63,975 bases of DNA, filler included, from Lenisia limosa (GCA_001655205.1; 13 parts of 13 records of this genome joined end to end with filler, not necessarily neighbours in it); one strand, 5' to 3'; shown: positions 1 through 63,975, counted from the first letter of the whole stretch. The notes: generated by a model not told the origin, from the sequence alone. Numbers and translations: made by a program.

Positions 1-37
1 ACCAGACAGTTATGATGAGTAGTGCTTGACCTTTTAG

Positions 38-397
38 CACAATCTACGCATGGTAAAGATCCCGGAGCACTTTATAACTGACATTCGCGCGCGATTTGAG
101 GAACTTAAAGCAATGCCCGAAGACAACATTTTACCTGAGGAACTCATTTCATGGTGGGTGCCTCACCAAAATAACCAAAATAATTGCTGAAAATGAGCTT
201 TATTATTTATTGTCATAAAGGCCTCAGTTTCAATGATTTTGCCATTATTATTTTTTAAACTACTTTTCCGCTTTTTTTTATTTAACTGACATTGTAGGCT
301 TATCAGCCTGTTATCGGAACTGGCCGACTATGTGAGGTCAATGCCCCGTGAACTAATGGACAAGATCTACCCTTTTATTGATGGATTGAAGAAATAG
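38..397 (+). CDS. 3' end of a spliced gene of unknown function (partial)
   Basis: Exons 38-153 and 298-397 join in phase across a GT-AG intron: HNLRMVKIPEHFITDIRARFEELKAMPEDNILPEELISW-LISLLSELADYVRSMPRELMDKIYPFIDGLKK*. Confidence 0.55.
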
Positions 398-1126
398 TGT
401 ACATATGGAGGGTTGGTGTTGAATGATTTGAAGGCCTGGTTTTGGTCCAAAGCCTCAAAAATACTTTGGTAGTATTCTTTGTTCTGATCGCTGAAATGAA
501 CGTACGTACTGTACACTAATATATTACAAACAACCGAATGACAAAGGCCTTGAACGAATGCCACTGTCACTTTGAACGAATGTGGAATAAAATGAACATT
601 TGCTCTACACAATCAGCATGGAAGAGGGCGCCACTGATAGCAAATATCGGAATTAATTGAAGATATTAGGATTATGGGTCAAAAGAACAAGAAAAACAAC
701 CTTTCCCAAGACAGGGAGGCTTTTAAGAATAACTAATACGTATGATTTGCTGTAAGTTTTAACTTTGAACAAGCCTCCATAACTCCATACCCCTGCCTCA
801 TCATCAAAGTACCCCCGTTATAACTCATCACTTCCCAACATACCATATAATCATAATTCATCATCAGATTCTTCAACGTTTGCCTCTTTATGAACTGCAT
901 CATATGGTTCAATCCCTTCAATGCACCGCTGAAACAACTGTGAGAAATATATATACTGTAGTAATTACAGGAATGATTATGACGAACAATACAATTCCCT
1001 TGAATATTATCAGAATGGAATAAATATTCATAGCCAAGAGTTAGAAATGTGTAGTAGCAAAAGCCAGGGAAAGCCATAACGAAGGTCGAGCCCAAGTGGC
1101 CACTTCAGTTTCGAAATGTTATTTAA

Positions 1127-1172
1127 AAAGAAGAAGAAGAAGAAGAAGAAGAAGAAGAAGAAGAAGAAGAAG
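1127..1172. repeat. (GAA)n microsatellite
   Basis: About 15 tandem GAA units, seen directly. Confidence 0.95.
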
Positions 1173-1317
1173 CGAAATTCCCTTCAACTAGATTTTCAAT
1201 CTGAAATTTTTTAGTGCTGATGCAAAAAAGATTGTTTTGGAAGCAAAAGGACAAGACAACTGGAAAATCAATCGATTCAATACTTTCTATGATATAACAT
1301 TTTACAATGTTCCTCAC

Positions 1318-2399
1318 CTGTACAATGTCCGAAGGTTCTGCCCTATATAGCTCTCTAAATACCAATCGTTTCGTCGTCGGGCTGTGGGAGTTATTTAACT
1401 TTTAAAAATAAATAGAGAATTATTCAATGTGAGTTCTATTGGGGATTAGTTCTGATTATAAAGCACTAGTAGTATCCTTCTGACTGTTGCATTACTAACC
1501 CCATGTAAGGCCAATTACTGTAGCAATAGGTTTGATGTTGTATGAGATGAAATATACAAATACCCTCAGCCGACCATCGGTACTCCACACTTTCAGCCTG
1601 GATGGCATCATGTGACTTTGAGTATTCGCCTAAGTAATAAAAAGAACGTAGTGTAGAAGTTCAATGTACTATATAACAAAGTCAGTATCCCCTGTTAACA
1701 GGGCAGCTTTGTTAGGTTTAATGAAATAACACTAATTGCAGTATTTGGCAACAGCGCAACAAGAAACAAAACCGCGAACTTCTCAGGACCTCGTCAAAGA
1801 TCAAAGTGGTCCCAACTGCATCCTCCCAGGTGCCTTGAAAGTACTGCTGGTCGCAATGCAAAATCGGCTCAGCTGAGTCCATGCGCTGCAGGATGATAGG
1901 TTTGCAATATTATGAATCATTTTCTGCCATACGCTGTTGGTGAGATAAGTAATGAGCATGTATGAAAGTTTAGCAATTTGCTTTTGATCATTATTTAATG
2001 TGAGAAATGAAAAAAGTTTGCTGAGGAATGACAGCACCAATAAACAACACCACCCCCTTTCACTATCATACAGAAATAATCCTCCCACATAAAACTGGTA
2101 TGGTTTGTTGGCAATGTCAGGGACGGTCCCCTCGAAGACCACCACCACGTTCCGTTGAGCCATGCCACTGCGATGAAAGAGATATCTATCTTTACCGAAT
2201 CTTAACTTTATTCCTTTATTTTTGTTGTTTAAGGCAATGGCAACGTGAGGGCAAGGCAGTTTTGGTTCTGGTTCTGGTTCTCAATTTCTTGGTTTCGGGG
2301 GTTCCCCGAGCCGGGCCCTTCCCAAATTGGACTGGTGGACCGGAGAATTTCGGGGGGCGGGGGCGCTCACCTTAAATGGGGCGCGCGGCATTTAGACAT
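1318..2399 (-). CDS. GTF3C6: TFIIIC subunit 6 (tau55/Sfc7/GTF3C6-like) triple-barrel domain protein; 3' end unresolved
   Basis: Exons 2399-2371, 2167-2089 and 1885-1790 give MSKCRAPHLSGMAQRNVVVVFEGTVPDIANKPYQFYRMDSAEPILHCDQQYFQGTWEDAVGTTLIFDE. This matches the family pattern (LD.E.P.L......F.G.WED..GT.L.F). A later exon reads PTTKRLVF, but its phase does not join cleanly. Confidence 0.6.
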
Positions 2400-2660
2400 C
2401 ATTTCTGTGTTAGATGCCACACAAGCCCATCGGCCCTGACAAGAGACACGACAAGTACTGTAGTATTGTATTGTCACTCTGAGCTTGGAGGTATATCCGC
2501 AACATGGTTGGTTCCTTCAAAAGCTTGTCAAAAGCAAAACGAGAAACAATATCCATTTAATCCATGTACACACCAAGAACAGCCAGAAACGAATTCAAAA
2601 CACAAGGTAGGTCGAGGGAGGGTTTGACCTAGTGACTACGACCGTGTCGGCCTCGAACCA

Positions 2661-5501
2661 TCACAGGTGGCGTGAGGGTCTTGCAGTCCTCACGGGGATG
2701 AGGGGGGTCTGAGGGCCACTCAAGTACCATGTCATTCTCGTCAAATGTTCGCGAAACAGATATCGTCTAAATGGTGTTTTAGGACTTAAATATTGTTGAG
2801 ATATGTATGATAAATAGTACGAAATTTGATGAGAAATAAGAGTTAATACAATCAAGGGAATGCCAAAGAAGTTATTGAAGTGGACTGTTTTGATTCGGTG
2901 TAATACCAAAAATACTTATTTCATTAAGAGTTTTATATCACAAAACACTTACCATATTGGCGAAGTTAAGCTCATCGTACTAAAAAGTAAAAAGAATGAA
3001 CTGGTTTTGTGTGGGCCCTACTCCATGTTCAAAAACAACTGGACCTCATATTTAGCTTAGCCCAGAATAGCCTCTGTCACGTGCCCCCCCCCCCCCNNNN
3101 NNNNNNNNNNNNNNNNNNNNNNNNNNNNNNNNNNNNNNNNNNNNNNNNNNNNNNNNNNNNNNNNNNNNNNNNNNNNNNNNNNNNNNNNNNNNNNNGTGTA
3201 GGAACCGGCCCGGGAGAAGTTCCCATCGGATGAGCCAATGCACACAGACATCCCAACCTTGGGGGTGAGGGCGTTCCAACCACCCATCATCATCAGGTTC
3301 GACATTAATAAAACTAATTACAATATAATTGTATCATATAGTCCCTTATCTATCTTTTTGCATTTAAAATACATACGGGAAGTTATATTCATGTCATCCC
3401 CGTTACCATCATCACACTCAAAGAAGAGGTTGATGTTGCCTTTGATACCCTCGTACATTTCCCTAATGTGGTAAATTCATATTGTTTCATTACTATAATA
3501 ATATAAGTCATTTCAACATCAACAGGTGCTACACCCCTTTCCAAACCTTCTATAGAAAAATCCTGTGTTGTAAAGGCCCCATCTGGCTTCAACAATATTG
3601 GGCTTTTGGTTTCTAAGGAGTGAGATGGTCAAAAAGAGAACTGTCGGCTGACTGGGGTTTAAAAATTCAATTANNNNNNNNNNNNNNNNNNNNNNNNNNN
3701 NNNNNNNNNNNNNNNNNNNNNNNNNNNNNNNNNNNNNNNNNNNNNNNNNNNNNNNNNNNNNNNNNNNNNNNNNNNNNNNNNNNNNNNNNNNNNNNNNNNN
3801 NNNATTTCAGGAGGAAACGCATTGATTGTGTTCTCTAACGCCGAGCGAACCTGAAAGATGAAAGTCTCTATTCTTGACTACGTCTATTCTACGCTTAAGG
3901 GTAACGGTTTTACACGCAATCAATTGCTCTATACCTCCAAGCNNNNNNNNNNNNNNNNNNNNNNNNNNNNNNNNNNNNCGTCATATTCGGGGTATATAAC
4001 TTCGTACACCTCTGTCAGCAGCCACCTAATACGTGAGTATTGGTAATATGTGTATCATCATAGTACATAATATGATCAAGGATATCTCAGTATGTTATTT
4101 ACCTATCATAAGCGGCAAAAATGGTTGTCAACGGGATTTGAGAAACAGTAATTTTGAATTCATATGCAACGCCACATACCACCAATGCTCCTTGAGCCCG
4201 AGGCCACGATAGAACCGGTTTGGATGTATCACCTGCCGATACTATAGGGATTAAGGGTTAACGGACAGAAAACGTAATGATAGCTATTGATAGTATTATA
4301 TTTGATTTTACCATTTTTGCTATGGCTTTGCAACGCTCTCCCTCCCACCGGCATGAAGTCAATGGATTTGGCCACGTCATCCATTTCCGGGGACATTCCA
4401 TCATGTGATATGACCAGTTCCGTCTTGTTGATTCCAACCACATTACGAAGGCCATTTATCACGCTCTGAGGAATGGTTATATGGGGTAAAAATGGGGATT
4501 GGGGTTGAGTTGGAAAGCCCAATAATCTTTACAATAAGCATCAACAGTAAACGTCTTTTAGGAGTGGTTATCTCGATTCTATTCACTCATGATGCATTGC
4601 AATCTCACCTTGAAATAGAGCGGTCTATTATAAATATAGACCACGATAGGACCTATGCTGTAGTCCCGTTCGAACTTTTCCCTGTTGATAAAGGTACTTC
4701 TTTCGTTGGCAAAGTTCGAAAGGCCCTTGTGGAGTTATTTGGTGAGGAAATGTCATATAGCCAAAATGAAAAAAAGCGCATAATAAAAGTGACGAAAGTT
4801 GAGGGGGGAGGGGGTAACTTATGAATCGGTAAAAGTACATAAAATATCTCACTCATCAAGAGCAAGCTGCTTATAATCATACCATAGGTATTCAAGAAGA
4901 ATGCCTGCAATTACCCCCAACACACTTCTACCTCAGCGGTGTACTGTGACGTTAGGTCCTGAATAATAAAAATCATCTTATTGAGAGTAAGAGAAAAATA
5001 AACATACTTTTTTTTGCGAAAGAATTCATCGCTGCTACCAAGAGATGTATAATACCATCAACAACAACCCCCCCTCCCTCTCCCACCGAGACGCTCTTTT
5101 CACATTGCTTCTCAGGCCCCCTTTCAAACTAAAGGGTCAGCATTTCCCAATGCATAAGATCTATACTATAAATGCAAATACGTACGGCTTGTGTATTTCT
5201 GAACATATTGTTTGAAGTAGGACTTTATTTTTGACTTCAAAGACATTGGAACATGAAACAGTGAATATGGAACCACAATAAAAAGAGGGATATGGTTCAC
5301 ATGGAGATAGAAAATGATGAAATATAATACAAAACAGCAAACTAGAAAGCCATCGTCTGCAAAAGACTCCTAAAAAGGTCAAAGAAGATGGTAAACCTGG
5401 GACTATTCTGCCTCTGAGCTTACATGGAAGAACTCATGAAGAATATAAGGAATTACCAAAAGATGGAAACCGATCAGGACAACGAAGGAATACTTCAACA
5501 T
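2661..5501 (-). CDS. MGAT2: Alpha-1,6-mannosyl-glycoprotein beta-1,2-N-acetylglucosaminyltransferase (GnT-II), multi-exon; exact stop uncertain
   Basis: Type II anchor MLKYSFVVLIGFHLLVIPYILHEFFH. Further exons: PIVVYIYNRPLYFK / SVINGLRNVVGINKTELVISHDGMSPEMDDVAKSIDFMPV / LKEHWWY / YNTGFFYRREMYEGIKGNINLFFECDDGWDV. These parallel the MGAT2 motifs VHNRPEYL, VIFSHD, KHHWWW, HNMG and FC.YDDYNWD. Confidence 0.85.
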
Positions 5502-5840
5502 CGTGATGGAGGGGCGCTCGGCCCGTATAGGATAATCTTATGATTTGTTACCCTTTCTCTAATTTTAAAATGGTTAATAATATAATAATATGAACAGAAA
5601 TGAGTTAGAAGAAACCTGCCTGAATGAGAGCACTGACAGAAGCCAAAGCAAGTAGTTGATCATGGATCTCAAAAATATTAGTAAAAACAGCCCCGATAAC
5701 CAGATAATTCGACATAATAATGTAAAATTGTATTATATATGATAAAATTAGACTAAATCAATAAGACATGCGATGGTAACTTAGTTTGCTTTGCAGTTTG
5801 CATTGAAAACTTGGAGTAGAATGACTGAGTGAATTAATCA

Positions 5841-8800
5841 ATGAGCGTACACGTCCTATCATATCTGATAGGACTCATACTATGGATCTTGTGGCCACTA
5901 TGTGCTGTTCAAGGTAAGGTATTTCTTTCGCTTCGGTCCTATCGCTCAGTAGCTTCTTGTGTTATCTGATACTTAGCTAAAATATCTTCTTAGAAGGAGA
6001 AACCACACTATATTCGGATCTGAGTATCCTTTTTTTGTTTTGAAGTTTATCTAGCAGGCTTCGGTTCTAGCAGCGAAACTGGCTCCATCCGTGTTGCTGT
6101 TGTGGAATCCGGTGTCGAGTCGGGAGGACCTTCTTTACAGGACATCAACTCCCTGGTTTTTGCCACCGATTTCATCGATATACCCACTGATTCACCTACT
6201 GGTCTTCCAAGTAATTGGAATAGAGAGATTACAGGACTGGAGCAGTTCGGTATGTCTTAATAGCTTTCTTGTTTTTTCTTTCTTACCTCTTCCTCAGCCG
6301 TTCTCCGTCCAAAATCAGATCTTGAAGGACAATTTGCAATAAGAGGATGCGCATCTGTTGCTCTTCGATTAAGTAAGTCATTGCCACCCATTGCAGTTCA
6401 CAAGGGAATGGATGGGGGGGTTCATAGTTTATTTCTCTTCTACAGCAATAATGTCTAATTGGAACATTATGAGGGGGTTTACAAGATATTAATGGCAATA
6501 AACCTGGGGTTATCGCCAGCATTTTGTGGTATGCATGACATTGTCATCCTATTGTATGAAGGCGGCCATTTTGTTTGATATGAGCATGCACATCGATATA
6601 GTAACTGTGGTTCCCATGTGTGGTACCCCTATTATTTTTTGAATATTGCTTCTGATACTTGTGGACTGCGCAATATGGCTCCCTTCTTTCAACTAACCGA
6701 GTGTGTTTATCGGATCATTTCTCAATGCTCCCCAGCGCCCTTGAAAATCCCTGTTGAATAACATTGTTTCAATATTTAAGCACCATACTTTTATATTGGA
6801 ACTGATTGTCCTCATAAATCCTGTGGGTAAATACCCAAGCAATATTATGTGTTAGATATCCTTATCTGATTTCGATAATTTCCTCAGACGGAACCCTGAT
6901 CTTCGATGAGGAGACGTGTTCGACCTTCCGGCATTCTAGTACCTATGTATGTAGTAAGGGTATTTCGCATTTGTCATAGTATGGGATGCAAAGAAATTTT
7001 GACCAGTTACATGGAACATATCAATACTTAGGGCACTTCTCCATGGAGAAGATGAGAAGCTGTAATACCTTTGTGTTGTCCAAAGAGTTATGTACATAAT
7101 TTGTTTTATTTTGTAAAAACAAAATACCCTAGTATTAAAGAGCCACATAGACTCTACAGTTATTGAATTTTTGGTGTTAAGCTGGCTTCCTTGATACTTC
7201 TCTCTTCAACATGTGACCTTTCGCCTTTTTGCAACAGAGTTGATTTGGGCTTTTTTTGGTTCATATACATGTATATTCCAATTTAAGGCTGGCTCGGGCT
7301 CGGACTCGGGCTTGTTTTTTTTGTCATCTGGCTTTTGTATAGTTTTAGCGTTGGTTGCACGTGTTTGTTATTGCTTGTTTTTTGTTTTTTATTTGTTTGG
7401 AGTTTCAGATTGTCCGGTTCGTAATTAGTACCTTAAGCCAATATTCTTCATNNNNNNNNNNNNNNNNNNNNNNNNNNNNNNNNNNNNNNNNNNNNNNNNN
7501 NNNNNNNNNNNNNNNNNNNNNNNNNNNNNNNNNCATTCTCCTCCACCGCAAATCCCTACCCTTCTTACACATCCGATTCCAGCCAACTGGTTCGGAGAAC
7601 CTCCTTCCGCTTTCGAAAGTGTTCAGCTTCGAGCAGCCCAGTATGAAGGAGGAGGGGGGTTTTTGGAAGCTTTTTTGCAGAGAAGGCTCGTTTTTGGACC
7701 TGAAGTGATTTCGCTTTGTGTTTCAATACTATTCGATCATATTAATCATATTCCCGTCTTACCTGATACCAACGGATGTAGTCTTTTTATCCCAGTCTCA
7801 TATATCATCTTACCTCAGGTTGGGACCCATGGAAGTCTGTGGTGCGCACTGCAGCGGTATCCCAGGCCGGACGGATCCTCCGGTTCGTGGGGGGAGGCTT
7901 TTCTTATATTGAAACCTTTAAAATCATAATCTGTACCTTGAATGGAATATTCGTCACCCCCGTTAGACATGTTGTGGAACTACGTACCGAACACAATGAA
8001 CGTTTCGCAGTTGAAAATGTCACCTTGGGTGCCGATTACCCTTTACGAATGTAAGGGGAAGAGGGATAATGGTGGGACTGTGTTATTGTTAGGGTTCCAC
8101 TTCGGTTCGAAAAAGACCGTCAAACTATCGATAGTTTTCGAGGATTTATCGAGATATTCAGTCTTTTTTCGAACCAAAGTGAAGCCCTAATTATTTTATC
8201 AGATATTTGTCATTGAATGACCTGACATAGTCTTTAATTCAACCATATGATAGTTTGAAACTCATAAACGGCTCCAAATTACAGCTAGGTTCTGGCCTAC
8301 CTTCAATGTTGCCAAGATTGCCATTTCAACTCGTTTATATCTACAGAGGGAGCCCCATGACCCGCGTGACGTCATCCTCCGGCCTGCTGACCTTCGACAC
8401 CATCCCGCTCGTGGCTGGCCCTGCTGAGATCTTTTACACCATTCTTGACAGTAGTGGACCTAAAGCCGTTCTAAACCACACCGTGAGGGGTGTTACCTCT
8501 CCCGCTCTCTCTCTTTCTCTTTCTCTTTCTCTCTCTCTCCCTCTCATAACTCATAACATCCACTCAGTATAACATCACTTTTCTAATAACTGACTAGGTG
8601 ACCATCCTTCCCAATGTCCCCGTGTCATCAGCCATGTCCCTACCCGCCCTTGCCATTGCCGACACCGAGGTGGAAATGGACTTCGTTTGTCGCGATACCT
8701 ACGGCAATATTGTCACTGACCCGTCCGATGCTGGACTTTCCATTGCCGCTTTCTCCGATCTCCAGAACAACGCTGTTTATTCGGCCCGTGACCTGAATTG

Positions 8801-11800
8801 GACTCTTCTCAGTAAAGCCAGGAGACTCGGTTTGCTGGGGGTTAGGTTTCATTACCTTGCATTTTTCTTTCTCAAATACTATTATCCTTCCTCTTAACAC
8901 CATACATGTGTCTGAAATATGTATGAACCTTATTGCAGTATGTTGTTGCATTTCAAACTATAATTTGTAATTAATACCCAAATTTCCTTGGTTTATCCCC
9001 CCCCCCCCCAGAATTAGACATGATGGACGNNNNNNNNNNNNNNNNNNNNNNNNNNNNNNNNNNNNNNNNNNNNNNNNNNNNNNNNNNNNNNNNNNNNNNN
9101 NNNNNNNNNNNNNNNNNNNNNNNNNNNNNNNNNNNNNNNNNNNNNNNNNNNNNNNNNNNNNNNNNNNNNNNNNNNNNNNNNNNNNNNNNNNNNNNNNNNN
9201 NNNNNNNNNNNNTCTCCCATTTCAGCTTGAATATGGCCCATGTCGCTTTACTCACATTTTAGCGTGACGGTTCAACCAGCATGCGGAGTGAATGGTGGGC
9301 AATTCCTAGCTTCACCAGTCGGACCTTGTCTCGTGTGCCCCCCAGGTTTGTGGATTATGCAGTCACTTCAGTTCTCATAAGTATCTATTTGGAATAAAGG
9401 TGATTCTATACATTGTGTGATCTTGACTTTTCAAGGGGCCGTAAACCCCATCGGAGTATTAACTGCGTGCACCCCATGTCCCAACGCCTATATGCCAGAT
9501 GCCCATTCCGCCAGTTGCCAGTTGTGCCCCCCAGGTTTGTCCTACTTCTTTGATGAATATATTAAAACAAATCATCCTCTTTTGGCTTGTTTGATCGATA
9601 GATGTATCCTTTATAACAAGTATTGAAAAATAGTTTTGTGTACAAAGACGGCTTTTTGCTGGTATATCCAGGCCGCATTTGATTTGACTCATCCGGTACA
9701 GGTACGGCGTCTTTTGGAGAGGCGGGTGTGTGCACACGCTGTCCGCATGGTACATATTCCCCAGTCGCCGGTAGTATCACGTGCGCCAAATGCAAAGTGG
9801 GGATAGGGTCGTGCAGGAAGAATGTTTAGCTTATATAACATACAAACTATTCTGTTTTTGCTTCCAAAACCACCAATCACCACCATGCAGTTGGAACATG
9901 GTACGACTCTGAAGACTGCTGCAACATCTAGCTCCCTCTGCGTCTGTGCAGCCACTTACTACAAATCGAGAGAAACTGACGAATGTGTCAAGTGGGCGGG
10001 CAGGAGGGGATGGACGAATGTCAGTAAACCATCACCATAATATATCGGTGTGAAGAGTTTTATTTTTTGACCCTTTTGTGTTTTTTCAAATGTTTAGCCA
10101 GCATCCTAGGTTTTGTTTTGTTTCATAAACCTATTTCCCAATTTTAGAGTTGATTTTAGCATTTTTTTTTGTTTCATAAATTGTCCAATTTCACCCCCTC
10201 CCCCCAGGTGTCCAGAAGGGGCCTATTGCAAGGCTGGTTCCGAGACTCCTGCGTGCCCGCGTGGCCAATACGGCGTGCCAGGTTCCTGTCACCTCTGTCC
10301 CCTGGGTGGACTCTGTGACGGCACCCTGGAACCCCTGGCTGTCCCCGGGTGGAACCGAATGGTTTGTTTGGCCTGGCTCCTTGTTTTGTGATTACTTCAC
10401 GATACCCTCTAATTTCCCAGGGAACTTCATTCGAATTTGAGAAGTCGCATACATCAGTTGCCCACTCAACAGCAGGATTCTTGGGAACTGTGGGGAATGG
10501 GGTACACTCTCAAGATTTGGATGGTTGCATATCTATTAGGCTCCGTGCAATTACTTTTTCAAAGAAGTTAGTTCTTCAAATTTGGAATTATTGTTTTCAA
10601 CACATTGCACTGAGCCCTAATAGTATGTATCTTATAGTTTCAGTTCATTCTTAAAACTAAATACATCCCTCAGTTCAATATGTAATGGAATTCATGGTGT
10701 AGAATACGTCATCTCCTTTCGTGTCTGCTGGGGTGCCTGTGACCCTCGTTATCAATAGCAGCACAAGCGATGGTTTGCTATGTTTTTTTTTTCGTGATTT
10801 TGTTTTTGACTAATATTTATCATTTAATTGTCCTCCATTTAACCACCCCCAGGATCCAGGAGTGTTCTCACTTGTGACAAATGGACTGTTACGGTTTTGC
10901 CCTCCGACTCATGCCCTCCCGAGGCCTGTAAAACACTGTACGCCTTCTTATTTCACAATAATTTTCCTAATGCCAACTTTATACAGTTTCAAAACTTCAA
11001 TTCCTGCCCCTTTGTTTTGGAAGTTAATAACCCCTCTCATCTTGCCTAGGTTCGAAGCAAGCAACAGCGGTCCCGGCGTGTATGTGGCCCACGTGTCTCT
11101 AAATATTGCCTGTCAGGTAAGGTGTTGGAGAGATCGCCGATATAGTATGATATATGGTATATTGCCAAGGGAAGGCGGCTTCCCTCTGTAATATGAGGAA
11201 CACAAAAGGGATTTGTAACTTCTATTTGACAAGACACTGCAGTTAATGTGGAAAGTTGCTTCCACGTCTTACACTGTAGTATGACGTCATCGTGTCTGCT
11301 ATGTCCACGACACCCGAGACTGCTTCCGAATGGGGTCGGTGGTTTGATATATTGCAGTCATTTGACCTTTCTTTTCAGAAGATAGATTGAGATTAAACTT
11401 GTAATATGAGAATTATGATTTTTCACCTTCCCCAGATCTTCGCAACACTCTGTCTACTCCGCTTGCTCTGACCATCCTACCCGGACCGCCGATCCAAGCG
11501 GCTCTATCCGGGCCCGACTACCTGGTGGCTCGGATCGAGTCTGTCATAACTGTCACGTTAAGTGACGCATTTGGCAACTCCATCGACCTGGCTCAGGATG
11601 ACGTCACCGCCGGACTGATTCTAGAACCTTCTCTCGGACTCTCTACTGTCACCCATATGGTGGGGGAGGGCTTTATCTTATCGATATTCCTCGTCTATCG
11701 TACCAGGCAAACTGCCAACATCATCACTAGTGTTTTTTCCACTTTGTGTTCTTCTTCTCACTCTCTAGTCAGGAAACCTCTTCACGATCCGAGCGCTGTC

Positions 11801-12934
11801 TGAAGAAGGAGGAAGCGTGACTTTAACAGCGATTTTGGCTGGACGTGCATTGCCATTACAGGTAGGACTTGTGAGACTAAAAGACCGATTAAATTTACCG
11901 TTCTGATTCTTAATGCCCGGCAAAATATTGATGTTTATTTAGGGTCTACTATGGACCTTTTTTGACCAGTATAATATAATACTATACTAGGTATATGAAA
12001 ACTCATCTGATTATGATATACAGTTTTGAATGAGAAACTCATCTGATTATGATATACAGTTTTGAATGAGAAACTCATCTGATTATGATTTACAGTTTTG
12101 AATGAGAAACTCATCTGATTATGATATACAGTTTTGAATGAGAAACTCATCTGATTATGATCTAGTGTGGTTTTTTTTTGACCTAAATTGTTGTATTATA
12201 CATATTATCGTATCATGTGTCATTATGTATTATCAATATATTATGTATAATGAAGAAGAAGAAGAAGAAGAAGAAGAAGAAGAAGAAGATCCTTTTGTTA
12301 CCCCCCCCCCCAGAATTCGGACTTCGATGTGGGAGCAGTGTGCAGACCTGGCTATCAGGCGGTGTCGTTCACTGGACCCTGCATTGTAAGGGGAGGGGTA
12401 ATGTCTTGTATTGTGTTGCCTCCATATATTCTCAGCTTACCTTACAGGCGTGTCCCAAAGGAACTTATGACGGACGTCGCAAGGACATAAACGGCTCAAT
12501 AGTCCTTATGACTTTGCCTTGTCCTGTGTGCCTCCCTGACCAAGTACGCCAAGGCTTCTCCTCGGCCTTGAAGCAAAATCGATACTATTCTCGATAAATC
12601 CTTGAGTAATATAAAAAACATGCTTTCGGTACCATTTTCCAGTTTAGTATTCAGTGCTGATTTCTTACTTTTGTTTGTCGAACCCCCTTCCCACCTTTGA
12701 CCATTAGTGCACCTCCTGCGGACCCAATAGGGTTTCAACTGTCGGAAGCGTGTCGGAAGCCAGCTGCACGTGTTCCGAGGGGTTCTTCGGCCCTGATGGC
12801 CTTGGTATGTTGCAAAGAATATAGTATATTTGATTTGCTGGGGTTAATATATGCTATTATTGTTCATACACTCACCCATTCTTTTATCCATGTGCCGTGT
12901 CCTCTTCTTTTCTTTTTTTATTACCCCCTCCCCC
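5841..12934 (+). CDS. Large secreted/surface protein: signal peptide, filamin/invasin-like Ig domains and GCC2/GCC3 (ephrin-receptor-like) Cys-rich repeats; 3' partial
   Basis: Signal peptide MSVHVLSYLIGLILWILWPLCAVQG. Ig-like exons contain RDTYGN (~8690) and SDAFGN (~11560). Cys-rich exons: CTRCPHGTYSPVAGSITCAKC, CPEGAYCKAGSETPACPRGQYG, CPKGTYDG, CTCSEGFFGPDG. GT-AG junctions are consistent. Confidence 0.75.
8090..8189. mobile_element. MITE family A (hAT-type), full copy, intronic
   Basis: Ends TAGGGTTCCACTTCGGTTCGAAAA ... TTTTCGAACCAAAGTGAAGCCCTA. Flanks GTTATTGT / ATTATTTT match at 6 of 8. Confidence 0.85.
10537..10619. mobile_element. MITE family B, degenerate copy, intronic
   Basis: TAGGCTCCGTGCAATT ... 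ATTGCACTGAGCCCTA. Confidence 0.7.
11998..12160. repeat. 36-bp minisatellite, 4.5 copies, intronic
   Basis: Unit AAACTCATCTGATTATGATATACAGTTTTGAATGAG, head-to-tail with one substitution and no spacers. Confidence 0.95.
12251..12288. repeat. (GAA)n microsatellite
   Basis: About 12 GAA units just upstream of a C-run acceptor site. Confidence 0.9.
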
Positions 12935-13293
12935 CNNNNNNNNNNNNNNNNNNNNNNNNNNNNNNNNNNNNNNNNNNNNTTAATTAATTAANNNNNNNNN
13001 NNNNNNNNNNNNNNNNNNNNNNNNNNNNNNNNNNNTCTAATATCTCTTGTAATGGTGTGGACGGCTCGCCAGATACAGGTAATTTATCCTTCTTATCTTC
13101 AAAAATTATCATTGCTGACCCCAGCATTGTTTACCAGACTCGTTTCATTCAGTGTATACTACATAGCTGACACTGAATTGCACACTTCATTGCTGTTGTT
13201 CTGGAAACAGTGCGTCTTAATTTGTTTCCCTAGATTGAGAATCTTATTCTAGTTCTCAAACATAATCATCAAATAATTTCTGACCCATCACAG

Positions 13294-15028
13294 CGACCAA
13301 AAAGTGGACTCATGTTGTGTTTTCTGGAGATGCTTCGGGGACACAGAAGGTTTATGTCGACGGTGTTTATATCGACACCATTAGCACAACATTCACTCCG
13401 ACTAATGTCTTGGTGGTGGGTGGGTGGAGGTTGGCTCCTTTCAAAAAAAAAAAGGGGGGGGGGGAAGCAGGTTATGAAACAGCTTACCCATGATGGGTTA
13501 ACATTAATCTGCTTTCCATATTCAGTTTTTCATTCAAAGGATTTTCAAAAAGGTTTCCTTTTTATTTTAAAATCAATAGATGACATAATGACTGTTATGT
13601 TATATTAGGCCTTCTCTACGAATGGAAGTCTGAGATTATGATTGATTGAAAGAAGCCTATAGTATCTATCACATTGGAGTAAAATCTGGGATCATAAACG
13701 TGTAAACTAACATTTTTCATGATATGATACCTCAAATCCACTTGTGTAGTAATTCACCACCAAGTCTCAATGATACTCTGATACACTCGGGATGAACCCT
13801 CGTGTTATCTTCCTTCATTTCGACTCGAAAGTCTTTCATATGATCATATCACAATTGGATGTGGCCACGCCCTCACACCCCTGTAGACGGCTTCACTTGG
13901 TACCCACTATGAGGCTTCGGGACTCTATGCCTCAGCTTATATGGACACACGTTCAGTTCATTCCTATGTGGGGAGTAAGGTTTTTCATATGTGAAACGTT
14001 AAAGAACGGGTATATATATGTACATACATTGAAAAAAAACAGAGGGAATCAGAGAATAACAAACGTACAAGCGTGATGGTGTGGACGGCTTCGGCCAAAA
14101 CAACCGGTTTCATTACCGTTTCTTAATATCATAGTGGGGTAAAGATTCCTATATGGGAGGGGGGGGTGAGCAAGCTGAACATTTCTAGGCGTTTTTCCTG
14201 GGATAGTACAAGGGCTTCACTTCGGTTCGAACAAAGACAGATATTATCGATAAATCCTAGTATTTTGTCGGTCTTTTCATTGTGTTTCTCATTTTGATGT
14301 TTATCACCCTGTTGGTAAACAACTCGGACGCAGCAAAATGAGAAAAATATGCCAGAGATATGAGGTTCATCGTCATATATAAATATTAGTAGCAAAAGCG
14401 TATAATGTCATGTAATATTTATATACATGAAGATGAACCTTATACCCTGTGGATTATAATAACATACTCTAACATCCTATTGAGTAATGACTCAGACGCG
14501 GGTGTACTCCAGACAACTGTCAGATGCCGAAATAGATGTTCTTGCCAGCCACACCAAGGAGAGTGATGAGGTATGTGCTGTAACCTAAAGATTATAACAA
14601 GGTAACCAATATTCTAGCTCTTCTCTGACAAGTTAATACTTGTCTTATAACTCTGAAAATTGCTACGTAACAACTAGGGCTTCACTTCGGTCTGAAAAAA
14701 CCCGGGGAAATGTCGATAGTATTCGACGATTTATCAAGAAATTCAGGCTTCTTTCGCCAAAGTGAAGCCCTAGACTCCAGTACTCTTGCGCCCATCTATT
14801 GCTGTATAAATATGTTATATACTATATCATATACTATATGATTATGATTATATAATATATATATTTTGTATATAATTTTGTATAACTATACATATGTATA
14901 GTATATATAATACATGTATTTTGTAAAACATATTGTTGTATATACTGCTGCATATACTTGCTTCACTGACTATTTAGCTTCGGACGAGCCTCTCTGGAGA
15001 CAAGGTGTTCGACTTCACCCCACGCGAG
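13294..15028 (+). CDS. Concanavalin A-like/LamG (laminin G3) domain protein, partial
   Basis: Exons KKWTHVVFSGDASGTQKVYVDG and TRVYSRQLSDAEIDVLA match the W.HV....LYVDG and .RIYNRALS..EI pattern of LamG-like jellyrolls. Confidence 0.65.
14210..14278. mobile_element. MITE family A, partial copy
   Basis: AGGGCTTCACTTCGGTTCGAAC plus internal TCGATAAATCCT; right TIR decayed. Confidence 0.65.
14675..14772. mobile_element. MITE family A, full copy, intronic
   Basis: TAGGGCTTCACTTCGG ... CAAAGTGAAGCCCTA. Confidence 0.85.
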
Positions 15029-15319
15029 GTATGATGGTCGCTTTCTGGGGGAGGGTTGGTTGTCTTTTTGGTCTCATCTGAAAAGGGGTGGGGGGGAAAT
15101 AAAGGGGATAAAAGTGGTATTTTTGTGAACAAAAAATAAAAGGTTAATTTTTGCAACTACGCGTTTTTTTTTTTTGAAAGAGCCACCACCCCATTTTTAG
15201 ACAAGCTGTCTTTAAAAAATTCGGTTTGAACCCGTGTCTTTTATGAATGGTCTAGTGTCTGGAATTCTATGCCTATTTGTGTGCCTTATTGCCATTCTCT
15301 CAACTTTCTGTTCTCTCGA

Positions 15320-15421
15320 TGGGGTTTCACTTCGGTTCGAAAAAAAAGACTGAAAATCTCGATAAATCCTCGAAAACTATCGATATTCATCCGGTCTTTT
15401 TTGAACCAAAGCGAAGTCCAA
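15320..15421. mobile_element. MITE family A copy
   Basis: TGGGGTTTCACTTCGGTTCGAAAA ... TTGAACCAAAGCGAAGTCCAA, with the internal TCGATAAATCCTCGAAAACTATCGAT core. Confidence 0.8.
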
Positions 15422-15459
15422 CAAAATTGTTTGGGGATATTGTATGAGTCAATGTAAAC

Positions 15460-15595
15460 TAGGGCTCCGTGCAATTAATTGAAAAAATAATTGCAAAATT
15501 TGAAGTGGGACGTAGCGTTACGAGAACCCCTTTTCAGACACTTTAAATTCTAATTTTGGCAATTAATTTCAAAAAAAATTATGCACGGAGCCCCA
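15460..15595. mobile_element. MITE family B copy
   Basis: TAGGGCTCCGTGCAATTAATT ... AATTATGCACGGAGCCCCA. Confidence 0.8.
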
Positions 15596-15621
15596 CTTTT
15601 TTTCATTTTTCTCCTAGTTTT

Positions 15622-17395
15622 TCAGGTGAAAATACGGTAATATTCTGGGGAAAGTTGTTTCTCACGTGCCTAGGTGGTTAGCAGCAAATACTCATGCACC
15701 GTTACATTGCCACAATGTGTTTAGTTCGACCAATGCTCTTGTATAATAACGTTCTCTATTAAATTCCAGTGGAAATGGTTCGGGGGGGNNNNNNNNNNNN
15801 NNNNNNNNNNNNNNNNNNNNNNNNNNNNNNNNNNNNNNNNNNNNNNNNNNNNNNNNNNNNNNNNNNNNNNNNNNNNNNTCGAGAATATCTATCTATGACG
15901 TATGTGCTAGGGAGGCAAAAAGCTGTTTGAACAGAGTCATGCTATAATCCAATATTTCTTTTAGCGTGATGTTGTGGACGGCTTGGTCAGTCAGGTACAA
16001 CATGTTTTACCTCATCTCTATATATGATACTTGTATAATCTGGGGGGGGNNNNNNNNNNNNNNNNNNNNNNNNNNNNNNNNNNNNNNNNNNNNNNNNNNN
16101 NNNNNNNNNNNNNNNNNNNNNNNNNNNNNNNNNNNNNNNNNNNNNNNNNNNNNNNNNNNNNNNNNNNNNNNNNNNNNNNNNNNNNNNNNNNNNNNNNNNN
16201 NNNNNNNNNNNNNNNNNNNNNNNNNNNNNNNNNNNNNNNNNNNNNNNNNNNNNNNNNNNNNNNNNNNNNNNNNNNNNNNNNNNNNCGTGTTTCCATTCTC
16301 AATTCCCAAAAAGGAATCCAATACTGGTGTTGAACATTATGTTAGAACTAATTTTTGAAATTTGGTATCCCTCCTCCCTGCTGAAGCAACTGACCCCCAC
16401 CATCAAGAAAAGACACATAACAATACAAAACTAAAAAAAAAAAAAAAAAAAAAAAAANNNNNNNNNNNNNNNNNNNNNNNNNNNNNNNNNNNNNNNNNNN
16501 NNNNNNNNNNNNNNNNNNNNNNNNNNNNNNNNNNNNNNNNNNNNNNNNNNNNNNNNNNNTCATCATCAGGTTCAGGCATTACAAGATTGAAGACCTGAAA
16601 TAATCAAACTCACCATGAAGCAATAATATGCAGTCGTAGGCAAACCTTGGTTTTGACTATGATATTCATGGACTTGTCCTCACTGATTTTCCAGGTGATT
16701 TTGACATGGTAAATCTGCCCATTGAACTGGAACACAAATCTGGTAGAGTAAGTGACTATGAAAGGATATAGCATCATCAGTTATGTAATGGGCTTACCTT
16801 CCATGGTGTTTATTAATTCCACGGAAAGAAGTTTCTTTCTAAAAGTTTGTGAAATTGATCGGAGGGTAGAAAAGGGGAAATAGTGAAGATAGAAAAAAAA
16901 ACATACGCCAATAGAGAGCAGGGGTTATTCCACCAAAAACAATAGGGAGAAACTTCTCGGAAACTTTGCCAAAAATAAAAGGTGGTGTGGTGGAGTTAGA
17001 GGAAGCTTACGTGCGTTGGGAAGACAGAGGCGACAGCGCCTTTGAGAGCCTTGTGATGATCTTTTTTCAAAACTAAGATTGTTAGCAAACTTGAAAAAAG
17101 TTGTGTAAGATTCCCAAAAATCTCTTTTCGTACCAAGTTTAAGAGCCGCTGCAACGTTTTCTTTTTTTTTAAACAACTGAGATTTCCTAATCGCAGGGTT
17201 TGCGTTGCAGATAAGTGACCCAGATAGGGCGAAGATTACAACCGCTTTTGACCACGCCTTGCAGGTACGGTACTGAACGTTAGTGTAATTAAACCAACAA
17301 GACTTCAGGACAGACAGTATTCTATTATTTGAATGACTTACCCTGTCATAATCCCGACGCTCTCCACAATTGTTTCTTTGGTCATTAGCCTCCAC
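15622..17395 (-). CDS. Multi-exon gene of unknown function (boundaries uncertain)
   Basis: In-phase exons IITRLSKALSPLSSQRT-FVFQFNGQIYHVKITWKISEDKSMNIIVKTK-VFNLVMPEPDD. Probable last exon AREKQLSPEYYRIFT*. Confidence 0.4.
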
Positions 17396-17921
17396 GCCCT
17401 ATATAATAGGTGAAACAATAAAACTAACAATAAACTTATTCAAGGAATAAACAAATCCCAAAACCTCAAAAGTGACAGTAGAGACGTGGTCAGGAATGTA
17501 GAGAGTCACAACATCTCTCTAAAATTGACCAAAGGTTAAAAGTCAATGTGAAAGTATGAAAAAAGTTGTTGTGGTAAATAGTCTCAAAGTAACTGTTGTC
17601 TCCCTTCTCACCTCGTCTTTAAGTTGAGCAATGGTTTTTTCAGCATTTTGGGTTATATAGCTAAGAATTTGGTGGTATTTATTGCGGGAGTTCTTGGAGT
17701 TATAAATGTTCATGAATTTTTTTTGAATGAGCAAGCAACAACATTCTTTTAAACTTCATTTTCGTCATTCTCCTTGATTTTGATTCGTTGATGCATTCGT
17801 TGAATTACAATTTGCACAGACCCGCCGCCGCAGGTGGCAAAATTCCTTGTCTTCTTTGTGTAGACTTTTTCAAAATTCTTCTGAGAAATGTGGCTTGAAT
17901 TTGCAATATATGTGATATGTA

Positions 17922-19085
17922 TCAAGGGGGTTCCATTCCTGAAAAACATACCCACCACTCAAAATTGGTGGTGTACGGTGTACAGAGACTTTTTTATGGC
18001 GGTGTACGGTGTACGGTCTATACAATATGGTCGTACCCCCAGGGTTTTTAAAAAATATAATGCTCCCTCTATTCCCGTACGCACCGGCGGGCTACTTCCT
18101 TTGCCTTAAGACTCTATCTGCAAAATGACGAACTGGGAAATAGAATATGGCGACTTTTTTTCAAAACCAATGCAGGAGCAACTCTTGCTAACTCAAGATG
18201 AGTATGAGAAATCATTGCTGTCACAGCAAATTTTTGAAGCCAAGCAAGACAAAGTTTGCGAGTTAGCACTTGTTTGTTGTTTGTTTGTGGACTTGGTGAG
18301 CAGAGTGTGAAGATATGATGTTGATTATGGTGTGGTGTGTTCTCTTATATATTGAGGCATTAATCACGATTCAACATTCATTTCCTAATATTTTCCATTT
18401 ATGTTGTCTCAGGCGAAGGCATTGCTTGTGTTTTTTGAAGAACAATAGATCATAATTATGGCTGAGATAGATTCAAAATCCATAAGTTTGCTACGAATTT
18501 GCAGAATTAATACTCTATTGTAGTCAATATCCTTTATTAACATGAAAGTGTGGACGGTTTCGGCCTTATACAAAACTCCTCTTTCTTTTGTGCTACATTT
18601 CTACATAGTATCAGCCGACATATGCACATTGCTGGTGCCCTTTTATTGCCGACCATTTAGAAACGTGGACTGGTGTGTCAGATGCTCAAGAGCTAACGGT
18701 TGATCTGCTTAAAAAAGGCAGAATGAAATGGGCTGAGCTCCTAAGTGTTTCTGAAGACAATCTGAAGATAGTGGAAGAAGATGATGAATAATCAAACCAT
18801 GTTTTCAGTTGTTGTTGTGTCAATGTATCATCATCTTTGTCATTGTCTCAGTACCAGAGTGTGTGGTGGTGTGAGGGTGGTGGATGAGAAGAAGAACGAG
18901 AAAGAATTGCAGAAGAATAAAAAAAACACAAATATGAAGAAGTTGGAAAAACGAAAAAACGAAATATGGGGTTTGGTAGCGGGATATCAACCCCATGTTT
19001 TTTTTTGTTTTTTGTTTATGAAAAATGGTGATGGTGGTGAACGGTGTACATTGGTGTATGTTTTTCAGGAGTAGAACCCCCTTGA
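17922..19085. mobile_element. TIR-bounded non-autonomous element with GGTGTAC subterminal repeats
   Basis: Left TCAAGGGGGTTCCATTCCTGAAAAACATAC versus right GTATGTTTTTCAGGAGTAGAACCCCCTTGA (2 mismatches in 30). Flanks TATGTA / CATGTA. Confidence 0.7.
18125..18791 (+). CDS. Small spliced acidic protein (~105-110 aa) inside the TIR element
   Basis: Exon 18125-18253 MTNWEIEYGDFFSKPMQEQLLLTQDEYEKSLLSQQIFEAKQDK (phase 0 donor). Exon 18609-18791 YQPTYAHCWCPFIADHLETWTGVSDAQELTVDLLKKGRMKWAELLSVSEDNLKIVEEDDE*. A short middle exon near 18412 is possible. Confidence 0.5.
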
Positions 19086-19431
19086 CATGTATTGATAATC
19101 CAACGATAATCCAATTAACAATTGTTCACATAAATTGATTTACGTCTGACAGTTGTTATCATGATGGTTCAGTCAAATTAAGCCCATTTCTGGACAAAAT
19201 CCGGACTGGGTGTCGGAAATAGTCCAGACTGTGTGACGTTCTCATGGGAACTTGAGTATATGCCGCTATGCCCCCCATGGGGTGTTATAATAAATGGTTT
19301 CCGATACTTTTTGATATGTGACGGTGGTGTACGGTCTACACTCTCGCTACATTCTATTATGAGTGGCGGTGTACGGTGAACAGGCCGATTTTAGTGGCGG
19401 TGTACGGCGGTGTACGTTTTCCAGGAGCGGA

Positions 19432-19490
19432 ACCGTGTTAAATAGTGACCGAAAATGTCATTCCATATTTCGGTCACTATTTAACACGGT
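19432..19490. repeat. Perfect inverted repeat / foldback mini-element
   Basis: ACCGTGTTAAATAGTGACCGAAA ... TTTCGGTCACTATTTAACACGGT: 23-bp perfect arms with a 13-nt loop. Confidence 0.9.
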
Positions 19491-20075
19491 ANNNNNNNNN
19501 NNNNNNNNNNNNNNNNNNNNNNNNNNNNNNNNNNNTTAATTAATTAANNNNNNNNNNNNNNNNNNNNNNNNNNNNNNNNNNNNNNNNNNNNCTGATCCGC
19601 ATTTTGTCCACTGATCCGCATTTTGACCCATCACATATATATAGCTATATAATATACTTATTTCACGCACTATATACATATAGGTTGGTGTTCGAAACCG
19701 TGGACATGTATATATCGATACTGCTTGATGTAGCTTTGGGATATAGCTGCTGTTGCCGCCATCTACGTTCATGGCCTAAAAACTAACATCCATTCTTCTT
19801 GTTCTGGTCTAAGTATAAGTGATTCTCTTTTACTATCTACTTACCTTACAGACCCCTCAAGATCTCCGCCATCAACAGGCTATGACCATGGTCCGTAAGT
19901 CTCTCTTCATGTCGAGGAAGAGGAAGAGGGGTGTTCGGGACCCTGAGGAGAGCGACACTGAGTGATGTTGAGGATTAGTCTGTTTCTGTTGTTCATTTGT
20001 GTCAGGTTATCATTATCATAATAATAGAATATACCTATCACTCTCCCAACTACCAGAATTTTTCATCCAATAATC

Positions 20076-20530
20076 AATTATGATAGACCATCAGGTTACA
20101 GAACTGCATACAGTCTCCGGCTGTGATGTACTCCGGGAGAGTCATGCGTTGGTCAACCACACCAAGAATCACAGCCGCCTCTGTAGGTGAAGTACCCTCT
20201 CAGTCCATTTTAGTGCTCTTGAGGTGAGATATTACTGATCAGACAATATTAGAGAAGCTGGGTCCATTTCTCCTTCTCTGATTTCATTTGCCTCTTTTTT
20301 GAGCTGTACCCTTGACCATGTTAATAAACACGCTGCTTTATCTTTGATATCGTGTTACTCCACCCATTATGCATTTATCGAATTGAGCACGTCATAGAGC
20401 ACTTAAACCAGAGTTATGTTCCCATTTACGCATTCCTCTGACATGCTGCCCAAATTCCTCTTCGAGAACCGCTGCGTCAACAGCCTCAACCGTCTCAGCG
20501 CTGTGGAGGTGGTGTGCCTCCAGATGCAGA
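20076..20530 (-). CDS. Small spliced gene of unknown function
   Basis: Exon-like segments AETVEAVDAAVLEEEFGQH and EAAVILGVVDQRMTLPEYITAGDCMQFCNLMVYHN*. The junctions are not fully resolved. Confidence 0.3.
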
Positions 20531-21149
20531 GACAAGGTCAACAAAGACAAAAAAAACGCTCATTGAGCGGCCTAAAATCTCTCATATTTAACAATTTTCA
20601 TCATCTCAACAAAAGGAAAGGGAAATCAAAATAAAAAATCCATTTTGGAGTTGGCAAAAAGGGAGCTGCATCCCCAGAAAATATGAATGCATTCTTCCCT
20701 TGCAACCTATTACTGAACCTTGTCATTGTTATTATTTTGTATTTGTCATATCGTATATAAGAGTGTAATATATTTTACGTGGCTTTTTTGTACCACCTTA
20801 AGGATGATCAGTGAGACCAATGTGTTTAGTTAAGCAATCTCTTTGAACATCCTTAATACAATCTGCAATAAAGATGCTAAAAAATGAATCCAAACCTGCA
20901 ACATTTCAGCACGAATTCGCCACCCTGCATCTGTTGATAAAGAAACCGGGGGGCTAAAGAGTGAAAAATATCAATCACACAATTAACGTGGAAGAGTGTA
21001 GTGGGAATCAATGAACATGAATTAAAACCGCGAACAAGCAAAAACGAATCCAATCGTTTACGAACTGCCACCCTATTTCCCTGCCCATTTCATTTTTAGA
21101 CCTATTGTATGTATGGGCCAATGTTTGTGTTGTTTTGAAAAACTGTTTA

Positions 21150-22115
21150 GACAGAAACATAGAGAAATGAATCTCCTAATGTTCCACTTATTATTTTCAA
21201 TTGTGAGCATATGTCAAAAATCCGTGAAATTGGTCTCCCGGGCCCCTTTAGCCTTTTCACGGGATTATTTCTAAAACTAACCATTCTTCTTTGAGGTTAA
21301 GAAGCACACCTTGGAGTAATTGGTTACGGATTCCCCTTTGCTTTGGCTATGCATAATTTTAAGAGAGAAAATTCTCAAAATAGCTCTTTCTAAGAATGCA
21401 AACTTGCTATTTATTCCTTGAATGTGGCCTTTTATAACATACTTGGTTCCATGTTAGGGCATAAAACTCCCATTATTGTGTGGTCTTTGTGGGTAAAAAC
21501 GTCAATTAATAAGGAGATCAGTCTTCAATACGCATCTTGAAGGCCAATTCCCTGGTCCAGTACGAAATGAACGCCTTCAACAATAAAGGTGATAAACTAC
21601 TTATACTTAACCTGTAGATTTTGCATATTTATTATGAAATATTGTTTATGTTGTGAGGTAATATTTAGAGAAAAGAAACCTGGTAAATTTAAGTTCTCAC
21701 GAGAGTTGTCGTGAAAAATCATCAAATCACGGTAAAAATTAGCCTTCTATTTCAACATCTAGTCAATTACCTCGGATCACCTTTTACGAAATTACTTTAT
21801 CACCATAGGGTTCTCAAAGCTCCGGACATCATTCAAAATTCACGGACACATCAAAACTCCTGAGAGCTTGAAGATGACGTCTTGTATAGGCAAATGTTAG
21901 TGTTTTTTTGTTTTTGTTTTTGACTGCTAAGCCATATGTATCGAGAAATGGTCCTCCTAATGTTCCCCAACTTATTTTCAATTTTGAGCAAACACAAATT
22001 TGCACCTCTCGGAGTAATCGGTTACGGATTCCCCTTTGCTTTGGCTCTGTGATGGTGGATTTTGCGAGAAAAATGCTCAAAATAGTGTCATTTATTCCTG
22101 GAATGTGGCCTTTGA
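21150..22115. repeat. Diverged direct repeat pair (~21150-21430 and ~21930-22115), probable decayed mobile-element fragments
   Basis: Shared blocks GAGAAATG..CTCCTAATGTTCC, GGAGTAAT.GGTTACGGATTCCCCTTTGCTTTGGCT and ATTTATTCCT.GAATGTGGCCTTT. Confidence 0.7.
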
Positions 22116-22617
22116 GAGTTTAGGTACTTAATTTGATTTTGACCCGACACAATATGAAGTAGGCATTTCATCCTTGAAAGCAGGTTGGTAAACCCAGATT
22201 TTCGGCTCGGATTTCTAGCCAGTCTGTGTATTTCAATTTTCAAAATAAATTCATCAAAATCGTCATAAATCAGTCCACACCCTGCTCATTTAAAAACAAC
22301 TTGTCTAAATACAGATGCAGAAACCAAGGAGAAGAAGTAAAAGGAAGAGTAGAGCAATATTGTGATCTCTCTGCGTAAACAACCATTTTATACATTTAAG
22401 CTTGAGAACGTCTTTAAATGCTCCCAATATAAACATAAACTGTGGCTCAACAGCAACTTGACCTCACCAACGGTGGTGATAAAAACTTAAAACCATACAT
22501 CCAGAGATTTCGTTGATNNNNNNNNNNNNNNNNNNNNNNNNNNNNNNNNNNNNNNNNNNNNTTAATTAATTAANNNNNNNNNNNNNNNNNNNNNNNNNNN
22601 NNNNNNNNNNNNNNNNN

Positions 22618-25600
22618 CCATCCATCCATCCAACCTGATACGTCATCATCGGCTCAAGGCCTCCGCAGATACATTCACAGATGTCCGTTTCCGCAACTAC
22701 ACCCCAGGATTCCTTTTTGATTTCAACCAGATATCTGAAAAGGTCAGAGACAGCCTTGGAAAAAAACCTCACAAGATGTTGAAAGCAATGTAATTAAGAA
22801 ATCCCACCTCCCCCTTAATTCTGATAAAGGCTTGCCGGACCGTTTAACTAACAATAGCCAACTCTCAAGGGTNNNNNNNNNNNNNNNNNNNNNNNNNNNN
22901 NNNNNNNNNNNNNNNNNNNNNNNNNNNNNNNNNNNNNNNNNNNNNNNNNNNNNNNNNNNNNNNNNNNNNNNNNNNNNNNNNNNNNNNNNNNNNNNNNNNN
23001 NNNNNNNNNNNNNNNNNNNNNNNNNNNNNNNNNNNNNNNNNNGCGGTGAGGTGCACGATTAAAAGCATTGAAGGAGAAAGTGAAATCATATCGCACTACC
23101 CCCACCCCCCACCTTGAGAGACGTTGGATCCGGGGATGTGACAGCAGGTCTCATGGGGGCAGAAGGGGGGCCTAGGGTGCACACCTAAATTGAGTGAATT
23201 GCAATAGTAGGCTGTGTGATAGTGTTTAGTGAGTATATGGCATTGATGGTCAAGAGTGATTTGATGGTATGGCATAGTACAGTGAAAACAAACCTTGACA
23301 GGACGAGTGGTTGGGGACACCGCTCCGTTCTCACCGATGGTCGAAACCCTGAGCTACATGGGGTGACACCATATGCATATGATATACTATGTAGTACATG
23401 TACATAATGCTATTACAATGAGTATTAAATGGTGTGGCTATAAGCAATGAAAGCTGTAGAATCTGCGAAACTAAAGAGACACAAAGCAAGACAATTTTAA
23501 TCTGAGGTTAATAGAGAGGGATGGGTATTGCAGCATATTCCTTAATTCCACCTGAACCATACCCTACCTGTACAGCCTGGCCGGACTGGAACCCATCAAT
23601 CAAGGCTGTTACCTCCACCTGGCTGGACGTTTGGTCTAATTCCACTGGCTCAATCAGCTCCCACGCCCGGCCTGAGGATATCAAAGAAATAAACAGCAAG
23701 TGATCAAGGAACAGAATAAACTTGATTACAAACATATCCCCTCGGACCTTTCAGAGACCTGTCGGCTTCGACTTTGAAGGACAAATTATACTGCGACAAG
23801 AGACCCTGGAAAGTGAGTAATAACCATTTGTCTGGATTTCTTGCATGTCAATGGTGGATAAGGCTATGTTGAAAAAAGGATCAACTTTGTAGTAATAATA
23901 GTCACCCCCCCCCCTCTTTGATCCTNNNNNNNNNNNNNNNNNNNNNNNNNNNNNNNNNNNNNNNNNNNNNNNNNNNNNNNNNNNNNNNNNNNNNNNNNNN
24001 NNNNNNNNNNNNNNNNNNNNNNNNNNNNNNNNNNNNNNNNNNTGATAGTGCTACATGTGACTTTGATGATCGACAGGTGATCAGGCTTTGGCGGAGCGGC
24101 TGAAGGGTCAAAAACAAGGCAAAGGGAGACAGGACACTCAGTATTTGATTAAACGTTATCTCCAAGAAAATAGCCCACTTTTTTTAATAACAGGAACTGG
24201 GGGTGCGCGGGTCGGAATTGCTGCAACACTACTTTCAGCCTATTTGTTTACTACCAAAGATGGAGGAATCAGAGTGATACGAACAAAACAGATAAATTGT
24301 CCTATAACAACGGTACACCCCCACCTGTTTCAAACTGACGTAACAGTCATCATCAATCTGACCCGAGATTCCGAGCCATCTGAAGCCCTCATCATCCAAA
24401 CCCTCGGGTACTGCGGGGGACCCAACCTTGTATGTTCCTGGGGGGGGGGGGGNNNNNNNNNNNNNNNNNNNNNNNNNNNNNNNNNNNNNNNNNNNNNNNN
24501 NNNNNNNNNNNCCTTTAAATGTCAGAATAAAAGAATATGATATCCCCCCCCTCCCTACCCAAAGCCACGGAAGGGGACGAAGCCCAGAAGCCGCCAAATT
24601 GGTTTGCAGACAGGTAGTTGTTGGAGCCGCTCACCACCTGGAGCATGAGACCTTGATCTCACCCGGGGGATATCTGATTATCTTTACTTTCAATTTAATA
24701 TTAATCTAGCAACCCGGCTACCTTGACGGAAGTACCCGGGAGCAATACACCCGCAGTGCCCGCCCTCGTGTAGGCGGGGACATCGCATGATAACACGGGT
24801 ACAAGCTCAGTTGACAAACACGATATAACTCCTCCCTTGGTGATGAAAACGGAACATGTGAAAATATATGTATTACACAAACAAAACAGCAAGGTGCATG
24901 AGGAAAGAATAATCATCTGTCTCCTGCCTGATGTTGAGGCTAATAATCAAAATAAAAAATAAAAACAACTCCCAAACAATTCTGCAATTTTGTTTTTCAA
25001 AAAGTTGCCATTCACCCACCTCATTGGGGTTGAAGATGGTATTGAGGTTGTCAATGACATCTTGGTCCAAGGGAGTCGGGCCTCTGGAGGGGGTGAGATG
25101 AAAATGCAAACAATCAAAACCAGCTCTACTGAATACACATTCCAGAGGGGAGCAGTAAGCATGGGGCTTTTTTGATAACTAAGCCTCAACCTGAGAGGCC
25201 TGGGCTTCTCATTCGAGTTGCAATGGTGTAATTATCAAATTGATTTGTAAGAATCTTGAATAAAGAAGCCCTGTCTTACATTATGACCTCAACGCCAATA
25301 GTCTAGCCAATACCCCCACAAACACTTTCAGAGTACCGACCAAGCTCATTTGTGCGGATGCCTCAAAACATTCCGGAGTCTGTGCATAAGACGAGCTTCG
25401 ATAATGGATTGCAATATCCTATCGATATTGTTTTATTATTCTAACTATGGTTGCTGCGATACACTTTTTATATCTCAAATATATAGAGAGACGAGAAATA
25501 AAACAAGGTTGTATCTGGCCGAAGCCAATACATAGACACTATCAAATTATAATAAATTAGATACCCTATGTTACACGGTGACATTCCATCCAGAAACACA

Positions 25601-27896
25601 CAGAGTAAATACCAAAGATACACCGCGATTTCTATTGAAAGCAGCCCACACCATCCAACCGTTGAGATTTGCTGTCCAAGCTCAGTGGCTACAGCCAAAA
25701 CGGACGGCTGGTAGTACTAAAGCGCAGTAAGTGGGAGATAATATATCCATCTCGTCTCAACAGTATTAGACTATCATTTTTTGATAAGTATCACTGTAAC
25801 ATCCACCGATATAACACAGGCAACTGCAAGAATTTGGATGAACACTAAATACCAGAAAATCCGAGGCACAACCGGGAGCAAACCTCGACAAGAGGGGCCA
25901 GGTTCTGCGGTTCACAAGAGGAGTAAAGCGTGAGGCAGCACCCCGACCTAAAGCACGGTCCGGCCACATGTGTCAGGAAGTAGGCCGAAATCGTTGGGCA
26001 GAAAGCTAGACAACTTCCTGCAAGGGGTGAGGATGCGCTGTCCTAGGTTCTAAGGTGCAGGGTTCTTCGGTGTTAACTGTCTCAGACATGACCCCACCAT
26101 TAGTCGGATAGTTACATGCAGTGTCGTACACCAGACTGGCGCCAGCAGCAATACTGTAGTGGCTGTGTGCAATTGGAGTGAGAGGGTCGTCAACCGCGAA
26201 GGTCACGAGAGCAGTTTGGTTCCTTGTCAGGGTAGGGAACGTGTCCTATTGCGGTGAGGTCTAAAAGACACTGTAGCAATTCTGATGATAGCCAACCCAA
26301 AACAATACCTTGTCAACGTTTTGCTTGAGCCACTCCGCGGCACTGAATGTAACAGTTTTTTCAGGAGCGCCCGAGGCACCAGTCACGTCTAAAAAAAGTC
26401 AGTATTTTCAGGCCTCCAACATACCACTCGTATTAGTATTTTTACATATGACATAGTACGATATTTACTTTAGTAGATGATATGCATATCGTATAATATT
26501 ATATTATATCATATCGTATCATAATATATACATGTATATATACATATGATATATAAATTATCTAGCTTGTGGCAAGAGTTGAATGATGTGGCCTCTGACC
26601 CCCACCAACCCGGGAGAAGCACCAAGCGCTGCACCCCAGGACACAACACAGGAACCTGCGAGGTGAAAAGAGAAAGGTCAATTGGGGATAATGCAGTTGA
26701 TGTTTATTACAAAGGAATATTCATTTTTGATAAGTCGCACTGCCCAACACTTGCACCACAGGTGAAGTGGCGTTAAATACGGAAGACCCCCCCCCCCTAC
26801 ATGGCCCAAACCGGCTTCACCAATGATAGCAGATGAACACTCNNNNNNNNNNNNNNNNNNNNNNNNNCTCTGAATCTGGGCTTGCACTGTTTCAGACGGA
26901 GCAGCAACGTCAATGAGCATAGGAATGCATTCTGAGGGGGGAGGGGTGACAAATGAGCTTTGGGGTCTCTGATACAGGTCATTCCACAGATGTCGTCCAC
27001 TCACTCTCACACCTTTCAGGATCCTTTACACACCCACTCACCAGTTTGTATGAGGCCGAAAATGGCCATGAGTGCGATAAAGGATCCATCAGATATGACA
27101 GCCACCCGATCACCTCGTTTGAACCTTAGGTGTGAGGGTTATGAGTTCGGGTACATCTTCAAACATTATCTGACAATATGATGGTCTTGTAATTCACGAT
27201 AAATGGTACTTTTTACTTTCAAAAGAGATAGGATAAATAGCAGATGCACTTCATCTCCAAGCCCTCTCTGTTCACTTTGTCCAATATCTCAAATCAATTT
27301 GATTGGTACCTCCAATAGGTCATTTCACCTTCCTCGCCAAAACAATTAGCACCCTCCCTTTACCCCATACCCGTTTGATGAAAGACCCTTGCTGATCTAA
27401 AATGTAAGAACGGAATTGCATTTTATTAAAGCGGCAAAAGCGTGTCAGAACAAACAGGGACTATTTCTGGAATTTGATTGTAAAGGGAAACATTACAACT
27501 TCACATTGCGTGGGTCAATATATATCAAAGAAGAGACAAAAGAGTGAGAATCCTCTTCTCAAATATAAAAATTCGCTATTTAAAGGGCTGATGAAAGAGA
27601 TACAAGATATGTAATTTAGCGACAAATATTTATAAAAAACATATTTCAAAATTGACGTAGCCAGAAGTGAAATGACCATCTTGCCTACCTTCTTGATCAT
27701 TTTCCTGGTATCTGCAAGAGTATGCTGTTCAGCAGACAGCCCATCGCATCCTACAATCGTGTTGGGATCTATGAGAGTTCAGTGGAGAAGGGAGGGCAAT
27801 CAGCTTACCGAGGCTGTTGCCATCCTGAGAGAAAAAATACGAGAGAATGTCACAATCTGGCAGGATAGAGTCGTCGTAGGGGGATCGAAACGACAT
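22618..27896 (-). CDS. Degenerate 4-coumarate-CoA-ligase/luciferase-like adenylation (AMP-binding) domain fused to at least two fibronectin type III domains; 3' partial
   Basis: Spliced product starts MSFRSPYDDSILPDCDILSYFF. It continues ISKGLSSNGFKRGDRVAVISDG, CLAFCP, STELVPVLS..RAGTAGVLLPGTSVKVV, NQFGGFWASSPSVALG and LDDEGFRWLGISGQIDDDCYV, collinear with ANL enzymes. Then come FN3 segments APPKPDHLSIIKVTCSTI, LRVSTIGENGAVS and YLVEIKKESWGVVAETDICECICGGLEPMMTYQ. Confidence 0.75.
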
Positions 27897-28501
27897 TTTA
27901 AAAGGGATTTGGGATTAAAGTTCACTAGTTCAGAGTAATACTGCTGTAGATAACGCTAAATTATACCAGTGATAGCAAATAACACGGCTTTTACCGAATC
28001 TTATCGCTTAAAGGAGAGTTATCGGGGAAACTGTCCCATCGATAAACCCAAAGAAGGAAATTTTGCTCAAATAATAATATCAACTATTTCAGTAGTATAC
28101 CAAATGTTGAGTAAACTTTACAGACAAATGTAGAATGGCCTAAAAAAAAGACATGAAAAAGAGCTTGAAAAGTGGGCAGAGGTAAAAAAAAACATCAAGC
28201 GGAGAATCGAACCTACAGTTTCTGAAACATTGCTGAAAGATTGAAATAGCTGGTGAGTCATTACTTCATTTATCTTGATAAAAAAATACTGGGTTGTCAT
28301 GGTCATGGTTAAACCTGACCGATGGGCCATCTTCCAGAAGAATGCCTGACAAAAAAAAAAAAAAAAAACNNNNNNNNNNNNNNNNNNNNNNNNNNNNNNN
28401 NNNNNNNNNNNNNNNNNNNNNNNNNNNNNNNCTCCACAATCATGCCACCATATCACCTAACAGAACCATTTCACCATAGAACCACAGATATTCATTATCG
28501 C

Positions 28502-30178
28502 TTAGGCTGTCTTGTCAAAGGTCCAAAGCATAGCCGTATTCTCGACAATGGAGGCGCAGTCTTCACATGGCTGGAAGTGCTGGCGGAAGAGGTCGTACTC
28601 TAAGCATTTAGGGGTTATTTAGAATGGATTCAGACAGTTCTCAGAAGCCAACCCACCTTTAGAAAGGGTAGTGGCAAACACACCAGAGTCGTCAGTGCAA
28701 AGCGCAACCTGTGGGAAGTGACAACAAGTAAACTTCAACATCTTCACAAGTCTCCTTGGAAATTTGATCTTATCTCTGAGAAATTTCAAGAGAGGAGAGA
28801 GAAGTTTGTCTATTCCAATATTACTATGTAAAGAAATGCGTTCGAACATCACCCTCACCTGGATGCCTGCCTCAAATACTTCGGGAAGATGATGGGTCGA
28901 CAGGTCGCCAACCTTCTGAACGCGTCAAAAAGTCACAAAAATATATAAAGTAGAGTGTGTAATTAAGAAATGTAAGACAATACCCCCTTCGGACCTTCAC
29001 TGAGTCGGTGTAGAGGTTACTTGAGAGACAGACCTCCAGACACACTCGCCCCTCTCTTGCTTCCGCTTTGGGCAATATCGAACAGAACTCGCACTCTGAC
29101 GGGTAAACAACAGTAAAAAAAACACATCATTCATCTCAATATTGTGGAAGTAATTGACACAGCATTGCAAGTTACCTACTTTGCTTATCTGAGTTGACAT
29201 GGCCATGGCCGAGAGATTTCAACATTTCCCATGCCTTGGGACCAAGGTAGCACCCTAGTTGATTAATAACGCTGGAACACAAAGCTGATTGTGGAACAAG
29301 CTATTAAAAATCAGCACCTTTGATAAATTGACATTGATTCGTCCTTTAAGTTTAACATTATTGGATATTGGTCCCCAACAGAGAAGTTTCTTAACCCTAC
29401 CATGTGCAAGTCTGACAGTGTTGCTGATGTCTTTTGCGGTCATTTGTTCAGCAAAAGCGATGATCGATTCTGTTTCCTGGAGAATGGTAGAGAAAATGCC
29501 GCAGAGCTATGTAGACAAAAATCAATATCCCTTATAGTCACAGATGAGACGGCTTCGGGCTGAGCCCTTTGTTTTTGTTTCAATTTCTCATTTCAGCTTC
29601 CGACATTATTCATACCTGCTGGTTCTCAACTTCAGCGAAGTGCATTGAAAGACCCAACCCAGCCTCGTACGCCTTGGTTAATGGCTGTGTTTGGTCAATT
29701 GGATGGGACATTGGATCAGCACCAATGTAACAAAATAGCACCAACAACCCAAATACCCCGAAGAAGGTGCTTGCAGTACCGAGAGCTGGATTGCCTAGAA
29801 GATCAAATATGAGATTGAAATGTTAATGATGCCAGTTGCACCCCCCCCCCCAACCGGAGAGGTCCACTCCAACAATGAACCCTGGCATAGTCAGCGCCAA
29901 GTCCACAACGGCATAAGCCTGGTAACAATAAATCAAAAACATACCGAAATGAGTAATAGTGCAACTGCCATGACTGTCCTTTCTCTATCACGCTTTGATG
30001 TTTTCCCTTGATACAGCAATAAAAATTGGACAAGGTATTTTCTGTCATTTCTCTTTCCTCTACTTCGTCCATTATTAGCATATTCTCCCTACTCAATATG
30101 ACATCTCATTCTAATCCCCTCGTGTAACCTGTTCTTCAGACATTCTGCGGTCAATCGAGAGGATCAAACGGACGGTGG
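28502..30178 (-). CDS. ADAL: Adenosine deaminase-like protein (N6-methyl-AMP deaminase type), 5' partial
   Basis: Exons join as TVRLILSIDRR..GVDLSGNP..GLSMHFAEVENQQE..RLAHG..LEVCLSSN..VALCTDDSGVFATTLSKEY..*. The CTDDxGVF.T.LS.EY motif is the ADAL/MAPDA signature. Confidence 0.88.
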
Positions 30179-30278
30179 NNNNNNNNNNNNNNNNNNNNNN
30201 NNNNNNNNNNNNNNNNNNNNNNTTAATTAATTAANNNNNNNNNNNNNNNNNNNNNNNNNNNNNNNNNNNNNNNNNNNN

Positions 30279-31241
30279 TCAAAAGCAATCTAAATTGTCA
30301 GATGTCGAAATGAGAAAGAATAAAAAGATCAAAATCATTATTGACTACAAATAAACCCATCTCCCCCATCTCCCCCTCCCACTTTGCTTGCTTCGTCAAC
30401 CCATCTCTGGAGACAAACAGGCCAATCATGGCGTTCAGGGGCAATGATCGCCGCAACCGTGATGTCATGGACCAATGACGCCCATCTATATGACTGCTTT
30501 GACACGTACATGGCAACGTCATATGTATCCTTGCTGGGGATGTTAAGTATTCAAAGTCTCTTCATAACGCTTAGGGTTGACAGAAGGCGACATATGTGAA
30601 TTAGTGACTTCCACATGCGGGGAAATCGACGCTGAAGCCATTGGACCCACCATCTTGCCAGTCCTCTTAGTATCAATGCCTCTCTACTGGTGTACATCTT
30701 GGGACTCTTCATAGCTTCAATCTACAGAGCAGTCAGAAACATGGCTTGATTTTCAATGATAAGCTCGTTCGATTACAATCTGTTTTACAACCATCATTAC
30801 ATTTGCCTCGCCAACGATGACAAGACCCATACCGAATCAGGGGTGGTGTACAGTCTTGGGTGGTCTGTTCGGACCGGATAGAGGCAGTCCCCACAATTGT
30901 TATGGTCTTCCGCTACAAAGGGTCAGAACACATCTTTAATCTTGACGAGCGGCAAAGCTCATCATTCTCAGCTTGAAACAAACGAGTCAAAAAGAGTCCA
31001 ATGAAAGTGCTATAAACAAGGAATAGTAGTAGCAAATATAAGAAAGTTTCTTGTTCTACATAAAGAGAATGAACCTAGTGGAAAGATCTCTTGTTGAATG
31101 AAACGCATATAACAGTTCTCTGAGCCGTGACCCACCAAGTGCCTGTTCACAAATATCATTGTTGTTACATGAAGCGAGACAGAAAGAGGGTAAAAGACCG
31201 CCAAGAAGAAGCAATCCTATGATTTTTGTCAAAGGAGTCAT
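30279..31241 (-). CDS. Secreted protein with a short Cys-rich module and a heparinase II/III-like N-terminal motif; 3' partial
   Basis: Signal peptide MTPLTKIIGLLLLGGLLPSFCLA, then CNNNDICEQALAEDHNNCGDC, then HPRLYTTPDSIEAMK across in-phase junctions. Confidence 0.4.
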
Positions 31242-31469
31242 CTTCCCTGTATTGCTACCCAATATGTTACTCTATGACTCTTTGAGCTTACTACAAGCTC
31301 ACTACTGGCCACTGGTACCTAGAAAATAATATTGACTGCAAACTTCGTGGCTTCGTGGTTTTATTGTTTTTTTTTACTTTTCAGTAATATGACGTCATGA
31401 CGGTATGCCATTTCCCAATCCAAAATGACGGAAACAGATGTGCATAGAAACCATAAAAACCAAGACAGA

Positions 31470-32277
31470 CTAGCCGACAATGTCTGCGATGGAGGGTTTG
31501 TCCTTGAACCTCTTGGTTGCCGTGTTGCTGTCTGCTGCCTGCTGTTCCAGCCCGTGCATAAGCTAAAAGAGTAAGGCCAGGTCTTAGTAACCGTGGTCCT
31601 TTATGATCCTAGTTTCAAAGGAGGCTTGACTGCAAAAACCCTTTTAAATAAATTCATGTTTATCTTGTTCTGAAAAGCATTGACCATTTCGTANNNNNNN
31701 NNNNNNNNNNNNNNNNNNNNNNNNNNNNNNNNNNNNNNNNNNNNNNNNNNNNNNNNNNNNNNNNNNNNNNNNNNNNNNNNNNNNNNNNNNNNNNNNNNNN
31801 NNNNNNNGCTAGTCACGTCATCAAAATCATCCCAAATATATGATATTTACAACTACAAAACAACGTTTATTTCAGAAGTGAAATCCCCTCAACAAAGAAT
31901 GGTAAACAGAGAATACCCCCCCAACCAAGGAATTTGGCGTCCTTGCGCAATTCGCGCGCAGTGGCTCTCTTCTCCTGCTTGACTTGGGACCTGGACTGTC
32001 AAAACCTTCCAACTCCCCCCATAAATAATAAAACATAAAACATAATAATAACAGATATACCCCCCTTCCCGACTTGAGTTTCCTCTCTTCCGCCCGTTGC
32101 CGGTCTGGGTCGTAGTCCCGACGGTAGTCAAACTCTTCCGTGAACTTGGGCTTGTACACTACAAAGTCAGTGCTGTGAGTGGATGCGTTGTTAACTCCAA
32201 TAGCCAACACTCTTATCTAATTACATAGCCAACTCATATCTAATCTGTTTAGTGAATGACTCCCCCCCCCCCCCCCC
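31470..32277 (-). CDS. NOP14: Nucleolar protein 14, C-terminal exons (5' partial)
   Basis: YKPKFTEEFDYRRDYDPDRQRAEERKLKQEKRATARELRKDAKFL ... LMHGLEQQ matches the Nop14 C-terminus (PKFEE..YDPDRER..KGA.RELRKDA.FL). Confidence 0.88.
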
Positions 32278-32655
32278 NNNNNNNNNNNNNNNNNNNNNNN
32301 NNNNNNNNNNNNNNNNNNNNNTTAATTAATTAANNNNNNNNNNNNNNNNNNNNNNNNNNNNNNNNNNNNNNNNNNNNGTACGGCTTCGGTCAGATACTAC
32401 GTTTCTAATTTCTGCATATTTCATTCATAGCTACATGTCCAGATGAGATATCATACCAAATGAAATGTTATACTCTGTATTATACTACCTATCATGCTAT
32501 GTCAATCATATATGGTGGTGGTGTGTTGACGATCACAGCGTATGTTTGCTATGTCTTAGTTTGAGTGGATTGTGGGTTTAAAACTGTTTTTTTTGTTTTT
32601 TTTTTTTGTGTGTGTGTGTGTTTTGTTATAAATTCCCATCCCTGACCTCCCCCAG

Positions 32656-34820
32656 GACCCCCAGGTGCCCCCATGCCAGGCGCTTTTGGTAGGAGGGGGT
32701 ATCAGGTGTTTCGGAAATAAAGGTATTTTTTTCTCTTCAATAAAACCTCGATAATGGCTGATCGTGTAATAGAAAAACCCAGATTTTTACTTCATACTAT
32801 GCGCTGACTCTGACACATTGTGACATCTTTGATAGAAGAGTTATCTTGAGCTTTTTCTTGTACCAAGACGTGACCCCTCAGCTGCGCCGAAGAAGAAGGA
32901 GGGCCCGGCCCCCAAGGTCAAAACAAAGCCGTTCAGATGGACTAAAGTGGCCAACAACAAGGTTGGATTGTCTGGCTAAGTGTACGACAACTGACTGAAT
33001 TAGTAATGCTATAATCCAATGTCTCTTATAAGTGTGACGGTGTGGTCAGCTTCGATACAACCTTGTTTTATTTCGCATCTAATATAATATGCAAATGACA
33101 TAATTACTGGTGGATTTGTTTTGTGGTTCTTACAAATGCTACCTTGTTATAAACTCATTTCAGCATATTCCAATGAGAATTTTTATTTCCCAACTTAACA
33201 CTTGAGTGGATCATCGCTCTCACACTTTAGCTCAAGGGCTCAATGTGGGACGACTTAGACGACAGCAAATTGGTCAAGAAGTTGGACCTTTCTTCCCTAG
33301 AAGCCGGATTCAAGAAGGATGACGCCAGTATGCTGGGTTATTGCTTGGGCTCCGTGCAATTAATTTTTGAGGATATTAATTGACAAAATTAGAAATTAAA
33401 GTTTCTAAAATGAGGTTCTCGTGACAATATTGACTTCAAATTATGTTAATATTTTTTCAATCAATTGCACGAGCCCTAGTTATTGCTTCAAGGCATTTTG
33501 TGTTACCTAAATAGAAGGAATTTTTAGATAAATTTCAATTATTTTTTGCTGTTAACACATTTTGCTTATGAACCCCCTCCCCCCTCTTTTTTTTCCTTCA
33601 TAGTTTGAAATGCTTGACAACAGTCGGTCTGGTCGAATGTAGCGATAAAGGGACTCAATAGGAAGAGTTTACACAATTTACAATATTAGAGCCAGCAATG
33701 AAAGGCGAGTCCAAACCCGCTGCGTCTCCGACGTCCACCTCCCAGGTTCGTCATTGTGTTTTGTGGTACTTTTATTTGTAACGTGCCTTTTTTTTATTTT
33801 ATAGAAAATCATGTACTTTGGCATGTTTGGCACATGTACATCGTCATCTCCTTTGCTATTTCTTACTTCCATACGCACTTCTCACACCCCAGGCCTGCCT
33901 TGATACCAAACGGTCCAACAATGTCAGCATTATGCTCAGCAGGTTCGGCAAGGTCCAAGCCACCGACATCGCGTGAGAGAGAGGCTTCTTTTTTGACAGC
34001 AAGAGAACACGTGAAATAAAATCATATTGCACCACTTCCGTCCACAGCATGGGGATTTTCTCTCTTTTGAGTCCTATCTTGAGTGAAAGACAGTGGAATG
34101 AAGATAACATTCACTACACACAACACTTCCCCATCCACACCACAACACTTCTTTCAACAACTCATACAAAGCGAGTCAGCTCACGTCACAACACCAACAC
34201 CATCAATACCAGTTCTCGCATAATAGCATGCATAGCATATATATATCAATCTTTTGACTTGTTAGGAAAGACATCCTTGCAGTCAGCTCCAAGATAGCTG
34301 CCCTCGACACTGCCAACGCTCTTCTTCTGGTATGCGTTTCTTTTTCCAGTTCCACCACTGACTTTCAGAACATCCCCACTCCTGATGAAATTGAAATGGT
34401 CCAAGCTCTCGACCCCTCTCAGCCCATCCCTGTTGCCGAGGCCTTCTTCAGAGCNNNNNNNNNNNNNNNNNNNNNNNNNNNNNNNNNNNNNNNNNNNNNN
34501 NNNNNNNNNNNNNNNNNNNNNNNNNNNNNNNNNNNNNNNNNNNNATTTGTGTTATGATATACATATATACATATCGATATATAGTAGAAATCTTGGGAAA
34601 CAAATAAATACATAGGGTTACCCTAAACCAAGTATAGGGAATGGTCAATTTTACCTAAAACGGACAATATTTGACTTGTTTTCTCAGACTTATCACAACC
34701 ACGTTTGTATAACCATCTTAGGTCTGCACCATCCCGCGCTATGCACCCAGACTTCGCTGCATCAGATATCGCGCTAGAATGGACAGCTCTGTGGCCGAAA
34801 TTGTGCCAGACCTTCAGGCG
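32656..34820 (+). CDS. Formin (end of FH1 and FH2 domain), partial
   Basis: Exons GPPGAPMP / PKVKTKPFRWTKV / SMWDDLDDSKL..LDLSSLEAGF / LDTKRSNNVSIMLSRF / IPRYAPRLRCIRYR. Confidence 0.88.
33345..33478. mobile_element. MITE family B with a perfect 8-bp TSD, in a formin intron
   Basis: GTTATTGC | TTGGGCTCCGTGCAATT ... AATTGCACGAGCCCTA | GTTATTGC. Confidence 0.92.
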
Positions 34821-35427
34821 GTTTGTGGCTCTGTTTGAAGTGATTCCTCTGTTACGTTCTTGTTGTTTTTTTTATTATTATTTTCTTGTTGTTCTCGGAG
34901 AGAGTGTGTGGCTTTTTAGCAGTGGTTATCTTTTTGGTGGAGACAAACAGGTGTGTTATAGTTATATAGTATAAGTTCCCTTCCAAAAAATCCATTAGCT
35001 CTATGAACAGCAATGTAATCCAATATCTTTTCTAAGTGTGATGGTCTGGACGGCTTCGACCAGATACAACCTTGTTTTTGTTTCTCATTACTATATACTA
35101 TATTAAGGGACCTTTGTTATACAACACATCCTTTTACATCAACTATACTTCACCCTCCCCATTTTCCATTTCCTCCCCCCCCCCCCCATACCNNNNNNNN
35201 NNNNNNNNNNNNNNNNNNNNNNNNNNNNNNNNNNNNNNNNNNNNNNNNNNNNNNNNNNNNNNNNNNNNNNNNNNNNNNNNNNNNNNNNNNNNNNNNNNNN
35301 NNNNNNNNNNNNNNNNNNNNNNNNNNNNNNNNNNNNNNNNNNNNNNNNNNNNNNNNNNNNNNNNNNNNNNNNNNNNNNNNNNNNNNNNNNNNNNNNNNNN
35401 NNNNNNNNNNNGTTGCGGAGCAAACGA

Positions 35428-35502
35428 GAGCTTTTCCCGCTGAACATTACGAGTGTACGTAACGTTAGTGGAGTACACGAGTAATGTTCGCGGGAAAAGC
35501 TC
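35428..35502. repeat. Foldback hairpin, ~30-bp arms
   Basis: GAGCTTTTCCCGCTGAACATTACGAGTGTAC ... GTACACGAGTAATGTTCGCGGGAAAAGCTC. Confidence 0.85.
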
Positions 35503-35830
35503 GAGTTAGCGTAGCTACTTTTTTTGATGATCACCTACTGTCATTTTCTCCATGTGTATTCTTTCAGCTCCGGTTTCAGTATTTCATAATGTGTATTTTA
35601 TTTCAGGTTTTGGCTTTCTTTCTTTGCTCTTGAGCCAGTTAGATTGTCGAATTTTGAGTGTTTTCCCAGAAAAACACTGTTTTTCCGGCGAGTGCGAGTG
35701 ATTTTTTCGGCGATTCGGTTTTTNNNNNNNNNNNNNNNNNNNNNNNNNNNNNNNNNNNNNNNNNNNNTTAATTAATTAANNNNNNNNNNNNNNNNNNNNN
35801 NNNNNNNNNNNNNNNNNNNNNNNCCCTTAG

Positions 35831-38425
35831 AGTCAATGCAGCCCAACGCAGACGGCTCAAAGTCCCGGGTGTATTCCAAGGAAACTTTGCTTGTTCCGTG
35901 GCAGGTGAGTTGATTTTGGAGGGGAGAGGGGAGATGATGATCGGGAATGGAGGGTGTAGAATTGGAAAATTAATGAAACAAAAAAACCTAAATCAACTCA
36001 ATTTTTGAGGGGTGTGCTGGTACGATGATAATTTTGGAAGACCGTGGGAGGACAAGAAGGATGTTGGAGAGGAGCGGGGGGAGGGGGGGNNNNNNNNNNN
36101 NNNNNNNNNNNNNNNNNNNNNNNNNNNNNNNNNNNNNNNNNNNNNNNNNNNNNNNNNNNNNNNNNNNNNNNNNNNNNNNTGACTTTCTGGATAAATCCCC
36201 GAGAAATTTGCTATTTTCCCTGGTCTTTTCGGGTCATAGGAGGAAATGTTAACGAAAATAGACACGCCCCCCCCCCCCTCTCCATACATACCACATTACT
36301 AACTATTTAGCTTGTTGAAACTCGACGCTTGGATGATGAGCGGTACGGGGGAGGGGGGCCTGTATTCTTATCTTTAGGGTGTATGGATATCTTAGTGATG
36401 TAGACTGTGATGGTGGTGGTTGCTCTGTTGATAATGATGGTGGTGGAGATTATGTTGACAGTGATGGCGGTAGAGGTTCGACTTCTTCTGTAACCATAAT
36501 CCTTTGATAATCGTATGGTCGTCTAATATTACCCTTATATCCCTCGGTCCCAAAAAAGTCGGAATTTCTCGATAATTTGTGATAAACATCGAGATTGAAC
36601 CGGTCTTTTTCATACCGTAGGGAACCCCCAATTACCTATCATCTGATCACGTTGACACTTACTTCTTGCATATCTTCGTCTGATCGAATTTATTTTCCTT
36701 CAACATAACCATCTAGCTACCACTCGAGCCCTGCCCCTACCCTCCAAGCCAGATTGTCCCCGGGCGACACTGTGCTGACTAAGTTGCCACCTCCACTGCT
36801 TGCCGCACGCGCTGTTGTGGGTGTCGGGGAGGGGGGATGTAAAGAGAAGTTGTTTGATATAAATACATAAGGAGCTGTGGAGATGAAATTTTTAGGTAAG
36901 GAAGGGGTGTGCTGCGGATTGTAATATAAAGAACTGTTGTGGATGGTGACATTTTTAGTTTAACTTTCTTCGCAAGATGTCATCTCATGTATTAAAAATC
37001 AAACAAAATAGATAATTCAGCTTCATGCCCCCCCCCCCCNNNNNNNNNNNNNNNNNNNNNNNNNNNNNNNNNNNNNNNNNNNNNNNNNNNNNNNNNNNNN
37101 NNNNNNNNNNNNNNNGACCCCTCAGCCTGAGCCGCAACAAGGTATCTATCTACCTCTAGCCCAAATATTTTAAGTATTACCCCCACTTCAAAATAATACA
37201 TGGAAAATGTTACAACTATTTTGTGATTGTGTTGGCTCAGAGATATCACTCGTATTACCACCTTGTTCCATAACCATTCCATGTTAGCTCATCTTTTGTG
37301 TTGTTATTGATTTGCAAAGTAGATGAATTATGATTTGTATTTCTGTATATCTTCGTACCTCTTCGACAAGTTAAAACAGTGTCTTATTTTCACAGCTATA
37401 CATAGTATATTTTTATTGGGTTTTTCTCATTATATTCAGAACTGCTTCGAACCACTCTTCCCAAGGTCTTCCCGCCACATAAGATTTGTTCACGGCTCTC
37501 TCTCAGTCCACAAGGTTTGCAAACTGTTGTGGGAGAACAGTATTTCTCAAATTTTCACTTTCGGTTCCTAACAACGTAGAAAAACAGGTATATTTACCGA
37601 GGATTTATCGAAAATTCTGTCTTTGTGAGAGCTGAAATGGCGCTCTTTTTGATGAATTTGTTTTTTACAGGGTTAACAAGTCCTTACATAATTTTTTTCT
37701 TTATTCTTGGCTAGTATCCTAAAGAAACGAATCCAGTACCACTGCTTCGTAGAAACCGAAAATTTAACTAAGTATTATTATTTGTAAATACATAGGGATC
37801 CCCCTATCCCGCTCTGCTTTTTACAGTTTTAGAACTCGGCAAGTTGACTGGAACTGTCACCGTTGCAGATGCGAGGGTAAGGATGGAGGTAGTGAGCAAA
37901 TCAAGAGGACTCGAATATGCTGTTACAAAGAGCTACTCTAATATCATGATAGAGGGTCTTGTGGCATAACAAGATTTATCTCAAACAAAGATGCAATTAA
38001 TTGGGCTTTTGTTGAATAGCATAGAGTATTTTGTGTTTTATAATCCTTCCTATTGTGCTGCTGAATAACTATTTACTTTTCTTACTTTGAAGGTGGAAGT
38101 TGGCCTTGGACTGAAGTACACTTCCAAGGGTCTTTTCGCTGCAGTGAGTGGAATGGGGGGGGGGGGGGNNNNNNNNNNNNNNNNNNNNNNNNNNNNNNNN
38201 NNNNNNNNNNNNNNNNNNNNNNNNNNNNNNNNNNNNNNNNNNNNNNNNNNNNAGTTTTATGGGTTGCGTATTCTTTCATATTCTTACTCCATTTTCTTTG
38301 TTTTCACTACTGATTATGGCTTTCCCCTTTTGCCAGATAAAATCAGGAGTTTTTTCATACTTCCGCTAATGGTTGTCTTGTTTTTTTGTTGCCTCAAAGT
38401 GCGATGTGCAAATGGAACCTTAGAA
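35831..38425 (+). CDS. Multi-exon gene of unknown function, partial
   Basis: GT-AG-bounded open exons such as SKSRVYSKETLLVPWQ, VLELGKLTGTVTVADAR and VEVGLGLKYTSKGLFAA. No family recognised. Confidence 0.4.
36531..36630. mobile_element. MITE family A, CCTACGG subfamily, degenerate
   Basis: Internal TCTCGATAA / GATAAACATCGA core; right end CCGTAGGGAACCCC. Confidence 0.6.
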
Positions 38426-39734
38426 GATGATCTCACCTGAAATTCACTACATATCCAAAAACAAGCTCACAACAAACATAGCAATCATACCACAAATCGA
38501 GATCATTCAAATTGAAGAGCTCAATCAAGGCATCGGCCACCATTGAATGGCTTGAAGTCAATAGGTTCTCAGGTTCGTATACTTGGTGACCCTTACTCCT
38601 GCATTCCAGCTCAGACACAATGTAAAGGCTCGTACATCTAAAAGCGAATTAACATAGAGTGTGATACGGTCTGCATATGTACAGCATCAGAGAAAATGTT
38701 CAAATATGCGAGTAGAATATTTGACTGCTGATTGGTCTCCTTGAAAAAACCGGAGGAAACACACAGAAATGTACCAGCTCTTCAAAAAAAACATACTTCA
38801 GTTGATTTACACTTCACACCTGTAACACGCTGGTGCGGTGCAGCTAACAGCTTCGGACAATACGGTTATTTGATGTGATGGTGAAGGGAAAGCCAAGTTT
38901 GGGGATAGGATTACACTCTCAGTTGTCGCTATCAGGGGAAAGGTGGTAGCTTGCAACAACGCTTTGCGGGTTTGAAGCGTATATGTAGACGAATGCAGAG
39001 TCAATTTTAGCAATTCCCAAAGAAAATCGGACAAGACTTATCCCAATCACTGACGCCAGCACTTTCTACCACAAAACAATATCACTATCGTGGCAAAGAT
39101 GATAGTTCCAAAGATGATTCGGACTTTTAAGCATTTCAAGACGAACTTCGTCAGAACTCGAGCCATGCGTTGCTTCGGCCTATTGAAGTTTGACTACAAC
39201 AATAAAGGGGAAGAAATAAAAGTACCGAAACTATTCGAAATATATTCTCTCGCATAAAATTTGAGCAGCTGCATACTCACAAACTATGTATAAAAAGGAT
39301 CAGTTCGAATCTCACGAGTAGAATATTTGACTGCTGATTGGTCTCCTTGAAAAAAGGAGAGAAAACACATAGATAAGCATCATCTGTAGCAAACGACTTC
39401 AAGCGCTTTCACTTGTTTGTGATGACAATTATGAGATAAAACGCTTGTAGCAAGCCAATTGGATTTGTGGGTTGTAGAAATGGTTTCAATAAAAGTCAAC
39501 GTAAGCCAACCCAAGATCATTCCACCACCAGGACCTTCCTTGTGGGATTCCATTTATTCATTGTAGTATTTTGAGTATTTCCGCTTTTTTTCTTTTGTTT
39601 TTAATCAGCCGATTCCCATTTTCACAAATACCCCNNNNNNNNNNNNNNNNNNNNNNNNNNNNNNNNNNNNNNNNNNNNTTAATTAATTAANNNNNNNNNN
39701 NNNNNNNNNNNNNNNNNNNNNNNNNNNNNNNNNN

Positions 39735-42700
39735 AGGTCCTTCGGCTTCACAGTTCGCTCTCTCAGAGTCTCTCGAAATACTGCACGTTTATTGTGGACC
39801 GCTGGACGTCTGAGGTTATCAATGCCCCAATTGTAGGCGTTTTTTGATGGGACAATGAAGGGACAGTGATGGGACCAGATGTTGCTATTCAGACCCTTAT
39901 CACAACACAGTTGATTTTGGACTTCTTTTTTTTTTCAGAAATTTTCCAATTTTTATACTGGAGTGATGGATGCGGTGCTNNNNNNNNNNNNNNNNNNNNN
40001 NNNNNNNNNNNNNNNNNNNNNNNNNNNNNNNNNNNNNNNNNNNNNNNNNNNNNNNNNNNNNNNNNNNNNNNNNNNNNNNNNNNNNNNNNNNNNNNNNNNN
40101 NNNNNNNNNNNNNNNNNNNNNNNNNNNNNNNNNNNNNNNNNNNNNNNNNNNNNNNNNNNNNNNNNNNNNNNNNNNNNNNNNNNNNNNNNNNNNNNNNNNN
40201 NTGGACGTCAATAGCGACCCCAATCTCGTGGCCATTATCCGGTCGGGGGTTTGGAGGAAGGGGAAAGGACCAATGTTCAGGGTAACGCTATACCTCTATC
40301 AGTATCATTATTAATGTGATGGTGTTGACGGCTTCGGCTTGATGCAGACTTTCTGCTTGGCTGAATTTGAGACTTCACAACACCCTAACCCCACAGGGAG
40401 GCAAAGTACCTCATGCAGCTGGACGTCAACTTACCACCAATTGTTATGGAACTCTATCGCAGAGGCCCGTCTCTCAGAGTGCAAACCGAAAGCTTAGGTA
40501 TGAATGGTTATGACGGCGTTTGGATTGCTTCTTTTGAAATCTAGCTATTATTTTACCAGAAAGCTGTGGGTAAATGCTTGGGTGAATTAATATTATACTA
40601 TAATTCAATATCTCTTATGAGCGTGATTGTGTGGACGGCTTCGACAAGATGCAACCTTGTTTTTTATTTCTCATTGCTATTATTATTATCTTGTCACATC
40701 CAAGTCTCCTTTCTCACCCCCCCCCCCAGAAATGATTGTGCGGCGCTACAATGACGTAATTTCATCTCTGACTGACGTGGAGAGACCCCTCATTGAAACT
40801 CGGCTCGCGAGGCTGCATCAGATTCTGGATCAAGCGTTGGGGGGGTATCTTGGGTTCACCATGGGTCAAGTCCCTTTGATTGGGGTGCCAGTCCAGAAAC
40901 TGGGTTGGATAAACCACAAATAGAACCAAAACCGAGCGTAACCTGCGTGTGGTAGTTGTTTTGGAAGCAAGAGAGCAAATATTCTATAATCGTACTGACC
41001 AAAATCTTTTTTAAATTCTAGTTTAAAAGTAGTTAAACGATGACATCGCCGAAACTTTTAGTTTGGATATCCGTGACAATTTTCTGAATTGGCACCCTGC
41101 TTCAAGATGTTTTGTATGTCCAGCTCCTGATATTTTAGGTGCCAGTCTTTGAATTGGAAATCCTACGGTGTGCACGAGTTCATTTCTAAGGCCTCGGCTG
41201 CGGTGAAGGTATGCCGGGCGGTTGTACTCATATCTACTGTCTAAGGTTTTCAGAAACAAAACATAAAGAGCCACGCTCACACCTTAGGACGTAGCCAGCA
41301 TCCTTGCCACAATGAAGAAACACCTCAATGCCGTGCATACAACTGTTCAGGCTTGGGCAGAGGTGAGGGGGGTAATAGTTCCGCTAACAATTGTCGCTTT
41401 CGTTAGTATAGAACTACCGACCGTAACAAATTAGCCTCTTTTCATTCGCGACAACGTGACGCTCAGTCCACATGAGATCACTGAAAACCACAACTTGAGA
41501 ATGGAAGGGTGAGCAAAGGATTCTATCCCTTCAAAACTGAATATTTATTTTCCGTGTGTCTTACGAAAAGACAGAACTGACTGATATCTACGCGTTACTG
41601 TTATCAATCTGCCGACTGTTATTTCCATGTTCTCTCTTCACTTTACTATTCAGGCGCAGCACTGAGGTGAAAGAAGGTTCTGTTGAGGTGCAGAGGCTCA
41701 TCACAAAGACAAGTAAAATGCTCAGGGTAGGGTGGCTGCTTTGTTGTTAGATATTGAAGCATATTATATCCACACTATCGGTCCCGATCAGTTCAGTTCA
41801 TTTACCGCAGGTGTCACGTGGAGCTCCGGCGTGGCTTGCATATGTTGACCACGTTTCCAACATCGTGTCAGTCGGCCTATTGAAGGCGGTCGTGAAGAGC
41901 ATGACTGTGGGGGGTAATGGAGCATGACTGTGGAGGTGTTGACAAATTCCTGTTATGGTAGTGCTGTTATTTTCATCTTTCCTGACCGTTGCTGTGGAGG
42001 TGTGGGGATAATATCATTTCTCACAATCAAGGCCTTATTGAACTCTATCGACGAGAGAGCAGTGGGTGTGCCTCTTCTTGAAATCAAGGTGGGCGTTCCA
42101 TTGTCTGGCTTAATGGAAAATTGTTACTAATTTGTCATAATAACCCTCTCATTTTTAGCTGGAGTTGGTGGTTCCTGACATTGTGTTTGCCCCCGATTTT
42201 GATGCTGGCACTGACCAAGATTCCCTCAAGGGTGAGAGGGGGATAGTTTGTAGTATTTTTTCACAACACATAAACACTCAGTGTTAATCCTGTATGTCTA
42301 ACACAATAGGTATCATTGAGAACTTAATTGTGGACATGATCGGAATCGGCAAGCTAGTCTCTCGACTGGATCGCCCAACAGAGGTATGGGGGAATAGATA
42401 CTCAAGCATTGCATCCCACTGTCAAGCAGTGTTTACTGAGATGGTTAGCCTCACATTCCAGGATTACCACAACTTCCTCAAAACGCACCCGGATGTCATT
42501 GCACTGAGAGAGAAGATCGCGAACACGCTTGAAACCACCAGACTTGCAGCAGTCAGCCACAGGGAAATGTACAACAAGTTTGTTCACCTCTGGTCACGTG
42601 ACGTTCCAAAGTCACTTCAGGTATAGGAGGGCTTGGCTATGTGTTTGGAGTGTTTTTTACGATTAGGGCAAGATTAAACGTTAACTCAATGTGTTGAATG

Positions 42701-43764
42701 AGTTTTATTTTAGTTCCTTTTTCTTTTCTATTGTTCACCCCACAGCTGTTCCTGCACCCGATTAACGATGACGATACCCCGGCACCCGGACCCTCTCTCA
42801 GCGATTTTGAAGTACAGATCGCGCATTATCGCAAGGTGGGGTACTGTGGGATCACCAGGAATGTACACGTCTGTCTATTATTCTTTATCGTATCATATGT
42901 AAGGCGATTTTTTATTTATCATTTCCCACGCTGCGTCTCATTGTACAGGTGCAAGACGAGGTGTCCGCCTTGCCTCCTACCACCACCATCAGATGGCTGC
43001 GGGTTGACTCTAAGCCCCTCAAACAGGCACTCAACACCTGGGCCACGAAATGGGTGTTCTCGTTCACGTCTTATCTGCTTTGTCGAGGTATGTTGCCTCT
43101 CCAAAATTGAGTCATTTTCAATCTTCATCCCTTCATGATTCCTCCTTTGCAACATTTGCCCCGTAACCCGACAGTGGACACACAGCTCTCAAGACTCCGG
43201 ACGTTCCTGAAGGACTCGTCAGAGGTCCTAGGTGCTCCCATCGACAAGGACAGCCCAAAGACTTTGCTGCTCACCATGGGTGGGAATGTGCTTGTGGTGA
43301 ACGCTTTTCTTCAGAACATGATGGAGTTGACGGCTATGGCCGAATGGCATATCTTCATCTTAGGACTAAGGGGTCGTAAAATCTCTCAATTATAAATGAG
43401 GGGGTGTGCTCATGGTTTTAGGATGGGTGAGAGAGGTGCGGCAACGAACCAGTGAAGTGGACGAGTCATTTGGCCCGCTGAGACAAACGTGTCAGTTGCT
43501 AAATAAGGTAAGTGGCTTTGTTCAATGCATGCTATATATACGCCTAAGTAATTTACTTTCACTACAACATCCTATCACCTTGGCCCGGGCTTTGTTAGTT
43601 GTTCTCAACCCTCGTGTGTTTTCAGCCAACAGAGTTTATTTGGGCTTTATTGTTTCATCATGTTCCAATGACCCCCTTAGGTTGCCATTGCAGTGCCCGA
43701 GGAAGATTTGAAGTTTCTGGAGTCGTCCCCACGTCTGTGGACCAATGTCCAGCGACTGGCGATG
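39735..43764 (+). CDS. Axonemal dynein heavy chain, N-terminal tail region, outer-arm (DNAH9/11/17-like) type; partial at both ends
   Basis: Exons REAKYLMQL, YNDVISSLTDVERPLIETRL, WLAYVDHVSNIVSVGLLKAVVKSM, WLRVDSKPLKQALNTWATKW and EVDESFGPLRQTCQLL. Confidence 0.9.
40573..40678 (+). repeat. Dispersed intronic repeat family C (best copy; about 12 copies in the window)
   Basis: Consensus TTGGGTGAATTAATATTATACTATAATCCAATATCTCTTATAAGCGTGATGGTGTGGACGGCTTCGGCCAGATACAACCTTGTTTT. Copies at ~13036, 14069, 15941, 18549, 25501(rc), 32378, 33007, 35011, 40310, 40573, 47930 and 50775(rc). Confidence 0.9.
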
Positions 43765-45733
43765 NNNNNNNNNNNNNNNNNNNNNNNNNNNNNNNNNNNN
43801 NNNNNNNNTTAATTAATTAANNNNNNNNNNNNNNNNNNNNNNNNNNNNNNNNNNNNNNNNNNNNTTTGATTTTTTCCACTCTTGAGTAACCTAGAGACAT
43901 TTAAGTAGAGAATACGAGACAAATTGGGCAAAAAATGAGCGTAAATTACCCAAAAATGGGCGAAAATATGATAAAAGATGTTAATAAATCAAGCGAATTT
44001 GGCTATTACCTTTTGTGCCGCAGAACGGTAAATGGGTTATTGACGCAGAATATACTTTAATCAGACGTCTATTTCGTCCATTGGCTTTATTATAGAGACT
44101 AAACAAGGAAAATTCTTGAAAAAACCGTCACAAGAGTTGACTTAAATTCCTCAAAACCACTACATTTTCTCCAAAAATGGACTTCAGATTCAAATTCTCC
44201 TTAAAAATCTGCGTTTCAATAATGTTACACTTTAATAGGCTCAAAATGCTATTATTCTGAAAGAGGGGGGTTTCAAAAAATATTTTCGCGTAAAGGAAAC
44301 TGGGTGACCCCGGCCGGGTCGATTCTGATCAAAAGATCTTTTTTTTCGATTTTTTTATCTCCTCTTTTTTTTCTTCTTTTTGCTCATAATTTCTTTGTTT
44401 TGATGTTATTGATAGTCTAGTACTCAAAACTGCCGAATTTCACACTAAAAGGGTGTTATTGAAGCGATTTATGTCGATTTTTGGCTTGTTCGCGGTTTTA
44501 TCATGTTCGCGGTTTTAACCACCAACCTATATTATATATATCTTATAATATGTAAAGCGTCATGTTTATAAAGGAAAGCCTTTCGACCCCAAAACTACAT
44601 ATCAGTAATACTTATTATTCTTCCAAGTTCACCTTCTTATCATGGGTGTGGATGTGTTCATTTTCGTAAGTATTCCCCTTAATGGGGATGACTTCTCTGT
44701 ACTGCTCTTTGTTTTCTTTTCCCCAATTTTCCATTTCCTCACCTCTCAGCAACAACTATCCACGGCTGCTTTCATGCGTCATGCCTCTCAAATCCGCTGG
44801 TTCAGATATTTCTACTGCGTCTTTTCGAGGTTGAGGGGGGATCGATCCAAAAAGCGTGAAGGGAAATTTTCTTATTTTTTTCGAGTGTGTACATTCCATT
44901 GTTACAGTTGCAGGTATAAATGAGATTTGTTGTTTCTTGGGAAAGGGTCATTTATAAAATGATATTATAAAAGCACGAGTGTTTTATCCAATATTCACTC
45001 TTACCTTTCAGTTATATGACCTACTCTGTCATTGACAAGGAATTCTGAGTACTCTTCAAATGGCTGGTATATTTTGCTATCAATTCTTCTAAGTTATCAA
45101 GGGTGTCTTTTTTACAATTGTTGAACCGTGTCTAAGTTATGTTGTGAGGTTTCTTCTTTTTGAAATAATTGAGCCTGTGATTCCTGATTCTTGTTGGGTT
45201 GTTCCTCCTTCCAAGGTTGATTCCTTTTATTCTTATGTAATACACTGGACTTTTACAGTTAGAGAACACAGTTACCCCGGGTCGGGAATATAATAAAAAT
45301 CTAATGACAATCTTGTTGAACCGATAGAATATATTATATCTACTACCCCATGCACCGATGATACCTTCATCCCTTACTCCGTGCCACCCCACTGCAACAC
45401 GTAACCCCAGGCACACAGCAAACACACAACATCAGAACGGCAACCGAAGGTATCGGCACCCGACGGAATTGACGGAAACGGAATTTTAATTGCCTTATTT
45501 GGAAAGTCACTTTCCTCTTATTCACAGCGTAAATTTTGTACATACGCTTGGCTTATTCTCAATTACCATTCTACAATCAATTGCGCTTACCTCCTAGAAA
45601 TAATATCAGAACTACCAAAGGAAAGTCTTTGGGCTAATTAAATAAAAGACTAGAGGATAAACCGCCTTGATATTTATAACACTTGCCCGAAAAAAGCAAC
45701 TCATTTGGTGTTGTTCACGCACCTGTTGAGATA

Positions 45734-48700
45734 ATGGCAGATACTGCTGCTGCACCTCCACTTGAAGCCACCCCCGCCCCCGCTGAAACTACCCCCGCTA
45801 AACCTGCTGTAGAGGACATACCTATGTCCTCTACAGCAGGTTTAGCGGTCATAATTTGAAATTTTCTGAATGTACACCACACGGCGCAATGACTTGGAAT
45901 TCTTATGAAAAGATTTCATTTATAGGAATCCCATGTAATGGCAATCTGAAGAAATTTATGGGATTCAAGGACAACATGACAATCCAAAATCGATACGACG
46001 TAGAGTTAACTATCCAAAACACGTTTATTATAGCATATTAACATTGATTATTGCCGAAGACTATTTATTTTCGTTCTCGTCTATTTGTTTTTTTAAGTAA
46101 TTACACAACATCACTAAATGTAATTTCATAGGCACCCACCTCAAGAGATTTACAATTTCCTGGTTGACAAAGTAAGAAATAGGAATAAAGCGCAAATAAT
46201 AAAACTCATACCCACTAATGAAATGCTGATGTCGTCTGTTCCGAAAACATGACCGATTTTTGAACTTAAAGGGGAACCGTAATAGCACATCGATACACCC
46301 AGAGTTTTTTATAGTTTCATTGTGGGCACGATTGGATATATTTTAGTATTAAATTATGGGGAAACAATCATTATATCACTTGTATTTTGCCTCTGAAGTG
46401 TAAATTCAAAACATGATAATACATGAGTTGTGATGGAGAGGATGTTACATTTATTATTAATCACCATCTAGCCGCTTGATGGGCTGGCTTCTGATGATGT
46501 CCTTAAAAAGGGATTCTTGAAAGCTTTTAAAAGCGAAGAACTTATCAAGGAAGAAGCAACTGTAAGAAAATGACGTCTTGTTAATTTTGGATATACATAT
46601 TATATAATATAATTTATTATACACAGCAAGCAATGTTGATCGCAAGGTTACAAAGAGCTTCTTTAGATTTTTCTTCAATCTTAAACACACACCTGATATA
46701 TTTTTGCTATACTATGTTCTTATTGCTTTCAAGGCTCTCTTTCCGTTTGTCAGCGCCCTTCCAGATCATAAATTAACCAGACAGTGCCTTAAAGTTCTGA
46801 CAGGTTTTTGGGATTTGCTTTGAACATTTTGTAACATATTGCAGATGTACTCTAAAAATTAATACTCAAAATTGCTTTTATGTATTACTATATTGAAATG
46901 TAATATGGATTTGAGGATCATAATTTATAAAAGAGATTTGTTGGTGGAATAAAGATATTCGGCCGTTAGTTTTCCACTTATTCACAAGGGAGGGAATGCA
47001 ATGATCTTCTGCCCTCAAACCCAACACAGTCTCAACTCGCCATCTGCCAGCTTGCAATTCACATTCAAGATGTAGGACTGAGCATTCTGATTTGCATTAT
47101 TCTTAAAAAGCCAATAAATGTATAGGGGTCAAAACCGTCAAAGAGAGAAAGTGCTGAGAATAAATGTGGGTTTGACTTTGCAATTTCAACTGTTATTAGT
47201 ATCATTTTGAAATACTTCCAAACGATGTCCAAGTGATTATTCCTTACGTATCAGCACTCTTGATGTTAACGGCATTCTATCACGACATCAATGAGAGCTA
47301 CAGAGTTAATTATGGCGACTGTGTCAGCTCTTTCCATTGTAATGACTCCCAAATGAACCAGGTGTGATAAGTCCTATTGAGACGTTTTCACAAGCCAAAT
47401 GTCATATCAGAAATGAAATCAAGGATAAAATAATCAAGGATACAAGATATACATGTATGTATTGAAATAACACTTTTCTAAACATATAGTATACTCAATA
47501 TGCAATACTTTTACTTATATGAGACAAGAGGCGGTCAAGTATATATTTTGTTATAAAAACTTTAGTTGGCAGTCATTAATGGACTTGGTACACTCATCAG
47601 ATGCCTTCACGATGTGAGCTTTTGTCTATTTCATTTTGTCCACTTATGGCTACTATGATAATTTAGTTTTGATTGCTTAGAGGTCTCATTAAAACAATCA
47701 TTGGAAGATGTACAACTAACCGACTTTTAGCGGGTTCTGATTCCATTCAAGTCGTTTCATTTCCTGACAATCAACTTGAAGCGCCTCCAAACTGCCACAA
47801 TGAACCAACATGTGTTGGACAGGGAAAACCATTCTGAGGTAAGAGGGATTGTACAGATTATTATGTAACAAAATCCTACAATATTGCATGCTGGAGCGGC
47901 ACGCAGACATATGTGCTCAAAGATTGGATTATATTATAATTCAATATCTCGTAAAAGCGTGATGGTGTGGAGAGCTTCGCCGGATACAAACTTGCTTTGT
48001 ATTTATCATTGCTATGTATATATTTTTACAACGCAAGAAATCTAAAAATACCAACAATGATTGATATAGCAATTCAACAATTATTGTACTTCTAAAAAAA
48101 GTTAGTGGCGCATTTTTTCGCAATATGTAGAATTCGGTTGATTCTATGACTATTACAAACACCGATTACCTAACCTCAATAGCTTGGCAACATATTAGAC
48201 AGAAACATCACAACTATTGACACCCTCCTGAAACAACTGAATGAACGTACACCCGAGGCTATTTGCGAAATTAAAAAGGTTTGATTAAATATTATTAATA
48301 TTTGAAACTATATATCAATTTCACAATTTAGACACTGTTAGTCAGAGACCTAATGGCACATTTACATCAAATCCAAAAGGATAAACTTGAAATGTGAGAT
48401 ATGAGTTGAACATGCCCTGTCTGCCTTCTGTCAAACACTTGTCTTTAAGAAAATGAGGGGGGGGGGCGGAAATCATATCATATACATTACATTCACTAAA
48501 TTTCACCAGTAGCAATATGTATACATGTAGGTATGATATCAAGATCTTCTCTCATCTAGAAACCCTTTATCAAATTGGGATCATTTGGTTATTAAGGCAT
48601 AAAATGGTCACGGATATCTTAACAAATTGTTTCAATTTTGTTATGATAATTCGCTAAAAACATATGATATGATGATGTCACATTTTTATAATCCCTTCAT

Positions 48701-50016
48701 TCATTCTGTGAAAATTGAATCAGATGTGTATTGCTTTTTGGTTTTAACATCGAAAAGGCCGGTTTTGAATTTATTTAGAATGTAGACTACCTTTTACTTA
48801 TGAATCAGGCCAGAAGGATTGCATAACAGAATTGTCGAAGTCACAAAAACCGTCAACCGCGACACTATTCGTGAATTTATCGAAATATTTAAGGACTTTG
48901 TACTTGAGGTCAGTTTTGAAGCACATGTATTATCCAGATATTCAAAAGGAGGATTCTATTATTTTGGTTGAAATAAACAATCAATGGGAACAGTATTGAA
49001 TAGATATAAGGTTACACTTGCTTTGTAAATTACTTACCGATAAGATACTAGCATGGAAGGTCACGAGAGAGTCATTGAAGACCATGTTGCCAGACAGCGG
49101 TACCACAGTTTGTGGGGTACTGGAATTCTTAGTGATTTGTGTTCCATAATCGAAATAACAAGATGAATAAATAAATAATCCAAGTTTTCTTGATCCTTTG
49201 TATAATCATATATTATTAGAATACGATAATAATATATTTTATTTGCTCATGACATACCCTCTATCAAATATTATACATGTATGTACTAACTCTAATTTTT
49301 GACGATTTGACTATTATTCTGTGAAATACAACTGGACTACAATTACAAATTAATACTCAAATTAATGTATTGATTATTTTTCAAGAATCCGATGATTTGA
49401 ATTAATCTGACCAAGTTATTGCCGAGTACGACCACAGATTCACAGTTGACAATGGGGGTCAACCGTACGAATACAACCCCTACCTTGTCGGATCTGTAAA
49501 CAATGAATCAATCGCTGTATGCAAAGGGTGTTTTTGTAACTTTTGGCTCGATTTCCGTTTCAAAAAAGAGGGGTACAATGTGTCTACTGACTAAAAAAGA
49601 CTTGTTTGGATCCGAGAAAGCTACCTTATATGTTCCAGAAGTTACCAGCGTCAACAAACAAGGAGTATTCAAGGTTCTACACAAAAGGCATTTTGACAGA
49701 TTTGGTTTCGTATAACTATAACAATGAGGAGTATGTCAAGTTCCACAGGTCAAGGCGCGCAGTTAACATAGCTGAACTGGCTCAAATCAAAAACGAGTGG
49801 GTAAATTCGGAATAAATAAATTAATACTACATAACTTGGTTCTACTTGTGACTTGTGTAATTGTAATCTACAGCAACATCAAGACTAATGGCCAAATTCT
49901 ACCTTTTAACATTCAAATATTGGATATAAATATCATATGATACTGTATTATTATGTATAAGTCCCTCAGTCTGAGTGCGATCGCAAGTATGAGTGCGATC
50001 ACCAGTATGAGTGCGA
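45734..50016 (+). CDS. Large multi-exon gene of unknown function, 3' partial
   Basis: Starts MADTAAAPPLEATPAPAETTPAKPAVED. Later open exons include PLDGLASDDVLKKGFLKAF, ALFPFVSALPDHKLTRQCLKVL and VIAEYDHRFTVDNGGQPYEYNPYLVGS. Confidence 0.5.
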
Positions 50017-50116
50017 NNNNNNNNNNNNNNNNNNNNNNNNNNNNNNNNNNNNNNNNNNNNTTAATTAATTAANNNNNNNNNNNNNNNNNNNNNNNNNNNN
50101 NNNNNNNNNNNNNNNN

Positions 50117-52480
50117 GAAAGTGAAAACCCAAATGGTTTTATCTCTTTATTATTGAGGTACACATTGTTGATAAGCCCCAAGGCCCTTGAAATAGGGTAT
50201 GCATAAAAAAGCATAAAAAAATTGTTTCACTTGGAACCAGGCGTTGGGGTATAGATACCAACTGAACATATCTCTCATGAAAACCAACTATACATGCCCA
50301 GACCCACGATTCCAATTTCTTTGAGAACGACCGACGGCAAGGCAGCAACAAACACTCGAGGGTCTTCGGAGACCAGGTAGTCGTACGCCTTGCCCCTCAC
50401 TGACACCTCAACAAAATCTGTAATGTCAAGATGGCATGGCGGAAGAAAATACACATCAACCCTCCTTCCTTCACTAATACCGCCATCAATGATACGGAAA
50501 TAGCCCACTGCAATTGCGCTCATAATATTTATTTGACTGTGTACCCCCCTTTATCTCTAACAAGCTATCTAGATACCCGAAAATACCAAGATAACCACAT
50601 TACATATAAACCCTATATAACAACCACAGCAACACAGCATGACAACAGACCTTGAATGCAGGAGTCAACAATGACGGTATCATCCCCGGTAACGTCAGAC
50701 TATTCGGTCAATTATTTCACTGAGGAAATGGCAAATCTCAATGCTCATAAATGCCATGTAATATCATTATACTGAGTAGTATCTGGCCGAAGCCGTCCAC
50801 ATCATCACGCTTATAGAAGATTTGGATGATAGTATAATATTAATTCACCCAATCAATTGCCGCAAATCCACAGACCTTCTTCATGAAGAAGCGAATCGGC
50901 AGTGTTTGAGATGATATTCTGTTCCAAATGAATCGCTCCAGCTTTTCGGGCAGCAATCCTCCCCATCGTTTACCCTAGGTGGTAAACTCAATCGCTCAAT
51001 GGGAAATGAGATACGTCACAACAAGAGAGGAATTGGTACCGTATTAATTAGTCGCAACTGCGTCCAATGGATATCCCAAACAAAGACAGTCTGAGACTGT
51101 CGTGTCGTTTCCCCAAGTACTTGGTATTCAGCAGTGGGCAAGTTAGGGAGAGAGAATTCTGGTGCTGGAATGAAGGACGCTTCAGTTGCTTGGGGTCTGT
51201 GGGACCTTCTTTTGTCTTCAGCTGCATCCTTATCCTGTGGGGAGGTTCAGCCATTATTTGCGTTGATGGTATTACAAGAATCACAAACAAAATTTGATGT
51301 ATAAACAACTCCAAGCAAGTTAAAAGGAACTAATTTTCCTTGCTGGGACTGTCTTAATCTATTTCCAAAACTTGAGCAGATAGCACTCGACAAGTTAAAC
51401 CAGGATCCCTACCAACCTCAACCACCATTTGGCCAACTCGCTCGTCAACCTCGGTGGTCGACTTAAAGGGTCAAATACGGCATGGAATGCAATGGGCGAT
51501 GGGTGTGTGATTTTCATTATCGCCTTTCATTCTTCATGACAACATACATATTATGTGTGCGTGATTTTCATTATCTCTCCTTACATTCTTCATTTTTTTG
51601 TGACTTTCAGCTTCGTCTGTTTGATAAGGCCAAGTGTCGGNNNNNNNNNNNNNNNNNNNNNNNNNNNNNNNNNNNNNNNNNNNNNNNNNNNNNNNNNNNN
51701 NNNNNNNNNNNNNNNNNNNNNNNNNNNNNNNNNNNNNNNNNNNNNNNNNNNNNNNNNNNNNNNNNNNNNNNNNNNNNNNNNNNNNACACGTACAGAATAA
51801 TCTGAAAAGGGGAGGGGGGGTGAAATCTGATGTATACATAAAACCAATCCACCATCCCTTTCACATATGTAAAAATAACCTCCCATCACACCTGTACAGT
51901 AGCCTGCGGCCCATGCCAAAGTCCCCCGAAGCTCAGCTAACGTGCATCCTGTGGGATATGAAGAAGAATGCGATTGTGCTCCCCCTTCCCCGTAGATGCT
52001 GCATTTATCATCCCTATAAATCGCTACTCTTTATACTACCCAGCCCCCCAGAACATCTTGTCAATCAGAGTGGTAATCATAAGTAGCAAAAGGAAAATGA
52101 AAGAAATATTTGCTAGAAAGAAAATAGTTAGAGAATCAATATTGGAAAAATCTGTTCAGGAAAACAAGACCAATCTTTTGAAGGAAACAATGCGTGATTA
52201 CAAAAAACAACCAATAAAACACTTGTATACAGTTGTACTACTCAACCCATTAAAATAGACACCACTTTCCCCGGACTTAAGTTTCAGGTTGTCTGCTTAC
52301 CTTGATCAGTGAAGGGAGCCAATAGAGCAGGTACCATAGAAGGCCATTTTGAGACCGGAACTCCCGCCCAGAGCACCCATTCTGGAGGTAAGTGTTATGA
52401 AGGCGTCAGGGGGGTTGGCATACTGTTTGAGGTGTGGACGGAGAGGTCTTCCGGAGATTCCCAGGGCATATCGCCCGTGC
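50117..52480 (-). CDS. Multi-exon gene of unknown function, partial
   Basis: Exons CTLAELRGTLAWAAGYCT, QTVFVWDIHWTQLRLINT, GKRWGGLLPEKLERFIWNR and DFVEVSVRGKAYDYLVSEDPRVFV, with minus-strand GT-AG sites. Confidence 0.45.
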
Positions 52481-53196
52481 TATTCTATATAATTGTTTTA
52501 AACTCCTTGCTATCTGCTGCAAGTTGTGTTGTGTCATTGTGTCACAAATATTCCCAAAATGACACGCCACGTACGCGTTGGTTTATAAGATCGAATTTTT
52601 ATTTCTAGTCCTTTAAAGCTTGCCACTGCCATCTGCTAGTTTATTATCCAAACTAATATAGAGGTTAAGCAGGGAAGATAGGCTGCAGCTTGATCCAACT
52701 CAGCAGTCAGGTGAGATCAGATATCAGTCCTTGATCTTTGAAACTGAAGCCGCACCTGTTTAACAATACAATATTATTTATTCATAACGCCAAACATCCA
52801 CTATTGATGACCACCAGGATGCCTGAAGAAGCCGTTTGGACGGAGGTAACGCACTCTGAAAAGGTCGAGGTCATTAAAGCAACCGATTTTGGAAGACAAT
52901 GTTGGCCTGGGGTTGCTGCTTCCATGGTAAAACCCTAAATATAATTTAAAATTGTGTTTTTTGTTATGGAGGGAGCAATGAACTTGTGGTGTTTTGGAGG
53001 GAATGAAAGAACACCTTTCTCATTAGATATTTTACCTTCATATCCTGTGCACTTTCCAATGCTACAACAGTACATGTTACCATCAATACGACGTGAATTA
53101 CGCGAAACAGATACAATATACCCGCACTTCTTGTCTCATTCATTAAGAACTGTAAGCAAAACCCCTCTCTTCCATTCTCTCCTCACAGCCAATAGG

Positions 53197-56100
53197 TATC
53201 AATGAGTCGCTAGGCCTCGTGGTAGTTCCGAGTACAAAGGGAACGGTCTTGTTCGTTCCCCTTGAAAACAAGTAGGCACCGTGGTGGCTGGTGCTGATAT
53301 TTCATGAAGGGGGTACAAAATCATTTTAGTTCTGATACAATAGTGATATTGACAGTAATTTGAAAATATTGAGAGCAGTGTTCATGTTACTAATGGTTCA
53401 CCAGGACCTTAGACATTCCAAGTGATGAGAATGTATCTTCAAACAGGCCTTTTTGGACACTTCAGTCACCCTCCGGAGAGTATGTGGGACAATTTACACG
53501 GTTCCAATTACATGTACCATTGTGTATGTCAATTAACAAAGTCATCTTTTTTGACTATGCCTTGGCTTGTAATCCAAATTGGATTGTTTTTTTTTAAAAA
53601 AAAAGTGGTCTTCTTTTTGGAACAGCAGCCTTTTTAGTCCACACATAATACTCAAATGCCTTTTTAGTACACACATAGTACTCTAATGCTGTAGTCGAGT
53701 GACGTCACTGTCACTGCACCCGCATCTTCCTCTGCTGACCGTCGTGACAAGCCATTGTCTCGAGGTGTTCTACATCACTAAAACGGGAAATTGGAGGTTT
53801 GCCAATATGCGGGACCGATAAAGACTCCTTTGCCAATCTAACTAGGGCTTCACTTCAGTTCGAAAAACCTTTAAAATATCGATAGTTTTCGAGGATTTAT
53901 CGACTAATTTAGTCTTTGTTCGAACCTGAGTGAAGCCCCACTACTTTCTCTCTCCTATATATGGTGGTTACCCCGACATAGGAACACAAATACCTGTCGT
54001 TATCATAAATTACCAACCATGTAATTTGAATATAGTGACTATGAAAAGTTCCAAAACGGATATTGAGCTTTATCTTGAGTCAATCGTGTCAGGGCTTATA
54101 TCGGTCAGTGTATATATACCGCTATGTAATTTCAAATGACAAGCGCCCGCTACAAGACGATTGACCCCCCCCCCCCCNNNNNNNNNNNNNNNNNNNNNNN
54201 NNNNNNNNNNNNNNNNNNNNNNNNNNNNNNNNNNNNNNNNNNNNNNNNNNNNNNNNNNNNNNNNNNNNNNNNNNNNNNNNNNNNNNNNNNNNNNNNNNTC
54301 TATTTCAATCATGTCCAATGGAAGCGAGAACCGCCACCATTTGTTTTTATTCTGTATTTAAGCGCGATGTGTATGTAATTGTTTGTCTACCTGATTTTTC
54401 TTCCTAACTACACTGATATAAAATATTGTCATACAGTATTGATACATTCTAGAGTCAGCTTGATCAAATATGTATACTATGTACATGTTCTATATGAATA
54501 TATGTATATGTATATAGACCCTTTTTTTTGACAGTTAAGGCATCAACAAAAAGTGAGGTACACGTCCTTATGTACTCCTCCAGTGAACCGTCAAGCGTAA
54601 GGAAGAACTTTATCTTGCAACATGTAAGCTTCGGTAGTTTCTTGTTGACTTGGTTATAGGTGCCTCCCATTAAGGGTTATCAAAAAAGGCATATTATCTC
54701 AGCTAGTGTTGGACAAGAAACATATTGACTCGACTTGCCTTCTAAATACACCTGTCATCCCTTGAATACATTTTTTTTTCATTAGCATCATCTGCATTCA
54801 TATGACAACCAGGAAAAGTTTCTCTTTGACTGGCCTGTTGTCTCAATGGTGTGGAACTCCTCCCCGCTCAAGCTGCTCATGTATGTTTCTCTGATCCTGG
54901 TGATGCGAAAGACTACATTGTGTTTTAATAATGCGTTCTCAGTTACTTGGCATTGGTAACGGTTTTCTCCTCCTAGTATGTTTACTTTATATCGTATTCC
55001 ACCCTTCATCCACCTAAATTTCATGCTAGTACTTTAGCTCATTCCTACAGTGGAATGACTTGTCAACTTCAGCTGATCACCTGGCCTCTGGAGGGAATGT
55101 GGACTGAATTTGATGTTTGCATGGCATGGGCTTTTATTATTATTAAACTGTTTAAATTTGATACTCTCGTGAGGTTTCGGACTTATTCTTTGATTTTGTA
55201 GATAAATGACATTTTTGGATTTTCTTAATAGTATGTCATAATATTACCTAATATTACTACTATCTGACACCCACTTGGTGTATTTTTGGTTGTTAGCTGG
55301 CTCAACCCCCCCCCCTCCTTGGGCAATATATGTTATTATTTGTTTCCTAGATTTCTAATGTCTATTATTTCTCTTGTTCAAAAAATATATTGGTTCCATA
55401 GTATCACTTGTTATTATCACAGTTTTGAGCTCACTATCTCAGGTCTCAAATGCGACCAAATTGACCCAAAAGCCGATATCTATGGTCTCAGTTCAAGATA
55501 ATGGGCTGAGTTTGAAGGTAAGCTGTGGCTTATTACCTTTATGAAACCCATTTTATGTTTCCTAAGCTCTTTCAAAGAGGCTAATTTCATTGATTGCACA
55601 TTATTCATCTGACGACTTAGGCTGACTTTGTTGTGGGTCTAGAGGGAAACGTTTCACTCAAAGGAAGCAGCAGGTCTTATTCTTCACCAAACCAAATGTT
55701 TAGAGAGTTTGTGGGTTTGGTTTTTAAATTTGTTTGGTTTATACTAGGAAAACTCAACAAAACACAATAAAACCCCCAATGAGGTGAAGTAGCAATGAAC
55801 AAAAGATTCGCTGCTCTTTTGCAAATAATATGATGAATCATCGTTTTTGTATTTAACCTCGGGCTTGCGTCTATTGCCACTTACCTTGAACCAGACTTTG
55901 CTTGATTTCTAATGCCACTATTGCTGACAGTTTAGTGGCGACCAGGATGTGTATATGACGGAACACATTCCGGAAGTTGACCTCACAACCACCCACTTGG
56001 TAGGAGGAATGGAAGGGGCAATTCTATTTCCTAATGTGGTTATAAGTACTGGATCCTCAATAAACACTATCAATAGTGATAATGTTTTTCAGACCGAATT

Positions 56101-56396
56101 GATTCCAAGTGCTCACAGTTTTAGGAAGGCGAAGACGGCATTGTCGACCTGAGAGGGGTCATTGGCAGGATTGAAAATGACGTAGGAGGAGTTCATCATC
56201 TTTTAATGATTTTGTTTGATACGTCATATTCTCTCAGAGAGCAATTTCGCTGTTAAAAAAAAGGCCCAGCTCTTATAATGTCCTAGTCTATCTTTGCATG
56301 AACTGTTTCATTAGTGACTTTTTAGGACACCAAGAGAACGGGAGAACTCAAAACATTCATCCAAGCAAAAAGAAAGATTGATGATGTTGAAGTGAG
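53197..56396 (+). CDS. WD40/beta-propeller-like protein, partial
   Basis: Exons LGLVVVPSTKGTVLFVPLE, RVTSLSLHPHLPLLTVVT and FLFDWPVVSMVWNSSPLKLLIG, with plus-strand splice sites. Confidence 0.5.
53843..53940. mobile_element. MITE family A, full copy
   Basis: TAGGGCTTCACTTCAGTTCGAAAA ... TTCGAACCTGAGTGAAGCCCCA. Confidence 0.85.
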
Positions 56397-56599
56397 TGGC
56401 TGATGGTATTACATCATATACTGTATGATATGATATCACACCGTCCATATATCTGTGAATTTTCCTCTATCTGTGAAAACAAGCCAAATGNNNNNNNNNN
56501 NNNNNNNNNNNNNNNNNNNNNNNNNNNNNNNNNNTTAATTAATTAANNNNNNNNNNNNNNNNNNNNNNNNNNNNNNNNNNNNNNNNNNNNCAGTCGCTT

Positions 56600-58247
56600 C
56601 TGCAGCACCGCATCCCATCACTCCAAATTTAAATGTAACAAAAAAAAAGCCCATAAGCAACTCTGTTATCTGACACCACTCAAGGGCTGAGAACAGCAAA
56701 AAAAAATCAGATATAATCAAAAATTGGAAATCTATATTTTATTGACAAAATGTTGGGACACTTCCAACCTTTCATCATTCTTTCTGTTGACGACGCCAGT
56801 TAGGATGTAGTCAACTTTCAACTCGTCAGCTTTCGCAATGATTGTGTCCCCAAAAGACTAAAAACAATCATGATCCTGTTTTAGAGGGGAGCTCGTTTAC
56901 TCGATACATGTTAGTTTTAAAAAAAGACACTGGTAATAACGCTTATAATTTGGAAATTGACTCACTGTACTAAGGTCCTATAAATTTCATTTTCATAATA
57001 GCACTCAATCATTTCCATTTCAAAGATACATAGTACGCTTAACTTACCTTCCCATTGGACTCTGCTGATATGAGCTTCACCTTTTCAACTATCTAGAATG
57101 TCAATCAACGGTTGAAATCCTTTGCTATATCGATATCGTGTACTTTCATAAACGCACTTATTTTAAACATCTAGTATTGGACTGGTTTGATTATTTTGTA
57201 ATGTGTCGGCAACAAATAGGGAGAAAGGATCTCAAAGAGCCCCACTAGAGCTTCGGTCCAAAAAGAATAAACTTCTAATTGAATAAACAATTAATGACAC
57301 AGAGACCTAGTAAACAATCCTAATCATACCTGGTGTGCTTGTACGCTCATATCACAATGCCCCAGTTGGACTTTGGAGTGACTTGAAGCATCAAAATCCA
57401 GCCCCTGCGATGTGGTTATTTTAAGACATTTTGGTTCTTCAATGTGATAATAAATGTTTAAAAACTTAAAGTGAAAAAATTCAACCCATTTAATTCGACC
57501 CTTTTCCAAATTAGCAATTATTCAAAGTAAAAACTTCACCAACAAAAAAGTTCAAAATTTGTCAACATTTCGATGATGTGATAAGTCATGCAGATTTTTT
57601 AATATTATTTGGGCTAGAGGGGGGGGGGGTACAAAAACAAAANNNNNNNNNNNNNNNNNNNNNNNNNNNNNNNNNNNNNNNNNNNNNNNNNNNNGGCCCA
57701 CCCACCACAACAGCCACACAGTACATGTGGTCTATCAATCCCTTCTGTATGCCGGCTATCCCATGCTCTGAACAGGATTAGAAGAAAGGAACAAAGCGAG
57801 GGGTATGGAGCTTCACTTCTTGATTTACCAAATTGTCATATGTAGGGCTTCACTTCGGTTCGAAAAATACTGGTAAAATATCAATAGTTTTCGAGGATTT
57901 TTCGATAAATTCAGTCTTTTTTCGAACCGAAGTGAATCCCTAGTCATAAGAAATACAATAAGTGCTTTACATCTATGACGATGGGATGATGGGGTGTGTA
58001 TGGCTTCTACACATTAAGTTTAAAAGTCTGTTAATTATATTTTTAAAATCTTCCTAAGCTTGGGCAAGAAGAAAACAGGGGTTTTCTAGAGATATACCTC
58101 TTCATCAACCCCCTGGATATTATGAAGAAAAACAAAAACAAGAACCTAAAACGAGAAACAAGCGAAAGCCGTCATCACCCTCTGCCACTAACCGAAAGCG
58201 CGCAGAGAACCTTCGCCTCCGTCAATTGAACAGAGAACTCTGATCAT
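56600..58247 (-). CDS. Universal stress protein (USP) domain protein
   Basis: N-terminus MIRVLCSIDGGEGSLRAF (USP pattern ILVAVDGS..S..A) and later exon FGDTIIAKADELKVDYILTG (pattern I...A.E...DLIVMG). Confidence 0.7.
57843..57942. mobile_element. MITE family A, near-perfect copy with 8-bp TSD
   Basis: GTCATATG | TAGGGCTTCACTTCGGTTCGAAAA ... TTTTCGAACCGAAGTGAATCCCTA | GTCATAAG (7 of 8). Confidence 0.92.
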
Positions 58248-58553
58248 TTCAAAACGAGACGCCGCTTCAACTATTTATATGCAATTGGATGAAGGAACTA
58301 GAGAGATCAAAGAGGATAAGGAAAATGGGGAAGGAGAGGACGTGTTAACTTTCTAGCTATGTAATGAAATTCTCTAATACGTACTTTAAAAATTAACCTA
58401 GAGAAAGGGCGAAAGAGCTACTAGAAAATTTGGTGAAAAGGCCAATTTCGCCGCCGCAAGCCGATTTGGGCATCCGATTTTTTTCTCAAAAATCATAGAT
58501 TAAACAATTGCAATAAGGTTTATATGTACAATAGATAGTAATACGAGATAAGG

Positions 58554-60241
58554 ATGGCCTCAACAACTCCAAATGCCAACTTCCAAACCTTTAAANNNNN
58601 NNNNNNNNNNNNNNNNNNNNNNCGTTCTTCTGGGCGCAATGGGCACTGGAAAGGTTGGGAATATATAAATAAAGACTACTCGTTGACCATTCAGACGTGT
58701 TTAACAGTTCGTTTTGTTGAAGACTCATTCAGAGACCTTCATCAGCCAACTGTCGGAGGTGGGCATTACCTGCAATGTAATTCGCTCTTCAGCGGTCTTC
58801 TTCTCGAAGTCGGTGACAAACAAGGCGGGAAAGAAGGTCGTTTTACAGATATGGGACACAGCTGGACAAGAGAGATTCCAATCGTATGCGTGAAAGTACT
58901 TTGATTATTCGAGAGTAGCAGCCCCAGTCTGAATAACATTCGTCTCAAACGTATTTGTCTTTCTAACAGAATCTTAAGTCAGATATTGCTTCTTCATTTT
59001 TCGCGTTGGGTTTTGCAATCGACAAAATGTCCACTCTGTCATCTTCACTTTGCTCTCACAATTCTTTTCTTGTCATTCTTCTCAACACCATTACTACATC
59101 TTAGGGTCTTAGAGTCTATTGTTATGGATTTGGATTGTGTTAGTTTGTTGGGAATTATTTGCACAACTTGGCAGATAGGGATACCATGTTATGTCTGCAT
59201 TCTGAGCATTTTGAGTCCGTTTTTTTACAGATGATAAACTTCTCGGACAATTATGGTTTTCAAATTACTGAAGTGAAGTTTTTTATAAACTGATCTCAAA
59301 ATCTCCTTTTTTTGAGATCAGATTTGTCTGAAAACTATTTTGAACTGTACTATATATTTGGTTGGGTGAACTGTCTGCTACTGTATATCATGTCTTACAG
59401 TTAGGGCTTCCCTACGGTTCCAATAAAGACTATTTCTCGATAAATCCTTGATAAATATCGATATTTTAACGGTCTTTTTCGGACCTTAGGGAAACCCTAC
59501 TTATAGCACTTATCATATTCTAAATGTGTTTGGGTTTGAGCCAGATTTGATCGATAATCCTTGTACCGTTTGATTCCTTGTCCATTTCTGCCATCAACTC
59601 TTAGTCTTGTTTATTTTGTTGTTCTCAACCCTCGTGTGTTTCTTAAGTGTTTTGCCGTCTTTTTTTGTTGTTTCATAAATTTTCCATTTTGACATACCTT
59701 GCAGACTAGCACCCATGTACTACCGAAATGCTGAGGGAGCGATCGTTACTTTCGACCTCGGAGATGCGGTAAGGAGGTAGTTACGTTGAGGCCCTCGCTC
59801 CAGAAAAAAACTATATTTCTCATAAATCATCGATATATTATCTATGAATTTCGATAGTTTAGCGATCTTTTTCGAGAGTGAAGCCCTATGGGCAACCAAT
59901 AAGTGTGCAGGCTACAACAATGTCGACGCCAAAATACGTGCTTGCCCCATATGAAACAGAAACGCTCATGAATAATTGACCGAAGGGAATATATAACATG
60001 TATTATTGATTTATTGAAGATTACATACAAGAGGACATACCCAGATTGGAACTTCTATATCCTCCCCCAACTCTATCCAGGAGAGCTAAAACCTATAACA
60101 TGCAGTTTCTAACATTTCAGGAGAGTTTTAACAGGGCCCGGCTATGGATTGCGGAGCTGAAGGCAAGAGCCAGTGTGGATTGTTCCATTGTTCTGGCCGG
60201 GACAAAATGTGACATGGAAGCACGAAGTGTGAGTCGAAGTG
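58554..60241 (+). CDS. Rab GTPase, Rab5/21/22-related, 3' partial
   Basis: [56 protein letters not shown] and LAGTKCD across in-phase exons. Confidence 0.9.
59402..59499. mobile_element. MITE family A, CCTACGG subfamily, in a Rab intron
   Basis: CTTACAGT | TAGGGCTTCCCTACGGTTCC ... GGACCTTAGGGAAACCCTA | CTTATAGC (6 of 8). More degenerate copies lie at ~59790-59888 and ~60420-60506. Confidence 0.85.
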
Positions 60242-60997
60242 TAGGCGGGTTGGTGCTTTATTCTCTTATTATCTTTTCTGCAAATACATATGTTTTTTAT
60301 ATGTCATATAGTATATAATATATTATCCACCAAAAATTTGTTTTGATTGCTTGATTTGTTTATGCTGACAGTTTCCATGCACATATATCATCTGAGATGT
60401 ATATGATATATGTATTTACCAAGGTTTCCCTACGGCTTGAATTGCTCGATACTTAACGAGGATTAATCGAGAGAAACAATTTTTTGGGGTCGAAGGGAAT
60501 CCATATGTAGTAAGTATAAAACCTCACTTTGTTTCTTTAAAGATCAAATGTTTGGTATCCCATGACTGTGGTAGTTTTGACCGATTTGGTGATAATAACT
60601 TAGTGATGTTTAGTGATAAAAATAATGGTCGTAAAAATATTCATTGTTATAGAAAATCCAAGCGCTTCAAGACGAATATGGGCTTGAGTACTTTGAAACG
60701 TCTTCAAAGACCAGTCACAACGTCAAGGAAGTGTTTGACTCACTAGGTTCGTTTCCCTTGTCACAACAACCTCATTTTTGTACATTGTAATTGGATGATC
60801 TGAATAATTATAATCTCTTTTTNNNNNNNNNNNNNNNNNNNNNNNNNNNNNNNNNNNNNNNNNNNNTTAATTAATTAANNNNNNNNNNNNNNNNNNNNNN
60901 NNNNNNNNNNNNNNNNNNNNNNACAGTTCAGGTAGTATATTGATTGCAGAGTTTGACTTATTTGGTATTTGATGTTATAGGGAGCAATCATTCCTTT

Positions 60998-62081
60998 TGT
61001 TCCCAGTTGTCACGGTGGTAGTTCTCAGTTTCGCTTTAGCTGTGCCTTGTAGTGCCTGTGGGTCCTACTGCTTTGTTGACAAATATTCCCAAGAATAGGC
61101 ATCTAGTTTTGCTGTTGTCCAAATCCCCCTCATTATTCATTGTCTCACTATGTAGCTGGTTTCTGTCGGGTTGTTCTTGCATTCCTCGTGATTTGCACCA
61201 CTGTTCTGTCTTTCACCCCCCTCATGATGGTGGTAAGTGGGCTATACCATTCCCCGTCCTTCTCTGAATAATACTTGGTGCAATTTGAACAAAAGTGTAT
61301 TGGGTTGGGTGCATTATTTTCTCTAATTTCTCCAAATTCCTTGACAGTATTCAGGAAACCCGAACGCCCACCGAAATGGGCCCCTCAGTTGAGCTTGTCA
61401 CGATATCCGCACTTTCTTACGATCAGCAAATCACCACCTCATATCCAGGGCAGCCAAGTTCTGATACTCAGGTGGGGGGGATTATTGTTATTATTAATTT
61501 TATTATTAATTTTTAATTTTTTTTAATTTTTTTTTTCCTCCACAATTTGAGAACACCAAGTTACTCGATTTAGTTTAAGGTGAACTCATCGTCGTTCCCA
61601 ACATATCTTCGGTACATTTGCATCGCTTTTGCTGTCGAACACGGTATGGGGTAACCACCAGTCGCTAACCTCCTTTTTCTGCCATTATTGCTCTTGTATC
61701 CAATTCTTTTGCTATCCATATCCCCCTCCCCTGTTGTTCACGCTCCAGTCTTAACAGCTATTTGTGCTACTATTGCGTTGATTGCGTCAACGCCACGCTA
61801 CGTCATCTTAGCGTTTTGCATCATCTTGGCAGTGGCTAGCAATGCGATGTTCTTCCTTTGCCTCCCGGGTGCTCTTGAGGTAAGGGGAAGGGGTCTTGGG
61901 AACTTTTATTGTTAGGGTTGGAAGGGTACGCACACTATAGAATTTGGAGAAGAAAGCAGCTTATATTTTCTATGTGTACCCCAAATAATCTAGCTAAACT
62001 AACGGTTTAGAGTGCTGGTTTGGGACCAAAGGGGCTCCATCTCTCATCGTTCCTTTATGCTCACAAAGGACACGATCAGGT
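60998..62081 (+). CDS. Multi-pass membrane protein of unknown family, partial
   Basis: Hydrophobic exons VVTVVVLSFALAVPC, RVVLAFLVICTTVLSFTPLMMV and LTAICATIALIASTPRYVILAFCIILAVASNAMFFLCL. Confidence 0.55.
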
Positions 62082-62349
62082 TGGTATAGCTGCAATACTG
62101 TTTTTATCATCGTCGTTTAAGATCGTGATGGGTAACCAGTCCCAACCTATCATTATTTCCTATTGTTGTTGATTATTAACAAAAGTTGTTTTTTTTTTTT
62201 TTTTTTTTTNNNNNNNNNNNNNNNNNNNNNNNNNNNNNNNNNNNNNNNNNNNNTTAATTAATTAANNNNNNNNNNNNNNNNNNNNNNNNNNNNNNNNNNN
62301 NNNNNNNNNTATATGTATATATACAGATATACATAGCACAAAACATAGC

Positions 62350-63470
62350 CTCCTTACCTGGCGATGTACCCCGAGGGCATGAGACGTTTTCAGCGGATAG
62401 TCCGTTTCAATTCTGGGAAGTTAAGAAAACCAGAATTCCAAGGTTGGGAAGAAAAGAAACAGATATGAAAAGCAGGAAAAATCGGAAATTTAGGGCTAAG
62501 AAGTAGGAAAACAATAAAAATTCAAAGGGAAAAAAGTATAGATGCGATACACCCCCCACGCAAAACAACCTCGACGCGCCCACGTCAAGCTGTCAGGAAT
62601 CTGCAGAGATCAGGGTATTACGGCGGGGAGGGTGGGGGTATAATTGGAAAATGTATGAAACAAANNNNNNNNNNNNNNNNNNNNNNNNNNNNNNNNNNNN
62701 NNNNNNNNNNNNNNNNNNNNNNNNNNNNNNNNNNNNNNNNNNNNNNNNNNNNNNNNNNNNNNNNNNNNNNNNNNNNNNNNNNNNNNNNNNNNNNNNNNNN
62801 NNNACTCAGGGGCGGGGGTATGAGGGTGCGTCAAACGATTAAGAATCTGAAGAGATACGCTATAGTATAAAGGGCTACACATGGTTCGCAGAAGAGTAAA
62901 ACATCGATAGTTTTCTAGGATTTATCGAGAAATTCACTCTTTTTTTCGAACCGAAGTGAAGCCCTAGTGGTTATACCGTGAAATTACTACATGTTGCATT
63001 AGCCTATACATATTCTCCCCTCCCTAATCTATTTAATACTAACAATAATCCACCCAACACAAACAAAACAAAAAAAAAATTCTAAAAAATAATCAACAAT
63101 GACCCCACCATCTCCTGAGTGTTGACAGTGAAAACGTCCACGTTAAGGCTAGTGGTCAGGGTCAGATAGGTGAGGACGGTGTAGTCGGCAGGGCTCACTG
63201 CAGGGTGAGAGAACCGTCTTTGTGAACTCGGATTATTACAAGAACTCTCCCCCATTCAAATTAACCAATTCCGTCACCAACAACATCATCATCATTATCA
63301 TCATCATCACCACCATCATCATCATTATCACCATCATCATCACCATCACCACCACTACCACAACCACCAACATCCCCCCACTTAGAACAGCCTCAATACG
63401 AGGGTCTCGAGAGGATACAGACAGGGCAGTTGAGGGGGATGCGAATGGCCAAAATCGGGCATGAGGGTCA
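62350..63470 (-). CDS. Multi-exon gene of unknown function, partial
   Basis: Exons VDPHARFWPFASPSTALSVSSRDPRIEAVL and VSPADYTVLTYLTLTTSLNVDVFTVNTQEM, with GT-AG sites. Confidence 0.4.
62870..62966. mobile_element. MITE family A copy
   Basis: AAGGGCTACACATGGTTCG ... TTTTCGAACCGAAGTGAAGCCCTA, with the internal GGATTTATCGAG core. Confidence 0.8.
63275..63375. repeat. Imperfect (CAT/CAC)n microsatellite, intronic
   Basis: About 30 mixed ATC/ACC triplets. Confidence 0.9.
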
Positions 63471-63975
63471 ACTGAAAGGGGGAGGGGTGGTAAAAATGGA
63501 AAATTTATACAATAAAGGGGGGGGATAAAATATTGCTTTTGTATCTGGAAACAAAAGAGAGCAACAAGTCCCCCCTCCTCACTTGCCGATATTACTTCAA
63601 TTTCGCTTTGTATTTCACCAACTTCATACTAAAATGTGTTAACAAAGAAAATAATTAATCGGGAATGTAATTAAAGGAAACTTTTTTCATGACAATGTGT
63701 TCACAAAAAAAATAAAATCGGTGTACTTAATTGGGCTGGTAATGTATCACTGTGACAAAAGGAAAAAATCTAACAACAACAGCTAAACGCTATAAAAAAA
63801 ACCAATTGCGAAAGCAATTGCTCATTGTAAACAAAGAAAAAGAAACAGTTTTTAATTAATGAGCGCCATTTCAGAATTGAAGTGAGCCATATGAATAATA
63901 TCATATGGAATAAAATACGCAAGTTCCAAAATACCCCCCACCCCCCACCCACCTTCATCATATGGGAGACGCCAA

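Follow-up and report, generated by a model that had tools for sequence, protein, structure and literature searches.

The enzymes of the ANL superfamily are two-subdomain machines whose C-terminal subdomain rotates, and adenylation by these enzymes requires a P-loop, the aspartate of the TGD motif and a lysine in the C-terminal subdomain. One protein, DIP2 (disco-interacting protein 2), combines a DMAP1-binding domain with two complete FAAL-like domains, each having both subdomains. Two reports describe DIP2 as a eukaryotic protein with tandem, divergent fatty-acyl-AMP-ligase-like ANL domains and a regulatory lipid role (PMC9342972, PMC12055004). A literature search for an architecture that joins an ANL N-subdomain to FN3 repeats found nothing relevant.

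We analyzed a gene of Lenisia limosa (GCA_001655205.1) that lies at positions 22618 to 27896 of a 63,975-nucleotide stretch, here called the window, in which 13 parts of 13 records of this genome are joined end to end with filler. Judged from its sequence, the gene probably encodes a genuine ANL-derived domain that lacks catalytic activity and is fused to repeats of the FN3 type.

Gene structure and assembly

The gene is intron-rich and eukaryotic, and it runs off its scaffold piece at 22618, so that its C-terminal end is cut away. We modeled the first part on the minus strand as 14 exons that are bordered by GT..AG and agree in phase, extending from 27896 to 24325 (~417 codons). Exon 1 (27809..27896; donor TCG/gtaagc) starts with the ATG at 27896, has an in-frame stop just upstream, and encodes an acidic N-terminus beginning MSFRSPYDDSILPDCDILSYFF. 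This N-terminus (FRSP..D..ILP...ILSYFF) may resemble the start of 4CL and 4CL-like proteins. By eye, it has no hydrophobic, signal-like stretch, in agreement with the first-pass annotation, which had seen no signal peptide. Exon 2 (27689..27750; ttgtag/ ... /gtaggc) is phase compatible with exon 1 and is followed by the 26-nt exon 3 (27371..27396; ttttag/ ... /gtatgg), exon 4 (27042..27124), exon 5 (26801..26931) and exon 6 (26610..26655). The remaining exons of this tract are exon 7 (26309..26388; codon-usage log-likelihood ratio +16.6), exon 8 (26132..26245), exon 9 (25884..26042; 53 codons), exon 10 (25622..25716; phase 2 donor GGT/gtatct), exon 11 (25020..25083), exon 12 (24722..24835), exon 13 (24559..24637) and exon 14 (24325..24437). 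Including the downstream exons described below, codon usage was coding-like in 20 of the 21 modeled exons in a leave-one-out analysis, and the FN3-like exons had the same usage as the ANL exons. The only sequencing run containing the stretch is probably the one it came from, and in the single RNA (polyA) run of that study, 2% of the sampled words were present.

There are four assembly gaps within the gene (26843-26867, 24453-24511, 23926-24042 and 22873-23042). Given these gaps and the homopolymer runs at their edges, indels or a mis-join are possible. The first gap splits exon 5, each flank of which is open when read in the frame that the neighboring exon sets. As written (25 N), the gap leaves the flanks in frame, and because the alignment diagonal (see below) shifts only from 10 to 13-14 across it, a few residues at most would be concealed. 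The second gap falls in the intron between exons 13 and 14. There, compatible phases (1+2) and a diagonal moving from 16 to 15 indicate that no exon is concealed. The other two gaps lie in the FN3-like part.

Similarity to the ANL large subdomain

We built a profile from seven E. coli ANL proteins and ran hmmsearch exon by exon. There were five non-trivial matches (exons 4, 9, 12, 13 and 14), and all five fell on one diagonal, with offsets of 10-16. The strongest single match to ANL proteins was exon 4, which reads KRGDRVAVISDGSFIALMAIFGLIQ and covers the motif A2 region (profile 72-96, 4.6 bits; FadD 72-96, 5.0 bits). Exon 9 corresponds to the A4 region (profile 250-272, offset 14), exon 12 to the A5 place (profile 339-369, tE...iGlplpgvevk, offset 16), exon 13 to the A6 region (profile 373-393, offset 16) and exon 14 to the A7 place (profile 410-422, offset 15). 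The match is colinear from the A2 to the A7 region with spacing kept. In a shuffle control (n = 200), no more than two matches fell in one band. The absence of a five-match diagonal from the 200 shuffles supports descent of the first ~417 residues from the large N-terminal subdomain of ANL enzymes of the acyl-CoA synthetase/4-coumarate-CoA ligase/luciferase kind. The homology to an ANL N-domain over about 400 aa, which the first-pass annotation had described as 4CL/luciferase-type, is thereby supported.

Scans with individual exons did not recover this relationship. None of nine ANL exons scanned singly had a Pfam match to AMP-binding at E ≤ 10, and PDB sequence searches with exons 1, 4, 9 and 14 returned no ANL chain. 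Exons of a neighboring ADA-like gene were also without Pfam matches, indicating that single-exon scans are insensitive. A VinK_C match from the exon-wise Pfam scan (E 0.088) was dismissed as chance.

Loss of catalytic motifs

The motifs that bind nucleotide and support catalysis in ANL enzymes were examined at their places in the alignment. The A3 P-loop ([ST][ST]G[ST][ST]GxPKG) is absent. Its place, in exon 8 and on the common diagonal, reads T-F-A-V-D-D-P-L-T-P (26203-26174), with all ten positions changed and every glycine and the lysine gone. Over the longer stretch TFAVDDPLTPIAHSH (26203-26159), ANL enzymes have T-S-G-T-T-G-x-P-K-G-V-x-x-T-H. Residues 4-30 of exon 8 align with CaiC 168-196, placing FAVDDPLTP under FTSGTTSRPKG. 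The A5 motif YGxTE is not intact: ISCLSTE (24826-24806) retains the T and E and lacks the Y and G. At A7 ([ST]GD), the sequence is WLGI (24378-24367) where W-x-T/S-G-D is expected; the aspartate is gone, and in the alignment of exon 14 with EntE 405-427, SGD stands over LGI, and the profile has TGD there. These motif-level alignments bear out the reported erosion: the P-loop has neither its glycines nor its lysine, and TGD has no aspartate. The strings quoted in the first-pass annotation all occur on the minus strand where it had placed them, and the replacements at the P-loop, YGxTE and TGD are as it described. No canonical A3, A5, A8 or A10 motif was present in any of the six frames of the read letters, nor was there an alternative motif-bearing exon; the possibility that alternative exons restore the P-loop or TGD motif had been raised earlier, and none was found in any frame.

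Similarity to ANL enzymes ends at the hinge. The end of exon 14 (…DDDCYVSLKQ) corresponds to profile position 432, one residue before the hinge R at 433. Among the minus-strand pieces from 24324 to 22618, in the read letters, there was no match to the C-subdomain (profile 433-540), consistent with the earlier claim that this subdomain is missing. Because the chain departs from the ANL fold at the hinge, it lacks, in the read letters, the C-terminal subdomain that rotates and, with it, the catalytic lysine. The protein would be unable to adenylate any substrate. The protein might instead still be an active enzyme that uses a non-canonical nucleotide site, with a C-subdomain supplied in trans or encoded past the end of the scaffold. 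Retention of the A5 T and E and the truncation of the gene at 22618 are in keeping with this, but the P-loop, the TGD aspartate and the C-subdomain lysine are all missing and the chain exits the fold at the hinge, and we regard continued activity as very improbable.

The same losses could be neutral if the ANL-like tract is an unprocessed pseudogene undergoing decay, or if the whole locus is a relic. The missing catalytic motifs, the phase conflict at the junction described below and the failure to find relatives in searches with single exons would fit such decay. Against it, the 14 exons contain no stop or frameshift over ~417 codons despite divergence across the entire P-loop, although splice sites were picked to keep the frame and this choice could mask a frameshift. 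The exons also differ from the introns in GC content (0.535 versus 0.396), the codon-usage log-likelihood ratio is above zero in 14 of 15 ANL exon pieces, and splice donors are well preserved, mostly scoring 8-11 with the gene's own splice-site matrix. That the whole P-loop was replaced while so long a frame stayed free of stops suggests that the protein has been under selection and is not decaying, and we consider a pseudogene quite unlikely.

FN3-like exons and the junction

Downstream of exon 14 we modeled six FN3-like exons, on the same strand as the ANL exons and in mutually compatible phases. The first of them, exon a (24043..24099; acceptor cttcag/, score 5.8; log-likelihood ratio +6.4), encodes APPKPDHLSIIKVTCSTI (24097-24044), corresponding to strand A, and is truncated after 18 codons by the gap at 23926-24042. 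Exons b (23748..23805; GLLSQYNLSFKVEADRSLK) and d (23294..23353; LRVSTIGENGAVSPTTRPVK) were placed by the model and codon usage. Between them, exon c (23568..23671; log-likelihood ratio +13.7) reads RAWELIE...TSSQVEVTALIDGFQSGQAVQ. Exon e (23113..23184) would encode the linker between repeats and the beginning of the second repeat (…GPPSAPMRPAVTSPDPTSLK), and is followed by the gap at 22873-23042. The exons on either side of this gap are of incompatible phase (0 versus 2), indicating that at least one exon is concealed, corresponding approximately to strand B of repeat 2. Exon f (22635..22734) reads YLVEIKKESWGVVAETD...GGLEPMMTYQ, after which the gene leaves the piece; within it, YLVEIKK...GLEPMMTYQ occupies 22733-22635 on the minus strand.

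FN3 domains are marked by a tryptophan in strand B, a tyrosine in strand C, Leu-x-Pro-x-x-x-Tyr at E-F and a period of about 90 residues. By inspection, these exons carry FN3-like hallmarks at the places of strand C (Y-x-L-x-F and Y-L-V-E-I), of the E-F region (G-L-E-P-M-M-T-Y) and of the F-G region (R-V-S-T-I-G-E-N-G-A-V-S-P). In each repeat, the tryptophan of strand B would fall in one of the gaps (23926-24042 and 22873-23042), and each FN3-like domain is split across 4-5 exons of 18-34 codons. There was no Pfam match to fn3 (PF00041) in four exons scanned singly, including c and f. PDB searches by phmmer or hmmsearch with exon c, exon f and a two-row FN3 profile recovered no FN3 chain, only Ig CH3 chains (E 0.3-1.5), and an ESM Atlas search with exon f gave no match. 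From the hallmarks seen by inspection, we infer that at least two FN3-type beta-sandwich repeats follow the ANL part.

How the two parts are joined is less straightforward. The top-scoring donor (exon 14, CAG/gtgggg, 10.9; 24325, phase 0) and the top acceptor (24099, phase 1) cannot be paired directly. Homopolymers lie nearby (G5 at 24323-24319 and A7 at 24185-24179), and a change of 1 nt in them would alter the junction model. A candidate linker exon, exon 15 (24179..24239, minus strand; 61 nt), would convert phase 0 to phase 1 and give a two-intron path that is in frame and free of stops. This exon, which exists in the model only, is GC-rich and encodes the proline-rich AESSVAAIPTRAPPVPVIKK. 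Its codon log-likelihood ratio in the frame used is +2.3, the best of the three frames, and its donor (AAA/gtgggc) scores 5.0; its acceptor (aaatag/GCT) is weak, with a score of -0.7, lower than that of any of the 18 acceptors used for training. Several other solutions were rejected: the acceptor at 24136 for its score (-5.7), a 42-nt exon at 24220-24179 because it keeps the wrong phase, and donors at 24363, 24345 and 24336 because conserved ANL sequence would be lost. The first-pass annotation had the frame passing from the ANL part into FN3 sequence. The shared strand and codon bias and the existence of an in-frame path agree with that description, and the phase conflict between the best donor and acceptor does not. 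In our model, the ANL exons would be spliced to the FN3-like exons either through a weak acceptor or across an assembly indel.

The phase conflict would also be in keeping with two adjacent transcription units, or a mis-scaffolded join, and with an ANL-derived gene that ends after exon 14. Read-through past the exon 14 donor does reach a stop, at ~24237, the scaffold is gappy, and no orthologue was found in the exhaustive search with exon 9. However, the 225-nt interval between exon 14 and exon a contains no ATG, making a separate FN3 gene unlikely, and the only AATAAA/ATTAAA-type hexamer in the interval (24188) falls within the candidate linker exon. We rejected extension of exon 14 by read-through to 24255, as the added sequence is intron-like in GC composition with a codon log-likelihood ratio of -8.4. 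In addition, exon 14 and exon a lie on one uninterrupted run of read letters (24043-24452), with a common strand and codon bias. Separate units or a mis-join are in our judgment unlikely. We favor, with somewhat better than even confidence, a single minus-strand eukaryotic gene cut by the scaffold end, in which a non-catalytic ANL-derived head would be followed by FN3-type repeats.

Searches for relatives

An exhaustive search of 1.84 billion representative proteins with exon 9 (53 residues) as the query found no true relative. One hit (P0001, E 6e-10) was spurious: it is a translated tandem repeat with nine matched stretches and scattered, meaningless Pfam matches. Exon 9 had no usable match in the ESM Atlas and none in JGI metagenomes. 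A word search with a 71-residue ORF around exon 12 returned nothing, and missed the query itself as well.

Discussion

A tentative reading, to which we give a little less than even weight, is that this gene represents a lineage-restricted family in which an ANL N-subdomain without nucleotide site or C-subdomain serves as a non-catalytic head that binds a ligand or partner, on an intracellular FN3 rod. The head would be retained as a folded binding module, and its partner could be a small carboxylate, a lipid ligand or another protein. The FN3 repeats would form a spacer rod bearing the head in the cytoplasm, a placement suggested by the lack of a signal peptide. If this is correct, an enzyme fold has been turned into a binding module, with FN3 repeats replacing the rotating subdomain and the ATP site erased, and a pseudoenzyme branch would be added to the ANL superfamily, in which few have been described. 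If the junction is an artefact, the locus is an ordinary one: a truncated, degenerate ANL paralogue beside an FN3 gene, in an assembly of low quality.

The N-subdomain is comparable, colinearly from A2 to A7, to ANL class I enzymes (PF00501), including E. coli FadD, FadK and CaiC, 4-coumarate-CoA ligases and firefly luciferase. In contrast to these enzymes, the Lenisia protein has neither the A3 P-loop nor the A7 aspartate, and half of A5 is lost. In the read letters it also lacks the hinge/A8, the C-terminal subdomain and the A10 lysine, and has FN3-like repeats instead.

The C-terminal part can be compared, by inspection, with intracellular FN3 scaffolds of the titin/twitchin and FNDC3 types. 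It would share with them the P-x-A-P-x-x-P start of a repeat, the strand C pattern Y-x-L/V, the C' tryptophan, and L-x-P-x-x-x-Y followed by R-V-x-x-x-G-x-N-G-x-x-S-P, as well as the lack of an N-terminal signal peptide. Unlike those scaffolds, the Lenisia gene has no kinase, Ig or other partner domain that we could see.

The Lenisia protein and DIP2 are alike in that an ANL-derived module has been reused beyond classical acyl-CoA synthesis within a larger multidomain eukaryotic protein. They are set apart, by description, in that the Lenisia protein would consist of a single N-subdomain joined to FN3-like repeats.

Gene model and neighbourhood

The DNA at positions 22618-30178 is eukaryotic in character, with many short introns, and all of its coding sense lies on the minus strand. 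The last exons of an adenosine-deaminase or ADAL-like gene, cut by the edge of the piece, occupy 28503-30178 (minus strand, stop codon TAA at ~28503). We recognized motifs of this gene by eye (SMHFAEV, LGHGH, LEVCLSSNL and LCTDDSGVF), and residues 150-170, 202-218 and 237-268 of E. coli Add match three minus-strand pieces of it in the correct order. The start codon of the gene studied here, an ATG at 27896 on the minus strand, is ~600 nt past the deaminase-like gene. The spacer contains an assembly gap and a run of 20 T's (28370-28430 and flanks), and the promoter and 5' region of the gene are therefore incomplete.

The part of the gene that resembles adenylate-forming enzymes of the acyl-CoA synthetase/4CL/luciferase type (ANL) was modelled as 14 exons (E1-E14, 27896 to 24325) from open frames and GT..AG sites. 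The phases of all 14 exons are compatible end to end, and most donors score 8-11 with a matrix made from this gene's own splice sites. GC content is 0.535 in exons versus 0.396 in introns, and leave-one-out tests gave coding-like codon usage for 20 of the 21 exon pieces in the model. Every string quoted in the first-pass annotation was found where it had been placed. Intron 6 contains an AT-rich, low-complexity, partly palindromic stretch (~26460-26580).

Long G, C or T runs occur at 26786-26797, 24441-24452, 24546-24553, 23903-23912, 23095-23104, 28350-28369 and 29838-29848. Most assembly gaps have homopolymer runs at or near their edges, and the assembly seems to break at such runs, which makes single-base indels elsewhere plausible, for example in the A7 run at 24179-24185. 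The gap at 26843-26867 is inside exon 5; its flanks are in frame as written and the ANL alignment diagonal shifts only from 10 to 13-14, so the gap hides little, and continuity of exon 5 across it is modelled but unproven. The gap at 24453-24511, in the intron between E13 and E14, has compatible phases and moves the diagonal from 16 to 15.

ANL homology and loss of catalytic motifs

Pfam and PDB searches with the ANL exons taken singly gave no match for any exon. These negatives weigh little, because single exons are too short for library scans and Pfam likewise found none of the single exons of the neighbouring deaminase-like gene. We built an ANL profile from seven E. coli K-12 enzymes (FadD, CaiC, MenE, EntE, FadK, Acs and PrpE) and scored the peptides of all exons against it one at a time, without any filtering. 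Alignments of at least 10 residues were obtained for five exons only: E4 (profile positions 72-96), E9 (250-272), E12 (339-369), E13 (373-393) and E14 (410-422). All five fell on a single diagonal, with offsets of 10-16. In 200 within-exon shuffles there were at most two matches within one 10-residue band, and reversed peptides gave one match. This result supports both ANL homology and the exon model.

At the P-loop (A3), FAVDDPLTP was aligned beneath FTSGTTSRPKG of CaiC; CLSTE was beneath YGLTE (A5), and LGI beneath TGD/SGD (A7). The end of E14 corresponds to profile position 432, one short of the hinge arginine at 433. Canonical patterns for A3, A5, the hinge (A8) and the C-subdomain lysine (A10) were absent from all six frames of 22618-30178, and the C-subdomain part of the profile had no match downstream of E14 within the piece. 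The proposal of an eroded N-domain without a C-subdomain thus holds for the letters read, and descent from ANL enzymes with loss of the adenylation machinery is supported.

FN3-like exons and the junction

Six exons follow on the same strand (24099 to 22635), with the same codon bias as the ANL exons and compatible phases wherever gaps permit a check. By inspection, a fibronectin type III (FN3) pattern was seen twice, with P-x-A-P-x-x-P starts, Y-x-L/V in strand C, tryptophan in C', L-x-P-x-x-x-Y and R-V-x-x-x-G-x-N-G-x-x-S-P. Searches of Pfam, PDB and Atlas with single FN3-like exons or a two-row profile gave no confirmation. If these exons are FN3, the strand B tryptophans would lie within gaps. 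We judge from inspection that they quite probably are. One gap, at 23926-24042, truncates the first of these exons; another, at 22873-23042, has incompatible phases on its flanks (0 and 2), so one exon or more must be hidden in it.

The weak point of the gene model is the junction between the two parts. The best donor (24325, CAG|gtgggg, score 10.9) leaves the reading frame in phase 0, and the best acceptor (24099, cttcag|, score 5.8) requires phase 1. The frame-keeping single-intron junctions were all flawed, having poor sites, deleting conserved ANL sequence or, in one case, reading through a stretch that resembles an intron (codon log-likelihood ratio -8.4). In the best path, two introns (85 and 79 nt) flank a modelled 61-nt exon (24239-24179) that encodes AESSVAAIPTRAPPVPVIKK and includes the A7 run. 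This linker exon has a GC-rich core, is coding-like in that frame alone (log-likelihood ratio +2.3), and has a good donor (score 5.0) and a weak acceptor (score -0.7). A one-base error in a nearby homopolymer could instead account for the phase conflict; breakage of the assembly at such runs is clear. Alternatively, the two parts could be separate genes, but the 225-nt interval between E14 and the first FN3-like exon has no ATG, and both exons are on one unbroken block of letters (24043-24452). The earlier claim that the frame passes into FN3 sequence holds only in part; the best donor and the best acceptor are out of phase. Given the arguments for a single gene, the ANL part is probably, though not provenly, fused to FN3-type repeats.

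Relatives and known systems

When exon 9 (53 residues) was searched exhaustively with HMMER against 1.84 billion representative proteins, the sole match was P0001 (664 residues, E 6e-10), which we rejected as a translated satellite of nine copies of a ~70-residue unit and no true relative; it attains this E value only because nine weak matches to the short query add up. Such translated satellites are a trap for searches with short queries. The search also missed the gene itself, indicating that proteins of this genome are absent from that library. No relative was found in a JGI metagenome scan with exon 9 or a word search with a 71-residue ORF around E12. With queries so short, orthologues below ~45% identity would be missed, and the absence of relatives is weakly supported.

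The protein is a novel variant inside the known ANL superfamily. We lean slightly toward the full explanation, a non-catalytic ANL-derived head fused to FN3-type repeats, in which the head may act in binding on an FN3 scaffold. Its significance is limited by the poor assembly, the lack of detected orthologues and a splice join that is predicted only. The literature searched contained no description of an AMP-binding-plus-FN3 architecture. The nearest described reuse of ANL-type domains in a eukaryotic multidomain protein is DIP2 (PMC9342972).
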